In this document: one piece after another, positions 1-64,000 of the stretch
How the letters are laid out: the number at the start of each line of letters is the position of its first letter
Position numbering within the stretch: position 1 is the first letter of the stretch
Assembly: GCA_903936705.1 (NCBI GenBank)
Contig: CAIZWN010000005.1
Coordinates: forward strand, 123,883 to 187,882
Length of the DNA: 64,000 bases
Direction: 5' to 3'
Source of the DNA: an uncultured Myxococcales bacterium
GTDB taxonomy: Bacteria > Myxococcota_A > UBA9042 > DTJE01
Program-made: the position numbers and the translations under genes
Notes under the pieces: generated by a model
Told to the model about the DNA's origin: nothing
Databases searched by the model: none
The model's input: only the letters and a program-made list of their open reading frames with translations

Positions 1-85
1 TCAGCGAAAGCCCTATCGGCCCTAAAATCGTGGCAATACCAGCCCACTACGAGCAATCCCACCCCAATCGATTCATAGCAAAGTA

Positions 86-109
86 GCAATTGCAAACCGG
101 CAATATTGC
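86..109. promoter_or_regulatory. Two adjacent palindromes (GCAATTGC at 86-93, GCAATATTGC at 100-109) in the low-GC leader upstream of the dipeptidase gene; candidate operator
   Basis: Perfect inverted repeats read directly; lie about 150 bp upstream of the 255 start in the AT-richest part of the leader. Confidence 0.3.
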
Positions 110-254
110 ATCCTCGCAAAACAATGCTGTGTCGAAAGACGTCGGAGTCGATAACACGCCACTCGATCCAGCCAACCAAGTCTGCTAACGTCCCCGAAGT
201 TTACGGGTCTGCACTTCGGCATTACTGGAGCCGACGAAAACTGGGGGTTTCCTG

Positions 255-1907
255 ATGATTCTTACCTGTCGCGCACTACCGTTTCTTGTAACCGCGTGTC
301 TCGTTGCGGCTCAACTGATGTGCATGAACCAGGCCAGCGCTTGTACATCCTACCTTGTCACCAAGGGCGCTTCCGCCGATGGTTCAACGATGATCACCTA
401 CTCCGCCGACTCGCACACCCTTTACGGCGACCTGACGGTCATCCCGGGCGGCGTGCACGTGCCTGGCGAGACCATTCCCGTCTACGACTGGGACTCGGGT
501 CGATTCCTGGGCCGCATCCCGCAGGCGCCTGTCACCTATTCAGTTGTGGGCCTCATCAACGAGCATCAGGTTGCCATCGGCGAAACGACGTTCGGGGGAA
601 GGAAGGAACTGGTTGATCCGAAAGGCGTGGTGGACTACGGCAGCCTGATGCGCCTGGCCTTGCAGCGGTCAAAGACGGCACGCGAAGCAATCGGCGTCAT
701 GACGTCTCTGGCAGAGACCCACGGGTACGCCAGCGAAGGCGAGTCATTCAGCATTGGCGACCCGAACGAAGCGTGGATCCTCGAGATGGTTGGCAAGGGG
801 CCCGACGGCAAGGGCGCTCTGTGGGTCGCAGTACGCGTTCCCGACGGCTTCGTAAGTGCACACGCGAACATGGCCCGCATACGGAAGTTTCCGCAGAAAG
901 ATCCCAAAAACGCGATCTTCTCGAAGGACGTCATACGGTACGCGAGGGACAAGGGCTGGTTCAAAGGCAACGATTCCGACTTCAGCTTTGCTGACGCCTT
1001 CTACCCGCGGTCCTTTGGCGGGATGCGTTTTTGCGACAGCCGCGTGTGGCGCTTCTTCATGCGCGTGGCCCCGGCACTGGGGCTTCCAACCGACTGGATC
1101 AAGGGAGTCGCAGGCGCTCAGCCGTTGCCCATGTGGGTGAAACCGGAACGCAAGCTGACTGCACGAGACGTGATGGAACTGATGCGCGACCACTTCGAGG
1201 GCACTGAATTCGACTTGTCGAAGGGTGTCGGCGCCGGGCCGTTCGGACTGCCCTACCGATGGCGACCGCTGTCGTGGGAGTACGAGGGCAAGAAGTACTT
1301 CAACGAGCGATCAGCATCAACCCAGCAGACAGGTTTTTCGTTTGTGACGCAATCGCGAGGCTGGCTGCCGGGCGCCATTGGCGGCCTGATCTGGTTCGGG
1401 GTGGATGACACCTGGCTGACAGTCTATCTGCCCATGTACGCTGGCATCCGCGAGGCTCCGCATGCATTTGCCGAGGGTACTGGATCGTTCAAGCAGTTCA
1501 GTTGGGATTCGGCATTCTGGGTTTTCAACGCGGTGTCCAATCTTGCGTATTCGAGATGGTCGGACATCTCGATCGACGTGCGTGACGCACAGGCAGCGTT
1601 GGAAGGATCGTTTTCTGCCGCGGTTGCCGAAGCCGACATTGCCGCTGTCGAAAAATACAAGAAGGCCCCTGGCCTGGCCCGTGACTACCTGACTGCGTTC
1701 AGCGCCACCCAGACCGATCGCACGATGACCCGCTGGCGCGCCCTGTTCACCGAACTGCTGGTGAAGTACCTTGACGGCAACGTCCGAGACCCACTGGGCG
1801 AGGTCAAGCACCCGCCGTACCCGAAGGAGTGGTACGGACGCATCCTCGACGACCGACCCGGGGTTTTCGAGGTAAAGAAAATCCCTGGTGAGCAGGACGA
1901 ACAGTGA
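255..1907 (+). CDS. Secreted C69-family dipeptidase
   Basis: N-terminal signal peptide followed by the catalytic Cys context ACTSYLVTKGASADGS typical of peptidase C69; 550 aa. Confidence 0.8.
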   Translation: MILTCRALPFLVTACLVAAQLMCMNQASACTSYLVTKGASADGSTMITYSADSHTLYGDLTVIPGGVHVPGETIPVYDWDSGRFLGRIPQAPVTYSVVGLINEHQVAIGETTFGGRKELVDPKGVVDYGSLMRLALQRSKTAREAIGVMTSLAETHGYASEGESFSIGDPNEAWILEMVGKGPDGKGALWVAVRVPDGFVSAHANMARIRKFPQKDPKNAIFSKDVIRYARDKGWFKGNDSDFSFADAFYPRSFGGMRFCDSRVWRFFMRVAPALGLPTDWIKGVAGAQPLPMWVKPERKLTARDVMELMRDHFEGTEFDLSKGVGAGPFGLPYRWRPLSWEYEGKKYFNERSASTQQTGFSFVTQSRGWLPGAIGGLIWFGVDDTWLTVYLPMYAGIREAPHAFAEGTGSFKQFSWDSAFWVFNAVSNLAYSRWSDISIDVRDAQAALEGSFSAAVAEADIAAVEKYKKAPGLARDYLTAFSATQTDRTMTRWRALFTELLVKYLDGNVRDPLGEVKHPPYPKEWYGRILDDRPGVFEVKKIPGEQDEQ

Positions 1908-1950
1908 TCAGACCGCTTTTCGCGAGATTCCACTGACAGGAGCACCCCCG

Positions 1951-3333
1951 ATGTCCCCAGAAAAGCCGGCCCCTTTCCCGCGCACGTACTGGACAGCCAA
2001 CGTTACCGAACTGTTCGAGCGCGGCGCCTACTATTCGATGGCGTCGTTCATGGTCATCTACCTTGGCGAACTTGGCATGGGCGACTACTGGCCGTCCACC
2101 CTGAACGCTCTGCTGTGGGGCCTGATCTACTTCCTGCCGATCCTGTCGGGCACCATCGCCGACCAGGTGGGCTTCAAGCGCTCGCTGATCCTGGCGTTCG
2201 TCCTGCTGGGCGCCGGCTACCTGTGCATGGGTTCGCCCGTGTGGCTGGGCGGCGCCGAACTGGTGCCGTCGGTTGCGCGGGAGGTGACGGCTGGAACTCC
2301 GGTTTTCGGGATGGTCCTGGCCGGCATCGTGCTGATTGGGGTTGGCGGCTCGTTCGTGAAACCCTGCATTTCAGGCACGGTGCAGAAGACCGCAGGCCTT
2401 CGCGCCACACTTGCCTTTGCAATCTTCTATATGGTCATCAATATCGGCTCGCTGTTCGGGCGCGGCGCAGGATACGTGGCCCGCACGAATTTCGGGCTTT
2501 CCGCCATCTTCGTCGTTGCAATGGCTTGCGCGTTCGTCGCCCTGCTGACCGTCATCCTGCTATATGCCGAACCGGATCGCGGGCGCGCGGCACCGCCGGC
2601 CAACGTTCAGCGCCGCTCTGTGGGAAGGGTCCTCCTGGACATGGTGCTGGTCCTGCGAAACGGTCGTTTTGCCTTGCTGCTGCTTGTGTTGTCGGGATTC
2701 AACTTCCTGTACTCGCAGGTCTACAATGTCCTGCCGCTGTACCTGAAGCGAGTGGTGGAAACGAACCCGGCCGTGGACCTGTACACCATGGCCAACCCAA
2801 TCGTGATCGTGTTCTTCCAGTTGTTGATCACACGCGTTTTCGGAAAGATGAGGCCCATTCGCTCGATGATTGTCGGGACGGTGATCATCTCTTTGTCCAT
2901 GGTCGTCAACGTCGTACCAATCTTCATGGCTGGCGGCGTAAGGACGCCGCTGTGGGACTTGCTGCCCGTTGGATCGATGGTCGTGATCCTGACGGTCGCA
3001 ATGATCGCTTTTGGCGAATTGTTCACATCGGCCAGGACCTACGAATACATCGGCGCGCTGGCTCCAAAGGGGCAGGAAGGCCTGTTCCTGGGCTATGCCA
3101 ACCTGCCGATCGCAATCGGAGCCCTGGTAGGCGGCCCGGTGGGTGCTTACGTATTCAACGAGATCATGGCAAAGGACGCAGTCAAGCTGGACAGCGGCCT
3201 GCTGGAGCTTGTGCCAGCCAACGCAGCAACCGGCTGGTTGATCCTGATGTTCGTAGGCCTGGCCTCGGTGGTCAGCATGATGCTTTACAACCGATGGATT
3301 CAGAACCATCCGGCCGAACCAGTTGCAAAATAG
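1951..3333 (+). CDS. POT/PTR2-family proton-dependent oligopeptide transporter (MFS)
   Basis: Multi-TM protein; TELFERGAYYSMASF resembles the POT ExxERFxYYG signature; immediately downstream of the dipeptidase; start chosen at ATG 1951 preceded by AGGAGC. Confidence 0.65.
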   Translation: MSPEKPAPFPRTYWTANVTELFERGAYYSMASFMVIYLGELGMGDYWPSTLNALLWGLIYFLPILSGTIADQVGFKRSLILAFVLLGAGYLCMGSPVWLGGAELVPSVAREVTAGTPVFGMVLAGIVLIGVGGSFVKPCISGTVQKTAGLRATLAFAIFYMVINIGSLFGRGAGYVARTNFGLSAIFVVAMACAFVALLTVILLYAEPDRGRAAPPANVQRRSVGRVLLDMVLVLRNGRFALLLLVLSGFNFLYSQVYNVLPLYLKRVVETNPAVDLYTMANPIVIVFFQLLITRVFGKMRPIRSMIVGTVIISLSMVVNVVPIFMAGGVRTPLWDLLPVGSMVVILTVAMIAFGELFTSARTYEYIGALAPKGQEGLFLGYANLPIAIGALVGGPVGAYVFNEIMAKDAVKLDSGLLELVPANAATGWLILMFVGLASVVSMMLYNRWIQNHPAEPVAK

Positions 3334-3379
3334 TTTCATCAGACCAAGAGGCACGCAGTCGAGGGCGTCTGACCAGCCG

Positions 3380-4651
3380 TCACGTAGACTTCGGCCCGAC
3401 GCACACTTCTGGAGCTTCGCCGGCCAGTTCGGCGACGTCGCGCTCGGAAAAACCCATCAGGTACAAGACGCCCGTCAGCGACGAGGCGTTCAGACTGAGG
3501 TCCGCGGCAGCCTGCAGGCGCGGCTTGGCACGGAACGCAATCCCGAGGCCTGCCAGGCGCAGCATCTTCATGTCGTTGGCTCCATCGCCGACTGCAACGC
3601 ACTGGTCCAACCGGCAGTCGTAGACGTGTGCCATGTCGGACAAGACCTGGGCCTTGCGGTCCGCGTCGACGATCTGTCCCCTTACCTGGCCAGTAATGCG
3701 ACCGTCCTCGACCTCCAGCGTGTTGGCGAAGGCAAAGTCCAGCCCGAAACGCTGCTTCAGTGCATCGACCAGGAAAGTGAAACCGCCGCTTACCAGGCCA
3801 ATGCGCATTCCCAGCGCCTTCAGCGTGCGCACCAGCACCTCGGCCCCAGGCGTCATCGGCACATCGTCCAGCAGGCGCCTGGCCTGCTCCATCGGCAGCC
3901 CGGCCAGCAGCGAAACGCGCTCGCGCAGCGCTGCCGAGAAATCCAGTTCACCGCGCATCGCCCGATCGGTTATCAAGGCGACCTTCTCGCCGCAGCCGGC
4001 CATCTTGGCCAGTTCGTCAATGACTTCCATCTGGATGAACGTCGAGTCTACGTCCATGCATACCAGACGCTTGCTGCGACGCCCGATGCCGTCACGCTGA
4101 ACGGCCATGTCAGCCCCAAGGTCGCCTGCCATCGACAGGATTTCACCCCTCAGCGCCCTCATTTCCACCGCTGTGATCCGGCGGTCCGGCGGCAGATCGA
4201 CGATCAACTCCAAGCCCGTCAGGCGCCGCCGGGACAGCGTCCGGATCTCGCGGATGTTCAGGGATGTCCTTGCCAGATAATCGGTTGTCCGCCCGACCGC
4301 GTCGCCATCCTCCAGGTCGCCCAACAGCGTCACGCACAAGGCGCACCCGGAACCGTCACGCCGGGAATCTCCCTGTGACGCGTTGTACATCGACACTTCC
4401 ATCCGCAAGCCCAGTTCCGAGGCCTTGAACAACGTGCGCCTAAGAACGTCCGACCCCTGCGGCACCTCTATGAACGCCGAAAGCGTGAGGTGGCCGTGAA
4501 GCACCGACTGGCCAAGGTCAACCAGCCGCGCCCCTTCCCGGGCGATGATTCCGGTCAGCGCCGAAGTGATCCCGGGACGATCCGGGCCCGTCACGTGCAA
4601 AACAATCAGGTCGTCATGGTTTTCGTTTTCCATTGGTGGATTGTAGTGCAT
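3380..4651 (-). CDS. serB: Phosphoserine phosphatase SerB (two ACT-like domains + HAD)
   Basis: HAD motifs DVDSTFIQMEVIDE and GDGANDMKML; N-terminal regulatory ACT-like region; start uncertain (ORF runs to 4753, MHYNPP at 4651). Confidence 0.8.
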   Translation of the reverse strand: MHYNPPMENENHDDLIVLHVTGPDRPGITSALTGIIAREGARLVDLGQSVLHGHLTLSAFIEVPQGSDVLRRTLFKASELGLRMEVSMYNASQGDSRRDGSGCALCVTLLGDLEDGDAVGRTTDYLARTSLNIREIRTLSRRRLTGLELIVDLPPDRRITAVEMRALRGEILSMAGDLGADMAVQRDGIGRRSKRLVCMDVDSTFIQMEVIDELAKMAGCGEKVALITDRAMRGELDFSAALRERVSLLAGLPMEQARRLLDDVPMTPGAEVLVRTLKALGMRIGLVSGGFTFLVDALKQRFGLDFAFANTLEVEDGRITGQVRGQIVDADRKAQVLSDMAHVYDCRLDQCVAVGDGANDMKMLRLAGLGIAFRAKPRLQAAADLSLNASSLTGVLYLMGFSERDVAELAGEAPEVCVGPKST

Positions 4652-4801
4652 GTTCCCGGACGGTGGAACGCTTGATTTGGGCGTGCGCTGGCGAATCGGG
4701 CCGTTCCGGCGCAGGACACTTTCACTCGAAGGGCCGATGATGAAGCGCGACACGCCCCGGTTTGACCCGAGACCTGTCTGAGTGGAGAGCGTGGTGGGTT
4801 T

Positions 4802-5197
4802 CTAGAGGGTGGTTCTCAACGCACGAGCCGCTCGGGCCAGCGGAGCGTTGGACGGGGACAGGTACAGCCGTTCCTTGGCCTCCCCGCCCGCCCCTGCTTC
4901 CTGCCGGTCGAACGCATCGCCCCGAATCTGCTTGAACGGCGACTCCCGGGCGATTTCATCCTCGATCGAGTCGCCGGTGGCCGCAGCGGTTTCGGCCTGA
5001 CCCAGGGCCGCTTCCAGGTCGCCTCGGAGGTTTCCGCCTTCCGGCTGCTCGCGTCCAGCAAGCCGCAGGATCGACTGGACCAGTTGCCTGACTGCGGGAA
5101 TCTCTTCCACCGCAAGCGCCCGGACCGACATCAAGCCGGCGCTTCCCGGACGCACGACAACAAAGACAGCAACAACGACCAGCAGTCGCCGAATCAT
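4802..5197 (-). CDS. Hypothetical secreted protein
   Basis: ORF with signal-peptide-like MIRRLLVVVAVFVVVRPGSAG; no recognisable domain; start ambiguous. Confidence 0.3.
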   Translation of the reverse strand: MIRRLLVVVAVFVVVRPGSAGLMSVRALAVEEIPAVRQLVQSILRLAGREQPEGGNLRGDLEAALGQAETAAATGDSIEDEIARESPFKQIRGDAFDRQEAGAGGEAKERLYLSPSNAPLARAARALRTTL

Positions 5198-5370
5198 TCT
5201 CCAGGCCCGACCGCTGTTAGTTGTCGTTCTCATGAAGACCCGCATCGGCCTTATCTCCACCAACTTTAGGGTTCGTGCAGAAACTGTTTTCAAGACCGGT
5301 TGACTGGCGACTCCAGGCGCGGTCCAATCGCCGTCGCGGCCACACCCGGAAATTCGCCGAGGTTCACCGA

Positions 5371-6723
5371 ATGCTGCGGGCCATCATGGCGTTCTTTCGC
5401 ACCGGACCTGATCGCCCGATGATGTCCGAAGATCCCTTGAGGATCAGGCGCATGTACGAACACATGCGCTGGAGCGTGTTCCTGTCGGTCACTCTGGGCT
5501 ACGGCTTCTTCTACGTCATCCGCACGAACTTTGCCGTGGTCAAGAAGCCGATGCTGGACGAGGGCATCTTTACGACCACCGAGATGGGCCTGATCGGCTC
5601 GGCCTTCCTGGCTGTGTACGCACTCGGCAAGCTGCTGAACGGGTTTCTGTCGGACCGGGCCAACGTGCGCCGGTTCATGGCTACGGCTCTGCTGCTGGGC
5701 GCGCTGGTCAACCTGCAGCTCGGCTCCAGCCGGTCGTTCACGACGTTCCTGGTGCTGTGGGGGCTGAACGGCTGGCTGCTGTCGGTCGGTTCCGCACCCA
5801 GCGTTGTCGCACTGTCTCAGTGGTTTTCGCCACGTGAGATGGGTACTCGCTATGGTGTCTGGAGCATCAGCCACAGCCTGGGCGAAGGCTTGACATTCAT
5901 AGTCACCGCCGCCATGGTGGCCGATTTCGGCTGGGAGTGGGGATTTCGCGGGCCTGCGCTGCTGTGCATCGGCGCAGCACTTGTCCTGTTCCAGACACTG
6001 GCAGACAGGCCGCAGACGTACGGGCTGCCACCTGTTACCACCTACAAGAACGACCATCCGCCCGTGCAGCAGGCGTCGTCTGGCATGTCGGTAGGCCGGC
6101 TGCAACTGGAGGTCCTGAAGAATCCAGCCATCTGGATTCTGGGCCTGTCGGCTGCGACGATGTCCGTCGCTCGTTACGGAATCAACAACTGGGGCGTCCT
6201 GTATTTGCAGGAAACGAAGGGCTACTCGCTGAAGGAGGCCGGGACCGTGCTGGCGGCATACCCGGTGGCGGCAATGATTGGAGCCGCGCTGTCGGGCCTC
6301 TTGTCCGACAGGTTCTTCGGCGCCCGACGGAACTGGCCGGCCCTGCTGACTGGCATCGTGGAGGCTGTCGCCCTGGTTGCACTGGTGCTGGTGCCGCCGG
6401 GGCACGTGATTCTGGACGCGACAATCCTGGCAGTATTCGGTCTTTCGCTTGGGGCGCTGCTGGTCTACCTGGGCGGCCTTATGGCGGTGGACCTGGCTCC
6501 CAAGCGGGCGGCAGGCGCGGCAATGGGCGTGATCGGCGCCTTCGCATATGCGGGCGCCGCGATCCAGGACACGGTATCAGGCTGGCTGCTGGACAACGGC
6601 AAGGTGGTTGAATCCGCCGTCACACGTTACGACTTTACCCCTGTCATCGTCTTCTGGATCGGCGCTTCACTGCTGTCGATCCTGCTGACCCTGACGGTGT
6701 GGAATGCCAGGGCGCAGGAATAG
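5371..6723 (+). CDS. MFS organophosphate:phosphate antiporter (GlpT/UhpT-like)
   Basis: MRWSVFLSVTLGYGFFYVIRTNFAVVKKPML parallels the GlpT N-terminal signature ([31 protein letters not shown]); 12 TM pattern; GAGG RBS before ATG 5371. Confidence 0.7.
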   Translation: MLRAIMAFFRTGPDRPMMSEDPLRIRRMYEHMRWSVFLSVTLGYGFFYVIRTNFAVVKKPMLDEGIFTTTEMGLIGSAFLAVYALGKLLNGFLSDRANVRRFMATALLLGALVNLQLGSSRSFTTFLVLWGLNGWLLSVGSAPSVVALSQWFSPREMGTRYGVWSISHSLGEGLTFIVTAAMVADFGWEWGFRGPALLCIGAALVLFQTLADRPQTYGLPPVTTYKNDHPPVQQASSGMSVGRLQLEVLKNPAIWILGLSAATMSVARYGINNWGVLYLQETKGYSLKEAGTVLAAYPVAAMIGAALSGLLSDRFFGARRNWPALLTGIVEAVALVALVLVPPGHVILDATILAVFGLSLGALLVYLGGLMAVDLAPKRAAGAAMGVIGAFAYAGAAIQDTVSGWLLDNGKVVESAVTRYDFTPVIVFWIGASLLSILLTLTVWNARAQE

Positions 6724-6756
6724 ACCTTTCAGCACCCGCAAGAGGAGGCCTTTGCC

Positions 6757-9700
6757 ATGACCCATCACCTGCTTGGACGCATGACCGGTCTGCCGATGGC
6801 CTCAATCGCACTGCTTGCGGCACTTTGCCTGGCGCCGAATCGCTCTGTTGCTGAAGCCGCCGAACCGCCGCCAGGGGTGCAGCCCGACAGCTTGTACGTC
6901 GTTGCTGTATCGCACCTGGACACCGAGTGGTTATGGACGATCGTCGAAACGATCCGGGACTACATACCGGCAACCTTCCGCGACAACATGGATCTCCTGG
7001 ATCGGCACCCGGGATTCAAGTTCGGATTCGAGGGCGCCCACCGCTACTACATGCTGCGCGAGTACTACCCGGATTTGTGGCAACGCCTGAAGGGATACGT
7101 GGCAGACGGGCGATGGTCGCCTGCAGGAAGTGCGCTGGAAGGCGGCGACGTGAACATCGTTTCGCCCGAATCGCTGATGCGGCAGTTCCTTTACGGCAAC
7201 GGCTTTTTTCGGCGCGAATTCGGGCGCACAAGCGTCGATGTCTTCCTGCCGGATTGCTTCGGGTTCGGATGGGCCCTTCCATCGGTAGCCGCGCACTGCG
7301 GTTTGATCGGATTCTCGACGCAGAAGCTGACGTGGGGTTCCGCCTATGGCATCCCGTTCGACGTGGGCCGGTGGCGCGGTCCGGACGGCGCCGAGATCGT
7401 GGCGGCGTTGCGCCCGTGGAACTACGCGGCCGGCCTCGATGGAGACTGGACGCGCGCACAGCGCTGGACCGACGCGCTCGATCGGCAGGAGGCGGTGTCG
7501 GGCATGCGATTCGGATACGCATATTTCGGCGTAGGAGATCGAGGAGGTTCGGTAGGCGAGGATTCCGTTGCCAACCTTGAAACGAACATGGCCGATACAG
7601 GGCCGGTGCGCCTGAAATCCGAACCGCCGGACCAGTTCTTCAAGGACCTGACTCAGGACCAGTGGGCGGCACTTCCCGTGTACGACGGCGAACTGGTGCT
7701 AGCCACCCATGGGACAGGTTCCTACACGTCACAATGCGCGATGAAACGTTGGAACCGGCAGAACGAACAACTGGGGGACGCGGCCGAGCGAGCTGCGGTC
7801 GCAGCATCGTGGCTGGGCGGTCTGCCCTACCCCGCCGAATGGCTTGCAAACGCCTGGTTCCGCTTCCTTGTGCACCAGTTCCATGACGATGTAACGGGCA
7901 CCAGCATTCCCGAGGTCTACTCGAACTCGTGGAACGATGAACGACTGGCACAGCACCGGTTCGCTAGCGTTCTGTCGGCTGCGGCGGGATCGGTTGCTCG
8001 TGCCCTGGACACAACCTCAATCGGCGTACCGCTGGTCGTGTACAACGCGCTTGCAATCGATCGCGAAGATGTGGTCGAGGCCTTCGTGCGCTTTCCCGAA
8101 GCGCCGCCAGCGCATGTACGGGTGTTCGGTCCCGGTGGCGCAGAGGTACCCTCCCAGGTGATCGGCGAACGCGACGGGGCTGCCCGTATCGCCTTCCTGG
8201 CCAATGTGCCGGCAACCGGGTTTGCCGTGTACGACGTTCGCCCATCCGATGTTCCGTGCTCGCTTGCGACCGGACTGTCCGCAACGCAGGCAGGGCTTGA
8301 AAATGGCAGATACCGGGTCACGATCGACTCGAACGGTGACGTATCAAGCGTCTTTGACAAGGCGGCCGGCGTGGAAACCCTGGCCGGCCCCGTGCGGTTC
8401 GCAATGTTCAGCGACATGTCGCTAAGCTACCCGGCGTGGGAGATAACCTGGTACGACCTGGCCGAAGGCGCCAGGGAATACGTTTCGGCTGCCCCGACAA
8501 TCACGGTCGTCGAGGCAGGTCCCGCGAGGACCAGTGTTGAAATTCGACGCGAATATGCATCCGATCAGGGCACATCGACCTATGTTCAACGGCTGCGACT
8601 GGGCGCCGGAGGTTCGGGGGATCGCGTTGAATGGGATACCGAAATCGACTGGCACACCAGGATGTCACTGCTGAAAGTCGAGTTCCCGCTGAAGCATACG
8701 GCCCCCAAGGCCACCTTCGACCTTGGGCTTGGCGCAATTACACGGCCGAATTCCACACCGGATCTGTACGAGGTGCCTTCGCAACAGTGGGCGGATCTCA
8801 CGGCCCCCGACCTGTCCTATGGCGTCTCAATCCTCTCGCTTGACAAGGTGGGATGGCACAAGCCGGACGACGAAAAGCTGTATCTGACCCTTCTTCACAC
8901 GCCGATGTTACCCGAGCACCACCACGACACCAACGACATCGGGCACCATCACACTGGCTGGGCAATTTTCGGCCACACGGGGGACTGGACGAACGGTACC
9001 GTCCCGCAGGCCGCCAGGTTCAACCAGCCTCTGGTGGCATTTCAGGCGCCATCGCACGCCGGGACTCTGGGGCGTAGTTGGGGCCTCGCGCGGGTATCGG
9101 ATCCGGCGGTGGCCATTCGCGCCTTGAAGCAGGCCGAGGATTCCGACGAGGTCGTGGTGCGAATTCAGGAGACATCGGGAACGGCCCGGAACAACGTGCG
9201 CATTGAGATTGCGACGGGCATTGCCGAGGCACGCGAGGTCCGTGGTGACGAACAGCCGAAGGGCGAGGCTGTAATCGTTGACGGGTCGCTGATCACGAAC
9301 CTGACGGCCTTCCAGCCGCGAACGTTCGCGGTGCGACTGTCGGCGGCAGCAACCAGGCTTGCGCCTGCGGAATCAAGTCCGGTTGCACTGCCGTACGACA
9401 CGGACGTGCTGTCGTTCAACGAGGCACGGGCCGACGGCGCCTTTGACGTTGGTGCCGGCGTTGCCTGGGCTGCCGAGCAGTGGTCGTCGACGCTGGCCGT
9501 TGGTGGGGTCGATTTCCAACTGGGGCCATCGGCTGCCGGGCAATCCAACGCTGTTTCGTGCTTAGGACAGTCGATTGCCATCAATCCCCTTGAAGGCCAG
9601 CGCCTGAACCTGTTGGCCGCCGCCGTTGGGGATGTAGAGGCTACATTCCTTGTAGGCGACAAGCCCGTCGCACTTGCGGTTCAGGATCACGCGGGGTTCA

Positions 9701-10329
9701 TAGGCCAATGGGACAGCCGCGTGGTTGACGGAGGTTTTGTCGAGACGCCGATGCCCGCGCTGCCTGGCTTCCTGAAACAGGCCGAACCGGTCTGGTATGG
9801 AACACACCGGCACCTTGCCGATGGCGACGACATCTATGCCTTCAGCTACCTGTTCAGGTACGTGCTGGACGTGCCCCCAAACGCGACGTCGCTGACCCTG
9901 CCAAACGACCCGCGCATCAAGATCCTGGCCATCACACTGACGGACGACCCCGGCGGGCTGACGGTTCCGGCCTCGGTGATCTTCGACGATTTCGACCCGC
10001 TGCGGCGTCCCCTGGCAGGGTGGGAACCAACCCCCGCACAGCCAGAACCTGTTCCGGATACGGCCGAGGAGACCGAGGTCACGATGCCAGACCAAGAGGA
10101 CGAGAACCTTCCTGACGTCATGCGCGACACTTCCGGCGACGATTCGACCGCAGAGGTCGCCGATGCACCCGGCGACACCACGACAACCGAGATTCCAGGA
10201 ATCGGCAAGCATTCGTCCGGATGCCAGTCGAATACCGGCGGACATCCAGCATCCTTGGTTTTGTCGGTACTGGCTATTGCTTTACTGCTGATGACCCGCC
10301 GCCTTCGATCCTGTCGCAGGACGGCCTGA
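6757..10329 (+). CDS. Secreted GH38 alpha-mannosidase with C-terminal MYXO-CTERM sorting tail
   Basis: Signal peptide; GH38 catalytic-region motifs (HLDTEWLW, DCFGF); acidic Pro/Thr-rich linker then SGCQS..LVLSVLAIALLLMTRRLRS (Gly-Cys, hydrophobic helix, Arg cluster). Confidence 0.8.
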   Translation: MTHHLLGRMTGLPMASIALLAALCLAPNRSVAEAAEPPPGVQPDSLYVVAVSHLDTEWLWTIVETIRDYIPATFRDNMDLLDRHPGFKFGFEGAHRYYMLREYYPDLWQRLKGYVADGRWSPAGSALEGGDVNIVSPESLMRQFLYGNGFFRREFGRTSVDVFLPDCFGFGWALPSVAAHCGLIGFSTQKLTWGSAYGIPFDVGRWRGPDGAEIVAALRPWNYAAGLDGDWTRAQRWTDALDRQEAVSGMRFGYAYFGVGDRGGSVGEDSVANLETNMADTGPVRLKSEPPDQFFKDLTQDQWAALPVYDGELVLATHGTGSYTSQCAMKRWNRQNEQLGDAAERAAVAASWLGGLPYPAEWLANAWFRFLVHQFHDDVTGTSIPEVYSNSWNDERLAQHRFASVLSAAAGSVARALDTTSIGVPLVVYNALAIDREDVVEAFVRFPEAPPAHVRVFGPGGAEVPSQVIGERDGAARIAFLANVPATGFAVYDVRPSDVPCSLATGLSATQAGLENGRYRVTIDSNGDVSSVFDKAAGVETLAGPVRFAMFSDMSLSYPAWEITWYDLAEGAREYVSAAPTITVVEAGPARTSVEIRREYASDQGTSTYVQRLRLGAGGSGDRVEWDTEIDWHTRMSLLKVEFPLKHTAPKATFDLGLGAITRPNSTPDLYEVPSQQWADLTAPDLSYGVSILSLDKVGWHKPDDEKLYLTLLHTPMLPEHHHDTNDIGHHHTGWAIFGHTGDWTNGTVPQAARFNQPLVAFQAPSHAGTLGRSWGLARVSDPAVAIRALKQAEDSDEVVVRIQETSGTARNNVRIEIATGIAEAREVRGDEQPKGEAVIVDGSLITNLTAFQPRTFAVRLSAAATRLAPAESSPVALPYDTDVLSFNEARADGAFDVGAGVAWAAEQWSSTLAVGGVDFQLGPSAAGQSNAVSCLGQSIAINPLEGQRLNLLAAAVGDVEATFLVGDKPVALAVQDHAGFIGQWDSRVVDGGFVETPMPALPGFLKQAEPVWYGTHRHLADGDDIYAFSYLFRYVLDVPPNATSLTLPNDPRIKILAITLTDDPGGLTVPASVIFDDFDPLRRPLAGWEPTPAQPEPVPDTAEETEVTMPDQEDENLPDVMRDTSGDDSTAEVADAPGDTTTTEIPGIGKHSSGCQSNTGGHPASLVLSVLAIALLLMTRRLRSCRRTA

Positions 10330-10528
10330 TAGAACACTCTGCCAGCGCAACCAAAACGCTGTCCAGGTTCACGTCATTTCGACAGGCCGCTTATGTCCAA
10401 GGCCAGTCATCGCCATGGGGAATGTACGCAGAATCGGGGGCTGTCCCGGACCCGTCCCCGGTGATATCCTCGACCGCCACCCGGGGTTGCCCGGGCTGCG
10501 ACTCCAGGGATCACGCAAGGAGCGGGAC

Positions 10529-11707
10529 ATGTGCAGGTCGTCCATCAGGTTCGTGCTGTCATTGCTGGCTGTGGCTGCGGTGTCCGCGTCGGCAAGGGCC
10601 GAGGACGTCCTGAAGCCCGCTGCGGCGCCCATGGCCGAACCGGCCGTTGATTTTGCCCCGACTGCCCTGCCGCCCGCGACGATCCCTGCCGCCTCCGAGG
10701 CAGCGGCGACATCAACGCAGCCTGCCGTGGCGGAACCATCGCCGTCGCCTCAATCCCAGTCTCAAGCTGCGGCCCAGCCTTCGCCAATTCAACCGGCCGT
10801 AGCCGATACCGCGCAACCAACAACTGTGGATGCCGCGCAGCCGGCAGCCTTCGTGCCGGCCATGGACCCACCGGCCGCAGGTGCGGCACCCGTTCCCGCT
10901 GCCGATGCAGTGGAACAGATCGAGACCGTCCTGGAAGTGCAACCATCGGACATGGCGTGGAGCCTGGATTCAATCCCTCAGGCCGAGCGCGCAATAAACA
11001 TTCCCTTTGCCCAGACGACACGCAAGCACGCACTGCTGTTGATCGTTGATCACCGGGCTTTTCAGGCGGCCTTCAACAAGAACACGTGGCACGACTTCTT
11101 CGGCCTCGACTCGGGCGGGGTGCGCGTCGGCCTTGGTTTGCGGTTCGGCATCCTGGACGGGCTGGACGTTGGCATCTATCGCCTCAGCAATGCCTCCGAC
11201 GCCTTCGACACCTACGAAATCGACATGAAGTGGCGATTCCTGCGCGCCGACCGCCATTATCTTGACGTTGCGATTCGCGCCGGCCTGACCTGGTTTTCCC
11301 AGCGCAACGCCGATGACGCGGTGGGCGGCTTCGGCCAGCTGCTGATCAGCCGCATGTTGTTCAAGCGCCTGACCCTGGGCACCGGAGTCTTGTTTCACAG
11401 CGATTCGTCAGGCGAGATGAAGTCGCAACGCGATACGCAGTGGTCGCTGGCTATTCCGGGCGCCGTCGAGATTCGCATTCTGCCGTGGCTTGCCTGGAAC
11501 GTCGAGGCGTCCGTCAAGGTGGCCGGCTATGGAGCCAAGTGGCCGTCGTTCTCGACCGCCGTGAAGTTCCTGACGCCACGTCATGCCTTCTCGCTGATCC
11601 TGACAAACACACAACACGTTGCCGCGGACGGTCTTGTCGCCAACAGCAACCGGGATTACAAAAACCTTATCATCGGGTTCCAGATTCAGCGCGAGTTCCC
11701 GCTGTAA
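10529..11707 (+). CDS. Hypothetical secreted/outer-membrane protein (Ala/Pro-rich linker + beta-rich C-terminal domain)
   Basis: Signal peptide MCRSSIRFVLSLLAVAAVSASA; about 130 aa low-complexity Ala/Pro region; C-terminal 250 aa with alternating hydrophobic pattern. Confidence 0.45.
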   Translation: MCRSSIRFVLSLLAVAAVSASARAEDVLKPAAAPMAEPAVDFAPTALPPATIPAASEAAATSTQPAVAEPSPSPQSQSQAAAQPSPIQPAVADTAQPTTVDAAQPAAFVPAMDPPAAGAAPVPAADAVEQIETVLEVQPSDMAWSLDSIPQAERAINIPFAQTTRKHALLLIVDHRAFQAAFNKNTWHDFFGLDSGGVRVGLGLRFGILDGLDVGIYRLSNASDAFDTYEIDMKWRFLRADRHYLDVAIRAGLTWFSQRNADDAVGGFGQLLISRMLFKRLTLGTGVLFHSDSSGEMKSQRDTQWSLAIPGAVEIRILPWLAWNVEASVKVAGYGAKWPSFSTAVKFLTPRHAFSLILTNTQHVAADGLVANSNRDYKNLIIGFQIQREFPL

Positions 11708-11724
11708 CCGTGGGGGGTATTCGA

Positions 11725-12123
11725 ATGTTCAATCGACGCGGTTTCCTGAAGGCGACAATCGGCTTTGTGGCAGCGCTGGTATTGCTGCCGGTCCGAAAGG
11801 CATTCGCGAAGAAACTGGGCATCGGACTGGACAAGGCCGAGGCCCTGCGCACCGTGGGCGGTTCTGTTGTGCTGAAGATCAAGGACAGGCAGATCCTGTT
11901 CGTACGTGACACCGCGACTACCGTGAAGGGCTTTGATCCTGTATGCCCTCACCAGAACTGCATCATCGCGTGGGATACCGTTTCAAGCAGCCTGAAGTGC
12001 CCGTGCCACGCCTCCAACTTTGCGCCTGACGGACGCGTACTTTCGGGCCCCTCCCCGAAACCAGTGAAGACATACGACTGCGTCCTGGACGGCGAACGAA
12101 TCATTCTTAGCATCGACGACTGA
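11725..12123 (+). CDS. Tat-exported Rieske [2Fe-2S] domain protein
   Basis: Twin-arginine motif NRRGFLKA; Rieske boxes CPHQNC ... CPCHAS. Confidence 0.8.
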   Translation: MFNRRGFLKATIGFVAALVLLPVRKAFAKKLGIGLDKAEALRTVGGSVVLKIKDRQILFVRDTATTVKGFDPVCPHQNCIIAWDTVSSSLKCPCHASNFAPDGRVLSGPSPKPVKTYDCVLDGERIILSIDD

Positions 12124-12162
12124 ACGGCCCTTGAACAGTCTTCCCGTGGATAGATTCGCCGG

Positions 12163-12708
12163 CTATGCGGCTGGGTATCCGTAGAAAGCGGCCACCAGCG
12201 GCGCCAGATGGCACATCAGCCCGCAGTACCGTTCAAGAACCATCCCTATCAGCCCCCACATCGGGACCAGCGTCCACAACGAATAGCCGCGCGCACAAAT
12301 CTTCCACCTGGACAGCTCGTAGTAGTCCCACGGATAAAAACCGAGGGTCTTGTCCAGAATCCACCCCCACGCGATCTCGCAAAAGGTGAAGCCCACGGCA
12401 TACGCGCAATAGCGGATTGGCCATGCAAACGGCGCCATCAGGCCTTGGACAGGTTCCAGCAGGAACAGGACACCAAGTCCATGCAACGGGATCATGTAGG
12501 CGCTTACAAAACCTTCCAGGTACTTCTTTGGGACACGGCGCGGGATCTTGCTGCCCACCAAACGCTCGATGCCGTCGATCGCGAAGATGGTCTCCATCAC
12601 CAGGCCAAAACATGTGTAGGCAAAAAACCTGAACAGCAAGGGAACTGCAGTGTCCACGGCTGGTTCTCCTTCGACGGGACGGCGCTGGGCACGTGGCGCC
12701 TGGCCCAA
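12163..12708 (-). CDS. Hypothetical integral membrane protein
   Basis: Several predicted TM helices, Trp/Tyr rich; no known motif recognised. Confidence 0.4.
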   Translation of the reverse strand: MGQAPRAQRRPVEGEPAVDTAVPLLFRFFAYTCFGLVMETIFAIDGIERLVGSKIPRRVPKKYLEGFVSAYMIPLHGLGVLFLLEPVQGLMAPFAWPIRYCAYAVGFTFCEIAWGWILDKTLGFYPWDYYELSRWKICARGYSLWTLVPMWGLIGMVLERYCGLMCHLAPLVAAFYGYPAA

Positions 12709-12712
12709 AACG

Positions 12713-13522
12713 CTAGAGCGTTCGCGCCTGGATGTCGTCCTTCTGGCCCGACACGCGTGGCAGCAGCCAGTCGTAGGCCGCGCAAGGCAGCAAGCCCTCG
12801 AAACGCACCAGCCATTTCATCTGCCACGGGTAAAGGAAGCGCGGTTTCTGCGCCTTCAAGGCGTTCGCGATCAACATCGACGATTCGCGAACACCGATCT
12901 TGAACGGCATGTTGAACTCGTCGTGGTCGGTCATCGGGGTCGCAACAAAGCCCGGATGAACCGCGGTCACCTTGATGCCGTACTTCCGCAAGTCCATTCG
13001 CACGGCCTCCAGGAACACCCCCTGTGCCGACTTGGCAGACGAATAGGACGCGGCATTCGGACGCCCGCGAAAGGCGGCCAAACTGGACACGCCAACCAAA
13101 TGACCCGACCTGCGAGCGATCATCGACGGAATGTAGGGCATCAACGTGTATGCCAGGCCCATGCAATTGATCTCGTAAGTGCGGCGATGGATGTCGAGAT
13201 CAAACTTGTCCGACGGGTTCAAACCGCCCACGCCGGCATTGCCAATGACGATATCGACATGGCCCCACTTTGCCAACACGTCTTCGGCCATGGCCTGCAT
13301 CGCGGCCCGGTCGGTCACATCCACCGGATACACCAGCGCCTCGGTCCCGGCCTGCTGGGCCGCCACCTTGACCTCGTCCAGCAATTCCTTTCGCCTGGCA
13401 GACAGCGCCAGCCTGGCGCCGAAACCGGCGAACACCAGCGCGAGGTCCTTCCCGATGCCCGACGAAGCTCCCGTGATCACGATGTTCTTGCCGCTAAAAA
13501 AGCTTCCAAGCGTTCCCATCAC
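12713..13522 (-). CDS. Short-chain dehydrogenase/reductase (SDR) family oxidoreductase
   Basis: TGASSGIGK Rossmann motif, NAG, catalytic YSSAK. Confidence 0.85.
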   Translation of the reverse strand: MMGTLGSFFSGKNIVITGASSGIGKDLALVFAGFGARLALSARRKELLDEVKVAAQQAGTEALVYPVDVTDRAAMQAMAEDVLAKWGHVDIVIGNAGVGGLNPSDKFDLDIHRRTYEINCMGLAYTLMPYIPSMIARRSGHLVGVSSLAAFRGRPNAASYSSAKSAQGVFLEAVRMDLRKYGIKVTAVHPGFVATPMTDHDEFNMPFKIGVRESSMLIANALKAQKPRFLYPWQMKWLVRFEGLLPCAAYDWLLPRVSGQKDDIQARTL

Positions 13523-13662
13523 TTCCCCCTCGATGCGGACGGGCCGGTCCGTCCCGATGTTGATGCTGGAGGATAGGCCAAGCGCCAGTCTGCGCGCAAG
13601 ATGCCGCGGCGCGTCATCTGCCCTCGATTGATCTGTTCGGCACCTGGGCTACACTTGCGGCG

Positions 13663-14646
13663 ATGAAGCTGCTGCACCTAGCATTTTTTGTTGTCGGGCT
13701 GGCCTTTCTGTTCCTGACCATCGCGAATGTCGGCTGCAACACGATCATCGACGGCGCACTTCAGCTTGGCTTGTGGTTCTGGCCAATGGCCGCCATGAAC
13801 ATTTTGTGGTACGCCGCCGACGCACTGGGCTGGGCCGGCGTGCTGGGACGAGACAATCGCTTTGCAGGTCGCACGCTGCGGCTGGTCCAGGCACAGGTCG
13901 CTGGCGAGGCGATAAACAACGCGACACCACTGTTGAACCTGGGCGGCGAGCCGGTCAAGGGCCTGCTGCTGAAGGGTCTGTTGGACCGCAAGACCATCGT
14001 GTCGTCGCTGGTCGTCGACAACACCATCAGGTACATCGCCACGATACTGTTCATCGCGTTCGGGCTGGCCTTGTCGCTGGCGACGCTGGATCTGACATGG
14101 CATGTGCAACTGGCGCTCGTGTGCTTGGTCGTCGCACTGGCAGCACTGATCGGGCTGGCTGTGGTCGCGCAAAAAGGCGGGATTTTCGGTACCGCACTGG
14201 CGATTTGCGGACGCCTGGGCGTTTTCCCGAAGGCGATAGACCGCCATCTTCCTGCCGCACAAGGCATCGACGACGAAATCGCCATTTTCTATAATTCCAG
14301 GCGCCGCGATTTTGCCATTTCCCTGGCCTGGCACCTGGCATCGCGCCTGATCGCGACCGTCGATGCCGCACTGCTGCTGTACCTGCTTGGCTACCCCGTG
14401 GGTGCGTTGCACGCGCTGTTCATACAGACGGTCAGCGTACTGCTGAACCTGGTCTTCAGCTTCATCCCGCTGCAGGTTGGCGCAGCGGAAGGAGGCCACT
14501 ACATCCTGTTCCAGATGCTGGGAATGGATCCTGCGGTGGGCGTTGTGTTCAGCCTTGTTCGGCGCGTGCGGGGGCTGTTGTGGATCGCGGGCGGTCTTCT
14601 GATCGTGCTGATCATGTCCCGACGGAGGCTTGCCGATGCCGCATGA
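13663..14646 (+). CDS. Flippase-like (UPF0104 / lysyl-PG-synthase TM-domain-like) membrane protein
   Basis: About 8 TM helices with a central GE..NN.TPL..GGEP.K loop motif characteristic of TIGR00374-type proteins. Confidence 0.6.
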   Translation: MKLLHLAFFVVGLAFLFLTIANVGCNTIIDGALQLGLWFWPMAAMNILWYAADALGWAGVLGRDNRFAGRTLRLVQAQVAGEAINNATPLLNLGGEPVKGLLLKGLLDRKTIVSSLVVDNTIRYIATILFIAFGLALSLATLDLTWHVQLALVCLVVALAALIGLAVVAQKGGIFGTALAICGRLGVFPKAIDRHLPAAQGIDDEIAIFYNSRRRDFAISLAWHLASRLIATVDAALLLYLLGYPVGALHALFIQTVSVLLNLVFSFIPLQVGAAEGGHYILFQMLGMDPAVGVVFSLVRRVRGLLWIAGGLLIVLIMSRRRLADAA

Positions 14647-16519
14647 CGCGTCGAGAACTGAAGGGGTACGCCGGACCAAGGCCTCCTGGTGGCTGTGGCT
14701 GGCCGCGATCGTCACTTTGGCGGGCGCTGCACAATGGTGGACGCAGTCGCAACTGGGTCCGGTCAACGACGAACTGGCGAACTTTCCGTCAGGAGTCGCG
14801 CTGGTGCACACCGGCCTGCAGGCAGACCCGACCCACCCTCCCCTGGCCCGCTACCTGATGGCCATGCCGCTGCTGGTGGCCGGCGTGGATCCTCGCGCAG
14901 ACCACCCGTCGTTGGGGACCGACTGGCATCCGTACGGGCGCGATTTTCTGTTTCGCAACAACCTGCCATGGAGGACGATCCTCGACCTGGCCCGGTTCCC
15001 GATTCTGCTGCTGTGCATGGGACTGGTCGTCGTCGTGGCCTGGGAAGCGAAAAGGCGCTGGGGTGCTGCGGCCGGACTTGCCGCCGCGGCGACCTTGGCA
15101 TTCGAGCCATCGATCCTAGGACACGGGACGCTGGCCACGACAGACCTGGCTCTGACCTTCGTTGTGTTCCTTTCGGTCTTGGCATTCGACCGGTTCCTGA
15201 GGGCACCATCCGGACCGCGGCTGATGATCGTGGCCGTCACGGTGACGGCAGCCATTTTGACCAAGTTCGCGGGAATTCTGCTGGTGCCGATCCTCGGGGT
15301 TACCGCCATCGCACACCGGCTGACTTCCGAAGGCCGCTTTTGCAGGTCACTGGCAAGCAGCAATCAATCCCAGGTTGGCCAGGTCACAGAGGTCCCGACT
15401 GCCGTTTCATGGCCGCGATGCCGCTGGTGGGCCTTGGCGTTGGCGCTGTCGGCGCTGCTGGCCTGGGCTGCCTATGGATTCGAGGTACGATCCATGTCGC
15501 AGGACCGTCAACTGACGGCCACCCGTGAAGCCGCCGCAATCCGCGACAGCATTGCTCAGATAGCGCCTTCTTTCGGCCTGACCACCGACCAGCTTATGGA
15601 TGTGCCTATCCCGGCATACTCGCTGCTGAAGGGATTTGGCGCCCAGATGTTCCACGCAGCCCGACAGGATGCCTGGGAGGACAGGGACTTCTACCAGTAC
15701 CTGGATGGCAACTACGACCGTAACGGCTTCGCGACCTACTACCTGCGCACGTTCCTGTACAAGTCCACGCTTCCTTCACTGGTCCTGTGGGCCGGGGCGG
15801 CACTGGCTGGTATCTGGTTGATCCTGCGGCGCAAAAAGCCTGGTAACGATGTTCCCGGCTGGCCTGCGCTGGCAATCCCGCCGGTGCTGTGGGTCGCCGC
15901 GTGCTCGATCCAGACGATCAACATAGGACACCGGTACGTGCTGCCGGCAATCCCGTTTCTGTCGCTGGGCGCCGGCTGGCTGGTGGCAAGACTGTGGGAT
16001 GACGCGGCGGCGATGACCAGATCCCCAGGCATTTCGGGCGGCAAGCGTGCACGCATCGCGGCCTCGGCTTCGGCGGCAGTCGCCCTTCTTGCGGCCCACG
16101 CCGGCATCGCCATATCAACAGCGCCGCACCACATCGCGTACTTCAACACGATTGCCGGGGGGATCCAGGAAGGCGGGCTGCACCTTGCAGATTCGAACCT
16201 CGACTGGGGACAGGATCTTCCGGCGCTGGACGCTGATGCCCGACGGCATTGCGCCTCTGGCCGCACCTGCATCGCGGCAGTCTTCGGCACCGCCCGTCCC
16301 GAAGACTATGAAACGCCGGTGACACCCTGGCTCGAACCCATGGACCCATCGACGCTTCAGGGCACATCGACGCTGCCGGGCAAATCGACCTTCTACGTCA
16401 GCGAAAACCGCTTTCTGTTGCGTTCGCTGGCACACCCGGACGGGCTGTTCCCGTTCTTGCGCAACCGCCAGCCGGTGCGTCGCGTCGGGGCATCGATCCG
16501 CGTATACGAGTTTCCGTAG
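14636..16519 (+). CDS. GT-C fold glycosyltransferase (GT39/GT83, ArnT/PMT-like)
   Basis: N-terminal loop DEL...HPPLARYL resembles the ArnT/PMT DE and KPPL.YW motifs; about 11 TM helices; GGAGG RBS before ATG 14636, 11-bp overlap with upstream gene. Confidence 0.65.
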   Translation: MPHDASRTEGVRRTKASWWLWLAAIVTLAGAAQWWTQSQLGPVNDELANFPSGVALVHTGLQADPTHPPLARYLMAMPLLVAGVDPRADHPSLGTDWHPYGRDFLFRNNLPWRTILDLARFPILLLCMGLVVVVAWEAKRRWGAAAGLAAAATLAFEPSILGHGTLATTDLALTFVVFLSVLAFDRFLRAPSGPRLMIVAVTVTAAILTKFAGILLVPILGVTAIAHRLTSEGRFCRSLASSNQSQVGQVTEVPTAVSWPRCRWWALALALSALLAWAAYGFEVRSMSQDRQLTATREAAAIRDSIAQIAPSFGLTTDQLMDVPIPAYSLLKGFGAQMFHAARQDAWEDRDFYQYLDGNYDRNGFATYYLRTFLYKSTLPSLVLWAGAALAGIWLILRRKKPGNDVPGWPALAIPPVLWVAACSIQTINIGHRYVLPAIPFLSLGAGWLVARLWDDAAAMTRSPGISGGKRARIAASASAAVALLAAHAGIAISTAPHHIAYFNTIAGGIQEGGLHLADSNLDWGQDLPALDADARRHCASGRTCIAAVFGTARPEDYETPVTPWLEPMDPSTLQGTSTLPGKSTFYVSENRFLLRSLAHPDGLFPFLRNRQPVRRVGASIRVYEFP

Positions 16520-16550
16520 CCGATTCGAGTACGATTGTGCCGGAGGTCCG

Positions 16551-17963
16551 ATGAGGAAGTTTTCGCGCGTGGTTTTCATGCTGTTCGACGGGGCGCGATG
16601 GGACGTGTTCCAGCGCCTGCTGGACGCAGGGGAACTGCCGCACGTACGCGCCAACCTGGTCCCCGACGGCCGCGTCAGGCGAGCCGTTACCGCGTTTCCC
16701 TCGGTGTCCGGGCCGGCCCACCTACCGTTCATGACGGGTTGCTTCCCCGGCACACTTGGCACCCCTGGCGTCTACTGGTTCGACCGTGGCGTCCAGGACA
16801 AGCACAGCACCGGCCTGGCGGCAACGAGGTCGTACCTGACCCTGTACAAGGTCTCGAACTTCGGTCGTGACGTCACGCCGAATACACCGACCCTGGCGGC
16901 GGCATGGCCCGACGCCCGCTATGTATTTGCCTGGTACACGCGCGGCAGCCCGGACAACGCGCTGCTGACACGCTGGACCAAGGTCACATCGTTCGTCCGC
17001 GGCCTGATGACAAGGGACTGGCTGCGGTGCGACGACGACGCCGAAGCCGCTCAGAATCGGGCAATCGACATGGGCGGATCCTTCGTGTTCAGCGTCTTCC
17101 CCTCACCCGACGAACTTGGCCATCGTTTCGGCCCCACGTCCGTCCAGGCCGAGGCTGCATACCGCAAAATGGACGGCACCATAGAACGTCTGTTCCAGCT
17201 GTTGCAGCAACGCGGCGAGGCTGAAGATACCCTGGTGATTCTGTCGTCCGATCACGGCCTCAGCACGACGAGTTCACATTTTCCGCTGGATCGCATGGTC
17301 GAATCAGCCTTCGGCACAACGCTGACATACAGGCGCTGGCCGAGCCCCCTGGGCGGCTTCCAGGCAGTCGTACTTCCCTCCGGTAACGGCATGGCAAACG
17401 TGTACTTCCGGGGCGACGGCTGGGACAAGGGGCGGCCGGATGCTGCTGGCTTTTCCGGGTTCGCGAGCGACCTGCTGGCAAACCCCGGCATCGACCACGT
17501 AGCCTGGCGCACGACCGACGGCTGGCTGCGCGTAACCGGCCAAGGCGGCGCTGCCCGTATGCGCGAGGTGAAAGGCGGCCTGATGTACATAGTCGAAGGC
17601 AAGGACCCATTCGGGTACAACCCGTTGCCCACGACGATGGACGCCGAAACCACGTTGCACCTGACCGCGAACACTCCCTATCCCGACGCCCCATTCGGGC
17701 TGCTGACTTGGGCACGCAGCCCGCGCTCCGGCGACCTGCTGGTGACGTCGCGCCTGGGCTACGACCTTCGCGACTGGTTCGAATACCAGGATCCCCGGGG
17801 CACGCACGGAGGCCTGCACGCCGAACACTCCCACGTGCCGGTACTGTGCAACGCACCGCTGCTGGAAGGTCCCATGCGCACGGTGGATCTGTACCCAACA
17901 ATGGTCGAACTGACAGGCCGCCTGCTGCCTGCCGGCGTCGAAGGGATCTCCCGGGCGGTTTAG
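16551..17963 (+). CDS. Alkaline-phosphatase superfamily enzyme (type I phosphodiesterase / nucleotide pyrophosphatase-like)
   Basis: Metal-site motifs LFDGARWD, SSDHG, HGGLH; GGAGG RBS. Confidence 0.65.
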   Translation: MRKFSRVVFMLFDGARWDVFQRLLDAGELPHVRANLVPDGRVRRAVTAFPSVSGPAHLPFMTGCFPGTLGTPGVYWFDRGVQDKHSTGLAATRSYLTLYKVSNFGRDVTPNTPTLAAAWPDARYVFAWYTRGSPDNALLTRWTKVTSFVRGLMTRDWLRCDDDAEAAQNRAIDMGGSFVFSVFPSPDELGHRFGPTSVQAEAAYRKMDGTIERLFQLLQQRGEAEDTLVILSSDHGLSTTSSHFPLDRMVESAFGTTLTYRRWPSPLGGFQAVVLPSGNGMANVYFRGDGWDKGRPDAAGFSGFASDLLANPGIDHVAWRTTDGWLRVTGQGGAARMREVKGGLMYIVEGKDPFGYNPLPTTMDAETTLHLTANTPYPDAPFGLLTWARSPRSGDLLVTSRLGYDLRDWFEYQDPRGTHGGLHAEHSHVPVLCNAPLLEGPMRTVDLYPTMVELTGRLLPAGVEGISRAV

Positions 17964-18115
17964 CCGCGAACCCGCAGCGAAGGACGAGTCGCTTAACATG
18001 GTCACCTCCCGGAACGGCTGGCGCGAAGCGGGCGGGTAGTTTTAACGCGCTGGTTGTACTGCCCTAACTTTCATCATGGTATCCAGCGGTTCGAAATTAT
18101 CCATCACCCCGAAGA

Positions 18116-18309
18116 TCAACTTGGCAGAAGGCGTTTCAACTCGGCCACGGTGCGTTCGGCAGTGGCCAGGATCGCAAGAACCTCCTCGCCTGCTGGCAAT
18201 GGAAAAGGGTCACGTCCGGATAACCGTCGAGCAGCATTCGTGCGGCTCCAAGGTCCTGGTCGGCCTTCGCCAGCCAAGCAAGGGCTTCAGAGGTGCGAGC
18301 ATCAAGCGG
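18116..18309 (-). pseudogene. HEPN-domain toxin-like gene partnered with the MNT below; apparently frameshifted or truncated
   Basis: MPLDARTSEALAWLAKADQDLGAARMLLDGYPDVTLFHCQQA matches HEPN helices 1-2; a +1-frame continuation GEEVLAILATAERTVAELKRLL follows a frame break near 18181-18195. Confidence 0.45.
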
Positions 18310-18613
18310 CATGCAGTAGCACCCCCTCGCGAACAACGGTCGCGGGTAGCGACGCCCTTGCACCCAGGCGCTTCTGGAATTCCGACTCAGACCATACCAA
18401 GACGTCAACCGCTGCTGGAACGCCCCACAGCGCGTCGCACGCATCCATCTCCCGTCGGTGGGCCGGCGTGGCAGAGTCGGCGACGACCATGAGGACATCG
18501 TAATCCGAGTCCAACGTCGCTTCGCCTCTTGCTCTGGAGCCAAACAGGTAGACCCGTGAAGGGCGGAACCGTGCCACCAGCCTTTCGACGATCTCCTGGA
18601 GAATCGGGTCCAT
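18302..18613 (-). CDS. Minimal nucleotidyltransferase (MNT) antitoxin-like protein
   Basis: GS..G......D.D NTase motif (LFGSRARGEATLDSDYDVLMV); 8-bp overlap with the downstream HEPN reading frame. Confidence 0.7.
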   Translation of the reverse strand: MDPILQEIVERLVARFRPSRVYLFGSRARGEATLDSDYDVLMVVADSATPAHRREMDACDALWGVPAAVDVLVWSESEFQKRLGARASLPATVVREGVLLHAA

Positions 18614-19039
18614 ACCCAAGCCCTCGAATCGGAACAGAATGGTAAGCCTTGCCTCAACTTCAGTCCAGTCGTCGTACGATTCGCGCCACTCGCGGCTGAT
18701 TCCCCAGCCGAGAGCTCCGCTGCGCAACTGGGAAAGACCGACTAATGGTCGCCAGGTCGTGCAGTACGACTTCACGGTGTACGAATTCACGGCATCCATT
18801 GGGCCTCGCTGACACCGTCCCACGCGATCGCTGTTCTTGTCTGTCCAACGGCGTTGCGCGTCAGCGGCAACCCCCGGTGCAGCCGCAGGCGGCATCCGGC
18901 GCGGTCCCTGCGGCCCCGCCCGAGGAAGCCATTCGAATCACCCCGGAGGTTGCGGCGGGGCCAAAGCAGGGACCGTGACGGAAGGGGTTTGTCCGTTGAA
19001 CGCGCTTGTTGTCCAGTCCGTCCGATACTGCGGTTCTTC

Positions 19040-19963
19040 CTAGTCGTAGCAGGGGATGGAGGCGGTACAGACCACGTCGCTCGCCTCCAAAGACACTACG
19101 CCCTCCCGGGTCACGCGGTACGTAACCTGGACCAGGGCCTCGGAGGTGCATCCATTCTCGTCGGGCACCTTGTAAGTACGAACGATGAAGTCCGGCCCCT
19201 CCGTTTCTGCCCAGGAACCCTCCAGGTTGTTGACCGAACATCGGGTCTCGTGACTGATCCCCGAGTTCTCGACCATGGTTCCGGCGATGAAGAAGTCCTG
19301 ACGCGAGTACAGATGCCGAACCGAGCGACCGACCAGTTCCACAAACGCCATTGCCTTCGCCGGCGTCGTCACCGGCGCAAACCGCTGCGCGAGTTCGGCG
19401 GGCGACTCGATGGACACGATGGTCCCATCCGCATCCTTCAGCAGGACGTAGTCGCACGAGACGCCGCTGAAGCCCCAGTAATGCTGGTCCAGACCACCCA
19501 CACACCCGCAGATGGAAGCGTTCTCCGGGTCTTGCGGGCAACTGATGCAATTCAGGGCATCCACCCGGCCGTCAAGCCAGCTGCCCAGCGGGCCGAGCGA
19601 CGACACCGACTTGCACAGATACCCGCTCTCCAGGTCAGGGCATTCAAGTTTAGCTGGCGGGAACGACGTCGCAGAATCGCACGTCCCATCCCACCAGGCA
19701 TCCAGGTCTGGCGCCTCGGAAGCGGGAACGGTGGACTCCAGAAACGACACGCAGGCAATGGGAATTGGAGTATCGGGCGTGGCCGCCACTTGGCAGGCGT
19801 CGAGTTCTTCCACGGCGTCACCGGCGTCGGCCGTATCGGCAGACCGGGAATCGACCGCATCGACGGCATCCGACGTCACGCAGCCCAAAGTGCCGGGCCC
19901 AAGGCCAAGCCAGGACACCGCGGCGAGGCTGGCCAGCACATATCTCACGATTGATCCCCCCAT
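19040..19963 (-). CDS. Hypothetical Cys-rich lipoprotein
   Basis: Lipobox LGPGTLGC after a hydrophobic signal; acidic linker; 16 Cys. Confidence 0.5.
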   Translation of the reverse strand: MGGSIVRYVLASLAAVSWLGLGPGTLGCVTSDAVDAVDSRSADTADAGDAVEELDACQVAATPDTPIPIACVSFLESTVPASEAPDLDAWWDGTCDSATSFPPAKLECPDLESGYLCKSVSSLGPLGSWLDGRVDALNCISCPQDPENASICGCVGGLDQHYWGFSGVSCDYVLLKDADGTIVSIESPAELAQRFAPVTTPAKAMAFVELVGRSVRHLYSRQDFFIAGTMVENSGISHETRCSVNNLEGSWAETEGPDFIVRTYKVPDENGCTSEALVQVTYRVTREGVVSLEASDVVCTASIPCYD

Positions 19964-20228
19964 GACACTTTCATCAGGCAGTCTGCGGAATCGGATGCCG
20001 CGTTGCAATACCAGACTCGGCAGGAAGTGGCGCCTTCCTTTTCATCACGGAGTACCGCCCTGCGGCAGCGCTGCCGGAACAAGCGCGTTTCCTCCTGTCT
20101 GGACAACCACCGTTTATACCGACAGCCCTCCCGACCGGCCATTGATCGTGGTGCTTCCCCTGCCCTGCCGCCTGTTCTATCCTTCGCAGCAAGTCCGCCC
20201 CATGACGGGGTGACGGGAGGAACCAACA

Positions 20229-22367
20229 ATGCACTCTGACCCGCCCCCAGGGAACGCCGGACGCCTGCTGCCGCAGAACGCCTATCGCAAGCTGGAGCCT
20301 GGCGAACAGTACCAGCCGATTGTCCCAGCGGCCAGCCGGATGGCCGAGACCACACCCTGGTCGATCGGCCTCGGCCTGCTGATGGTCGTCATCTTCTCGG
20401 CCGCCTGCGTATACATCGCCCTGCGCGCCGGCAGCGGCATCGAGGCCGCCATCCCCATCGCGGTAGCCGCCATATTCTTCGGCCGCATGCGTAAGACTCG
20501 CAGTACCATCCTCGAAAACGTCATCGTCCAGTCGGTCGGCCAGGCGTCGGGCGTGGTCGCGGCCGGTGCGGCCTTCGTCATCCCGGCACTGTACCTGAAC
20601 CAAGTGACACCCGCCTGGTGGCAGATCTTCCTGGCCTGTTTCATCGGCGGCGCCCTGGGCGTCGTGCTGATCATCCCGCTGCGCAAGTACTTCGTCGCCG
20701 AACGCCACGGTGAACTGCCATTCCCCGAGGCCACCGCCATCAACGAAATTCTGGTGTCCGGCGAGTCCTCGGGCGGCGGCGCAGGCAAGGTCCTGCTGGC
20801 GTCATTCGGCCTGGGCGCGGCCTACGATTTCGCTGTCGAGGTGGTCCACGCCTGGAACCCGGCATTGACCACGCGAACGCTGCTGGGCGACGCGGGCCAA
20901 TGGCTGTACGACTTCCGCGTCGAGATGAAGATGAACGCCATCGCGGCGCTGTTCGGGCTGGGCTATATCATCGGAGTGAAGTATGCCGCCATCATCATGG
21001 CCGGCAGCCTCCTTGCCTACACGGTAATGGTCCCGCTGGTCTTCCTGGTTGGCGGGCAGGCGGGCACGATCACGTCTGCCGGCGTCGTCTATACCGTTTC
21101 GCAAATGAGCGCCCAGGCGATATTCACGGCCTTCATCAAGCCCATCGCCATCGGCGCCATCGCCACGGCAGGCGTCATCGGGCTGATCCGCATGGGCCGA
21201 ATCATCGTCGGATCCGTCTCGCTGGGCTTCAAGGGCCTTGCCCACAAGGGTCTCGACGGCGCCCAGCGCACCGAACGTGATCTGCCCCCGTCGCAGGTCC
21301 TGTTGATCCAGCTTGGAGCCGTTCTCGCAATGGGCCTTTTGTTCTTCGTCGTCTGCATCGGGGCCGGCGGCTACGACATCGGCCAGGCCGCGCTGTACTC
21401 GGTTATCGGCATGCTGATCTCGTTCCTGCTGTGCTTCTTGTTCACGCCGGTGGCGGCCGAAGCCATCGCGATCGTCGGCACAAACCCGGTTTCCGGCATG
21501 ACTCTGGTCACCGTAGTCCTGGCCTCGCTGGTGATGACCGGCGTTGGCCTGTCGGGATCGACCGGCATCTTCGTTGCGCTGGTCATTGGCACCGCAGTCT
21601 ACACCGCACTGTCGGTCGCGGGCGGCCTGATCTCGGACTTCAAGGTCGGCTATTGGATCGGCGCCACCCCGCGCCGGCAGCAGGGATGGAAGTTCCTGGG
21701 CCTGTTCATCGCCGCGCTGGTGTGCGCGTTCGTCATCCCGGTCATGGACCAGGGATACCACTTCCTGGTCGAAAAGGGCGGCGTGATGGTCAGCAACGAG
21801 GACGTCCTGCCCGCGCCCCAGGCAAACATGATCGCGGCCGTCGTGCGCGGCCTGATGACCGGCGCCGAGCAGCCATACCTGCTGTACGGCCTGGGCGTCA
21901 TCATCAGCCTGCTGATCACGATGGCAGGCGTGCCAACGCTGGCCTTCGCGCTGGGCATGTACCTCCCCATCAGCATCAACTCGGTGATGCTGGCCGGCGG
22001 CGCTGTCGCGTGGCTGGTCGAACGTTCCGGAAAAACCCCTGAAGAACGCGAAGCCCGTACTGGCCAGGGCACACTGATCGCGTCAGGCATGATGGCCGGA
22101 GCAGCGATCATCGGCATCGTGTCAGCCGTACTGCGCCTGGACTGGACCTCCTATGCCATCAGGTTCCTCAGCGTGGGCATCGACTATGAAGTCGTCTCGA
22201 CGGCAGCCGGGGTAACGACCCTGAAGGAAACCCCAATGCCCTGGTACGAAGGCTTCACCGGCCAGGCGCTAAGCCTGGGCATGTTCGTCGCCCTGATCGT
22301 CGCAACCTACCTGCTGGCCCGCTGGGGCGCCGCAATGCAGCGCAAGGAATCCGGGGGGAAGAAGTAG
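20229..22367 (+). CDS. OPT-family oligopeptide transporter
   Basis: About 16 TM helices; N-terminal YRKLEPGEQYQPIVP and overall architecture typical of bacterial OPT (TIGR00728-like) proteins. Confidence 0.7.
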   Translation: MHSDPPPGNAGRLLPQNAYRKLEPGEQYQPIVPAASRMAETTPWSIGLGLLMVVIFSAACVYIALRAGSGIEAAIPIAVAAIFFGRMRKTRSTILENVIVQSVGQASGVVAAGAAFVIPALYLNQVTPAWWQIFLACFIGGALGVVLIIPLRKYFVAERHGELPFPEATAINEILVSGESSGGGAGKVLLASFGLGAAYDFAVEVVHAWNPALTTRTLLGDAGQWLYDFRVEMKMNAIAALFGLGYIIGVKYAAIIMAGSLLAYTVMVPLVFLVGGQAGTITSAGVVYTVSQMSAQAIFTAFIKPIAIGAIATAGVIGLIRMGRIIVGSVSLGFKGLAHKGLDGAQRTERDLPPSQVLLIQLGAVLAMGLLFFVVCIGAGGYDIGQAALYSVIGMLISFLLCFLFTPVAAEAIAIVGTNPVSGMTLVTVVLASLVMTGVGLSGSTGIFVALVIGTAVYTALSVAGGLISDFKVGYWIGATPRRQQGWKFLGLFIAALVCAFVIPVMDQGYHFLVEKGGVMVSNEDVLPAPQANMIAAVVRGLMTGAEQPYLLYGLGVIISLLITMAGVPTLAFALGMYLPISINSVMLAGGAVAWLVERSGKTPEEREARTGQGTLIASGMMAGAAIIGIVSAVLRLDWTSYAIRFLSVGIDYEVVSTAAGVTTLKETPMPWYEGFTGQALSLGMFVALIVATYLLARWGAAMQRKESGGKK

Positions 22368-22377
22368 GGGGTGCCCA

Positions 22378-22572
22378 GTGAGCGCGAAGGGACCGGACGT
22401 CTTTGCCCTGCGGGACGCGGTAGTCGGCGACTACCGGAAGTTCGCGACGTCGTTCACGACCATCTACGCGGACGACATCGTGGAGAAGCGGGACAGGAAG
22501 GCGTTCGGCTCGTACCGCACGAAGGATCTGATCCTGGCGGCCTACCAGCGCCTGGAGCGAGGTGCCACGTGA
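22378..22572 (+). CDS. Small hypothetical protein (64 aa), translationally coupled to the downstream gene
   Basis: GTG start; its stop TGA overlaps the GTG start of the next gene (GTGA at 22569-22572); no recognisable domain. Confidence 0.4.
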   Translation: MSAKGPDVFALRDAVVGDYRKFATSFTTIYADDIVEKRDRKAFGSYRTKDLILAAYQRLERGAT

Positions 22573-24230
22573 CCAGTGAACTTGAGGGCCAGGTCATCGA
22601 TCGCAAATCCCTGCGCGTGGTGACTGGCAGAGCCGCCGACTTCCAGGCGCTGGCCAACGACTGCGTGTGCTTCGCCAACAGCGCCGGAGGTACCTTGCTC
22701 ATCGGGATCGAGGACGAGGAGACCCACCCACCGCCGGACCAGCGGGTGGACCCGGCCCTCCTCGACCGCATCCGCAAGCGCATCGGGGAACTGACCGTCA
22801 ACGTCCAGGTGCTCCCGGAACTGGCCAGGGACGACAACGGCGGCGATTACATCCTGCTCCAGATACCGCGGTCTATGGGCGTGGCTTCGACCAGCGACGG
22901 TCGTTACTTCCTGCGAGTCGGCGACACCTGCCGCCCGGTCACCGGCGATGATGTGCTCCGCCTCGCAGATGAACGCCCGTCCGTCCCCTGGGAAACGATG
23001 ACCTCGCTGGGTGCGAAGGTGTCCGAGGTCGACCCGGCACAGGTTGGCCGGTTGACCGCGCGGCTCCGCGCTTCGGACCGGGTCAAGGACTCCGTGAAGG
23101 AGAAGTCTGACGGCGAGCTACTTGAACACTACAGGCTGGCCACCTCGGATGTCATGACGAACCTGGGCATCCTGCTGGTGGGTCGGCCGGCCAACCGGGC
23201 CCGGCTGGGGACAGCGCCAATTGTCCAAGCGATCCGATACGACGACCGGGGCGTGAAGGTCGGCAAGTTCGTCTGGGACGACTACGAGTTGTCTCCCTTC
23301 GAGCTGATCGACGCGATCTGGGCCAGCGTCCCCGACTTCAGGGAGAGCTACGAGTTCCCGGACGGCATGTTCCGGACAGCCGTGCCGGCGTTCGACGAGG
23401 CCGTCGTTCGGGAATTGCTGGTGAATGCCCTGGTGCACCGGCCGTACACGCAGCGAGGCGACATCTTCCTGAATCTCCACCCCGACCGGATGGAGGTCGT
23501 GAACCCTGGCCGACTGCCGCTGGGCGTCACCCCTAAGAACATCCTACACGCGAGCCGGCGCCGTAACGATGGGCTGGCCCGCATGTTCCACGACCTGAAG
23601 CTGATGGAGCGCGAAGGCAGCGGGTTCGACCTGATGTACGAGAAGTTGCTTGGCAGCGGGCGGACCGCGCCAGTCGTCACGGAGGGAGTGGACTCCGTGC
23701 ACGTCACCATCCCCCGGCGACTCGTTCACCCTGGGACCATCCGGTTGCTGTCCGACACCGACCAAAGGTTCCAGTTGACGCGGAGGGAGAGGATCGTCCT
23801 CGCGCTGCTGGCACAGTCCGAGGGGCTCAAGGCGTCGGAATTCGTGGACCGTCTGGAGCTGAATGACACGGAGAACATTCGTTACTGGCTGGGCCGCCTG
23901 ACCGACCTGGGCCTGGTAAGGCAGGTCGGACGGACCCGGGCCACCCGGTACTTCGTGGAGCCGGGCGTCCTCAAAGCCGCCGGGCTGGACGCGGTAACCA
24001 CGCTGACCAGGGTTGAATCATACCGCGTACAGGCGCTAATCCTTGAGGACCTAGGGCGCTACCCCGACTCGGCCATCTCCGAGATTCATCGCAGGATCGG
24101 GTCGGAGATTCCGCTGCGTCTGGTCCGTCGCGCTCTTGCAAGCCTGCTCGACGATAAGCGGATCCTGCCCCTCGGGGACCGCCGTTGGCGCAAGTATCGG
24201 CCGGCACCGCCTATTGACCGGGAACGATGA
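22569..24230 (+). CDS. AlbA_2 (divergent AAA/Schlafen-like) + HATPase_c_4 + winged-helix protein; putative DNA-binding regulator or defence-associated ATPase
   Basis: CFANSAGGTLLIGIEDE (AlbA_2 core); RELLVNALVHRPY...NPG...RRRN..LARMFHDLKLMEREGSGFD (HATPase_c_4 signature); C-terminal wHTH; annotated ORF upstream of 22569 is out-of-frame read-through. Confidence 0.7.
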   Translation: MTSELEGQVIDRKSLRVVTGRAADFQALANDCVCFANSAGGTLLIGIEDEETHPPPDQRVDPALLDRIRKRIGELTVNVQVLPELARDDNGGDYILLQIPRSMGVASTSDGRYFLRVGDTCRPVTGDDVLRLADERPSVPWETMTSLGAKVSEVDPAQVGRLTARLRASDRVKDSVKEKSDGELLEHYRLATSDVMTNLGILLVGRPANRARLGTAPIVQAIRYDDRGVKVGKFVWDDYELSPFELIDAIWASVPDFRESYEFPDGMFRTAVPAFDEAVVRELLVNALVHRPYTQRGDIFLNLHPDRMEVVNPGRLPLGVTPKNILHASRRRNDGLARMFHDLKLMEREGSGFDLMYEKLLGSGRTAPVVTEGVDSVHVTIPRRLVHPGTIRLLSDTDQRFQLTRRERIVLALLAQSEGLKASEFVDRLELNDTENIRYWLGRLTDLGLVRQVGRTRATRYFVEPGVLKAAGLDAVTTLTRVESYRVQALILEDLGRYPDSAISEIHRRIGSEIPLRLVRRALASLLDDKRILPLGDRRWRKYRPAPPIDRER

Positions 24231-24385
24231 GAGTGTCCAATAGACGCGGTCAATGGAGCGGCAGACTTATTGAAAAGACTTGGTTTTCTATTGAAGCGTT
24301 TCCGGGCGAGTTGGTGGTCAATGGGCAGGACGTTCAATAGAAACCGTCCGATCGAAGGGAGTCCCACCGCACGACGGAGGTTGAG

Positions 24386-24619
24386 ATGATCCCGCCCCTG
24401 CCGCCGCTGAAGGTGACGCTGCTGGAGAAGGCCGCCGCGGACAACGGGTTCGATCTACCGCTGGCCCGGGACGCGAACTGGCTGGGGTTTGCCAAAACCC
24501 ATGCGCCCATGAAGTTGTTCTTGCTGGGCCTGGCTGCGCCGCTGAAGGTCCGAACCCTTTGCAAAAGCCATCGGAGCTACTTGCCGTGGCACCGAGAGCG
24601 GGTGTTCAAGGGGTCGTGA
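24386..24619 (+). CDS. Small hypothetical protein (77 aa)
   Basis: Strong RBS GGAGGttgagATG; no known domain. Confidence 0.3.
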   Translation: MIPPLPPLKVTLLEKAAADNGFDLPLARDANWLGFAKTHAPMKLFLLGLAAPLKVRTLCKSHRSYLPWHRERVFKGS

Positions 24620-24688
24620 CGTCGAGGTCGGTTTCGACGTGCCAACTGGCACCCATCTAACGCCCCCTTCGTCCCTCGCATACAACCG

Positions 24689-25738
24689 CTAGTCCTTCCG
24701 GTCCTTGCCCCCCAGCCATCCCTGGCGGCGAAACCACCAAAGCATCGATCCGGCGGATCCTAGAATGAGCGTCCAGAAGAAGGGATAGCCATATCGCCAG
24801 GACAATTCCGGCATGTTGAAGGGCGAATCCTCGGCATGGAAATTCATGCCATAGACACTCGCCAGGAACGACAACGGCATGAACAGCGTGGCGATGATCG
24901 TCAGAACCTTCATGATGGCGTTCAGACGGTTTCCAACCGAGGACTGGAAAGCCTCCATCAGGCTGGAACCGATCTCGCGATACGTCTCGATCATGTCCAA
25001 CACCTGGACGGAATGGTCCAGGCAGTCTCGCAGGAAGTCGCGCGTGCCAGGCGTTATCAACGAGGAATCCTCGCGCAGCAGCGACGCCAGCGCGTCCCGC
25101 AGCGGCCACGTGGCTCGCCGCAGGGCCAACAGGTCTCGCTTGATCTGGTGAATCGCTGGGATGCACTCGTTGGATGGCCGGTCCAGGATCGAGTCCTCCA
25201 GGACGTCCATGCGTTCGCCGAAGGCCTCCAGCACCGGGAAGTACCCGTCCACCACGGCGTCCAGCAGCGCCCACGCAAGGTAGTCAGCGCCGCCGGCACG
25301 CAGGCGCGTTGCTCCAGCACGCAGACGATCCCGAACACTGGACAGGCAGTCACCTGGGCGCCGCTGCTGGAAGGTCAGCACGAATCCTGGCCCCAGAAAC
25401 ATCGACAACTGCTCGGATTCCAGACGATCCTGGGCGGCGAACAGCATTCGGGCGACAACGAACAGGTGCCCGTCATAGCGCTCGGCCTTCGGGCGCTGCG
25501 TGGGATTCAAGACGTCTTCCTGAGCCAGAATGTGCATGTCAAAAACGGACGCGATACGCTGGACGGTCGTGGCATCACCGACCCCATCGACATCGACCCA
25601 GGTAACGGGGCGACGGCCTCTCCAGGATGAGATCTCGTCTGGACTGGAAAGAACGGCTTCCTCGATCGCGTCGGGTCCATAACTGAAAACGCGGATGACC
25701 GGCGGCACGACAGGTTCCGGCACCGGACTTCCGGGCAT
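24689..25738 (-). CDS. corA: CorA-family Mg2+/Co2+ transporter
   Basis: YGMNF signature followed by two C-terminal TM helices; ORF extends to 25894 with a Pro-rich extension (start uncertain). Confidence 0.8.
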   Translation of the reverse strand: MPGSPVPEPVVPPVIRVFSYGPDAIEEAVLSSPDEISSWRGRRPVTWVDVDGVGDATTVQRIASVFDMHILAQEDVLNPTQRPKAERYDGHLFVVARMLFAAQDRLESEQLSMFLGPGFVLTFQQRRPGDCLSSVRDRLRAGATRLRAGGADYLAWALLDAVVDGYFPVLEAFGERMDVLEDSILDRPSNECIPAIHQIKRDLLALRRATWPLRDALASLLREDSSLITPGTRDFLRDCLDHSVQVLDMIETYREIGSSLMEAFQSSVGNRLNAIMKVLTIIATLFMPLSFLASVYGMNFHAEDSPFNMPELSWRYGYPFFWTLILGSAGSMLWWFRRQGWLGGKDRKD

Positions 25739-26028
25739 AGCGGCGCCGGGAACCGCACTTGAGCCTCCCGACCCGATCGGAACCCCAGGCTCGGGTGGCG
25801 ACGCCCGTCGGTCCGGCAGCGCAAACCATCGGCGGTAGTGGCGAAGGTCCATGTGTCGCCCCTGTAGGTTGGCGCGATCGTAGACCGGATCCACCCAGAC
25901 TATCCAGTGGACATGTATTCTCGGTCTTTCGACACGGCGTAATCAGGCCCCAGAACGTCAGGAAAGCACCGACTGACAGGAAATTCCAACTACTCCGCCG
26001 TCCGCACCAGGGTTTTGAATGCGCGGGT

Positions 26029-26811
26029 TCAAGAACCAACGAAGACGGGAGGTCGGCGCTTCAGGAAGGCTTCCATGCCTTCCTTCTGATCGACGGTGCC
26101 GAAAAGTGCCGAGAAGGCTTGCGCCTCTGCCTCAAGCGCATCGCGACAACAAACGTCGGTAGCGCCCAGCACCAGGCGTTTGGCCAGTGCCACGGCAAGC
26201 GGCGCTCGCGACGCGATCTTGCGCGCCAGTTCCATCGCCTGTGGCATCAGGTCGTCCGCCGGCAGCACCTTCTGGACCAGGCCCAGCCGCAGCGCCTCGG
26301 CAGCGGGATAGGTGTCACCACCCAGGATCCATTCCATTGCGGACTTTCGGCCAATCGCCCGGATCAGCCTTGCGGTGCCCCCGAAGCCCGGGATCACACC
26401 CAGCTTGACCTCTGGCTGACCGAACAGCGCGTTCTGCGCAGCGTAGACCACGTCGCAGGCTAGAACGAGTTCGCAGCCTCCCCCCAGCGCGAACCCGTTC
26501 ACCGCGGCAATCACCGGGATCGGCAGCGCCTCGAGATCGTCGAACGCCGCCTGCCCGTCGCGCGCAAATGTCACGGCTTCTTCGCGCGTCATCGCTGACA
26601 TCTCGGCGATGTCAGCCCCGGCCACAAAGCTTTTGGGCCCCGCGCCAGTGATGACCATGCAGCGACAGGAAGGTGTCGCGGATACCTCGGCAACAGCGGC
26701 CCTCAGCTCGGCCAGCACATTCCGATTCAACGCGTTTAGGACCTCCGGTCGCTGGATCGTCAGTGTCGCAACAGGTCCGTCGAACAGTAGGGTAAGTGTG
26801 TTGTAGGCCAT
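26029..26811 (-). CDS. Enoyl-CoA hydratase/isomerase (crotonase) family protein
   Basis: Crotonase-fold oxyanion-hole region (VITGAGPKSFVAGADI ... AVNGFALGGGCEL). Confidence 0.85.
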   Translation of the reverse strand: MAYNTLTLLFDGPVATLTIQRPEVLNALNRNVLAELRAAVAEVSATPSCRCMVITGAGPKSFVAGADIAEMSAMTREEAVTFARDGQAAFDDLEALPIPVIAAVNGFALGGGCELVLACDVVYAAQNALFGQPEVKLGVIPGFGGTARLIRAIGRKSAMEWILGGDTYPAAEALRLGLVQKVLPADDLMPQAMELARKIASRAPLAVALAKRLVLGATDVCCRDALEAEAQAFSALFGTVDQKEGMEAFLKRRPPVFVGS

Positions 26812-26887
26812 GCCCAGCTCCGGCGATACAGTTGGACCAATCTTATCGTACTGTGGAGGGAGCGGGAAGCAGAATCACAGAGGCCTT

Positions 26888-27160
26888 TCAGTTCTGGCCT
26901 TGCCGCCGCACGAAGTACGTCATGACAACCCCATCTGCGTCAGTATCGGTCCAGGCTGCATAGCCCTTGCCTTCTGCCATGGCCACCAGCGGCGCCGGCA
27001 CAAAGGGCGTCACCAGCAGGAAGACCTCGTCTGGGCCCAGGTCGGCCAGCCCCTGCATTACCTGGGGCATCGGGTGGGCGCCCTGCCCCAACATGACTCG
27101 GGCGTCCAATGTCTGCGAGGGTTCTACGATCCAGTTCGGCCTGCCGCTAGTTGTAACCAC
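26888..27160 (-). CDS. DUF2249-domain small protein
   Basis: LDAR...P.P...L..L..GE.L.L...P.PL pattern typical of DUF2249; tightly linked to the DUF438 gene. Confidence 0.55.
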   Translation of the reverse strand: MVTTSGRPNWIVEPSQTLDARVMLGQGAHPMPQVMQGLADLGPDEVFLLVTPFVPAPLVAMAEGKGYAAWTDTDADGVVMTYFVRRQGQN

Positions 27161-27169
27161 GTTTCCTCC

Positions 27170-28429
27170 TCAACCCTGTCCACCGGATGCCGCAGCGCCT
27201 TCCCAGGACAGAAGCCTGCGATCGCCCTGCAATTCCCGTTTCGCCGTTAGATCCTGGCTGACCTCCAGGGTCCCAAGGTACTTCCCTGCATCGTCACGCA
27301 ATGCCAGATATTCGATGTGAAGGAAGCGCCCCTTCATCGTCAGCCAGAACGCCGCGTTATCCTTCTGTCCGGCCTTGAATGCCGCCAGGATCTGCTCGAC
27401 CACGTGGACACTGTGGGGCGGGTGGCAGAATTGCACCTTGCGGCCCAGAATGGCGCGGTTGCGATCGAAAATGCGCTCCTTGCCCTGGGTGAAATACCTT
27501 ACGGTGTCGTCACTATCGACGAATGTCAGATCGAACGGAATCGTGTTCAGGATGGCCTGAAGTTCTGTTGGCGTGAACGCCCCGCTGGGCAATTGGATGC
27601 GCCCCTCATCAACCACCCTCGTCGCCGGCGCCGGCGAGAACCCTTCGGGCAACCAGACATCGGTCGGGTCGAACAGGCAATACCCGATCTCGTTGGACTG
27701 GCTGGCAATATCCATCCACTCGGCATCGTCCAGCGTATCCAGGCACATCGGCAGCAGGATTTGTTCCTCCTTGTCGATCATGCCCGAAAGCGCCTCGATG
27801 GCCGGCCGCAACAGCCGCGGCACCAGGGCGCGCGCCTCGTCCCCCTTCAGACCTACAGACGTCTCCAACGCCTGGATCGCGTTCTTCAGCAGTGCACGGG
27901 TCTCGTCGTGCTTGCCCCACATCACAGTTGGCGGCCCGGTGATTCCGTGCTTTTCCAGGTGCGGGAACAGCAGGTATTCCTTGCGACGGTAATGCTTGTC
28001 AACGTCCATCAGGGCGTTGAACCTGGCGCGAACCTGCTGCATCGGTTCCAAAACATCAGCATCGGCTGGCAAAGACTGCACCTCAACCAGGACACGTTCC
28101 AGATGCGTCAGTTCCCACTCGATGGCGCGATTCTCCTGCTGCATCGTGTGAACCGGATGTCCGGGCGGTGCCACCCCGGCGCCCTCCTGGCTGATGACGC
28201 CCTTCAACGCCGCGGTGTGGACATCGCACAGCCGCAAGACCTCGGCCATCGGCAGGCCTTCGGCGATCAACTCCTGTTCGACCTCCACGACCTCGCCGTA
28301 CGGCACATCGCCAAGCAGACGGGCAAGCATGGGCCTCACAGCCTCGGGAGCCTCCCCCCGGTGCAACTGGAGAATCATGTGTTTAAGCAGTTCCTTGCGC
28401 CGCTGGGCGTTGTTGATTAGTTCACTCAC
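27170..28429 (-). CDS. DUF438 / hemerythrin-like / PAS domain sensor protein
   Basis: N-terminal DUF438-like region, central HHE cation-binding motifs (HYRRKEYLLFPHLEKH, WGKHDE), C-terminal PAS-like segment. Confidence 0.6.
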   Translation of the reverse strand: MSELINNAQRRKELLKHMILQLHRGEAPEAVRPMLARLLGDVPYGEVVEVEQELIAEGLPMAEVLRLCDVHTAALKGVISQEGAGVAPPGHPVHTMQQENRAIEWELTHLERVLVEVQSLPADADVLEPMQQVRARFNALMDVDKHYRRKEYLLFPHLEKHGITGPPTVMWGKHDETRALLKNAIQALETSVGLKGDEARALVPRLLRPAIEALSGMIDKEEQILLPMCLDTLDDAEWMDIASQSNEIGYCLFDPTDVWLPEGFSPAPATRVVDEGRIQLPSGAFTPTELQAILNTIPFDLTFVDSDDTVRYFTQGKERIFDRNRAILGRKVQFCHPPHSVHVVEQILAAFKAGQKDNAAFWLTMKGRFLHIEYLALRDDAGKYLGTLEVSQDLTAKRELQGDRRLLSWEGAAASGGQG

Positions 28430-28508
28430 GAGTTTGCCTCCCTGGCTTCGATTCCGGGTAAGAACCGATGCAGGAGGCGTGCCAATTTCAGAGTCGCAGT
28501 TCCGAATT

Positions 28509-30104
28509 TCACGAGCGCGGCAAACGATCCAGGCCGTGGCGCTTCAGCTTGCCCTGCAATGTCGTTGGCTTCAGCCCCAGCAGCGCGGCAGCGCCGCCAG
28601 TTCCGTAGACGCGGCCATCGCTGGCATCCAGCGCCCGCCCCAGAATCAAGCGAACCTCGTCATCCCAGCGACCCGGCGCCTTCGATGCCAACGACTCCCT
28701 ACCGGCCTCCCAAGCGTGTATCGGTCCGCCACCAGGCAGCCCCGCCAATACCGGCTGCCTCCCTGACGCATCGGGCAGGACCAACTCGGTACCCGAATGC
28801 AGGATCAGCGCACGTTCGATGAAGTTCTCCAGTTCCCGCACGTTACCCGGCCAATCGGCCCTCTCCAGTTCCAGCCACGCCTCCTCGGACACGCGAGGGA
28901 CACGCCTGCTCATCGCGGCCGACAGCCGCGCCAGAAAATGCAGCACCAGCGGGCGAATGTCCTCACGATGCTCGCGCAGCGGTGGCAGCAAAATCGGAAA
29001 GGTGCTCAGGCGGTAGTAAAGGTCCGAACGAAACGCCCCCTGGCCAACCAGTGCCTCCAGGGGCCGGTTCGTCGCAGCAACCACGCGCACGTCCACCTTC
29101 ACCGGCAGCGTCCCGCCCACCCTCTGAATCTCGTGGTCCTGCAGCACCCTCAGCAGCTTTACCTGCACCGGCATTGGCGCGTCACCGATCTCGTCCAGGA
29201 ACAACGTCCCCTGGTCAGCCTGCTCGATACGCCCAATCCGCCGCGCCGTCGCCCCCGTGAATGCCCCTTTTTCATGCCCGAAAAGTTCGCTTTCAATCAG
29301 CGTCTCGGGAATCGCGCCCACATTGACCGTGACGAATGGCCCTCCGAACCTGGCGCTGTACTCATGTATCAGGCGCGCAAGCCCTTCCTTGCCCGTACCC
29401 GTTTCGCCACGAATCAGAACCGTTGCATTCGAGGCGGCCACACGCCGCGCCTGGTCCAGCACCTGCCGCATCAGCGGACTGTCGGCCACGTATCGCGCCT
29501 CGCCGCCGGTCAAACGTATCTGGTCCCTCAGGATTGCGTTTTCCCTGCCCAGCAGACGGTTCAACCGGCGAACCTCCTCGACCATCAAGCTGTTGTGCAA
29601 GGCGATGGCCACCAGGCCGGCCACACGCGCAGCACCGTCCAGGCAACAGTCCAGCAGACCGTGGCTTGATAGATGCGCGATGTCCAATGTCCCCAGCACG
29701 TGGTCCTCGAATACCAACGGGAAGGACACCAGCGCCCCATAGCCGTCCAAAGCCAAAATCCGCTCTTCGCGGCATCTGGGATTCGCGGCATCCAGTTGTT
29801 CCAACACGTTGGCCCGACGCTCGCCAATGGCCGGACCGCAAACCGAGTCCGATATCGGAATGATCAGCCCTACCGCCAATTCCCTTTGCGATTTCGGGTC
29901 ATCGACGAACAGGATTTCAACGACATCGGGATGCTCGGGGACCCAACGATGAATCGACAGTCTGGTCAAACCGAAATATTTCCGCATCAACTCTGCGGTT
30001 CGCTGTACGACCACCTGAATATCCATGGTCGACAGGATCGCGTGCAATGCCTCGTCTACAAGCCCTTCTCGGTTCCGGTGACCGGGACAGTGTTTCCGCT
30101 GCAT
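28509..30104 (-). CDS. Sigma-54-dependent transcriptional activator with N-terminal GAF domain(s) (NorR-like architecture)
   Basis: GETGTGKE Walker A, GAFTGA sigma-54 contact motif, C-terminal HTH; GAF-like N-terminus. Confidence 0.85.
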
Positions 30105-30288
30105 GAATCACGACCTCGCTTGGTACAAGTCACGGGCTTGGCAACTAAATATAGTTACCACACCCAAATTTCGGTAATTGTAAACCATATTTCGGTTACT
30201 GCCACCACAGGACCCGCGTCTTCGCGCATTATCAAGTTGGCACGCCTCATGCTCTTGTTCCCAATCGTTGACATCAAGGAGTTCCCCA

Positions 30289-30906
30289 ATGGACCCAATC
30301 GACGTACTGATGGACGAGCACCAGACGATCCTTGAAGTACTCGACGCCATGGACGGGTACGTGGCCAGGATCAATGACCAGGGGGCAGATCCGGCAGACC
30401 TTCGCAGTTTCACCGACTTCCTGCGTGGTTTTGCCGACACGTACCACCACGGCAAGGAGGAAGAGATCCTCTTTACGTCCCTGGTCGCGAACGGCTTCCC
30501 GCGAGACTCGGGGCCGATCGCGGTGATGCTGTACGAACACGAGGAGAGTCGAAAGAACGTAAGAGCACTGGTCCGACTTGCAGAACTCGCCGATCGACCC
30601 GCAGCCTGGGACGACGCCGAACGCATCAAAATTGCGACATATGCACGCAGCTATTCCTCCCTGCTGCGCTCGCACATCGAAAAGGAGGACCACATCCTGT
30701 ACCCAATGGCACGCCGCCACCTCCCGGCCCCACAGATGGAGGAAATTCGGTTAGAATTCGACAGTTTCGAGGAACAGCAAGGCACGACCGGACGACCTTC
30801 CGAGCTGAGGGCCTTGGCTGGTCGCCTGGTGTCGGCGTACGGCAGGACGGCCGGAAAGCTGGATGAGATTTCAGGTAAAGCGGCCGTCGCGGGCGCGGCG
30901 TCCTAA
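30289..30906 (+). CDS. Hemerythrin HHE cation-binding domain protein
   Basis: H..HH.KEEEILF ... E.EDHILYP motif pairs; divergent from the sigma-54 regulator. Confidence 0.7.
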   Translation: MDPIDVLMDEHQTILEVLDAMDGYVARINDQGADPADLRSFTDFLRGFADTYHHGKEEEILFTSLVANGFPRDSGPIAVMLYEHEESRKNVRALVRLAELADRPAAWDDAERIKIATYARSYSSLLRSHIEKEDHILYPMARRHLPAPQMEEIRLEFDSFEEQQGTTGRPSELRALAGRLVSAYGRTAGKLDEISGKAAVAGAAS

Positions 30907-30962
30907 GGCGACGAAACACCGCAGAATCGACAGGAATCTTTTTGATGCAGGGAGGAAATCAC

Positions 30963-31304
30963 ATGCCCATTCAGAAGCAGTCCGGCGGGTTGGATCCAGC
31001 AAAGTCGGTTCGACTGGCCGACCTCGTCGAATACCAGCCAGGATCGATCGTCAGCAGAACGCTGGTTCAGAAAACGGTTGGCTCGCTGACTCTGTTCGCC
31101 TTTGACGAAGGCCAGGGACTCAGCGAGCACTCGGCCCCATTTGACGCCTACGTCACGGTCCAGGACGGCATCGGGGAACTGGTAATCGGCGGCGTGGCTG
31201 TTTCCTGCGCAACCGGTGAAACTGTTTTGATGCCAGCAAACATCCCACACGCAGTCAACGCGCGTCAGCGATTCAAGATGCTGTTGACGATGATTCGCGG
31301 CTGA
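30963..31304 (+). CDS. Cupin-domain protein
   Basis: Small beta-barrel cupin pattern (G..EH....DAYV.V..G......GG). Confidence 0.55.
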   Translation: MPIQKQSGGLDPAKSVRLADLVEYQPGSIVSRTLVQKTVGSLTLFAFDEGQGLSEHSAPFDAYVTVQDGIGELVIGGVAVSCATGETVLMPANIPHAVNARQRFKMLLTMIRG

Positions 31305-31388
31305 CGGATCCGTCCGCGAACATTTCATATTCTGGCATTGGTCCGGATTCGCCTATAGAATTCATCGGTCAGCCCCAGGAGGATCCGG

Positions 31389-33695
31389 ATGATGCCAATG
31401 GGGAAGCCGATCACCATCCTTCTCCTGTCAGGGTTCCTGACTGTTACAGTTTCCTGCGGTGACACCCCTGTTCCCGGGATGCAAGCTCTCGATGTGCCCT
31501 CCCCAGCCGATATTCCTCGCGAACTTGACAACCAAAACGACGACTTGCCTCCGCGGGATGGCAGCTTCCTGGACGCCCCCCTGGACACGTTGCTGGATGG
31601 CGCCTTGGACACCGTCGGCACGGATCCGTCCGGCGACGCTGCTGGCGGCCCGCGAATTGCCCTGGAACCCGACGCTCTGGATTTTGGCTTTGTAGGCAAG
31701 GGGATTTCCACGCCACGTTCGTTAACCATCCGAAATGACGGCGACTTTAACCTGAACATCTCGACGGTCACGCTGACACAGGATTCGAACGGCGAGTTTA
31801 CTGTTGACGCCAGCACTGCCCTGGCAGGTCCAATCCTGGGGGGCACCTCGGTCGTCATAGTCGTCACGGTCAAGAACCTGGGCGCCGATTTGGGTGACAT
31901 CAGCGGTCGCATGAGGATCCAGTCTAACGACCCGATGAATCCTTTACTTGATGTCGTGCTTACGGGAAGCAGGGCCGGTGAGCCGGTTTGCGACGTAAAG
32001 ATAAGTCCTCTGAAAACCAGCCTGGGCGACGTTGTAGCCGGACACCTGGTCCAGCGCCCCCTTAGCATCGTTAACATAGGCGGCGCTGCGTTCGTCATCC
32101 AGGAACTGGAGGCGTTCGGCTGTGGCGGTGCAGTCGGAGCACCTGATTGCGGACAATCTTTCGGCCCATCGGATTCCTGGAAAATCCAACTGAATGACCA
32201 GACATCGCCTTTGGTCTACCCGGGATCAACCGTGACTGCGAAAGTGTCCTTTCAGGCGCCGGCAAGCGTGACAGGGAAAGCCGAGGGTGTATTCGGACGC
32301 TTCTCTATGACCTATTCATGCCCATACGGCGCCGTTAACCCGAGGACCCTGTTCTGGACTGCCGACTGTCCGCCAAGCGAAAGTTGCCGCCCTAACCTCG
32401 AGGCCAACGTCACCCCGGCGGCCATCCAGGTGGAACCAGCCAGGATCGTGTTTCCCGAGACGACAGTTGGATGCCCGGCTTCCCCGTTCGAGGTGTCGCT
32501 GAAAAACGCCGGGGATGCCACCTTGAGAATTTCGACCATCGAAGTTGATCCATCTTGCGCGGGACTTGCTTCCTTCGATCTTCCGGGCCTTCCGACACTG
32601 CCGATCGACCTTGTTTCAAAATCCGCCATCAACGTGAAGGTGGCGTTCCTGCCAACTTCCACTGGTGAAAAGGAATGCAACCTTAGAATCGGCCTTTCCT
32701 TGCCTGCTCAGGACGTCATTCTCGTCCCGATTATCGGCCCTGCGGTTGCAGCAGGACACGTTGTCGATCGCTTCGCCCAGGTTGGACGAAAGACCGATAT
32801 TCTATTTGTGTCAGACACTTCAGCATCAATGCACGATGGCATTCAGAGACTGGTTGATTCGATACCAACCCTCACCGCAGCTTTCATCGACAGCGGGACC
32901 GACCCGCGCCTGGGCGTCATCGGCCTTGGCATGGAAAAGGCGTGTCCGACCGTCGCTGACCTGATGGGGACACCACGAATTCTGGACGCGCAGTCGATTG
33001 ACTCGCTGAAGGACACCGTAGACGGGATGCTCGCAGACACAAAATGTGTGCCAGCAACAGGCAAGTCTGGCTTGGAAGTGATGCGCCTGGCCTTGACGAC
33101 ACCGCGAATCGACGATCTTGGAACATCCTGCTCGACCGACGACACCTGCACGTCGCCATACCGCTGCGTAGACAAAGGATGCGGAGGTTCGAATCGCGGG
33201 TTCCTGCGAAACGACGCCTCCCTGGAGGTCCTGGTCATCTCGGACCAGGACGACCAATCACCGAGTACGGTCTCTGCGTACGTGAGTTTTTTGGAAAGCA
33301 TCAAGGGAACTGGTGGCGAGGCGCTGGTCAGGGTGCACGCCATTGCCGGGGATGCTGTTGGTGGCTGCAACAACGCCTATGACAGCGCCATTGCCGGAAC
33401 CAGGTACATTCAGGCCGCCAATGCAACTGGCGGCACGTTTGCCTCGATCTGCCAGGCCGACTACGCCGACGTTCTGACACACATCGGCAATTCGCCTTAC
33501 ACTCCCCGGACCGCCTTCCCCTTGTCCGGCAACCCGACGTCGAATTCAGTATCGATCACCGTGGACGGAACTCCTTGCGTGACCGGTTGGACACTGGACG
33601 CAATCACCAGGGTTGTGAACTTTGACCTTGATGGTTCCTGCTTCCCTGCCCCCGGGGTTCCGGTCGTCGCCAGCTATGTCGAGGCATGTCAATAA
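31389..33695 (+). CDS. Large lipoprotein with choice-of-anchor-D-like Ig repeats and a C-terminal vWA domain
   Basis: Lipobox VSCG; repeated 'LDFGFV...S....I.N.G...L.I' beta-sandwich units; MIDAS motif DTSAS in ILFVSDTSASM. Confidence 0.6.
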   Translation: MMPMGKPITILLLSGFLTVTVSCGDTPVPGMQALDVPSPADIPRELDNQNDDLPPRDGSFLDAPLDTLLDGALDTVGTDPSGDAAGGPRIALEPDALDFGFVGKGISTPRSLTIRNDGDFNLNISTVTLTQDSNGEFTVDASTALAGPILGGTSVVIVVTVKNLGADLGDISGRMRIQSNDPMNPLLDVVLTGSRAGEPVCDVKISPLKTSLGDVVAGHLVQRPLSIVNIGGAAFVIQELEAFGCGGAVGAPDCGQSFGPSDSWKIQLNDQTSPLVYPGSTVTAKVSFQAPASVTGKAEGVFGRFSMTYSCPYGAVNPRTLFWTADCPPSESCRPNLEANVTPAAIQVEPARIVFPETTVGCPASPFEVSLKNAGDATLRISTIEVDPSCAGLASFDLPGLPTLPIDLVSKSAINVKVAFLPTSTGEKECNLRIGLSLPAQDVILVPIIGPAVAAGHVVDRFAQVGRKTDILFVSDTSASMHDGIQRLVDSIPTLTAAFIDSGTDPRLGVIGLGMEKACPTVADLMGTPRILDAQSIDSLKDTVDGMLADTKCVPATGKSGLEVMRLALTTPRIDDLGTSCSTDDTCTSPYRCVDKGCGGSNRGFLRNDASLEVLVISDQDDQSPSTVSAYVSFLESIKGTGGEALVRVHAIAGDAVGGCNNAYDSAIAGTRYIQAANATGGTFASICQADYADVLTHIGNSPYTPRTAFPLSGNPTSNSVSITVDGTPCVTGWTLDAITRVVNFDLDGSCFPAPGVPVVASYVEACQ

Positions 33696-34740
33696 TCGTT
33701 CCATTACGTTAGATTCGACCCCCAGCACTCGGTCGGAAAGGGGGACTGACTTGGATGCCGGTCTAGGGGCTATCGGGGTCGGGGTCGTGGTCGGAAACCC
33801 GGTCGCAGACGAAGTCCGCCGCAACGGCGGGCTGGTTCGGCACGTTTGTGGCGGAACCGCCACCTATGCCTCACTGGCGCTGCGCGCACTGGGACTGGAC
33901 GTGGCCCTGGTTGGATCAACGGGCCGCGATCACGACGACATGTTGCGTGCTCCGCTGGTTACGGCTGGCGTGGATCTTCGGTACCTGGGTACGACCGATC
34001 GGGGACCGTCCTCGGCCTATCTTCTGGACTATGTGGGGTCACCGCCAATCCGTTTGGTTCGCCTGCAACATCGGGGGCCGATCCTGGAGCCACAAGACGT
34101 TCCCCTGCTGCCGTTCGGCACCACATTCGTCCATGTTGGCGAGGTCGCAGGCGAAATCATGCCACAGGCGATCCGTCGTCTGGCATCCTGGGCCCGGCCC
34201 ATGGGAATCGACCTGCACGCCCTTCGCCGCTTTTCGGAGGATGGAACCGTAACGCTTGGGTCCGCTGCCGAAAGCGGCATCGATTTCGGGCACTTCGATA
34301 CCGTGAAAGGATCTGTGGAAGAAATCCGCGCGTTCGACCCGGCTGCGCCAGACCTCGAGGCAAGCCTGCGTGCGATTGCTGATCTTGGTGTCAGGCACGT
34401 ATTTGCGACCGATGGTGGATGCGGCGCCCTCATGATGACGAAGGAAGGAATCGTGCCCATTCCGGCGTTCCCCGTCGAGGAGGTCGATGCCACCGGAGCA
34501 GGAGACGTGTTCCTGGCCGGTTTCCTGTTCGCCAGCCATGCGCTCGGCGAAGCGCCGCGGGACGCAGCGCTTTTCGGGGCCGCGATGGCGTCCTTTGTCG
34601 TGGAGGGACCCGGCGCCACGGTACTGGGCGACCTGGCAGGCGTCCTGCAGCGGCGGGCCGTTTTGAACGGGGGAATCCGCCCCTGCATCCATAATCCTGG
34701 CGCCATCAATCCTTGCAACCAGGAAGGAGTCAATTCATGA
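33676..34740 (+). CDS. PfkB-family carbohydrate kinase (ribokinase-like)
   Basis: C-terminal [14 protein letters not shown] signature; start uncertain. Confidence 0.75.
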
Positions 34741-35156
34741 AGTCTCTGACCGAATACCTGGAATTCAACATTCCGGCCAGGCGCGGTTTTCTGAACATCA
34801 CATCAAAGGTGGCGGAAGCTGTCCTGCGCAGCGGCGTCGTCGAGGGCCTGTGCCTGGTCAATGCCATGCACATAACGGCCAGCGTCTTCATCAACGACGA
34901 CGAATCCGGCCTTCATCAGGACTACGACGACTGGCTGGAATCCCTGGCGCCCCACGATCCTGTGTCGCAATACCGCCACAATCGCACCGGCGAGGACAAC
35001 GGGGATGCGCACCTCAAGCGGCAGATCATGGGTCGAGAAACGGTCGTCGCCATCACGAAAGGCCGTCTGGACCTGGGACCTTGGGAACAAATCTTCTACG
35101 GCGAGTTCGACGGCAGGCGAAAAAAGCGCGTGTTAATCAAGGTTATCGGCGAGTGA
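34737..35156 (+). CDS. YjbQ/UPF0047 family protein (secondary thiamine-phosphate synthase-like)
   Basis: Full-length similarity pattern to YjbQ (~140 aa), ATGA overlap with the upstream kinase. Confidence 0.65.
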
Positions 35157-35352
35157 CTTTCGGGGTGTGGCTATAATTGACCTCGCTGATCACCTGTCGG
35201 AAGCGGACTGCCTCAACTAATTGCTCTCGAAGAATCCGGGTCTACTCAACAACAGCCCTGTTCAACGATTTTTTTTGTTACGGACTTGAAAGCGGCTGCA
35301 AAATGCCTAAGCTAGTTGATAGGTCATATCAATAGTGACCCGGGAGAAGCCC

Positions 35353-36882
35353 ATGCGTCTTTGCCTCGAATGTCTGAAGCTGCATGGCGGGATGGGGGTC
35401 GAGTGCCCACTGGACGGGCATCGGACCTGGGCCGTTGCGCGGCCGACTGCCGCTACGGGTCGCGTATTAGGGGGTGATTTTGTTCTGCTGGAGGAACTGG
35501 CCCGAGGCGGCACATCCATAGTGTACCGGGCGGTCCGACGTTCCAAGGGCGATGAAATCGTGGTGAAGGTCGCGCAACGTGACTTGCCCGACGACCCGAT
35601 CGAGGAACTGCGTTTCCTGCGATCAGCAGCTTTGGCCGCCGATCTCAAGGGCACCCACTTCGTGGAGGTTCTGGGACATGGCCGTGCCCCAGACGGTACG
35701 CTGTTCCTGGCCATGGAGCGCCTTCGCGGACGTACGCTGTACGAAACGATGCAAGAGGACGGAATCCCGATGTCGCCAGCGCGAACCGCCAGCATCACCG
35801 TCCAGGTGCTGGAGGCGCTGGACCTGATCCACGATGCAGGGCTGATCCACCGAGACTTGAAACCCGAAAACATCTTCATGCTGGACGGGCCCGACGACCG
35901 ATTGAAGATACTGGACTTCGGCCTGGCCCGTTCAACCCGGTTCGCCGATCCAGCACTGACCGGCGAAGGTTTGGTGATCGGCACGCCGACTTACATGAGC
36001 CCCGAGCAGGGGTACGGGCGGACCCTGGACACCCGCAGCGACCTGTACTCTGTTGGCGTCCTGCTGTTCGAGTTGCTGTCGGGGCAGGTGCCGCACAATG
36101 ACGCGTCGTCTCTACGGGTCCTGATCAAGAAGGTGTCGGACAGGGCCCCGCGGATCAGCGATCTGGCGCCCCAGGCGGAAGTGCCGCTGCCTCTGGAGAA
36201 CCTGGTGGCCGACCTGCTGGAAGTGGAACCGGCCCGGCGTCCGGCGTCGGCCAGGCTGGCGATCCAGCGGTTACGTGAGGCCATCGACCTGGCCCACCAA
36301 GGCACTTCCGACCAAGAACAGGACGCCACGATCCCGGGTACGGAGGCCGTTTCAAAAGTCCGGCGCACCACCCGACCGACCCGGGTCCATGCGAACTCGA
36401 ACGCGTCGACACCGAAACTTGATCGAGCCCGGCCGCCAAACCTGCGGCTGGTTCGATTTTCGCCGTCGCTGGAAACCGGGATCCCCGCAGTGGACGACCA
36501 GCACCGGGCGCTTTTCGACCTGGCAGACCAGATCCTGGGCGGGCCTGAAAAGGGTTCGACTCCAGAGGACGTACGGCAGACCATCACCAGGCTCATCGAA
36601 TACGCCAGGCATCACTTCGAGGAGGAAGAAACAGCCATGGAGGCGGCAGGGTACAAGTGTCCGGAAGCGCACACACAGGATCATCAGCGCTTCACCAACA
36701 CCATGCTGCTTGTCTGCCAGCAGTCCGGAACGACCGGCGCCGTCCCGGCATGTCGAGACGAGGTCCGTCGCCAGATGACGCTGCTGGTTCGTCACATCCG
36801 AACCCTCGACCGCGCCTTTGCCGACTTTCTGAAGGCACGCGACACCATCGGAGCAAGTATCCCGGTCAGGTCACAAGGCTGA
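35353..36882 (+). CDS. Ser/Thr protein kinase fused to a C-terminal bacteriohemerythrin domain
   Basis: N-terminal Cys4 zinc-ribbon; Hanks kinase motifs (VAIK-like VKVAQ, HRDLKPEN, DFG, GTPTYMSPE); C-terminal DDQHRALF...YARHHFEEEE...H..DHQRF hemerythrin metal ligands. Confidence 0.8.
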   Translation: MRLCLECLKLHGGMGVECPLDGHRTWAVARPTAATGRVLGGDFVLLEELARGGTSIVYRAVRRSKGDEIVVKVAQRDLPDDPIEELRFLRSAALAADLKGTHFVEVLGHGRAPDGTLFLAMERLRGRTLYETMQEDGIPMSPARTASITVQVLEALDLIHDAGLIHRDLKPENIFMLDGPDDRLKILDFGLARSTRFADPALTGEGLVIGTPTYMSPEQGYGRTLDTRSDLYSVGVLLFELLSGQVPHNDASSLRVLIKKVSDRAPRISDLAPQAEVPLPLENLVADLLEVEPARRPASARLAIQRLREAIDLAHQGTSDQEQDATIPGTEAVSKVRRTTRPTRVHANSNASTPKLDRARPPNLRLVRFSPSLETGIPAVDDQHRALFDLADQILGGPEKGSTPEDVRQTITRLIEYARHHFEEEETAMEAAGYKCPEAHTQDHQRFTNTMLLVCQQSGTTGAVPACRDEVRRQMTLLVRHIRTLDRAFADFLKARDTIGASIPVRSQG

Positions 36883-39357
36883 CTGCAGGCGCACCCTAGC
36901 CACAGGGAATAGGTCCACCGTAATGATTGCGTCGCGTCCACGAGCATCGACGTCATCCGGCACCGTCAGCCGAACGCCGGCCAGGCGCCCGTCTTCGCTG
37001 GTAACCCGCTGGGTGTTGGCGCCGTAGCGGCATTCCAACCCCTCGCCCGTGACCGGATCCGCCAGCACGACAACCGGCAGGTGCCCCTGGGAGGCAAGCG
37101 CCGTGCCCGAGAATACCGCCTCGACCACGCCACCCATGCCGCCCGGGCCAGGGGCCAGCGTTGCTGTGGCAACCAGGCCATCGATGGGCGTCCCTCCCGG
37201 TCCGACGTGGGGCGAAAGCACCGCAGTACCGTTTGACACCAGCAGGCCGGTAGAGGGGTTGCACAGGCCCAGCAGGTCCAGCGCCGGCCCGTAGAAAGAC
37301 ACCTTGCCGCAGTCCACTTCGGCGAACAGGTTCAGCCGATCATCGACCATCTTCGCGTCCAACTGTCCAGCCAGGCGAAACCGGTCCATCACGATCGACA
37401 ACTTGCCGAACAGAAGTTCAAAGCCGCGGCTTTCCATTGTGTAGGACCGCCCCTGGGAAGCGCCGTTCATCACGAATACCGATCGCGTATCCATGCGGAT
37501 CTGCGGATCCAATCCGGGCGTGCCCTCCACCGCCAAACCCAGGAACCTTCCTGCAGCCGGATCCGCATCCAGGATGCCCAGCAGGTAGTTGTAGGATGCG
37601 AAACCGATCTGGTTGAACGTTGTCATCAGGGGAGGCTGTGGCACAGCCAGGCGGGTCAGGCGAAGGACGGTCGCAGTCGTGCCCGGCGGCTGGAATGGCG
37701 ATGCCCCCAAGGCAGCAGGCCGCGTATCCATGGTGAACGTCCGCGCAAAGGTCCCGCCATCCTCCCCGCCAGACACCTTGTTGCCGAAACGATCCCCATT
37801 CACCAGGTACGTCCCGGAAACCTCGATCGAATAGGTGGTCCCGTCCTGCAAGGGGGCCGTGGGCACCACCTCAACAAACCGCCCGTCTGCCGACACCTCC
37901 ACCCTGCGGGCAAAATCCGGCACGGCCGTCACCGTCACCCTGGCAGGATCCACTCGCGCGACGATCGTGTCTTGGTCCTTGCGCACCAGCAGCCGAAAAG
38001 CCAGCACGTCCAGCGGCCCGATCGGGTCGGTCGATTCCAGCACCGAGTCGCCCCCCTCCGTGAACCGGTACAGGAACGTGCCGTCGGACGGGATGTCCTC
38101 GGATGGAGAAAGGTTGCAACGCGAATCCTGGGCGTGCGTGGAACAGAAGTCCCAGGGGACGAAAAATACGGTGCCGGCCTCGCCACCGATGACTACGCCG
38201 TCCAGGCCCAGCGCAGGAGATCCGTTCAGGTCGTTGCGATCGGACTCGCTGGTGTCGTATGACCAGCGGCGCCGGCCGTCTGGTCCCAGGCTGTACAGAC
38301 GGCCGTCGCCAGCCCCAAAGTACACGTTTCCTTCCCCGTCGATTGCGGGCGAAGAGCGGATCGGATCCAGCGTGTCGAAGGCCCACTTCAACGTACCGTC
38401 CGGGTACAGCGCATACATCGTGCCGTCGGCCGAGCCAATGTAAACCGTACCGTCGGCCGCGATGGCCGCGGAACCGTAGATGTGATCCCTGGTCGCGAAG
38501 GACCAGGCCTCGCTGTCGGTCCTGGCCGGATCGATGCCGTGCACGAACCCGTCAAACGACCCGACCACCACCAGGCGACCGTCGTCCGACACGGCCGGCG
38601 AGGACGTCACGGGACCAAGGGTACCCCAAACGGCCTTCCGGTTTCCCGATGCATCCAGGGCCCTGACCGACATGTCGTTCGACCCTGCGTAGATCGTTCC
38701 ATCGGGGCCAAAGCCCGGGCACGACCAGACCTGGTCCCCGGTCTCGAATCCCCACCCGATCGTCCCGTCGCGACCCACCTGATAGATGTGGAAGTCGTCG
38801 TTCCCCAGGTACAAATTCCCGTCCACCCCCATGGTGACGTGCCCTTCCCACCACGTGATAAAGCCGGCAGCGCCAGGCGATTGCCGACGCCACTTCTCCT
38901 TACCCTGGCTGTCCAGGGCATACAGATTGCCGTCACCGGCCGGCACGTAGATCGTTCCGTCATCGCCCAGCAGTGCTGACGAATCGATCATCTCACCCGT
39001 CGCAAAACGCCACTTCTCCCTGCCGTCCGCTCCAATGGCATAGAAGTTCGTATCCGCCGATCCCATGTAGACCGTCCCGTCCCCGCCGATAACCGGCGCA
39101 TGGAACATGCCCTTGCCGGTATGGAACGCCCACGGCTCACGACCGGTATCCCGAGGCAGGACAGGACTGCGCCCATTGTTTCGCGTTGTCCGGCGGAACA
39201 TCGGCCACGGAGAAGTCGGCAGAACCGGGTTGTCGTAGACGAACGTAGGCGGCGGCAGAACAGCTTCATCAGAACAGGCAACCAGCCCCGCCAACACAAC
39301 CGCCAACAAGCATGAGACCCCGGCCACCGAACGCCCCGGGCAAACAAACGGATGCAT
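36871..39357 (-). CDS. Secreted lipoprotein with PQQ-like beta-propeller repeats
   Basis: Lipobox LVACSD; more than 10 repeats of 'DG..YVG..DG.LYA....G...W' typical of PQQ/BamB-like propellers. Confidence 0.7.
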   Translation of the reverse strand: MHPFVCPGRSVAGVSCLLAVVLAGLVACSDEAVLPPPTFVYDNPVLPTSPWPMFRRTTRNNGRSPVLPRDTGREPWAFHTGKGMFHAPVIGGDGTVYMGSADTNFYAIGADGREKWRFATGEMIDSSALLGDDGTIYVPAGDGNLYALDSQGKEKWRRQSPGAAGFITWWEGHVTMGVDGNLYLGNDDFHIYQVGRDGTIGWGFETGDQVWSCPGFGPDGTIYAGSNDMSVRALDASGNRKAVWGTLGPVTSSPAVSDDGRLVVVGSFDGFVHGIDPARTDSEAWSFATRDHIYGSAAIAADGTVYIGSADGTMYALYPDGTLKWAFDTLDPIRSSPAIDGEGNVYFGAGDGRLYSLGPDGRRRWSYDTSESDRNDLNGSPALGLDGVVIGGEAGTVFFVPWDFCSTHAQDSRCNLSPSEDIPSDGTFLYRFTEGGDSVLESTDPIGPLDVLAFRLLVRKDQDTIVARVDPARVTVTAVPDFARRVEVSADGRFVEVVPTAPLQDGTTYSIEVSGTYLVNGDRFGNKVSGGEDGGTFARTFTMDTRPAALGASPFQPPGTTATVLRLTRLAVPQPPLMTTFNQIGFASYNYLLGILDADPAAGRFLGLAVEGTPGLDPQIRMDTRSVFVMNGASQGRSYTMESRGFELLFGKLSIVMDRFRLAGQLDAKMVDDRLNLFAEVDCGKVSFYGPALDLLGLCNPSTGLLVSNGTAVLSPHVGPGGTPIDGLVATATLAPGPGGMGGVVEAVFSGTALASQGHLPVVVLADPVTGEGLECRYGANTQRVTSEDGRLAGVRLTVPDDVDARGRDAIITVDLFPVARVRLQSAL

Positions 39358-39490
39358 CGGAAGACCCTCATTTTGGTTCGTATCAAGGTTAGCCGCAGAC
39401 GACTGGCAACAAAAGACTGTTTCACAAACATCCGTCCTGAACGTGCTGAACTGGCTTTGATTCAAGGCAAAGTTGCGCTATCATCACATG

Positions 39491-39505
39491 GCTAGACAGT
39501 CTAGC
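39491..39505. promoter_or_regulatory. Perfect palindrome GCTAGACAGTCTAGC about 20 bp upstream of phd/yefM; candidate TA autoregulatory operator
   Basis: Inverted repeat read directly from sequence in the AT-rich leader of the antitoxin gene. Confidence 0.5.
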
Positions 39506-39524
39506 TGTTTCATGGTGGTTCAGA

Positions 39525-39806
39525 ATGGGAACAAGCAATTCACCGCGATTGCCACACGACCGGGAATGGCAGCTTCAGGATGCCAAGAATCGTTTCAGCC
39601 AGGTGGTGGATTCGGCAGTGCATGATGGCGCTCAGACCATCACCTTGAGGGGGAAACCTGCGGCGGTAGTTGTCTCTTTCGACGAATACCGCAGGCTGAC
39701 ACAGCCACGCATCGGCTTGTCAGCGTTCTTCGAAAAATCCCCACTGCATGGCGTCGATCTTGATCTTGGCCGCAGTGCCGACCTGCCCCGAGAGGTGGAT
39801 TTGTGA
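39525..39806 (+). CDS. Phd/YefM-family antitoxin
   Basis: Typical Phd N-terminus (W.L.DAKNRFS.VVD.A..G.Q.ITLRGKPAAVVVS..EY). Confidence 0.8.
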   Translation: MGTSNSPRLPHDREWQLQDAKNRFSQVVDSAVHDGAQTITLRGKPAAVVVSFDEYRRLTQPRIGLSAFFEKSPLHGVDLDLGRSADLPREVDL

Positions 39807-40222
39807 AGTACCTTCTTGATACCTGCCTGATTTCCGAACTGGTGAAGAAGACGCCGAATTCAGCGGTCGTCAGGTGGCTGGACGAACAGGATGAACACAG
39901 CCTTTACCTCAGCGTCCTGACCATCGGAGAACTGCAGAAGGGGATCTGCAAACTTCCGGATGGTGCCCGAAAGGATGATCTTCATGCCTGGGTTGAAAAT
40001 GATCTTGCCCTGCGTTTTTCCGGACGAATCGTCGACGTTGACCTGGAAACCGTGCTGATCTGGGGCCGGTTGCTGGCACAGTCCGAACAGAAGGGCGTGA
40101 TTCTGCCGGTAACGGATTCGCTGATTGCAGCCACCGCAATAAATCACGGATTGGTTGTGGTTTCACGCAACGTCAAGGACATGGAAAGATGCCTGGTTAG
40201 CGTGTGCAATCCTTGGGCCTGA
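39803..40222 (+). CDS. VapC-type PIN-domain toxin
   Basis: LLDTCLISEL ... acidic PIN residues; GTGA overlap with the antitoxin stop. Confidence 0.8.
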   Translation: MKYLLDTCLISELVKKTPNSAVVRWLDEQDEHSLYLSVLTIGELQKGICKLPDGARKDDLHAWVENDLALRFSGRIVDVDLETVLIWGRLLAQSEQKGVILPVTDSLIAATAINHGLVVVSRNVKDMERCLVSVCNPWA

Positions 40223-40482
40223 TCCAGGCACCCGCATACGATTCGAGTCCTGTCGCAAATGAACAAATCGGTACGTCGCCAGATTGTGGCAATCGGATCG
40301 AAAAGAAACGGGCCGCGCCGAACGTTCGACTTTCCCCATCGTTGGGGAAGCTACCAGCCCGGCGCGGCCAGGGGCTCTTTGTCCGCCCCACAATAGGGAC
40401 GGCGCGGGTTCGGGGGCAATGGTCAAGACCTGGGCACGGGACCGGCGTCCTTGAACGCAGGTCATCTGGCCGTCGCCTCGAG

Positions 40483-40607
40483 CTCGAAGGGCGCAGCCCC
40501 AGGTTGTTGTTGCGGTTGCCCGGGTCGTTGTTGTTGCGGTTCGCAGCCCGGGCGTTCCTGGCATCGTTGTTCCAGGAGCCGCCCCGATTCACCCGGTTAG
40601 AGCCCGT
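40483..40607 (-). repeat. DGR template repeat (TR), sense strand minus; overlaps the 3' end of the RT gene
   Basis: 125-bp match to 42638-42762 with 17 mismatches, all at TR adenines (T on the plus strand); TR translation is AAC/Asn-rich (NRVNRGGSWNNDARNARAANRNNNDPGNRNNN). Confidence 0.9.
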
Positions 40608-48656: not shown

Positions 48657-48815
48657 GGGCCGGTTCCGGGGGTGCTCCGGAGGGAGCCGTCGGAGGCGCG
48701 GCCCACCATACGGGGGAAATAGATGATTGGGCCGCGCCGAGACTGCAGGAGGCCGGTGGGGGCAGAGCCCCCGCCGGAACTCCGGTCCCGGAGGGGCACC
48801 CCCGGAACCGGCCCT
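48657..48815. other. Highly structured intergenic element: 19-bp perfect long-range inverted repeat (GGGCCGGTTCCGGGGGTGC / GCACCCCCGGAACCGGCCC) enclosing two strong internal hairpins
   Basis: IR arms at 48657-48675 and 48797-48815; internal stems GGCGCGGCCC/GGGCCGCGCC (48702-48738) and CCGGTGGGGGC-agag-CCCCCGCCGG (48751-48775); flanking CCGGAGGG direct repeats. Confidence 0.5.
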
Positions 48816-48941
48816 CCGTAGAGTCACGCTATCGCCAACCGGCTCCAATTACTGCGCCACCTGGGATCTTCGACCTTCTTGTTCCTTGAAGGCCGTCCAG
48901 CAATCGGCCAGAATCGTTCGCAGTCCGGCCAGGGGGTCCCG

Positions 48942-51053
48942 ATGCTATCGTGGCGCGACAGGGGTTCAAATGGCGCGCCGGCGCGGCTTGCTGTGCAGGC
49001 TGTGCTGACAATGCTGGCAACGTTCGCGACTGCGTGCGGCGGTTCTGACGTGACGCCGTCGCAGCCCGGGGACGTGCCGCAGGATGGCGCTGTTGACGTT
49101 TACACCGACCTGCCCGGCGAGGTACCGCTTGATGTTCTTTTCGATACTACGCCGGACAATCCAGGGCCGGACGATTCTGGACAAGACACCACGGGACCGG
49201 TTGATACTGGACCGGACGACCTGGGGCCAACGTCCCTGTTGCCGCCCCTTCCGCTGCGCGTGGAAGGAAGGAACATCGTGGACGCCACTGGACACAGGGT
49301 GCGCCTTCAGGGTGTCAACTGGGACGGCGGGCACCAGGAGGATTTCGTTCCCTATGGGTTGGACTATCACACACCTGCCGAAATCGCGGGCAAGCTGCGG
49401 AAAATGGGCTTCAATTCGGTCCGGCTGACCTACAGCGACCGGATGGTTCGCGACGATCCCGTCCCCCCCGACGGGAGGCTGGCTGCGAATCCCAGCCTGC
49501 AGGGAAAAGGCGCGCTGGCGACATTCGACGCAGTGGTTAATGCATTGGCAGCCGAGGGGATCCTGATCATCCTGAACAACCACACGTCCGACGCCACCTG
49601 GTGCTGTTCCCTGGATGACGACAACTACCTCTGGCACAACTCGCGCTTCAGCGAGGCAGACTGGATGGCAGACTGGGTCAAGCTGATCCGCAGGTACCGT
49701 GACGTCCCGGCCGTGGTGGGGGCCGACCTGCGCAACGAACCGCGCCAGCCAGCCCAGTGGGGAACAGGCGGCGGGATCGAGACCGACTGGCCCTCGGCGG
49801 CCGAACGCTGCGGCACGGCGTTGCTGGCCGAGAATCCCGACCTGGTGATCCTGGTCGAAGGCGTCGTGTTCGCGAACGACCTGTCGGGCGCCGCCGCGCG
49901 GCCCGTAAACCTCCCGGCGGCGCACCTGGCCTACTCGGCCCATGACTATGGATGGGCCCTGCCAGCCAGTGCCGACACATACGACGACTTTGCGATGGTC
50001 GCGGACAGCATGTGGGGGTACCTGCTGTCGGCCCAGCCGCCCTCCCCCGTTTGGCTGGGCGAGTTCGGCTGCTTTCACCGCGAGATCGGCAACAAGTGGT
50101 GGCCGTGGATCAGCCGCTATATCGCCGAACGGGAACTGGACTGGTCGTTGTGGACGATCTTCGCCTATGGCGGCTGGACATGGGGCCTGCTGGATCCGAT
50201 CACGCTGGAACCTGCGGACCGCGCGTTCTGGGAATCGGTTAAGGCGCTGATGACGCCGGAACCAATCGTCCCGATCCCCGAGGTAGAGCCGATCCCGGAC
50301 CAGCCAGTCGAAGACAGCGGCCCGGCATCGGATGCCGAGGTTATCGAAACGGTTGAAGGTCCCGGCCCCGAGGTCCAGTGGGTCACCATTCCAGGCGGGA
50401 CGCTTCGGATGGGGGCGACTGACCTGGGGTTGTTGTCGCAGCCGGTGCTGGACGTGACGGTCCCCTCGTTCCGCATCGGGCGTACCGAGGTCACCGCGGC
50501 CCAGTACGCCGCGTGCGTTACGGCCGCGGCATGCACGGCCCCGAACGGCAGCCAGGTCGGGGACGACGCCCCGGTCCAGTGGGTGACGTGGGACCAGTCG
50601 AAGGCGTTCTGCGCATGGGCAGGCGGGCAACTGTGCACCGAAGCCCAGTGGGAACTGGCGGCTGGAAACGGTTCGATGGGCAGCCGGTATCCTTGGGGGA
50701 ACCAGGCACCCACATGCGCCGATGCCGTGTGGAACGGGCCTGGCTGCCTGGACCTGGGCCCAGCGAATGCCTGCTCGAGGCCTGCTGGCAACAACGTGTG
50801 GGGGCTGTGCGACCTGGCCGGGAACGTGATGGAGTGGGTGGAGGACGATTGGCACGCCTCCCATCTGGCAGCGCCGACCAACGGCAGCGCCTGGGTGGAC
50901 GATCCGCGTTCATCGGCCCGCGTATTGAAGGGCGGCGGTTTCGCCCACAACTTTGCCGACGGTCTACGGACGGCCTGGCGGGACAGGGGAATGGCTGGAG
51001 ACAACGCTGCCATGTTCGGAACGCGATGCTGCGGGACGCCTGCGGCCCCGTGA
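48942..51053 (+). CDS. Lipoprotein with GH5 (cellulase-family) glycoside hydrolase domain fused to a C-terminal FGE-sulfatase/C-type-lectin-fold domain
   Basis: Lipobox FATACGG; GH5 features (NEP catalytic acid in RNEPRQP, IIILNNHT); C-terminal RIGRTEVT..QY..C ... GLCDLAGNVMEWVEDDW ... VLKGGGF. Confidence 0.65.
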   Translation: MLSWRDRGSNGAPARLAVQAVLTMLATFATACGGSDVTPSQPGDVPQDGAVDVYTDLPGEVPLDVLFDTTPDNPGPDDSGQDTTGPVDTGPDDLGPTSLLPPLPLRVEGRNIVDATGHRVRLQGVNWDGGHQEDFVPYGLDYHTPAEIAGKLRKMGFNSVRLTYSDRMVRDDPVPPDGRLAANPSLQGKGALATFDAVVNALAAEGILIILNNHTSDATWCCSLDDDNYLWHNSRFSEADWMADWVKLIRRYRDVPAVVGADLRNEPRQPAQWGTGGGIETDWPSAAERCGTALLAENPDLVILVEGVVFANDLSGAAARPVNLPAAHLAYSAHDYGWALPASADTYDDFAMVADSMWGYLLSAQPPSPVWLGEFGCFHREIGNKWWPWISRYIAERELDWSLWTIFAYGGWTWGLLDPITLEPADRAFWESVKALMTPEPIVPIPEVEPIPDQPVEDSGPASDAEVIETVEGPGPEVQWVTIPGGTLRMGATDLGLLSQPVLDVTVPSFRIGRTEVTAAQYAACVTAAACTAPNGSQVGDDAPVQWVTWDQSKAFCAWAGGQLCTEAQWELAAGNGSMGSRYPWGNQAPTCADAVWNGPGCLDLGPANACSRPAGNNVWGLCDLAGNVMEWVEDDWHASHLAAPTNGSAWVDDPRSSARVLKGGGFAHNFADGLRTAWRDRGMAGDNAAMFGTRCCGTPAAP

Positions 51054-51091
51054 AGTGACAGCCCGAAAGGAAGCGGCAACCCGCGGCTAAC

Positions 51092-51195
51092 CTACCCCTT
51101 CTTGGCGGCGTCCTTCGCCTTCTTCTCTTTCTTTTCCTTGACGGTCAGCTTCGGCTTCTTGGTGTTCTTCTTCGGTTTGTCGAGTCCCTTTGGCA
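51092..51195 (-). CDS. Small lysine-rich protein (34 aa, MPKGLDKPKKNTKKPKLTVKEKKEKKAKDAAKKG)
   Basis: Strong RBS GAGGGGG 7 nt upstream of ATG; below the ORF-track size cutoff; about 40% Lys. Confidence 0.4.
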
Positions 51196-51408
51196 TGGTT
51201 CATCCCCCTCGAATGAAGTAAACGCAGGAACTTTCAAGACAGTTTCTGGTTCCTGTGTGGAGTATGGCGGAGGCCTGGAACAGGGTCAAGCTGGTGCGCG
51301 CCTGCGACAGAATATCTTCACCACAACGCGACATATCGCATGAAACGGCACTGGAAACGCGAAAGCGCATTGGGGTATCCTGCCGCGGCCACTGGCGAAG
51401 AGGATCTG

Positions 51409-53079
51409 ATGAAACGGTCTGCAATCCTGCTGGCAACAGCCATTGTTCTGACATATGGATGCGGGGGTGAAGGGGCCTCCAGTCCGGACGACTTGAACGA
51501 CGTGCAGGCCGACGTGGTGCAGGACGCCGCTGTTGATGTTCCTGCCGATGTTCCCCTCGAAATTCCAGCCGAAATCCCGACCGACGTGCCGGCCGACCTG
51601 GGTCACGACGACACGGTTGCCACCGATCTGCCTGGCGAACAGGCACCAGCCGACATTGCCGGGTCCGACGCCGAAGACATTGTCCCGACCGACACCCCAT
51701 GGGTGCGTCCGGCAAAGGGCGAGCCGGTTTCCGACGTAACGATTGCGGAAGTCACCGACCTGTACATCCAGATCCTGAAGGACAGCCGCTACTTTGAAGT
51801 CGTTGACGAACGCCTGCATGGATGGCCCCAGTCCGACCCTGAAGAACGCTTCTGGTATGGAACCTGGTGGAGCGGCGTTCGCATCCTGAAGGAATCAGGC
51901 AAGGTCACCTACAAGCATTCCAACGACGGCGCCGACAACAACGGAATGCGAACGGCCCCGTATTTGTCCGGTGCTGCATTTGCCCGGCTGCTGTGGAACC
52001 GGGCCGACCATCTGCACGTGGTTCAAAGCCTGGTACGCGGTTTCAGTTCGTGGGTTCTGGCCATGCAGCGGACGTCGCTGCCGGATGCCCCGGCACTGAT
52101 GACGCGGGCCGCATACTTTCCACCGGTGACCTCCACCGACGGAGGCCGCGAGATATACATAGACTACAGCCCCACTTTCCCGGGCATCGACGGCGGCGCA
52201 TCGGTCTACGTCCGCAACGCCGACAACCCGATCTGGGGCGACATGTACATCAAGAACCTGCGGTCGAAGGACGACATCGGCCACATGCTGCTGGCCATGG
52301 CCATGGCAAAGGACGCCGTCGAAAAATCGAACGACCCCGGCCTGACACAGGACTGGGCTCAACTGATGGATCTTTACGGCGCCTGGGCCCGCAGGGTCGA
52401 GTTGAACGGCTGGCAGATCGAGACCGTGGACAAGGACTGGAATGTCTACCTGCCGCTGGACGACCTGGCGATTCTTTCCGATTTCTATGGCGTCGAGCGC
52501 ACCATCATGCTGGCCTTGCACCTGGTTGGCGGCGGCCAGCCCACCCCTGAACTGGACTGCGGCAACGGCGTCAGCGAAGCCGAACTGGTCTTTGCCATCA
52601 AACCGGACAACGCCCAGCAGATCCGCTCGTACCACGAAGCCGCGGTCGCCTGGCTGAAGATCACAGGACACACAGACACCGCGCGGCTGCTGGTGCAGGG
52701 GCTGGCCCAGCGCGTCGATACAATCCTGGACGCCCGCGAGGGGCCAGAACCTCCGGCCCACCCCGGCAACCAGGACCTGGCCGAACTGGTCCTGTCGTCG
52801 GCCACGGTAGGGCTTCCGCTGACGTGGCGGGAAGTGCGATTCATGCACGATCGCATCCGCGACGCGCACGCCAGCTATCTGGCCGAATCGGCCATGCGCG
52901 ACTACAAGGTGTTCGACGTCGAATCGCCCGACGGGGAGTACTCGTTCACCCCCGATCACGACGGGTTGTTCCACCGGTACGTGGGCGCCGTCCTGGGGCT
53001 GTGTTCGTCGCCGTTCCTGGACGTTTCGTCCAATCCAGTCCTGGACTGCGACAAGATCAAGGCGGCCTTCAATCAGTGA
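51409..53079 (+). CDS. Hypothetical lipoprotein with acidic Asp/Pro linker
   Basis: Lipobox LTYGCGG; no recognisable catalytic motif. Confidence 0.45.
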   Translation: MKRSAILLATAIVLTYGCGGEGASSPDDLNDVQADVVQDAAVDVPADVPLEIPAEIPTDVPADLGHDDTVATDLPGEQAPADIAGSDAEDIVPTDTPWVRPAKGEPVSDVTIAEVTDLYIQILKDSRYFEVVDERLHGWPQSDPEERFWYGTWWSGVRILKESGKVTYKHSNDGADNNGMRTAPYLSGAAFARLLWNRADHLHVVQSLVRGFSSWVLAMQRTSLPDAPALMTRAAYFPPVTSTDGGREIYIDYSPTFPGIDGGASVYVRNADNPIWGDMYIKNLRSKDDIGHMLLAMAMAKDAVEKSNDPGLTQDWAQLMDLYGAWARRVELNGWQIETVDKDWNVYLPLDDLAILSDFYGVERTIMLALHLVGGGQPTPELDCGNGVSEAELVFAIKPDNAQQIRSYHEAAVAWLKITGHTDTARLLVQGLAQRVDTILDAREGPEPPAHPGNQDLAELVLSSATVGLPLTWREVRFMHDRIRDAHASYLAESAMRDYKVFDVESPDGEYSFTPDHDGLFHRYVGAVLGLCSSPFLDVSSNPVLDCDKIKAAFNQ

Positions 53080-53154
53080 ATCCGGACACTGGATTCCTTG
53101 CTGCGTCATGATTGGTAGTAGAGTCCGGGGACCAAGGCTCGACTGGAAGGCCTG

Positions 53155-54450
53155 ATGAATGGTCGCTTGTCGCCGTGCCGCATGATTGCAAGGCATCTGA
53201 TACCTGCGATGGCGTGCATCCTGATGGTTGCAGTCGTGCCCCAGCATGCGAATGCCCATCGCAAGGTTGTCCGGCCACCTGGCGCCACACACCCTTTGGT
53301 GTCGGAAACGATCATCGAGGACTCTTCGGGGCATGCGCTGGAAACATTCGCAGCAGCACTGAGGCGCGCCAGGAACCACGCCGGCCAGGCGCGCATCCTG
53401 GTCTGGGGTGCGTCGCACACGGCCGCGGACTTGTGGACCGGCACGCTTAGGCGTGGGCTGCAGGCGCTGTACGGCGATGCCGGCCACGGATTCGTGCTGC
53501 CAGGGCGTCCGTGGGCGTACTATCGACAGTCCGATGTAAACCTGGCCTCGTCCGACGGATGGTTCACCGACAGGGTGGACAAGGCCGACGCACGGCCTGA
53601 CGGTCTTTATGGCATTGCAGGCGCCAGCGTTTCGTCGGCCAGCGCAGCCGACTGGTCCAGGGCTGCCACCACGCGCGAAAACCCGATGGGACGCAAGGTG
53701 TCGCGCATCGAGGCCTGGTACCTGAAACAGCCGGGTGGCGGGGCGTTCGACATTCGGATCGACCGCAAGAAGCCAGTCCGGATATCGACGTCCGCGGATC
53801 AACGCGAGGCTGGATACCAGGTCTTCGACCTGCCCGACGGGCCTCATCAAGTGGAAATCCGGCCGGCCGGCAACGGCGAAGTGCGCATGTTCGGGCTGGT
53901 GCTGGAAAGGCGGGTCCCAGGGGTCGTCGTGGACACCCTGGGAATCCCGGGGACTCGCGCCGAACACATGCTGAAGTGGGACCAGGAGATCCTGGCGCAG
54001 CAGGTGGCCAGACGGCGACCGGATCTGGTGATACTGGCATACGGGACCAACGAGGCTGGGGACGACGACGTGCCAATCGAATCCTACGAAATCATGCTGC
54101 GGGAGGTCATGCAGCGCGTGAAGACCGTGGCTGCCGGGGCGTCATGCCTGCTGATAGGTCCGACTGATCGACCGCTGCAGTTGCCGTCCGGAGCATTCGG
54201 CCCACGTCCCCGCAGGGCCCAGGTGACCGATGTCCAGCGACGCGTGTCGGCCGATATCGGGTGCGCATTCTTCGATACCGCGGCATTCATGGGGGGCGAA
54301 GGTGGCATGGTGAACTGGGTGAAGGCACAGACTCCGCTGGGGTCGCGGGACCACGTCCACCTGACGCCGATAAGCTACGAGATCATGGGCCGGACGATAC
54401 TGGCGGAACTGCTGCGGCTGGCCGCTGAAGGAAGTCGGAAAATCCCTTGA
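53155..54450 (+). CDS. SGNH/GDSL-family hydrolase (AlgX/AlgJ-like O-acyltransferase/esterase architecture)
   Basis: GASHT (block I Ser), GHGF, AYGTNE (block III), DHVHLT (block V); paralogous to 54383-56215. Confidence 0.6.
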   Translation: MNGRLSPCRMIARHLIPAMACILMVAVVPQHANAHRKVVRPPGATHPLVSETIIEDSSGHALETFAAALRRARNHAGQARILVWGASHTAADLWTGTLRRGLQALYGDAGHGFVLPGRPWAYYRQSDVNLASSDGWFTDRVDKADARPDGLYGIAGASVSSASAADWSRAATTRENPMGRKVSRIEAWYLKQPGGGAFDIRIDRKKPVRISTSADQREAGYQVFDLPDGPHQVEIRPAGNGEVRMFGLVLERRVPGVVVDTLGIPGTRAEHMLKWDQEILAQQVARRRPDLVILAYGTNEAGDDDVPIESYEIMLREVMQRVKTVAAGASCLLIGPTDRPLQLPSGAFGPRPRRAQVTDVQRRVSADIGCAFFDTAAFMGGEGGMVNWVKAQTPLGSRDHVHLTPISYEIMGRTILAELLRLAAEGSRKIP

Positions 54451-56215
54451 GCAACGCCTTGTAGAAAAGGCTGCCGATCACCTCGTAGCCTGCCGGCGAT
54501 GCGTGGCGATAGTCGCCCCACCCAAGCCGGGGGCGAGACTTGTACCAGCGCCCCATCGCGCCGTTTCCGCCCATGGCCGTCCAGGTATCGAAGAATGCGC
54601 ACCCTTCCGCCGCGGCAACGGTCCGCTGCGATTCCACGATACGCGGGATGGTCGGCATGGTCCTGACGCCGCCGCGAGGCCCGACTTCGCCCTGGTCCAG
54701 CGGGGCCATCAAAAGGCATGACGCCTGCGGCCGACCCGCGCGCATCATCTTGATCACCTTCGACAACTGCTCGCGATACTTGTCGAAATTCATGTGGTCG
54801 TCCCCGGCCTCGTTTCCTCCAAAGGCGATCACCAGCAGGTCAGGCGATCGGTGGCCGACCTGGTCGGCAAAGTGTGCCGAATCGGCATTCAGCATGCGGC
54901 TGGCCCTGGCGCCGACAATTCCCATCGAGTCGTACACCACACCGGGACCGGGGCGCTCCATCGTCACGCCGTAGACCCGCGCGTCGCCGCCCCCTGCTGC
55001 CTTCACTGTCACCTGATGGGGCCCGTCATCGACCTCGAGCGACCACCAGCGGTCCTCGACCGAATCCGACCGCGACGTCACGACCTGCGGCGCGCCGGCA
55101 TCAACCGAAACCTCCAGCGCGCCACCTTCAGGATGGGCCTGGTACCACAGTTCGAAACGGGTAAACGAGCGGCCAACCGGTCCAATATCGGAGGAACCAA
55201 AGGTCGTTTTGACGCCGCCCGACGCGCGCTGAAGAAATCCGCCGTAGCCGTAGCGCCCGTCCTTGCGGTCGTCGGAAATCACCGAATGCAGCGCCCAGTT
55301 GCGTGGTTCGTCCCACCTGACGTCCTTGTGGCGATAAGGCAGCGAACCCTTGCCGGCCAGGTGAAATCCGTGGCCCGCATCACCGAACCTCTTCTGGAAG
55401 CGCCTGCGCAACGTGCCGGTCACGTCGTCCGCGGCAATCGTCGAATCGCCCCAGTGGGCGATACGCGTCACCGCACCGGGCTTGCCGCCCGCGGTCCTGG
55501 CCAGCGCCATATAGAAGGCGTCCATGGCGCGACCTGACGGGTCCTCGATCGGCCGGACCAGCCCCTCCATCTCGTCGAGGTCGATCTTGATGCCGGAGTG
55601 CGTTTCCGGGACGTCGGGAACATCAGCCCCTTCCCCGGCAGCCAGGGTCTCGGGCGAAAGGTTCTTTGCCAGGTCGCTGCCCAGAGTCTCGACGGCCGCG
55701 GCACGAGCCTGCTGGGGCGACAGGGGGCCTTCAGGTATCGTCCGGTTCCCGTCGCCTTCGGAATCGCCGGTCTTCAGAGCCAGCATCTTGGCCATTGGAA
55801 GGGATTCTCCGGGCATCCAGGGACGCCAATCGGAAAGCCCCGGAATTGCGTAGGTCGATATGGCAAACAGCAGAAGCGTGCCAGCCACGGTACCAAGGTG
55901 CCGCAGTGCCGGGGCGCGTGTCCGCCAGTCGCCGTCGCCCGGATCGAACCCACCAGTCGGATGCGACGCGTTGCCGATCGCCAGCGGCGCCTGCGCGTAC
56001 TGCGCACCGAAACCAGCTTCATCGTGATGAACATCGACAACCGGAACGATTGCAGAATCCTGCGCCGCAACGGGCAAGGACGCCGGGCCGGGCAACGACG
56101 CCGTAACTGGCAACGCCGCGGTAAATGGCAACGCCGCCGTATCTGGCAATGCCGCCGGGCCGACAGGCACCACCTTGCTTTCCTGTTCGACCAAGTCGTT
56201 GCAGCCTTCCTTCAC
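54383..56215 (-). CDS. SGNH/GDSL-family hydrolase, membrane-anchored paralogue
   Basis: GDSTI, GHGFHL, AFGGNE, DYRHAS blocks; N-terminal TM and ALP-repeat linker; 3' end overlaps the convergent SGNH gene by about 68 nt. Confidence 0.55.
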   Translation of the reverse strand: MKEGCNDLVEQESKVVPVGPAALPDTAALPFTAALPVTASLPGPASLPVAAQDSAIVPVVDVHHDEAGFGAQYAQAPLAIGNASHPTGGFDPGDGDWRTRAPALRHLGTVAGTLLLFAISTYAIPGLSDWRPWMPGESLPMAKMLALKTGDSEGDGNRTIPEGPLSPQQARAAAVETLGSDLAKNLSPETLAAGEGADVPDVPETHSGIKIDLDEMEGLVRPIEDPSGRAMDAFYMALARTAGGKPGAVTRIAHWGDSTIAADDVTGTLRRRFQKRFGDAGHGFHLAGKGSLPYRHKDVRWDEPRNWALHSVISDDRKDGRYGYGGFLQRASGGVKTTFGSSDIGPVGRSFTRFELWYQAHPEGGALEVSVDAGAPQVVTSRSDSVEDRWWSLEVDDGPHQVTVKAAGGGDARVYGVTMERPGPGVVYDSMGIVGARASRMLNADSAHFADQVGHRSPDLLVIAFGGNEAGDDHMNFDKYREQLSKVIKMMRAGRPQASCLLMAPLDQGEVGPRGGVRTMPTIPRIVESQRTVAAAEGCAFFDTWTAMGGNGAMGRWYKSRPRLGWGDYRHASPAGYEVIGSLFYKALLKGFSDFLQRPAAAVPPVSSGP

Positions 56216-56234
56216 GCCGAGCCCTCGCCAGTTA

Positions 56235-57656
56235 CTAGAACTGGAAGTAGATGTACGGCACTACCTGGCTGGAAGCCATCTTCATCAAGACCGCTGCCGT
56301 GACCGCCAGTACAACTCCCTTCAGGGGTGCCGGCAGGGCTACGAAACGGTCCCTGACCAGTTCGACGTATCGCTTGGGCGCAAAGTGGATCAGGAATGAT
56401 CCGAACAGCACCATCCACACCATCCAGGACACCTGCGCCAGCGAATACGAACCCTTCAACAACTGAGCCGTGACCGCCCCGGCAGAACCCAGGGTCGGCG
56501 CCCTGAACAGGATGCGCGACAGCACCACAAAATGGAACGTCCCCATTATCTTCAGCACCATCAGCCACTTCGGATCATGCGTGTCGTTCGTCCGACCGGA
56601 CCGCTTGTAGAAGTAGCGATGGAGCACCATCGCGCCGCCGTGCAGCGCGCCGTAGATCACGAAATTCCACGACGCCCCATGCCAGATGCCGATCAGGAAC
56701 AGGGTCAGCCACAGATTGAAGTACGTTCGGACCGGGCTGCCCTTGGACCCGCCCAGCGGGAAGTACACGTAATCGCGCAGCCACGACGACAAGGTGATGT
56801 GCCAGCGGCGCCAGAAGGCGGCCGGACTGGTGGAAAGGTATGGCCTGTCGAAGTTCTCGGGCAGCGTATAGCCCATCAGCATCGCCGACCCGCGGGCAAC
56901 GTCGGTATACCCCGAAAAATCGCAGTAGATCTGCATGGTGTAACCGTAAAGAGCGACAAGGACTTCCAGGGACGTGTAGGCCGACGGGTTGTCGAACATG
57001 CGATCGACAAGGTTCACGCTTAGGAAGTCGGCGATCACGACCTTCTTGAACAACCCCTTGATGATCAGGAACAACCCCTGCCCTACCATGCCTGGCGTCA
57101 ACGGCGGGCGGGTCAGCAACTGCGGCAGCAACAGGTGCCCGCGCACGATCGGCCCGGCCACAAGGTGTGGAAAGTACAGCAGGTATGTGCCGTAGTGCAG
57201 AAGGCTCTGCGCAGGTGGATAGCGCCTGCGATAGACGTCGATAACGCACGACAAGGTTTGGAAGGTGTAGAACGAGATCCCCACCGGCAGCAGGACATCC
57301 AGGTAGGGGCGCGGGACGTTCAAACCCAGCAACCCCAAAGTATCGGCTGCAGCCCCGACAAAGAAGTTGAAGTACTTGAACATGCCCAGCGTGCCCAGGT
57401 TCCAGGCAAGACTTACGCCCAGCCATGCCTTGCGCTTGCGGTCATCGTCGGTGGCGGCGATGCGGCGCTGGGCCACGTAGTCGATTACGACGTTCGAAAG
57501 GACCAAACCGACGTAGTAGGGGTTCCAGACCATGTAGAACCGGCAGGACATCAGGAACAGGAACAGCAGGCGCCAGCGGTCGTGGCGGATCAGCGCCCAG
57601 AAACCGGTCACGGCAATCGCCAGGAACAGGATGTAGTCGAGACTGTGGAACAGCAT
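56235..57656 (-). CDS. MBOAT-family membrane-bound O-acyltransferase (AlgI/DltB/PatA-like)
   Basis: Multi-TM; conserved His region WHITLSSWLRDYVYFPLGGS; start chosen at MLFHSLDYILF. Confidence 0.75.
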   Translation of the reverse strand: MLFHSLDYILFLAIAVTGFWALIRHDRWRLLFLFLMSCRFYMVWNPYYVGLVLSNVVIDYVAQRRIAATDDDRKRKAWLGVSLAWNLGTLGMFKYFNFFVGAAADTLGLLGLNVPRPYLDVLLPVGISFYTFQTLSCVIDVYRRRYPPAQSLLHYGTYLLYFPHLVAGPIVRGHLLLPQLLTRPPLTPGMVGQGLFLIIKGLFKKVVIADFLSVNLVDRMFDNPSAYTSLEVLVALYGYTMQIYCDFSGYTDVARGSAMLMGYTLPENFDRPYLSTSPAAFWRRWHITLSSWLRDYVYFPLGGSKGSPVRTYFNLWLTLFLIGIWHGASWNFVIYGALHGGAMVLHRYFYKRSGRTNDTHDPKWLMVLKIMGTFHFVVLSRILFRAPTLGSAGAVTAQLLKGSYSLAQVSWMVWMVLFGSFLIHFAPKRYVELVRDRFVALPAPLKGVVLAVTAAVLMKMASSQVVPYIYFQF

Positions 57657-57839
57657 CGTCGCGTGCCCGGTTTCTGCGGTCCCGGAAGACGCCCACCAGA
57701 GCGTCACCCAAGCCGCGGCGCCCCCTGCGGGACCTGGAAGAGCGTCCGATTGTAATTGACGGCCGGAGCGCCCGCCAACAGAACAACATGCGACCTTCAA
57801 CTCATGTTCGGATATCCTTGCCGCCTTGAGGGTCTGGAG

Positions 57840-58799
57840 ATGCGAATGAAGGGCACCCTGGCGATTTCGGTTTTGCTGGCGGCATCGGCAATTGTTTCTG
57901 TGTCCTCGAATGCCCTGGCAAAGGCGGGCGATGACGAGGCCGCGGGCTCGTGGTCGTTCACGACAGACAGACCAATCAAGACCGTGCTTGTCGGCGGATC
58001 AGTTGCCGCATTCACTGGTGGCGGGTTTGCGGATCAGTTGCAGGGCGCGTGTGCGAATGTCGAAATCGTGAACCTGGCAAAGGCCAGGCTGGGAGCCGCG
58101 GCCATCAGGACGCGCTTTCACATGCAGGTGCTTCAAAACCCCAATCTGGCGGATTGGAGAAACGGCGCAGGCGAGCGATGGGCCATGGTCCTGGGCGGCC
58201 TGAACAGCGTCGGGAACCCCGAACAGACGAACGCCAACGTTCTTGGGATCTACCACGCGGCTCACGATGCGGGGCTGAAGGTGGTCGGTCTGACCCTGGG
58301 TCCCTGGGGCGACGATTCCGACAAGCGCTGGGCAGGATTCGCGGGCATCCGGCGCCAGGACAACACCCGACGCGCAGCCGATTTCGTGATGGGGCGCCTG
58401 ACACCGACCGCCGCCCTGGGGAAAATGGCTGCCGGGCAGTCCACCTGGAAGACTGGAGACTTGCCGGACGTTGCTGTGGACCTATACGACAGCGAACTGC
58501 GGGACTCGACGGCGACCACCCGGCCCGAGGCGCCGCTGGCAGCGCGCATTGATTCGGACCCCGAGGTCACGAAGATGCTTGAGGCCGTCCCAGCCGGAAG
58601 TCGCGCATCTGAACGCGCCCGTATCCTGAAGCAGGCGGTCGAGATCCCCAGATGGTACCTGCGCAAGGATCTGCGATCGTTCGATCACATCCACCCGAAC
58701 CGCGAGGGCCACCGCGTCATCGCCGCCCAAATCTGCAAGAAGGCCCCGGCTTCCTGGGGATGCGACTGCGCGAAGCTGGCTGCATCGGTGCGACGCTGA
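57840..58799 (+). CDS. Secreted SGNH-like hydrolase
   Basis: Signal peptide; C-terminal FDHIHPNREGH (block V DxxH). Confidence 0.45.
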   Translation: MRMKGTLAISVLLAASAIVSVSSNALAKAGDDEAAGSWSFTTDRPIKTVLVGGSVAAFTGGGFADQLQGACANVEIVNLAKARLGAAAIRTRFHMQVLQNPNLADWRNGAGERWAMVLGGLNSVGNPEQTNANVLGIYHAAHDAGLKVVGLTLGPWGDDSDKRWAGFAGIRRQDNTRRAADFVMGRLTPTAALGKMAAGQSTWKTGDLPDVAVDLYDSELRDSTATTRPEAPLAARIDSDPEVTKMLEAVPAGSRASERARILKQAVEIPRWYLRKDLRSFDHIHPNREGHRVIAAQICKKAPASWGCDCAKLAASVRR

Positions 58800-59074
58800 C
58801 CGGTTGGCTCCCATACGATGCTGACTGATTGCCTCCGGTGCGACGCTGACCGATTGCCTCCCATACGATGCTGACCGCTTGCCAACCGGTGCGTACCGGT
58901 ACACGCCAACGCCCGCCAACCGGAAAGCCCTTGCGCCATGGGCACGTCACCCCACGCCCCCTTTCTTCGCGCACGACGTCAGGCTATTGTTCGAGGACAC
59001 TTGGCATCGGGGCTGGTGGCGCCTGGAACAAACTGTGGCTTGAGGTCGATGCATCAATCTGGCAGGGGGCAATC

Positions 59075-60097
59075 GTGAAGGTTCTGGTGACTGGAGGGGC
59101 CGGGTACATCGGAAGCCACGCCTGCGTGCGCCTGCTGGAGGCCGGCCACCAGGTGACGGTCGTGGACAACCTGTGCAACAGCAAGCCCGAGGCCATGCGC
59201 CGGGTCCGCAGGATCACCGGGCGCGACCTGGTGTTCCACCACGTCGATCTTGTCGATTGCGTCGCGCTGCAACGCATCTTCAGCGACGGTGCGTTCGAGG
59301 CGGTCATCCACTTTGCCGGCCTGAAGGCTGTGGGGGAATCGGTTTCGCAGCCCCTGCGCTATTTCCACAACAACCTGACCGGCACCATCTCGCTGCTGCA
59401 GGCAATGACCCAGGCTGGCGTGCGCAATCTGGTGTTCAGTTCGTCGGCCACCGTCTATGGCGACCCGCATACCGTGCCAATCACCGAAGATTTTCCTCTG
59501 GCCGCCGTGAATCCGTACGGTCGAACAAAACTGGTCATCGAGGACATGCTGCGCGATTTGCACCGGTCTGACCCGTCGTGGAACATCCTGCTGCTGAGGT
59601 ACTTCAACCCGGTTGGCGCGCACGAAAGCGGCCTGATCGGCGAGGACCCGCGTGGCATCCCCAACAATCTTCTGCCGTTCGTGGCCCAGGTTGCGGTTGG
59701 CCGCCTTGCTGAAGTGCAGGTGTTCGGAGGCGACTATCCCACACCCGACGGCACGGGCGTGCGCGACTACATCCACGTCGTGGACCTGGCCGAGGGGCAC
59801 GTCAACGCGCTGGAACGCCTTGCCGACCGGCCCGGTATCGTTGCATACAACCTAGGCACGGGAATTGGTTGCTCGGTTCTCCAGGTGGTTCAGGCGTTTC
59901 GCAGGGCATCAGGACATGCCATCCCCTGCAAGATAACTGGCAGGCGACCTGGCGATGCTGCCGCCTGTTTCGCGGACCCGACGAAAGCCAACATGGAACT
60001 GTCCTGGCGAGCCAGCCGCAACCTCGACCAGATGTGCGCCGACGCATGGCGCTGGCAAAGCATGAATCCGGACGGCTATCCGGACGATCCAATTTGA
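59075..60097 (+). CDS. galE: UDP-glucose 4-epimerase
   Basis: TGGAGYIGSH NAD motif, catalytic YGRTK, full-length GalE pattern; GTG start. Confidence 0.85.
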   Translation: MKVLVTGGAGYIGSHACVRLLEAGHQVTVVDNLCNSKPEAMRRVRRITGRDLVFHHVDLVDCVALQRIFSDGAFEAVIHFAGLKAVGESVSQPLRYFHNNLTGTISLLQAMTQAGVRNLVFSSSATVYGDPHTVPITEDFPLAAVNPYGRTKLVIEDMLRDLHRSDPSWNILLLRYFNPVGAHESGLIGEDPRGIPNNLLPFVAQVAVGRLAEVQVFGGDYPTPDGTGVRDYIHVVDLAEGHVNALERLADRPGIVAYNLGTGIGCSVLQVVQAFRRASGHAIPCKITGRRPGDAAACFADPTKANMELSWRASRNLDQMCADAWRWQSMNPDGYPDDPI

Positions 60098-60108
60098 AGG
60101 AGGGTATT

Positions 60109-60753
60109 ATGAACAGGCTTCCGATTTTCCTGGCAATTGCAGTGCTGTCGGCATTTGCAACCGGATGCGCCAACCCGGCCAAGGACGCCCCGAAGGCCAT
60201 CGTCGGCCAGCCTTCCGCACAGGTCGTCCAGGCCCCCGCCAGCAAGGTGATCACGGTAAACCTGGATCCGACAAACACCTCGATTGGTTTTGTAGGCTCG
60301 AAGGTGACCGGCAACCACGAAGGTTCGTTCAGCAGGTTCAAGGGAACCCTGAAGATCACCGACGGGAAGCGTGACACAGCCAGCACCTTCATTGAAATCG
60401 ACATGGATTCACTGGTCATCGAACCCGAAAAGCTGGCCGAACACCTGAAGTCAGCCGACTTCTTCGACGTGGCCACCTTCCCGAAAGCGGTCTACAAGTC
60501 GGGCAGCATGCTGACTGGCGCACCACCGGCACCCGCAACCGATCTTGTTCAGGGAGACCTGACGTTGAAGGGGGTCAACAAGGGTCTGTCGTTCCCCGCT
60601 ACGATCATGATCACGGCGTCCAGGGTCATGGCGTCCGCGAAGTTCAGCATCAATCGAAAGGATTTCGGACTGGTTTATCCAGGCATGCCGGATGACCTGA
60701 TCCGGGACGAGGTGCTGATCAAGCTGAAGGTGGATGCGCCAGTGAATCCATAA
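60109..60753 (+). CDS. YceI-family lipoprotein
   Basis: Lipobox FATGCA; YceI-like beta-barrel pattern (FKGTLKI..G..D......I....L.....K..H......FFD); GAAGGAGG RBS. Confidence 0.7.
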   Translation: MNRLPIFLAIAVLSAFATGCANPAKDAPKAIVGQPSAQVVQAPASKVITVNLDPTNTSIGFVGSKVTGNHEGSFSRFKGTLKITDGKRDTASTFIEIDMDSLVIEPEKLAEHLKSADFFDVATFPKAVYKSGSMLTGAPPAPATDLVQGDLTLKGVNKGLSFPATIMITASRVMASAKFSINRKDFGLVYPGMPDDLIRDEVLIKLKVDAPVNP

Positions 60754-60777
60754 CCGGATTCCCCGGAACGGAATGGT

Positions 60778-63700
60778 TCAATCGGCCTGCAACTTGTCGC
60801 ACGTCGCCCTGGCCAGGGTAGTCTGGTCGTAGTACAGCGACACCTTTGAATCGGGGCAGGCCACCTTCAACGGGTGTCTTGCCTGCAACCCGTACTGCAG
60901 CGTCAGCTTCTCGGATGGCTGGATCGCATCCACGTAGACCATCACCTGACGGTCAGTGGTCTCGAACTTCGATATCAATTTGTCGGTCACCGCCTTCTGC
61001 AGCAGGTCGGACAAAAGGTCGAAGCCAGGAGGCAGGCCAAGGTCCACCAGGACCATCGGCGCGACCTCGGTCGATACGTTTGTCACCGTGGCCGTGACGT
61101 TGACGATGTCGTTCACGGCCATCGTCGTCCGGTCGTACGCAAGCTCGATTTGAAGCGGTCCATCGACCGGATTCACGCCTGCACCCGGCGCAAAGTGCGA
61201 CCACACGATCTGGTACATCATCGTCCCGGTACCGTCGAAGCGAATATCCACGACGTTCGGGCCCACGGGGTCCAGACTGCCGGACAGGTCGAACTGGAAG
61301 AAAACATCCGCGTTGTCTGAATTCACGACCAGCGACGGATCGGCCTGGCTGCCCAGCGGCACCGGGGTACCGTTCAGGATCACGTTGATCGAACCGTCCG
61401 CGTCCTGCGCCAGAGATGTCAACGACGCAACGAACGCCTTCAGGGTCAGGATCGTCGCGTGCGTCGATCCCCAGTTCCCGAACGAATCCTTCTTGGTGGA
61501 CAGATACCCCAACGCCTGCGACACCAGGTCCGGGCTGCGGCCTGCCTTCAGCATAGCCAGCACAGCCAGTGCCGTGGCCTCGATATCGGTACCCTCGCCA
61601 CCACCGTAGTTGCACGAATCCTGTGACACGTCGGCCTTCCAGTGCACCGTCCCGCCTTCGCTGACGGCCCGCCCGGCAAGGTCATCGAAGGCCACGGCGG
61701 CAGCGCTGCCGTTCGGATCCAGCACGGCAAGGGCATTGGCACACATCGCAAGCGCATAGGTGGACGTCGTCGCAGTCAGGTGCGAGGAAATGTACTGCGT
61801 TGCATTGCCGGCTTCCTTCTTGGCGCCACCCAGCGCCCAGCCGATGAAGCACGTCGTCATCAGGTCGTCGTACTGCACGGTCGCGAATTCGCTGCCCTGC
61901 GCCTCGGTCCACGATCCGTCGCCAGCCTGTTTCGAACGCAGGAAGTCGGCAGTGCGAGGCACAATGGCCTCGTCAATGTCCATGACCGACCCGATGTCCG
62001 TGAACTCCATCACACCCATTGCGGACAGGATCAGGTTCGCGGGGGCAGGGTCGCCGAACCAGGTAAAGCCGCCGCCTGTGCATTCGTAGGTCAGCAGGCG
62101 CTGGTAGCCAAGACTGGTGAATTCACGCGCCTTCAGTTCGATGTCCGGCGTGATCTTGCCGGATACCGCCTGGTACTGCAGAACCAGCGCGTCGGGCCAC
62201 AGGGTCGCCGTGGTTTGCTCGAAGCACCCCGACGGCATCTGCAGCAGGCTGTCCAGCCCCTCGACGACCTGAGCCATGACCCCGGGGTACACCTTCACCA
62301 GAAGGCTGGGCGTACCGGGAATCGCGGTCTCGGGATAGGAAATCGTCTGCGTCACAGGTTCGGTCAGGCGCCCCGAGGCCTGGCCACGAACCTCGATCCC
62401 GTCGGGCAGCACCTCGACCGTGCGCATCACGGCATCCGCAACGTTGTCGCTGCCGAAGCCCTTTACCGTCACGCCGTGCCAGCCTACGACCTTGGCCCTC
62501 AGGCCGACATTGACGCCCTTGACGCCACCGGCGGGGACATCCACGGTTACCGACGTACCGGTTGTCAGGTCAGCCCAGGCTCCGGCCTCGATCTCCAGAC
62601 GCACCTGCTGATCCGTGGCCAGGTAGTTGTAGACCGCAATCGGGAACGCAACCTCGTCCCCCCGACGCAGGGTGCGCGGCAACGCGGCATCGACAAAGAA
62701 CGCCTGGAACACGGTAAGGCCCTTCGTCACCGAGCCCAGACGGCCATCGACGCTGTTGGCCAGGGCCGACAGGCGCCATTCGGTGATGCTGTCCGCCATC
62801 GGGAATTCAAGCACTGCCTCGCCGTTCCCATCGGTAATCACCTGGGGATTCACGTACAGGGTCTCGGGGAACCAACTGCGGATGCGCGGCTGATCGCCTT
62901 CGTTCGCGACTGGAGGTGTCGTGCCAGAGTCGGATGAAGCCGCAGCGTCCATCGCGCCGGGGAAGCCTCCGCCGCCGTTGTTCATGTCCTCCCAACCGCC
63001 GCGATTCATTGCCTCCCACGACTGGAACGTTGTCTTGAAGTCGTCCGCGGTGTCCCAGATCTCGTCGGGACCACGGCTTGACATCGTGATCGTGTAGTTG
63101 TCCGCCGACGTAAACCGGTACAGGTTGCCGAAGAAATCGTAGAACAGGCGCTGGTCCTTCAGGAACGGGATCACAGTGTCCCAGTTCAACTGGCCGGCCT
63201 CGCCCATCCACTGCAAGACGCCCAGAATGCGCGTCCGGTCGGTGTCGTAGAACGGCTTCAGGACCAGCAAGGCACCGCCCAGATCCTTGTCCCACGACGA
63301 GGCCGACTGCGACGATCCCGCGGAACCCAGCGCCGAGAACGCAGCCTGCGCCTCCTTCTGGCGCCGTGCCTGGGCCTGGGGGTCCTGCGTGTCGTCGGTA
63401 ACGATGCCCGTAAGGTCGAACGCCGCGCCATGAACCTCGTATTTCGGCTGGCGTATCGCGTCCTCGATCTGGAAGTAGGTCCGCAGCAGGCCTGGCTGGT
63501 TGTCGGACAGGGCATAGACCGCCTCGTCGACAACGTGAACGCCCAGCGCAGCCACCACCGGTTCGCCAGTGGTGCCACGTGTCACCTTCAGCGTCACCTT
63601 GGCGCCGTCGGCCGGCGCGTACTTGGTTTTATCCGGCGTGACCAGGACGGTCAGCGCATCAGCCCCCTGCACGAACACGACCTTCTCGTCACGGATGATG

Positions 63701-64000
63701 CGACCCTCGGCCGACAGATAGTACGCAGCGATGACCAGGTCGCCGGCCAGCTCGTTGTCCAGGTCAACCTGGATCTGCCCGCGACCTGCCGTCAGGTCGA
63801 AGGCCTCTTCGCGCACAACCCGCCCGGCGCGCAGAAGGTCCAGATAGATGCGGTCCTTCGCATCCGGGGCCATGACAGTGATCGTCGCGGTTTCTCCGAC
63901 GCGGTACAGCGCCTGATCCGAACGCACCAGAACGGCTTCGCCCGACTCGCCGGGCGTCATGGCGAACGACTGGGTGACCGTCTGGCCGCTGGCATCGCTG
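60778..64000 (-). CDS. Alpha-2-macroglobulin family protein with thioester CxEQ motif (5' end lies beyond the window)
   Basis: MG-domain beta-rich repeats; GCFEQT at 62212-62229 matches the bacterial A2M thioester site; ORF open to the window edge. Confidence 0.7.
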   Translation of the reverse strand, partial: SDASGQTVTQSFAMTPGESGEAVLVRSDQALYRVGETATITVMAPDAKDRIYLDLLRAGRVVREEAFDLTAGRGQIQVDLDNELAGDLVIAAYYLSAEGRIIRDEKVVFVQGADALTVLVTPDKTKYAPADGAKVTLKVTRGTTGEPVVAALGVHVVDEAVYALSDNQPGLLRTYFQIEDAIRQPKYEVHGAAFDLTGIVTDDTQDPQAQARRQKEAQAAFSALGSAGSSQSASSWDKDLGGALLVLKPFYDTDRTRILGVLQWMGEAGQLNWDTVIPFLKDQRLFYDFFGNLYRFTSADNYTITMSSRGPDEIWDTADDFKTTFQSWEAMNRGGWEDMNNGGGGFPGAMDAAASSDSGTTPPVANEGDQPRIRSWFPETLYVNPQVITDGNGEAVLEFPMADSITEWRLSALANSVDGRLGSVTKGLTVFQAFFVDAALPRTLRRGDEVAFPIAVYNYLATDQQVRLEIEAGAWADLTTGTSVTVDVPAGGVKGVNVGLRAKVVGWHGVTVKGFGSDNVADAVMRTVEVLPDGIEVRGQASGRLTEPVTQTISYPETAIPGTPSLLVKVYPGVMAQVVEGLDSLLQMPSGCFEQTTATLWPDALVLQYQAVSGKITPDIELKAREFTSLGYQRLLTYECTGGGFTWFGDPAPANLILSAMGVMEFTDIGSVMDIDEAIVPRTADFLRSKQAGDGSWTEAQGSEFATVQYDDLMTTCFIGWALGGAKKEAGNATQYISSHLTATTSTYALAMCANALAVLDPNGSAAAVAFDDLAGRAVSEGGTVHWKADVSQDSCNYGGGEGTDIEATALAVLAMLKAGRSPDLVSQALGYLSTKKDSFGNWGSTHATILTLKAFVASLTSLAQDADGSINVILNGTPVPLGSQADPSLVVNSDNADVFFQFDLSGSLDPVGPNVVDIRFDGTGTMMYQIVWSHFAPGAGVNPVDGPLQIELAYDRTTMAVNDIVNVTATVTNVSTEVAPMVLVDLGLPPGFDLLSDLLQKAVTDKLISKFETTDRQVMVYVDAIQPSEKLTLQYGLQARHPLKVACPDSKVSLYYDQTTLARATCDKLQAD

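Follow-up and report, generated by a model that had tools for sequence, protein, structure and literature searches.

The segment at positions 22378–24619 of the window (the whole 64-kb stretch of DNA from an uncultured Myxococcales bacterium analysed here) holds a gene for an AlbA_2/HATPase_c_4/winged-helix protein between two very small ORFs, with a repeat-laden spacer behind it, and is flanked by an OPT transporter gene and a CorA gene. The question is whether this is a working unit in which the small ORFs encode partners of the large protein, as the original prediction supposed, or what is left of something larger. Bacterial Schlafen proteins were shown to be defence proteins only in 2025–2026. 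To our knowledge, the HisKinase and HisKinase–HTH forms are the most frequent among them, and we know of no trigger, target or role for either. From the comparisons below, we consider it likely that the segment is what remains of a defence island, and that the intact pSlfn (bacterial Schlafen)–GHKL–wHTH protein encoded there would bind putative sites next to its gene and probably gates the next defence gene.

The arrangement itself was found again in independent assemblies from ENA, Logan, JGI and NCBI, at least 17 contigs in all, which rules out an assembly artefact. The GTGA junction was confirmed, as the TGA of the 64-aa ORF (22570–22572) overlaps the GTG of the AlbA_2 gene (22569–22571), and the 77-aa ORF does carry a strong RBS (GGAGG, 24376–24380, 5 nt before the ATG). 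The AlbA_2 protein has 553 residues; the 554 given earlier are its codons including the stop. The repeats are real, with four coordinates corrected by one position (24237, 24334, 24247, and 24315 become 24238, 24335, 24248, and 24316, respectively), and the spacer is AT-rich only in a relative sense, with a local G+C of 0.53 against about 0.64 around it. No tRNA or tmRNA gene was found in the 64-kb window, so there is no attachment site of that kind. Rfam gave no match at E ≤ 1 between 22000 and 25000, and PADLOC found no system protein among the window ORFs. The features are collected in Table 1.

Table 1. Positions of the ORFs, protein domains, exchangeable cassette and putative half-sites of the segment, in window coordinates unless residues (aa) are given.
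Feature	Position	Strand	Remarks
64-aa chimeric scar ORF	22378..22572	+	GTG start; helicase head and methyltransferase tail
Intact 553-aa bacterial Schlafen (pSlfn)-type gene	22569..24230	+	Pfam, AF2 model, Foldseek
Domains of the 553-aa protein	Schlafen/AlbA_2 aa ~10–124; GHKL-like HATPase_c_4 aa ~277–381		
Winged helices of the 553-aa protein	winged helix 1 aa ~405–463; winged helix 2 aa ~484–545		
Exchangeable cassette	24066..24385	+	coding region for HTH and wing of winged helix 2, and repeat spacer
Half-site 1, CTATTGACC	24211..24219	+	within the last AlbA_2 codons; counterpart of the −32 copy of intact A-class loci
Half-site 2, GTCCAATAG (reverse complement CTATTGGAC)	24235..24243	−	with half-site 1 forms inverted repeat 1
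Half-site 3, GGTCAATGG (reverse complement CCATTGACC)	24248..24256	−	
Half-site 4, CTATTGAAG	24288..24296	+	degenerate; after a 31-nt A+T-richer gap; counterpart of the +44 copy of intact A-class loci
Half-site 5, GGTCAATGG	24316..24324	−	
Half-site 6, GTTCAATAG (reverse complement CTATTGAAC)	24332..24340	−	
77-aa scar ORF, deleted HNH_2 gene	24386..24619	+	ends match HNH_2 N- and C-terminus

The domain call for the central protein was correct, and its Pfam scores lie above the cut-offs: PF04326 (SLFN_AlbA_2) scored 42.3 bits (cut-off 25.3) over aa 10–124, PF13749 (HATPase_c_4) 62.8 bits (cut-off 26), and PF13463 (HTH_27) 34.4 bits (cut-off 22.2). Two winged helices are visible in the AF2 model (pLDDT 73), and Foldseek matched the protein to 3LMM, to the N-domains of SLFN13/11/5/14 and to histidine-kinase ATPase domains. 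Pfam detected no WYL domain in it. PADLOC gave only weak partial matches to this protein (GHKL region, Argonaute-associated proteins) and assigned no defence system. More than 5000 homologues with about 60–83% identity were found in many phyla. Among cultured bacteria, Thauera propionica KNDSS-Mac4, Pseudomonas spirodelae T5W1, Cyanobium sp. FGCU6 and Aeromonas with the IncU plasmid carry the gene. Its motif E6-GQVI-D11-R-K13 fits Ex4(E/D)xK as defined for pSlfn nucleases (Perez Taboada et al., Nat Microbiol 2026, PMC13056530); in our alignment A1, all sequences have E6 and K13, at least 90% have D11, and the window protein keeps every invariant column. With its PF04326 Schlafen/AlbA_2, GHKL/HATPase and HTH domains, this motif and the enrichment in defence islands, the protein matches the pSlfn–HisKinase–HTH architecture, which accounts for 19.2% of 5,930 pSlfn proteins (PMC13056530). 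The only solved homologue is DIP2311 of Corynebacterium diphtheriae (PDB 3LMM; Pfam ‘DIP2311-like_C transcriptional regulator’), which has the same domain order (phmmer E 7e-18, Foldseek E 1e-26) at an identity of only about 20%; it is a structural-genomics entry with no assigned function or DNA target.

The defence context was also read correctly. Homologues adjoin type I restriction-modification (R-M), DruE/DISARM-like and HNH genes, and Schlafen-domain proteins are a published defence class (PMC13056530). The intact island of the homologous locus L010 has the order DEAD/MZB helicase, SNF2, N6_Mtase/Eco57I, AlbA_2, HNH_2, labelled by PADLOC as DruE, DpdE/DrmD, DrmMI, and HNH; in the second-closest relative, L091, the methyltransferase overlaps the AlbA_2 start. 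Intact relatives of this type are like DISARM class 1 and Druantia in their DEAD/Helicase_C/MZB helicase (DruE), SNF2 protein (DpdE/DrmD) and large N6_Mtase/Eco57I methyltransferase (DrmMI), but no PLD gene (DrmC) was seen in them (e.g., L010 and L092), the helicase and DUF1998 are fused in a protein of about 1,790 aa, the SNF2 protein scores best with the DpdE model, and an HNH_2 gene closes the island. In the L010/L092-type relatives the best scores are with DruE for the helicase+MZB fusion, with DpdE (E 1e-178), ahead of DrmD (1e-77), for the SNF2 protein, and with DrmMI (3e-63) for the methyltransferase. Of the DISARM/Druantia gene set the window has only 33 helicase and 31 methyltransferase codons left, fused in the 64-aa ORF.

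The 3′ end of the AlbA_2 gene and the spacer hold six CTATTGACC-like half-sites in an order and orientation typical of the whole family. All three CAATAGA copies of the window (24238 and 24335 on the plus strand, 24287 on the minus strand) and both copies of GGTCAATGG are in this spacer. The raw motif counts are unremarkable (3 found, 1.8 expected), but their clustering within 130 bp exceeds chance; the degenerate half-site CYATTGAMC has four matches in the window, all within 24211–24340, against 1.49 expected over 64 kb. Half-sites 4 and 6 lie in an 11-nt perfect inverted repeat (TTTCTATTGAA / TTCAATAGAAA). The window half-sites are degenerate, with 1–2 mismatches and spacings 2–7 nt off the canonical ones. 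Upstream of the AlbA_2 gene, where classical autoregulation predicts them, no half-sites were found in the window and almost none elsewhere, except in L023.

The original prediction had made the presence of the motifs in orthologous intergenic regions a test of its own, and equivalents were indeed present there. An array, counted as present when a clade-specific 9-mer occurs at least three times from −50 to +170 relative to the stop codon, was found in 68 of 84 homologous loci, where a 9–10-nt half-site appears 3–6 times over the last ~30 nt of the AlbA_2 gene and the ~100 nt behind it. The copies keep their order, orientation and spacing, and the half-site sequence differs by clade (L031 belongs to the CTATCGACC class, and L061 and L075, the latter from Actimicrobium sp. 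GrIS 1.19, to the TAAAGGACA class). A-class copies stand at −32(+), −9(−), +44(+), +66(−), and +87(−) from the stop, and B-class copies at about −19 or −31(+), +58(+), and +78(−), with further copies at +87 to +118(−) in some loci; inverted repeat 2 consists of a half-site, N12–14 and a half-site. Across the 68 loci, 147 exact copies fall within 250 nt of the stop compared with 3 elsewhere in ±6 kb. Counting copies alone sets the spacer only modestly apart from controls (3.9 against 2.6–2.8); the strong signal is positional regularity and motif exclusivity, not copy number.

In intact loci the array precedes hsdR/hsdM, DruE-like helicase or HNH_2 genes. The co-directional genes after it encode HsdR, HsdM, PLD-SNF2 or DruE-like proteins, and a type I R-M operon, annotated as such in RefSeq, comes next on the Aeromonas IncU plasmid NZ_CP121836.1. 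The distance of the array is fixed to the AlbA_2 stop and not to the next gene, and the array is still there when a convergent or non-defence gene comes next (L021, L032, Rhizobium pC), which favours sites belonging to the protein over an operator for the operon behind it.

Residues ~500–545, which form the helix-turn-helix and wing of winged helix 2, covary with the half-site class, and every class has its own signature there; physical linkage of adjacent DNA could account for part of this covariation. For pairs of proteins at least 80% identical over aa 10–480, identity profiles of same-class and different-class pairs were equal up to aa 500 and then split (0.88 vs 0.49 for aa 501–520 and 0.69 vs 0.47 for aa 521–540, respectively). 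In the AF2 model the diverging stretch takes in four elements of winged helix 2 (helix 2, turn, recognition helix and wing), and the top mutual-information columns are 502, 503, 507, 512, 515–517, 529, and 534. Pairwise comparisons delimit the exchanged block. Nucleotide identity to L091 is 70–93% over 22626–24005, 35–55% over 24066–24365, and 87% over 24426–24485, and protein identity to L007 is ~90% over aa 60–480 and 47% and 38% over aa 511–553. We also asked whether the repeats serve as recombination sites and rejected this: there is no recombinase in the vicinity, and on its left side the swapped block ends ~150–200 bp upstream of the first repeat, at residue ~500 in winged helix 2.

Two marks of a regulator with its operators are present, namely cognate-type repeats beside the gene across loci and covariation between residues and sites, to which linkage may contribute. 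We infer that the half-sites are putative cognate DNA sites of winged helix 2, and that a dimer or higher oligomer would bind the two inverted repeats around the A+T-richer gap. In intact islands this complex might gate the next defence gene (HNH_2, hsdR/hsdM or DruE-like helicase), if so most likely as a repressor or roadblock, and the Schlafen and GHKL domains could serve as sensor and/or effector. In the window the regulated gene would be dead and the sites would have begun to drift. A more general form of this reading, plausible to us but short of probable, is that pSlfn–GHKL–wHTH proteins are sequence-specific, DNA-bound gatekeepers of defence operons (type I R-M, DruE/DISARM-like, HNH), each with its own 3′-end array, and that their specificity is re-assorted by swapping a ~300-bp cassette of the HTH and wing of winged helix 2 plus the sites.

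The AlbA_2 protein might instead be a stand-alone Schlafen-type effector, a nuclease for tRNA or other RNA, and the repeats might dock or sequester it in an inactive state on the chromosome or autoregulate it without being the operator of a neighbour. The conserved catalytic-type motif, the resemblance of the N-domain to the SLFN13/11/5/14 nuclease domains, and an array that keeps its distance from the stop codon of its own gene and is retained in orphan copies all fit this, and an independent function would explain why the gene stays intact amid decayed neighbours in several islands (the window, L007). Against it, a co-directional defence gene begins 40–250 nt past the array in about half of the loci, and we have no precedent here for a nuclease sequestered on DNA. 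Defence in the published screen came from the DUF262 and Ig-like fusions only, and the HisKinase-type constructs tested evidently did not defend in E. coli (PMC13056530), which counts against this reading and against the main one alike. We regard a stand-alone effector as rather unlikely, with some weight left to it.

The repeats could also act as RNA, one forward arm pairing with either of two reverse arms to form the alternative hairpins of an attenuator between AlbA_2 and the next gene. The copies do follow each other as one forward and then two reverse, and the arms stay complementary while their sequence shifts between clades, like compensatory change. However, all copies in a locus share one sequence, even those that never pair, an identity that RNA stems do not need, and the same 9-mer (e.g., TAAAGGACA) is kept in distant taxa. 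The window spacer folds no better than shuffled sequences (z = −1.57), has no Rfam match, and shows no U-tract or terminator-like site; covariation with the recognition helix would be left unexplained. These points make an RNA role very improbable. Scans for sigma-70 promoters and intrinsic terminators gave nothing above shuffled controls in the window region and four related spacers: the sigma-70 consensus was absent from the window spacer and three hsdR-type spacers, and the L080 spacer had one weak match that was no better than shuffles; this negative result weighs against the gating of the next gene.

The small ORFs show what became of the genes around the intact one. Codons 1–~33 of the 64-aa ORF are the start of a DruE-like DEAD/Helicase_C/MZB helicase gene, and codons ~34–64 come from the C-terminal end of a DrmMI/type IIG-like N6-methyltransferase gene, the protein matches extending over residues 1–~37 and 34–64, respectively. 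The head has 58–82% identity to the first 34–40 helicase residues at 76 metagenome loci, in at least 25 of which the SNF2 gene and the methyltransferase follow the helicase. The tail is 50–54% identical to a stretch near the methyltransferase C-end of L010, L018, L020, L023, and L025 and 58–65% identical to L166, L169, and L170; this match is short (30 aa, 50–65% identity) and significant only in small databases and together with synteny. In a phmmer search of 1.84 billion representatives the ORF had 99 matches, all but itself within the first 60 residues and most ending near residue 40, and no sequence matching both halves was found. Judged by these matches, the ORF is the scar of an in-frame deletion of ~12 kb, which took the rest of the helicase gene, the SNF2 gene and most of the methyltransferase gene. 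The GTGA overlap is inherited from the ancestral methyltransferase/AlbA_2 junction; an identical 4-nt overlap is present in L091, L010, and L007.

The 77-aa ORF has the same character. Compared with the 261-aa HNH_2 protein of L010, its residues 7–62 are 46% identical to the N-terminus and its residues 46–75 are 47% identical to the C-terminus. It also has 84% identity to the first 38 residues encoded by the gene downstream of AlbA_2 in L091, which has an HNH_2 start. The HNH domain of the L010 protein (aa 154–207 by Pfam, 126–223 by PADLOC) falls inside the deletion in alignment A2, and no HNH_2 domain (PF13391) was matched in the 77-aa ORF by Pfam, PADLOC or NCBIfam. Outside the same population no homologue of the 77-aa form was found. 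By alignment, this ORF is an HNH_2 endonuclease gene from which ~178 internal codons, the entire HNH domain among them, have been deleted in frame, and its RBS and start codon are those of the ancestral gene.

The view that the two ORFs are functional small partners, coupled to or co-regulated with the AlbA_2 protein (e.g., as antitoxin or adaptor), is largely refuted and hardly credible: both are open, with a 4-nt overlap and a strong RBS, both deletions keep the frame, and both ORFs are identical in many contigs, but each is a chimera pieced together from end portions of large genes, chance alone would give two in-frame scars in about one of nine cases, other decayed loci are out of frame, the identity between contigs reflects one near-clonal population, and the closest AlbA_2 loci differ upstream (a different 60-aa chimera in L007, the full methyltransferase in L091). 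The small ORFs are not conserved in homologous loci, which the original prediction itself had named as evidence against its reading. Neither had a full-length homologue in 1.84 billion representatives or 5.8 billion clusters; word-index searches returned only the same population and one helicase fragment, and Pfam, PADLOC and NCBIfam found nothing in either.

The flanking genes were lost to two in-frame deletions, of which the 64-aa and 77-aa scars remain, and the central gene is intact. The segment would be the remnant of a horizontally acquired phage-defence island, with the putative ancestral order DruE-like helicase, SNF2 helicase, DrmMI-like methyltransferase, pSlfn–GHKL–wHTH, repeat array, HNH_2.

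HTH proteins beside diverse defence operons, with inverted-repeat operators near their own gene, are known from the BrxR/CapW-type WYL regulators and the controller (C) proteins of R-M systems, and there, too, a unit of regulator plus operator moves between different systems. The window protein differs from them: it has no WYL domain and is not a small Xre-type protein, it adds Schlafen nuclease-type and GHKL ATPase-type domains, and its sites lie at the 3′ end of the gene and behind it, not upstream. In the pSlfn study, fused domains are treated as sensors for the tRNase effector, DNA target sites are not reported, and the proteins shown to defend are DUF262 and Ig-like fusions, unlike the window architecture (PMC13056530). 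What goes beyond that work (PMC13056530) is that a conserved array of sites follows the gene and covaries with the second winged helix, a feature apparently undescribed for the HisKinase–HTH Schlafen class.

For the window alone, the annotation of the two ‘hypothetical proteins’ should change to pseudogene remnants of a defence island. For the family, a clade-specific array matched to a recognition helix offers a testable candidate DNA target for the HisKinase–HTH class, and the site classes together with winged helix 2 are predicted to form a simple specificity code. The loci point to a likely link between this class and the way in which type I restriction-modification and helicase-based systems are controlled, and they indicate that large helicase–SNF2–methyltransferase islands decay often, sometimes sparing the AlbA_2 gene. 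If the gatekeeper reading is true, these proteins would form a class of defence-island regulators that is both new and very widespread, and that may couple operon control to a Schlafen nuclease.

The two small ORFs flanking the AlbA_2 gene, which encodes a Schlafen (SLFN_AlbA_2)/HATPase_c_4/winged-helix protein, had been read as its small partners, but both are deletion scars of larger genes. A word-index search found no homologues of either ORF outside the same population, with one exception: a 97-aa fragment that has the initial ~31 residues of the 64-aa ORF and then large-helicase-like sequence. In tblastn against intact relatives, residues 1-37 of the 64-aa ORF matched the helicase start, and residues 34-63 matched a conserved stretch by the methyltransferase C-end in five intact loci. 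In a metagenome scan seeded with this ORF, 76 loci matched residues 1-34/40 only (58-82% identity), three matched residues 34-64 only (58-65% identity), and none of them matched both halves. In at least 25 head loci the matching stretch opens a ~1,790-aa helicase, behind which lie an SNF2 gene and then a methyltransferase gene; the tail matches sat at the methyltransferase end. Exhaustive phmmer against 1.84 billion representatives gave 99 hits, none of which, apart from the ORF itself, reached past residue 60; most stopped near residue 40. As head and tail are matched by separate loci and genes, the 64-aa ORF is a scar left by the in-frame loss of about 12 kb. The ORF's TGA and the AlbA_2 GTG overlap (GTGA), and an identical 4-nt overlap occurs in the intact island L010 and the two closest relatives, L007 and L091, so the overlap is the ancestral methyltransferase/AlbA_2 junction.

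The 77-aa ORF aligned with the N-terminus (residues 7-62) and C-terminus (residues 46-75) of HNH_2 endonucleases, with ~178 codons gone, the HNH domain among them. In the second-closest relative, L091 (77% identity), AlbA_2 is followed by a gene beginning 'MVPPLPPLKVTLLEKAAADNGFD…', and this HNH_2-gene start is 84% identical to the 77-aa ORF. The window arrangement was present in at least 17 contigs of independent assemblies and is thus not an artefact. Coordinates are collected in the table.

Features of the window locus, the AlbA_2 protein, the intact island L010 and the repeat arrays of homologous loci
Feature	Position	Strand	Details
OPT oligopeptide transporter gene	20229-22367	+	left neighbour of relic
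64-aa ORF	22378-22572		GTG start, 10 nt past OPT stop
AlbA_2 gene	22569-24230		553 aa
Spacer	24231-24385		155 nt, G+C ~0.53 vs ~0.64 in surroundings
77-aa ORF	24386-24619		GGAGG 5 nt ahead of ATG
CorA gene	24689-25894	-	right neighbour of relic
Winged helix 1	aa 405-463		AlphaFold model
Winged helix 2	helices aa 484-497, 503-510, 516-528; wing 532-545		AlphaFold model
Pair identity	residues 501-520		same class 0.88, different class 0.49
Pair identity	residues 521-540		same class 0.69, different class 0.47
L010 gene 1			DEAD/Helicase_C/MZB helicase, 1,786 aa; PADLOC: DruE-like
L010 gene 2			SNF2 helicase, 923 aa; PADLOC: DpdE/DrmD-like
L010 gene 3			N6_Mtase/Eco57I methyltransferase, 1,336 aa; PADLOC: DrmMI/type IIG-like
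L010 item 4	L010 8323-10004		inserted two-gene pair; PADLOC: PDC-M56A/B
L010 item 5			AlbA_2
L010 item 6			HNH_2 endonuclease, 261 aa; PADLOC: HNH
Class A half-sites	-32, -9, +44, +66, +87 from stop	+, -, +, -, -	CTATCGGCC, CTATCGACC, CTATTGACC, TTCTGGCCA
Class B half-sites	about -19 or -31, +58, +78 from stop; some loci +87 to +118	+, +, -; -	TAAAGGACA
Further classes	same plan		TTTGGCTCA, ATATCTGCC, CTATCGCCC
Gene after array			HsdR (L061, L044)
Gene after array			HsdM (L070, L089)
Gene after array			PLD-SNF2 helicase (L068)
Gene after array			DruE-like helicases (L029 and others)
Gene after array			HNH_2

The proposed defence context was confirmed, as intact relatives flank AlbA_2 with defence genes. 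L010, a Deltaproteobacteria metagenome-assembled genome, carries the intact island; the candidate defence pair between its methyltransferase and AlbA_2 comprises an AAA_15/21 ATPase and a 164-aa protein. Decay of the DruE-like helicase–SNF2–methyltransferase island is repeated and common. L007 has a different 60-aa chimera with the same methyltransferase tail at its end, L155 an in-frame fusion of a helicase head (~240 residues) to the HNH_2 C-terminal tail, and at L119, L150, L144 and L165 only helicase stubs remain. Stubs of 31-88 aa were seen in the decayed metagenome loci L119, L155, L150, L144, L165, L135 and L158, with only the methyltransferase C-part following the helicase head at L119; some stubs could be assembly frameshifts. 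A 68-aa excisionase/HTH_17-like gene ('…RLWKFQLSEVDEWVR…'; L172 8766-8972, Aeromonas veronii IncU plasmid NZ_CP121836.1) adjoins the 5' side of the AlbA_2 or helicase gene, lying just upstream of the helicase start at L123 and L150. Unlike the 64-aa ORF, to which it has no relation, this gene is a true small neighbour found in intact modules.

In the window, the helicase remnant begins only 10 nt (22368-22377) past the OPT stop, and related loci share no conserved sequence 5' of the helicase start. No promoter of the relic's own is therefore visible, and it may rely on read-through out of the OPT gene. At 18136-18895 (minus strand), 3.5 kb upstream of the relic, an MNT-type nucleotidyltransferase gene (PF01909/PF18765) precedes a partial HEPN match that covers no more than the first ~35 positions of the domain profile (E 0.006); the two are probably a further toxin-antitoxin pair in decay.

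The AlbA_2 gene itself is intact: it keeps every one of the ~160 positions that are invariant in an alignment of 22 homologues. Its product scored above the Pfam cut-offs for SLFN_AlbA_2, HATPase_c_4 and HTH_27, and its relatives at about 60-83% identity number more than 5,000, spread over many phyla. It carries E6-x4-D11-x-K13, corresponding to the Ex4(E/D)xK motif defined for prokaryotic Schlafen nucleases in a 2026 paper (PMC13056530). Among the 5,930 bacterial Schlafens of that study, 'HisKinase' fusions make up 34% and 'HisKinase–HTH' fusions 19.2%, and 70% of pSlfn genes have defence genes nearby; only DUF262 and Ig-like fusions were shown to defend, the tested architectures included no HisKinase–HTH fusion, and DNA targets of the HTH are not discussed (PMC13056530). 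The sole solved homologue is the uncharacterised DIP2311 (PDB 3LMM). An AlphaFold model (pLDDT 73) showed a Schlafen-like N-domain, a GHKL-like domain and two winged helices.

The original prediction held the spacer repeats to be meaningful, and the same layout indeed recurs in orthologous spacers. The motifs are real, with four of five coordinates off by one: CAATAGA lies at 24238 and 24335 (+) and 24287 (-), and GGTCAATGG at 24248 and 24316. Copy counts were unremarkable by themselves; every copy in the 64-kb window falls in this spacer, and all four window matches of the degenerate half-site CYATTGAMC lie within 130 bp. Spacers ahead of HNH_2 in five loci (L010, L012, L018, L020, L031) have the same layout with the related motif GG(T/C)CGATAGA. 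At least three copies of one 9-mer between -50 and +170 from the stop codon were found in 68 of 84 loci, at almost fixed positions. The first copy (in class A the second too) lies within the last AlbA_2 codons or at the stop codon. Beyond an A+T-richer gap (35-60 nt) come first an inverted repeat (half-site–N12-14–half-site) and then a single additional copy. Within ±6 kb in the 68 loci, 147 exact copies lay within 250 nt of the stop versus 3 elsewhere. The window array has six copies (24211, 24235, 24248, 24288, 24316, 24332) in the family order and orientation; 1-2 mismatches per copy and spacings 2-7 nt off suggest half-sites drifting since the death of the downstream gene.

L023 alone has two exact class-B sites 1744 and 1710 nt before the AlbA_2 stop, just upstream of the start codon, where a classical autoregulatory operator would lie. 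The orphan copy L173 (Rhizobium etli CIAT 652 plasmid pC, gene 'recGc', annotated ATP-dependent DNA helicase), among sugar-transport/metabolic genes, still has C-class (TTTGGCTCA) sites behind it. At hsdR-type loci a hybrid site, TGTCC(A/G)ATAGA (GAGCCAATAGG in the C class), comes last ahead of the hsdR start, about 90-160 nt past the AlbA_2 stop (L050-L062, L065, L071, L075, L076, L078, L080, L084, L086, L087); it occurs in 20 of 39 B and C loci against a background of 0.057 per kb. The hybrid points to a half-site in two parts, 5 variable nt and then (A/G)ATAGA, which different domains may recognise.

The closest relative, L007 (83% identity overall), has half-site TAAAGGACA, not CTATTGACC; its protein is ~90% identical to that of the window over aa 60-480 and only 47% and 38% over aa 511-553. 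Nucleotide identity to L091 is 70-93% across the gene, falls to random level (35-55%) from ~24066 to ~24385 and returns to 87% in the HNH_2 start, so a ~320-bp cassette has been replaced. Among proteins at least 80% identical over aa 10-480, identity profiles of 78 same-class and 51 different-class pairs coincided up to residue 500 and split beyond, where helix 2, the turn, the recognition helix and the wing of winged helix 2 lie. The top mutual-information columns were 502, 503, 507, 512, 515-517, 529 and 534, and each class has its own signature at the recognition-helix start (P-x-R-T-F, s-a-K-T-V, N-R-S-Q-L, P-Y-R-S-L) and in the wing (GERRWRRY, GETRARRF, GARNGARY). Although indirect, the split and signatures speak strongly for recognition of the half-sites by winged helix 2. 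Part of the correlation could stem from linkage of adjacent DNA, but linkage does not account for a switch that, in many independent pairs, comes directly behind the first helix of this domain, where its DNA-reading part starts.

In about half of the loci a co-directional defence gene begins 40-250 nt past the array; on the Aeromonas IncU plasmid, RefSeq annotates an 'ATP-binding protein' followed by hsdM, hsdS and hsdR. The complex is most likely a gate between the AlbA_2 gene and the next defence gene. A protein oligomer would occupy two inverted repeats, one on either side of the A+T-richer gap, repressing or blocking transcription as long as no signal reaches the Schlafen/GHKL part. This model is weakened by promoter scans, which found no consensus promoter, by anchoring of the array to the AlbA_2 stop codon instead of the next start codon, and by retention of the array in orphan gene copies. 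The main rival, a DNA-tethered or autoregulated Schlafen effector, is considered improbable. An RNA-hairpin attenuator is unlikely, as the copies within a locus are all of one sequence, folding is unremarkable (z = -1.57) and an Rfam match is absent.

The window locus itself is an ordinary decayed island. We found no prior description of such a site array or specificity cassette for these Schlafens in the literature searched; the locus exposes a candidate cognate site array, and also an exchangeable specificity cassette, for a class of bacterial Schlafens that is very common and as yet uncharacterised.

Follow-up and report, generated by a model that had tools for sequence, protein, structure and literature searches.

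Bacterial hemerythrin domains have been listed in fusions with MCP, GGDEF and histidine kinase domains and with CheY plus GGDEF combinations (PMC2556348 and the available portion of PMC4919030), and also with HD-GYP domains and a P-type ATPase (PMC9388753). In the characterised fusions, namely DcrH-MCP, Bhr-DGC, Bhr-HD-GYP and the P1B-5 ATPase, O2 binding at the diiron site or a change in its redox state regulates the fused domain (PMC9388753). DcrH of Desulfovibrio vulgaris (PDB 2avk, 2awc) is a membrane-anchored protein with a HAMP domain, in which a C-terminal bacteriohemerythrin is paired with an MCP signalling domain that feeds CheA/CheY. In Bhr-DGC of Vibrio cholerae and Bhr-HD-GYP of Ferrovum sp., the redox/O2 state of an N-terminal diiron domain controls a fused catalytic domain of c-di-GMP turnover within one soluble polypeptide. 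McHr of Methylococcus capsulatus (4xpx) is a single-domain O2 carrier without signalling output. Among Hanks-type kinases, PknB of Mycobacterium tuberculosis combines its kinase domain with a membrane segment and PASTA repeats, while PknG is soluble and carries TPR repeats and a metal-binding rubredoxin-like domain, with a Cys4 site, adjoining the catalytic core (PMC8546545).

Here we describe a gene, found in a 64-kb stretch of DNA from an uncultured Myxococcales bacterium (hereafter the window), that encodes a Hanks-type Ser/Thr kinase and a bacteriohemerythrin in a single protein. As in DcrH, the hemerythrin is C-terminal, has the same seven ligands and is coupled to a cytoplasmic signalling output, but this output is a Hanks kinase and the protein is predicted to be soluble rather than membrane-anchored. 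Bhr-DGC as well as Bhr-HD-GYP, which we adopt as the mechanistic model for the kinase fusion, differ from it in the placement of the hemerythrin, C-terminal here, and in their output, which for the window protein is predicted to be protein Ser/Thr phosphorylation. McHr is the closest solved sequence, alignable over approximately the whole domain and with the seven ligand motifs and a pocket leucine (L114 in McHr, L478 here) kept, although it lacks the kinase. The kinase domain resembles that of PknB, without the PASTA repeats or membrane segment. Among soluble Hanks kinases that bear a metal-centre accessory domain, PknG is the nearest precedent, its Cys4 rubredoxin site contrasting with a diiron hemerythrin and its TPR repeats with a hemerythrin tail; where PknG has the rubredoxin-like domain next to its core, the window protein has an N-terminal CxxC...CPxDG knuckle motif ahead of the kinase.

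A Ser/Thr kinase is not named as a hemerythrin partner in two surveys of these fusions (PMC2556348, PMC9388753) or in the available portion of a further one (PMC4919030), and hemerythrin is not mentioned in the main text of a prokaryotic kinase classification or of a Planctomycetota kinase survey. Our search of the literature for hemerythrins combined with kinases of the Ser/Thr, Hanks or eukaryote-like kind likewise returned no description of such an architecture. Sequences of the fusion family are already public under automated names. The protein is best described as a sensor module of known type whose output, a Ser/Thr kinase, had not been described in this combination.

Domain architecture of the fusion protein

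A single open reading frame on the + strand spans 35335/35353..36882, with a GTG at 35335 and an ATG at 35353. The ATG is the likely start, given the GGGAG upstream of it, the alignment, in which MRxC opens the homologues, and P0343, a public protein of 509 aa that is identical to the window protein and has the same start. A scan of positions 34600-37200 for a promoter and a terminator yielded nothing beyond shuffled expectation. The features of the gene, together with two hemerythrin-like genes upstream, are collected in Table 1.

Table 1. Positions of the kinase-hemerythrin gene, its domains and predicted iron ligands, and the two upstream HHE-type genes (numbered from the first nucleotide of the window)
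Feature	Position	Strand	Basis
Complete gene, kinase-hemerythrin fusion, 509 aa, stop codon included	35353..36882	+	ORF list, domain matches, identical public protein
Shine-Dalgarno-like GGGAG, 6 nt 5' of the ATG	35342..35346	+	read from sequence
C4-x2-C7-x10-C18-P-x-D21-G22, zinc-ribbon or rubredoxin-knuckle-like module	35353..35442	+	alignment, AlphaFold
Catalytic domain of the Hanks-type Ser/Thr kinase, aa 45-300	35485..36252	+	Pfam Pkinase, conserved catalytic residues, predicted fold
Disordered Ser/Thr/Arg/Pro-rich linker with KVRRTTRPTR, aa ~324-365	36322..36447	+	AlphaFold pLDDT <50 at aa 330-365
Bacteriohemerythrin domain, four-helix bundle, aa 369-495	36457..36837	+	TIGR02481, PF01814, PDB matches, model
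Predicted iron ligand H384, in DDQHRALF (aa 381-388)	36502..36504	+	invariant; aligns with first ligand motif of McHr, DDQH
Predicted iron ligands H421 and E425, HFEEE (HxxxE), in YARHHFEEEE (aa 417-426)	36613..36627	+	invariant; aligns with McHr HFKSEE
Predicted iron ligands H440 and H444, HTQDH (HxxxH), in HTQDHQRF (aa 440-447)	36670..36684	+	invariant; aligns with McHr HKAEH
Predicted iron ligands H481 and D486, HIRTLD (HxxxxD), aa 481-486	36793..36810	+	invariant; aligns with McHr HIPKVD
DUF438-Hemerythrin-PAS_10 gene	27170..28429	-	PF01814, HHE-type; no NCBIfam model match
HHE single-domain gene	30268..30906	+	PF01814, HHE-type; weak sub-cut-off RIC/YtfE-type matches

The kinase domain was recognised by the Pfam model Pkinase (PF00069) at 132.9 bits (E=1.8e-38; cut-off 31.7). 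Its catalytic and activation-loop residues are present (K72, H166-R167-D168, K170, N173, D188-F189-G190, T203, T211 and S216-P217-E218) and conserved in the alignment of the fusion family; across 65 related kinases they are invariant with the exception of R167 and T203, which are nearly so, and of S216. The Gly-loop reads ARGGTS, with G52 and G53 retained. In the full-length AlphaFold model (pLDDT 85.8), this domain superimposes on M. tuberculosis PknB (1o6y) with a TM-score of 0.90, an rmsd of 2.0 A and 32% identity, a match that identifies the bilobal kinase fold. Judged by its intact residues, the kinase looks catalytically active.

No membrane segment was detected in a Kyte-Doolittle analysis of the full protein, in which the maximum 19-mer scored 1.14. 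The protein is accordingly predicted to be soluble and cytoplasmic, and without a hydrophobic segment any signal it receives would have to be intracellular. Membership in the PknB/Stk1 family of PASTA kinases was considered and rejected, as NF033483 reached 229 bits where its cut-off is 450, the kinase part alone aligned, and the hydrophobic segment is missing. Between the two domains lies a linker of approximately 45 residues in the short forms of the family, in which an RRxTRP-like stretch recurs; two longer relatives (P0127 and P0129) have a helical region of approximately 220 residues instead.

The hemerythrin domain scored above the curated cut-offs of both TIGR02481 (hemeryth_dom; 82.2 bits against 51.75, aa 369-493) and Pfam PF01814 (39.0 bits against 25.3, aa 376-487), and below that of the narrower NCBIfam model NF033749 (bact_hemeryth; 73.8 bits, cut-off 84). 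The diiron signature H-HxxxE-HxxxH-HxxxxD comprises five His, one Glu and one Asp (PMC9388753), and all seven predicted ligands were found. With all six frames of the 64-kb window scanned, a regular expression for the full signature had this one match and no other, so that it is not a chance match. The nearest sequences in the PDB are McHr (4xpx, E=5.3e-11) and DcrH-Hr (2avk, E=3e-8). L478, three residues ahead of H481, aligns with Leu114 of McHr, the residue mutated in PDB entries 4xpw, 4xpy and 4xq1. AlphaFold modelled aa 360-509 as four helices with a pLDDT of 86.8, and in the full-length model these helices span residues 378-395, 404-431, 438-457 and 464-499. The best 14 Foldseek matches in the PDB were all hemerythrins, with target-normalised TM-scores of 0.74-0.84 except for the 13th, and the best of them was DcrH-Hr (target-normalised TM 0.84, rmsd 2.3 A, 26% identity). 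Taken together, profile, ligand and fold comparisons identify the C-terminal region as a canonical, ligand-complete bacteriohemerythrin.

These results bear out the sequence-only reading of this DNA, which had proposed that a Hanks-type kinase carries a bacteriohemerythrin at its C-terminus. It had named a Pfam and TIGR02481 domain search among its checks, and failure of the C-terminal region in the hemerythrin profile and in structure prediction as grounds for refutation: both profiles matched, and the prediction returned a four-helix bundle for which hemerythrins are the best matches in the PDB. The His and Glu ligands that it had placed in DDQHRALF, YARHHFEEEE and HTQDHQRF are present and invariant across the relatives, although its list was incomplete, having left out the fourth motif, HIRTLD.

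Conservation and rarity of the fusion family

At least 13 contigs, which come from different samples and assemblers and reach 384 kb in length, encode the identical 509-aa protein. Five divergent relatives display the same kinase-hemerythrin architecture in one reading frame, namely the short forms P0002 (48% identity to the window protein, 519 aa), P0003 (41%, 492 aa) and P0130 (39%, 492 aa), and the long forms P0127 (38%, 682 aa) and P0129 (37%, 685 aa). The homologue contigs are mostly short metagenome fragments. An assembly chimera or frameshift that joined two genes, or a decaying pseudokinase, could in principle mimic such a fusion. We give virtually no credence to either, since the former is contradicted by the repeated recovery of the identical protein and by the five in-frame relatives, and the latter by the intact state of all catalytic residues and metal ligands.

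The seven ligands are invariant in the six fusion proteins (the window protein and its five relatives), even with hemerythrin-domain identities of 25-43%. In a neighbour-joining tree built from the kinase domains alone (aa 31-310) of 65 kinases, those of the six fusion proteins were monophyletic in 48 of 50 bootstraps. Such monophyly would be expected from one ancient fusion that was retained, and implies long-term selection on the domain combination. Hence, the sequences point to a single origin of the kinase-hemerythrin fusion, probably ancient and kept through divergence to approximately 37-48% identity. Family members with a named source all come from metagenome-assembled genomes (MAGs) of Myxococcota or "Deltaproteobacteria": for the clusters of P0129 and P0130, whose members are named only "protein kinase" at NCBI, the sources are a Deltaproteobacteria MAG (MBM4394291.1) and a Myxococcota MAG (MBP7126089.1, GCA_017994695.1).

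Across collections of 5.8-15 billion proteins, the fusion amounts to about six clusters at 90% identity, and the earlier description of it as uncommon holds at this scale. No further full-length match was obtained in the search of 5.8 billion proteins, nor among the best 150 matches from 1.84 billion representatives. Among the best 80 hemerythrin matches on JGI metagenome contigs, two were kinase fusions and the rest were mostly single-domain hemerythrins. When GTDB species genomes were scanned with kinase motifs of the family alignment, the 80 matches listed were generic kinases, none of them with an adjoining hemerythrin. Independent kinase-hemerythrin fusions outside this clade are possible. 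One branch of the family scores under the Pfam hemerythrin threshold, yet has all seven ligands, and members of this type would therefore escape automated surveys of domain architecture. The family is thus conserved, rare and partly under-annotated.

Gene neighbourhood and the proposed input

In the window, the fusion gene is preceded by a UPF0047 gene, across a gap of 196 nt, and a PfkB kinase gene, and is followed by a convergent gene for a PQQ-type beta-propeller protein, with which it overlaps by 12 nt. The neighbours at three homologous loci are a PAF-AH-like hydrolase (L084), MutL and DksA (L086), and a PPIase together with a divergent Pkinase-PilZ gene (L167). The contexts therefore differ in all four loci, with no conserved operon or partner, and none of the four suggests a substrate, a phosphatase or an FHA partner. 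Given how unlike one another these contexts are, the fusion gene behaves as a stand-alone unit. The window also has a gene for a CorA-family transporter of divalent cations (Mg2+-type).

Upstream of the kinase gene, at a distance of 4.4-8 kb and beyond several unrelated genes, are two further hemerythrin-like genes, one on each side of a GAF-sigma54 activator. The sequence-only reading had placed the fusion near other hemerythrin sensors. This is accurate insofar as both genes match PF01814, but neither matches TIGR02481, and no HHE-type genes were found near the homologues at the two loci tested, L084 and L086. A functional link between the fusion and these genes is not supported, in view of their HHE-type class and of this lack of conservation.

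Conserved iron ligands, and a functional domain joined to the hemerythrin at its N- or C-terminal side within the same polypeptide, are among the features of a bacterial hemerythrin sensor according to Kitanishi 2022 (PMC9388753), and both are found in the window protein. By analogy with the characterised fusions, we lean towards a kinase whose activity would be gated by O2 or redox state through the hemerythrin diiron site, and consider this somewhat probable; the broader proposal made from the sequence alone, phosphorylation that responds to O2, NO or iron, can also reasonably be inferred by analogy. Further features of such sensors are a substrate tunnel that is enlarged, autoxidation that is rapid, and catalysis that depends on O2 or redox state (PMC9388753), and it is because of this rapid autoxidation that sequence cannot separate O2 from redox sensing. 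In the mechanism we propose, the C-terminal diiron site would serve as the input module, and a change in the four-helix bundle would reach the PknB-like RD kinase and there increase or decrease autophosphorylation of the activation loop (T203/T211/T213) and phosphorylation of substrates. Transmission may involve docking within the molecule, for which the 45-residue linker is flexible, or altered dimerisation, and the Thr/Ser/Arg-rich linker (RRTTRPTR) might itself be a site of autophosphorylation or docking.

Other ligands of the same diiron site were considered. NO binding and reaction with peroxide are established chemistry of hemerythrin diiron sites, and the centre could instead react with NO or H2O2, the kinase then triggering a stress response. 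Such a role would fit the HHE-type genes around the GAF-sigma54 activator, one of which is weakly RIC/YtfE-like, below the cut-off of these iron-sulfur repair models, and mycobacterial hemerythrin-like proteins have been linked to the H2O2 response (available portion of PMC4295536). However, this neighbourhood is missing at L084 and L086, the closest hemerythrins by both sequence and fold are ones that bind or sense O2, and no sequence feature separates NO from O2 reactivity, and we regard an NO or peroxide sensor as unlikely. The hemerythrin-like domain of mammalian FBXL5 depends on iron loading for its folding and stability, and a domain that folds or is stable only when iron-loaded would make kinase activity or stability a report of cytoplasmic Fe(II) rather than of O2. 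The same seven-ligand site would serve for this purpose, and the window contains the CorA-family transporter gene and the HHE/RIC-like di-iron genes. Yet the domain is of the O2-binding bacteriohemerythrin class, as recognised by TIGR02481 and with McHr and DcrH-Hr as its nearest matches, and not of the FBXL5 or HHE classes, and iron-homeostasis genes are linked to the fusion in none of the four loci, which makes a sensor of iron availability quite unlikely.

A different alternative holds that the hemerythrin does not regulate the kinase at all, serving instead for dimerisation or as a scaffold, to store O2 locally or to recruit substrates, with control exerted elsewhere, for instance by the cysteine motif or the linker. 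PknB-type kinases are activated by dimerisation, and a disordered linker that is long and of variable length (approximately 45 or 220 residues) argues against a rigid signalling helix. A pure scaffold, on the other hand, would not need seven ligands and a pocket leucine strictly conserved over deep divergence, and the domain is a sensor in every characterised hemerythrin fusion (PMC9388753). A non-regulatory hemerythrin appears very unlikely.

If O2 or redox gating is correct, Hanks kinases would join chemotaxis, c-di-GMP and P-type ATPase transport among the known outputs of hemerythrins, widening the range of outputs served by these O2/redox sensors, and the window protein would be a rare case of a defined small molecule acting as the input of a soluble Hanks kinase. 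To our knowledge, the physiological signal is known for very few Hanks-type kinases of bacteria. Their sensor domains known so far are mostly extracellular (PASTA, beta-propellers), and we know of few inputs for the cytoplasmic ones. Although the combination of kinase and hemerythrin is conceptually unsurprising, a hemerythrin input brings well-understood chemistry and spectroscopic signatures to a small soluble kinase, and would thus make the fusion a tractable system for studying the control that a ligand-binding domain exerts on a Ser/Thr kinase in bacteria, and a model for signal input to a cytoplasmic kinase of this type. Whether this would be the first known non-heme diiron hemerythrin that directly gates a eukaryote-like Ser/Thr kinase, providing a one-protein path from intracellular O2 or redox state to Ser/Thr phosphorylation, is in our view evenly poised.

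The N-terminal cysteine motif

The sequence-only reading had assigned a zinc ribbon to the N-terminus of the kinase. The motif itself, made of three Cys and an Asp, is present and was modelled by AlphaFold as short beta strands with a pLDDT of at least 95, but no Pfam zinc-ribbon model matched it at E<=1. C4, C7, C18, P19 and G22 are invariant in the six family members, with Asp or His at position 21. Among 268 related kinases, 46 carry the motif, at the N-terminus in all but three of them (43 of 46), and its fourth position is occupied by D in 36, C in 6, H in 3 and E in 1, all of which are possible metal ligands. Since many non-fusion kinases of the clade share this motif, it is not specific to the fusion, and CxxC...CPxDG is a plausible candidate for a clade-wide structural metal-knuckle module. 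Within the proposed mechanism it would correspondingly act as a structural metal knuckle and not as a sensor. A second kinase encoded in the window, at 46040..47770 on the - strand, bears the same motif.

Divergent kinase–hemerythrin relatives

A branch of short-form, 492-aa relatives of the kinase–hemerythrin protein comprises P0003, P0130 and P0335 (L002; L167, 8001-9479). In this branch the hemerythrin domain falls under the Pfam threshold, with 18.4 bits for P0003 and no match for P0130, and the precomputed annotation of the branch therefore lists only Pkinase. When these two members were aligned, all seven diiron ligands were found to be kept in both. Automated architecture surveys would thus overlook members of this branch. 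At L167, the homologous locus of a Myxococcota MAG, the neighboring Pkinase-PilZ gene possibly encodes a c-di-GMP-binding Ser/Thr kinase.

Location of features (window positions unless marked L167)
Feature	Position	Strand	Remark
Schlafen AlbA_2 + HATPase_c_4 + winged-helix protein	22371-24230	+	
DUF438 + Hemerythrin + PAS_10 gene	27170-28429	-	
GAF-sigma54 activator	28509-30104	-	
Single-domain HHE protein	30268-30906	+	212 aa
Small cupin	30942-31304		Next after the 212-aa HHE gene
DGR template repeat	40477-40607	-	131 nt
DGR reverse transcriptase	40589-41650	-	RVT_1 domain; IGNLTSQ and YMDD motifs
DGR accessory ORF	41957-42466	-	HRDC domain
DGR variable repeat	42632-42762	-	3' end of the FGE-sulfatase target gene
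DGR target gene	42625-44778	-	717 aa; FGE-sulfatase (C-type-lectin fold)
TPR/PEGA protein gene	44775-46025		Next after the second Hanks kinase gene
Second Hanks kinase	46040-47770	-	576 aa
FGE-sulfatase + GH5 cellulase domain fusion	48879-51053	+	Second FGE-sulfatase protein
Pkinase-PilZ fusion gene	L167 6196-7794		Divergent from the 492-aa kinase–hemerythrin orthologue (GCA_017994695.1)

A diversity-generating retroelement and a second Hanks kinase

Judged from its sequence, the minus-strand region at 40477-44778 is a complete diversity-generating retroelement (DGR), with template and variable repeats, reverse transcriptase, accessory ORF and target gene. Template and variable repeats share 85% identity. 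Of the 19 positions at which they differ, 17 have an A in the template and a G or T in its variable counterpart. The repeats reported within 39400-51200, a stretch that also includes the second FGE-sulfatase protein, contained no further copy of the 131-nt sequence.

The second Hanks kinase shares 40% identity with the hemerythrin-bearing kinase in the kinase domain, along with the N-terminal CxxC...CPxDG motif, and its C-terminal region is encoded in part by a 15-nt (5-aa, PVVAx) tandem repeat (46182-46331). A separate 61-nt direct repeat, with copies 80% identical, lies directly downstream of the DGR template repeat (40238-40298) and directly upstream of the second kinase gene (47893-47953).

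Putative regulatory genes upstream

Between 27170 and 30906, the GAF-sigma54 activator is located between two HHE-type hemerythrin-like genes, and together these may form a separate regulatory unit responsive to NO, redox state or iron. Farther upstream, the Schlafen-type gene encodes a putative transcriptional-regulator or ATP-dependent DNA-helicase-like architecture, of a kind frequent close to mobile or defense loci.

Follow-up and report, generated by a model that had tools for sequence, protein, structure and literature searches.

The window (the whole stretch of DNA analysed here, 64 kb long) harbors on its forward strand a toxin-antitoxin pair followed by a glycosidase gene. The pair is of the MNT/HEPN type and is composed of an MNT-type nucleotidyltransferase, the antitoxin (47872-48225; Pfam Polbeta and NTP_transf_2), and a HEPN-type NTase_sub_bind protein (48198-48599; PF08780, E = 7e-22), the exact sequence of which is found in many assemblies. 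The downstream gene (48942-51053) encodes a lipoprotein in which Pfam identifies a GH5 cellulase fused to an FGE-sulfatase domain (GH5-FGE), and its exact 703-residue product is on record. Its called start is the ATG at 48942, located after an AGGGGG Shine-Dalgarno sequence (48930-48935). The spacer between the HEPN and GH5-FGE genes is 342 nt long and is mostly occupied by a nested inverted repeat, which is carried on the strand of both neighbours. Its 5' arm begins 57 nt after the HEPN stop codon, and its 3' arm ends 127 nt before the GH5-FGE start codon. ORFs overlapping this element have no Pfam match, and its six frames, concatenated and compared with 5.8 billion proteins, return no homologue; the element is therefore considered non-coding. 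Neither a sigma-70-like promoter nor an intrinsic terminator is predicted between positions 48300 and 49100. The 3' flank of the hairpin reads UCCGUAGAGUCACG, without the U tract of an intrinsic terminator, and this assignment is thereby ruled out.

The same window also holds, about 6 kb upstream of the element, a textbook and complete DGR with an HRDC accessory gene. Its four genes are all located on the reverse strand and encode the DGR reverse transcriptase (RT, 40589-41650), bAvd (41623-41967), the HRDC protein (41957-42466), and the FGE-sulfatase target (42625-44778). The template repeat (TR) spans 40477-40607 and is bracketed by an 11-bp perfect inverted repeat, while the variable repeat (VR) spans 42632-42762; 17 of the 19 differences between TR and VR fall at TR adenines. 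A second toxin-antitoxin pair, PhdYeFM/PIN, lies at 39.5-40.2 kb. A 61-nt fragment of the MNT gene (80% identical) is found at 40238-40298, and MNT-like sequence thus brackets the whole DGR-kinase block. A link between the DGR and the element was considered and dropped, since 5.9 kb separate the element from the VR, the GH5-FGE gene holds no VR-like match, and the homologous copies described below have no DGR in their vicinity. The two features appear to be unconnected.

The element is built around two perfect 19-nt arms, GGGCCGGTTCCGGGGGTGC, found at 48657-48675 on the forward strand and at 48796-48814 on the reverse strand with 120 nt between them, exactly as a sequence-only reading of this DNA had reported. 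This 19-mer matches the window twice against 0.09 matches expected, a count that no shuffled sequence reached, and it has no further site in the 64 kb even when three mismatches are allowed. The arms lengthen to a 29-nt inverted repeat that is 86% complementary (48657-48685 and 48786-48814). In the RNA fold, the closing helix (P1) comprises 22 bp, including one G:U pair, between 48657-48678 (the 19-nt arm plus 3 nt) and 48793-48814. In the minimum free energy (MFE) structure, it is followed by a short extension and then by a three-way junction bearing two inner hairpins. The inner extension and junction strand (48682-48691) are defined by the MFE structure and by covarying pairs in helices 2 and 3. 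Unpaired GGA triplets are found at 48679-48681 and 48692-48694.

The first inner hairpin, P2 (48695-48738), possesses a perfect stem of 11 bp (48695-48705 and 48728-48738) and a 22-nt loop harboring the motif ACCAUACGGGGGAAAUA. The earlier description of a 10-bp perfect stem at 48702-48738 had thus recognised the right stem but not its extent, as the left arm begins 7 nt earlier, at 48695. The second hairpin, P3 (48748-48783), has an inner stem of 11 pairs, one of them G:U (48753-48763 and 48767-48777), with a GGGGGC AGA GCCCCC core, and this stem stacks on a 4-bp one (48748-48751 and 48780-48783). Here too the hairpin itself had been seen correctly, as a 10-bp G/C stem at 48751-48775, but its coordinates were about 2 nt off, and the loop is AGA rather than AGAG. 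The flanking direct repeats mentioned in the same reading do exist, as CCGGAGGG at 48677-48684 and 48788-48795, but they are merely the inner portions of the two arms, the 3' one of which, the reverse complement of the 5' arm, extends in all over 48786-48814.

The RNA fold of the forward strand, a check that had been suggested for this element, reaches -127.9 kcal/mol with z = -8.33 against dinucleotide shuffles, none of 200 being as good. The reverse strand forms the mirror structure at -117.5 kcal/mol (z = -7.45). The centroid structure agrees with the MFE one, and no alternative fold of the anti-terminator kind is evident. This is by far the strongest local inverted repeat of the 64-kb window, in which no other of such strength is found. 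The initial observation is confirmed: a nested hairpin does lie between the toxin-antitoxin pair and the glycosidase gene, and its structure far exceeds what chance would produce.

Two homologous copies are found in another genome, on a contig (L030) of the uncultured Myxococcales MAG Loclat_bin-06029, so that conservation outside the source genome, one of the outcomes that the sequence-only reading had asked about, is established. They are carried in opposite orientation, at 7139-7302 (+) and at 6718-6889 (-); one is called copy A below and the other copy B. A covariance model, R1, built from the three copies (172 positions, 59 pairs) gives 180.7 bits to the window copy, 128.6 bits to the copy at 7139-7302 and 147.8 bits to that at 6718-6889. 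A scan of ~560 kb of sequence with R1 reveals nothing above noise beyond these three, and the next best match in the window, with filters off, reaches 14.6 bits. The search for other copies in the source genome was accordingly negative, the element being single in the 64-kb window and the 6 kb of its left flank (filters off), a density far below that typical of REPs or MITEs. Within 700 bp, L030 holds two full copies and six solo arms. In total, the full copies known number three, from two organisms that belong to one sample series.

Wider searches of genomes and metagenomes relied on exact arm patterns, which would miss diverged members. Among genomes taken one per GTDB species, the exact 19-mer arm occurs at 29 loci, of which only L030 is homologous; the other 28 are single, evidently chance matches in high-GC genomes, as exemplified by a coding Ig-like repeat in L017. 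A two-arm pattern applied to JGI metagenomes returns only L033 and L034, and constitutes a weak negative as the known copies are not returned either. These two carry a hairpin with the arm motif after secA, are unmatched by R1, and are treated as unrelated. Matches of arm or core patterns in IMG/VR correspond to unrelated phage terminators, Pro/Ala-rich coding runs and a giant-virus tandem hairpin repeat. The suggested Rfam and covariance search matched no family: in Rfam 15, the best hit of the window at E <= 10 is ar7, with 18.5 bits against a threshold of 60 (E = 0.33), and the L030 copies return nothing at E <= 1. By blastn, the element has no match in the 72,556 plasmids of PLSDB or the 50,697 phages of INPHARED. 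A literature search for a described myxobacterial MITE or REP family found none.

Comparison of the copies delineates an element of ~207 bp (48639-48845) with a core at 48657-48814, as similarity to copy A spans from TCCTCAA at 48639 to GGCTCC at 48845. In the alignment of the window copy with A and B, the left flank (48639-48656, TCCTCAA...CCGC) is shared with copy A and marks the probable left limit, similarity to copy A being absent to the left of TCCTCAA. The right flank shared with copy A (48815-48845), which includes ACGCTATC, matches it at 10 of the 14 nt after ACGCTAT; similarity stops after GGCTCC, the probable right limit. A full copy consists of two inverted arm units (GGGCCGGNNCCGGGGGTGC plus ~20 nt of flank) placed around a ~110-nt core with two hairpins, and a single strand, whether of DNA or RNA, folds as a consequence into a T-shaped three-way junction.

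Folded alone, each of the three copies displays the same anatomy: the long stem P1, a three-way junction, P2 with its large loop, and P3 with a G5/C5 core. Their pairwise identity is 72-74%. The two L030 copies are no closer to each other than to the window copy (72% vs 74%), and no trace of recent transposition is therefore visible. The outer arms, the P2 loop (ACCWUGCGGGGGAAAUA), the motif of which is kept in all three copies, and the P3 core are nearly invariant, the arm being the most conserved part of the family. Standard pairs occupy 92% of the pair cells, and compensatory double changes are observed at 13 of the 59 pairs. Column shuffles yield 5.0 +/- 1.7 such pairs, and displacing the partner by 1-3 columns leaves 0-3. 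In P2, all cells are paired and 4 of the 10 stem pairs exhibit double changes; in P3, 4 of 15 do. The fold has therefore been kept by compensatory substitutions while the sequence drifted. These statistics come from three sequences and are weak, and arm-to-arm conversion of inverted DNA repeats can likewise keep complementarity. On the modelled strand, G:U pairs outnumber A.C pairs 4 to 1, a weak hint of an RNA function or of a preferred strand. A role as a CsrA sponge, considered in view of four unpaired GGA triplets in the window copy, was dropped because copy B retains only one of them.

The element is not an assembly artefact, since a contig assembled independently from another sample (L001) spans it and differs only by one missing nucleotide in the C run of P3, and contigs from other samples that cover part of it are identical at every base until they break off. 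In both organisms, short-read contigs break within the element, from both sides, and two of them, one per organism, begin at the identical model position, the start of the P3 palindrome. Such contig ends are the usual behaviour of assemblers at repeats or strong palindromes and are compatible with further copies without proving them. The element thus explains why short-read assemblies of these organisms break here.

The L030 copies have genes around them that are unrelated to those of the window copy. They are located between an amidohydrolase and a renalase-like oxidoreductase gene, beside ribA and the glycine-cleavage (gcv) genes, in a neighbourhood devoid of toxin-antitoxin pairs, DGR or GH5 genes; 21 kb of called genes include neither an RT nor a mobile-element gene. 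Copies A and B point away from each other, one of them being turned toward the 3' end of a convergent gene. Beside copy B, solo arm units are arranged in tandem, as 4.0 repeats of 38 nt on one side and 2.2 repeats of 43 nt on the other. In two relatives sharing the gene order, whose oxidoreductases are 87% and 78% identical to that of L030, the corresponding spacer measures only 93 and 94 nt, against 737 nt in L030; the cluster has therefore been inserted or expanded in the lineage of L030. The ends of the genes can be aligned well, but the spacer interiors are too diverged for the junctions to be placed. For the window's own locus, no empty site was found among the loci of GH5-FGE homologues, as the closest relatives lack synteny: the nearest homologue is 61% identical, and none of the homologue loci is syntenic. 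At least two genomes thus carry the family, whose copies sit in either orientation among unrelated intergenic surroundings and whose arm units can multiply alone into tandem arrays.

Of the alternatives put forward in the sequence-only reading, the MITE-like or REP-like nature is the best supported. On the MITE side, terminal inverted repeats are present (19 of 19 positions, 29 nt at 86%), with arms that every copy conserves; in the window and in L030, the arm motif is confined to the element itself. Presence/absence polymorphism at orthologous sites is observed, at the L030 site only. No target-site duplication was found. The sole flanking direct repeat of the window copy, CGCCAACC (8 nt, 48617-48624 and 48833-48840), was dropped as a candidate, as its right copy lies inside sequence conserved in copy A, which has no equivalent repeat. 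No transposase, RAYT or IS with arm termini is seen in ~70 kb of the source genome or 8 kb of L030 DNA. On the REP side, a palindromic unit with a 5' GT[AG]G is lacking: the arm is self-complementary only at CCGG..CCGG, and GTAG occurs only in the right flank of the window copy and is not conserved in A or B. The inverted doublets forming a hairpin and the clusters of units that characterize REPINs are both present. In favour of this nature stand homologous copies in unrelated contexts and both orientations, solo-arm arrays, and a filled and an empty site; against it, a single copy is seen in ~70 kb of the source genome, neither a target-site duplication nor a partner transposase came to light, and the defining REP features are lacking.

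We favour, with about even confidence, the view that the element belongs to a previously undescribed family of palindromic repeats, MITE/REPIN-like, low in copy number and constrained in structure, in uncultured freshwater Myxococcota-like bacteria. Such a family would spread or expand like a MITE or REPIN, with an enzyme acting in trans that may recognise the conserved arms, possibly in the folded single strand. An inserted copy would be retained because its fold matters, either to the trans enzyme or to a host transcript, although a long-term constraint would also fit an RNA gene. The window copy is most likely transcribed within the HEPN-GH5 intergenic RNA, where its 22-bp stem could be a passive stabiliser, a processing (RNase III) site or a transcriptional insulator. 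It would not be a regulated switch specific to either neighbour; its role in the local transcript is probably just that of a very stable hairpin. If the repeat reading holds, uncultured lake Myxococcota, which are poorly sampled, possess a new structure-constrained palindromic family that combines an unusual three-way-junction core with arm units that can be amplified. The biological weight of the element is modest unless it turns out to encode an RNA or to serve as substrate for a new mobilising enzyme.

Another explanation, less probable but worth serious consideration, is that of a stand-alone gene for a structured sRNA of ~170 nt and of a new class, duplicated or horizontally transferred. 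Its product would work in trans, for instance with a protein bound at the conserved P2 loop. This reading accounts for the covariation of all helices, with pairing kept at 72-74% identity, for the sequence conservation of the P2 loop and of the P3 core, for the excess of G:U over A.C pairs, and for the better fold of the + strand, by 10 kcal/mol. For two of the three copies, a co-directional gene follows at ~120-150 nt, and a low copy number is what a gene would show. The sRNA suggested in the sequence-only reading thus gains covarying helices and a conserved loop, but it has no Rfam match and neither a sigma-70-like promoter nor an intrinsic terminator, and conservation does not go beyond ~18 nt upstream of the stem. 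Moreover, an RNA gene leaves unexplained the closing-stem arms that stand solo in tandem arrays of up to four units, and the L030 copies are inverted, adjacent, and inside an insertion absent from relatives; the covariation, for its part, is drawn from three sequences and may reflect arm-to-arm conversion. A broader proposal, somewhat more speculative, is a new class of ~170-nt structured nucleic acids in Myxococcota, either a trans-acting RNA with a protein partner or a single-stranded DNA substrate of an HUH/tyrosine-type enzyme. The functional unit would then be the T-shaped fold, with its 22-bp closing stem, conserved 22-nt loop and G5/C5 hairpin; in the DNA version, new intergenic sites would receive copies of the element and of its arm units made by this enzyme, and a REPIN-like commensal system would exist outside Proteobacteria, where such systems are known. 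A role in cis is improbable, whether as a terminator without U tract or 3' stabiliser of the MNT/HEPN operon, or as a leader or attenuator of the GH5-FGE gene. The location on the strand of both neighbours, 57 nt after one and 127 nt before the other, and the extreme stability of the hairpin would suit it, and the C-rich strands could in principle pair with the AGGGGG Shine-Dalgarno sequence. However, the terminator scan detects no U tract, no anti-terminator fold is apparent, and the genes next to the other family members are unrelated, the 3' end of a convergent one among them. The closest GH5 homologues with available DNA, of 60% and 69% identity, have 87-nt upstream spacers without an R1 match, and in the 61%-identical GH5-FGE homologue the upstream gene overlaps, leaving no spacer. 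The leader or attenuator of the lipoprotein gene that had initially been proposed thus finds no support in either the family or the homologues, and the hairpin should not be annotated as a riboswitch or attenuator of the GH5-FGE gene.

Two further explanations link the element to replication or reverse transcription, and both are still less probable. The element might be a single-stranded DNA origin or hairpin end. Examples would be the single-strand origin (sso) of an integrative or rolling-circle element, or a terminal hairpin of T shape that remained from the mobile element carrying the toxin-antitoxin/DGR island. Parvoviral ITRs and some single-strand origins have this T-shaped geometry, a long stem plus two internal palindromes, and the element sits at the edge of the TA-DGR-TA block. 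In addition, the flank ACGCTATC reads TAGCGT on the other strand, which we take to resemble the CS-6 motif of ssoA, possibly by coincidence. This scenario is very unlikely: the L030 copies lie between housekeeping genes with no mobile-element gene within 21 kb, the element matches none of the 72,556 plasmids and 50,697 phages searched, and no Rep or relaxase gene is seen nearby. The last explanation, the least probable of all, makes the element part of a reverse-transcriptase system, as a retron-like msr/msd template or an accessory structure of the upstream DGR. Retron ncRNAs possess long flanking inverted repeats around internal hairpins, a complete DGR is present at 40.4-44.8 kb, and the GH5-FGE protein carries the same FGE/C-type-lectin domain as the DGR target. 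Yet no RT adjoins any copy: the sole RT in reach of the window copy is of the DGR type, 7 kb away and on the other strand, and none is found within 21 kb around the L030 copies, so that context largely refutes this idea. Furthermore, the GH5-FGE gene has no VR-like match to the TR, including at its 3' end, and while DGR hairpins lie directly 3' of the VR, 5.9 kb separate the VR from the element.

Among known systems, retron ncRNAs (msr-msd with a1/a2 repeats, first found in Myxococcus) resemble the element in size range, architecture and myxobacterial host group. In contrast with retrons, the element has no adjoining retron RT, its hairpins are much shorter than msd stems, and its arms occur solo in tandem. 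The AAV ITR and rolling-circle single-strand origins share with it a long palindrome interrupted by two short ones, giving a three-way junction; these, however, are located at genome ends or in plasmids or phages with Rep, whereas the copies described here are chromosomal and intergenic, with no replicon genes nearby. In functional terms, the element resembles REPINs/BIMEs as well as bacterial MITEs. The latter include Correia elements (CREE/NEMIS) in Neisseria and ERIC/IRU in enterobacteria, which are 100-200 bp long with terminal inverted repeats of ~20-30 bp, are intergenic and often co-transcribed with their neighbours, and show presence/absence polymorphism between relatives. Their paired termini form dsRNA that RNase III can cleave. 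Correia elements nevertheless differ by their TA target-site duplications, their IHF site and their hundreds of copies, features that are not observed here, and the present element departs from both Correia and ERIC elements by its structured, covarying interior and by termini that are multiplied in tandem. The REPINs and BIMEs of Pseudomonas and E. coli, i.e., REP doublets mobilised by RAYT, are likewise extragenic, non-coding and made of inverted units forming a long hairpin. Their units are also found single, clustered or in tandem, their hairpin is kept by compensatory change, and they are often co-transcribed and can stabilise mRNA. Unlike theirs, the arm unit of the element is not a short palindrome and lacks a conserved GTAG head, its copy number is very low in the sequence examined, and its spacer is not a short loop but a conserved ~110-nt core with two hairpins. 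This T-shaped core, with a conserved loop, placed between the arms is unusual for the REPIN and MITE classes.

On the minus strand, the window carries a complete diversity-generating retroelement (DGR) at 40398-44778. It comprises the reverse transcriptase gene (RT, 40589-41650, minus strand), bAvd (41623-41967, minus strand), an accessory gene with an HRDC domain (41957-42466, minus strand), and a target gene of 717 aa with an FGE-sulfatase domain of C-type-lectin fold (42625-44778, minus strand). The template repeat (TR, 40477-40607) and the variable repeat (VR, 42632-42762) share 85% identity, and 17 of their 19 mismatches lie at TR adenines (nine A->G and eight A->T). The TR is bracketed by an inverted repeat (40398-40417 / 40611-40630), the core of which, GGTTCGGGGGC / GCCCCCGAACC, is perfect over 11 bp. 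Owing to this position, the stem formed by the flanking repeats could close the TR RNA. The core bears a loose likeness to the arm motif GGTTCCGGGGG of the T-shaped palindromic repeat located further along the window (hereafter "the element"), which may be no more than a chance resemblance between G+C-rich stretches.

An FGE-sulfatase domain homologous to that of the DGR target is found fused at the C-terminus of a GH5 cellulase (GH5-FGE, 48942-51053), and the two genes share 76% identity over 45 nt (50793-50837 vs 42820-42864). GH5-FGE (48942-51053) harbors no VR matching the DGR TR and is therefore not a current DGR target. Between the DGR and the element, the C-terminal part of a Ser/Thr kinase gene (46040-47770, minus strand) contains a 15-nt tandem repeat of seven registers (46182-46331), encoding a low-complexity tail of the PVVA[EK] type.

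Directly beyond the DGR lies a second toxin-antitoxin (TA) pair (39525-40222), made of a PhdYeFM antitoxin (39525-39806) and a PIN toxin (39803-40222), so that TA modules are present on both sides of the DGR block. Furthermore, a 61-nt direct repeat of 80% identity links 40238-40298 to 47893-47953. Its first copy, beside the PIN gene and just outside the TR, corresponds to part of the 5' region of MNT, and a 7.6-kb block composed of the DGR, TPR and Ser/Thr kinase genes is thus flanked by MNT-like sequence, which may be the trace of an insertion or rearrangement of this block.

In short-read assemblies of several samples, contigs break inside the element, both in the window organism and in that of L030, a Myxococcales contig with two homologous copies, A and B. 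Contigs of the window organism that approach from the left end at ~48617-48718, and those that approach from the right at ~48684-48789; L061 and L062 start within copy B of L030. L036 (window organism) and L061 (L030 organism) have a common start at position 104 of the covariance model, where the P3 palindrome begins. Both organisms are present in one sample series, and they have the 16-mer GGGGGCAGAGCCCCCG in common.

Directly left of the element, GCCAACCATACGCCAGAAA shows similarity to GCCCACCATACGGGGGAAA, the conserved region of the P2 loop (direct repeat of 79% identity, 48618-48636 vs 48701-48719), which could be due to chance or be the remnant of an older copy. L001 belongs to an independent assembly of the window organism; there (L001 10560-10580, corresponding to 48758-48775 of the window), the C5 run of hairpin P3 has lost 1 nt (GCCCCGCC vs GCCCCCGCC in the window). 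This deletion would leave one G unpaired, and may reflect strain variation or a homopolymer error.

In L060, a relative of L030, the 94-nt "empty" spacer includes ACCGCGGGGCCGA (9947-9968), resembling the outer arm end ACCGCGGGCCGG; it may be a proto-arm or a sequence favoured as a target, but the spacers have diverged strongly. A 138-nt hairpin lies directly 3' of secA in two metagenome contigs from soil or sediment (L033, 1193-1330; L034, 2900-3037). The covariance model gave no match to this hairpin; its arms are CCCCGGCGCCGGGGGTGCC, its loop contains AUCGGGGGGAC, and its arm motif is identical to that of the element. It may be a distant relative or a case of convergence.
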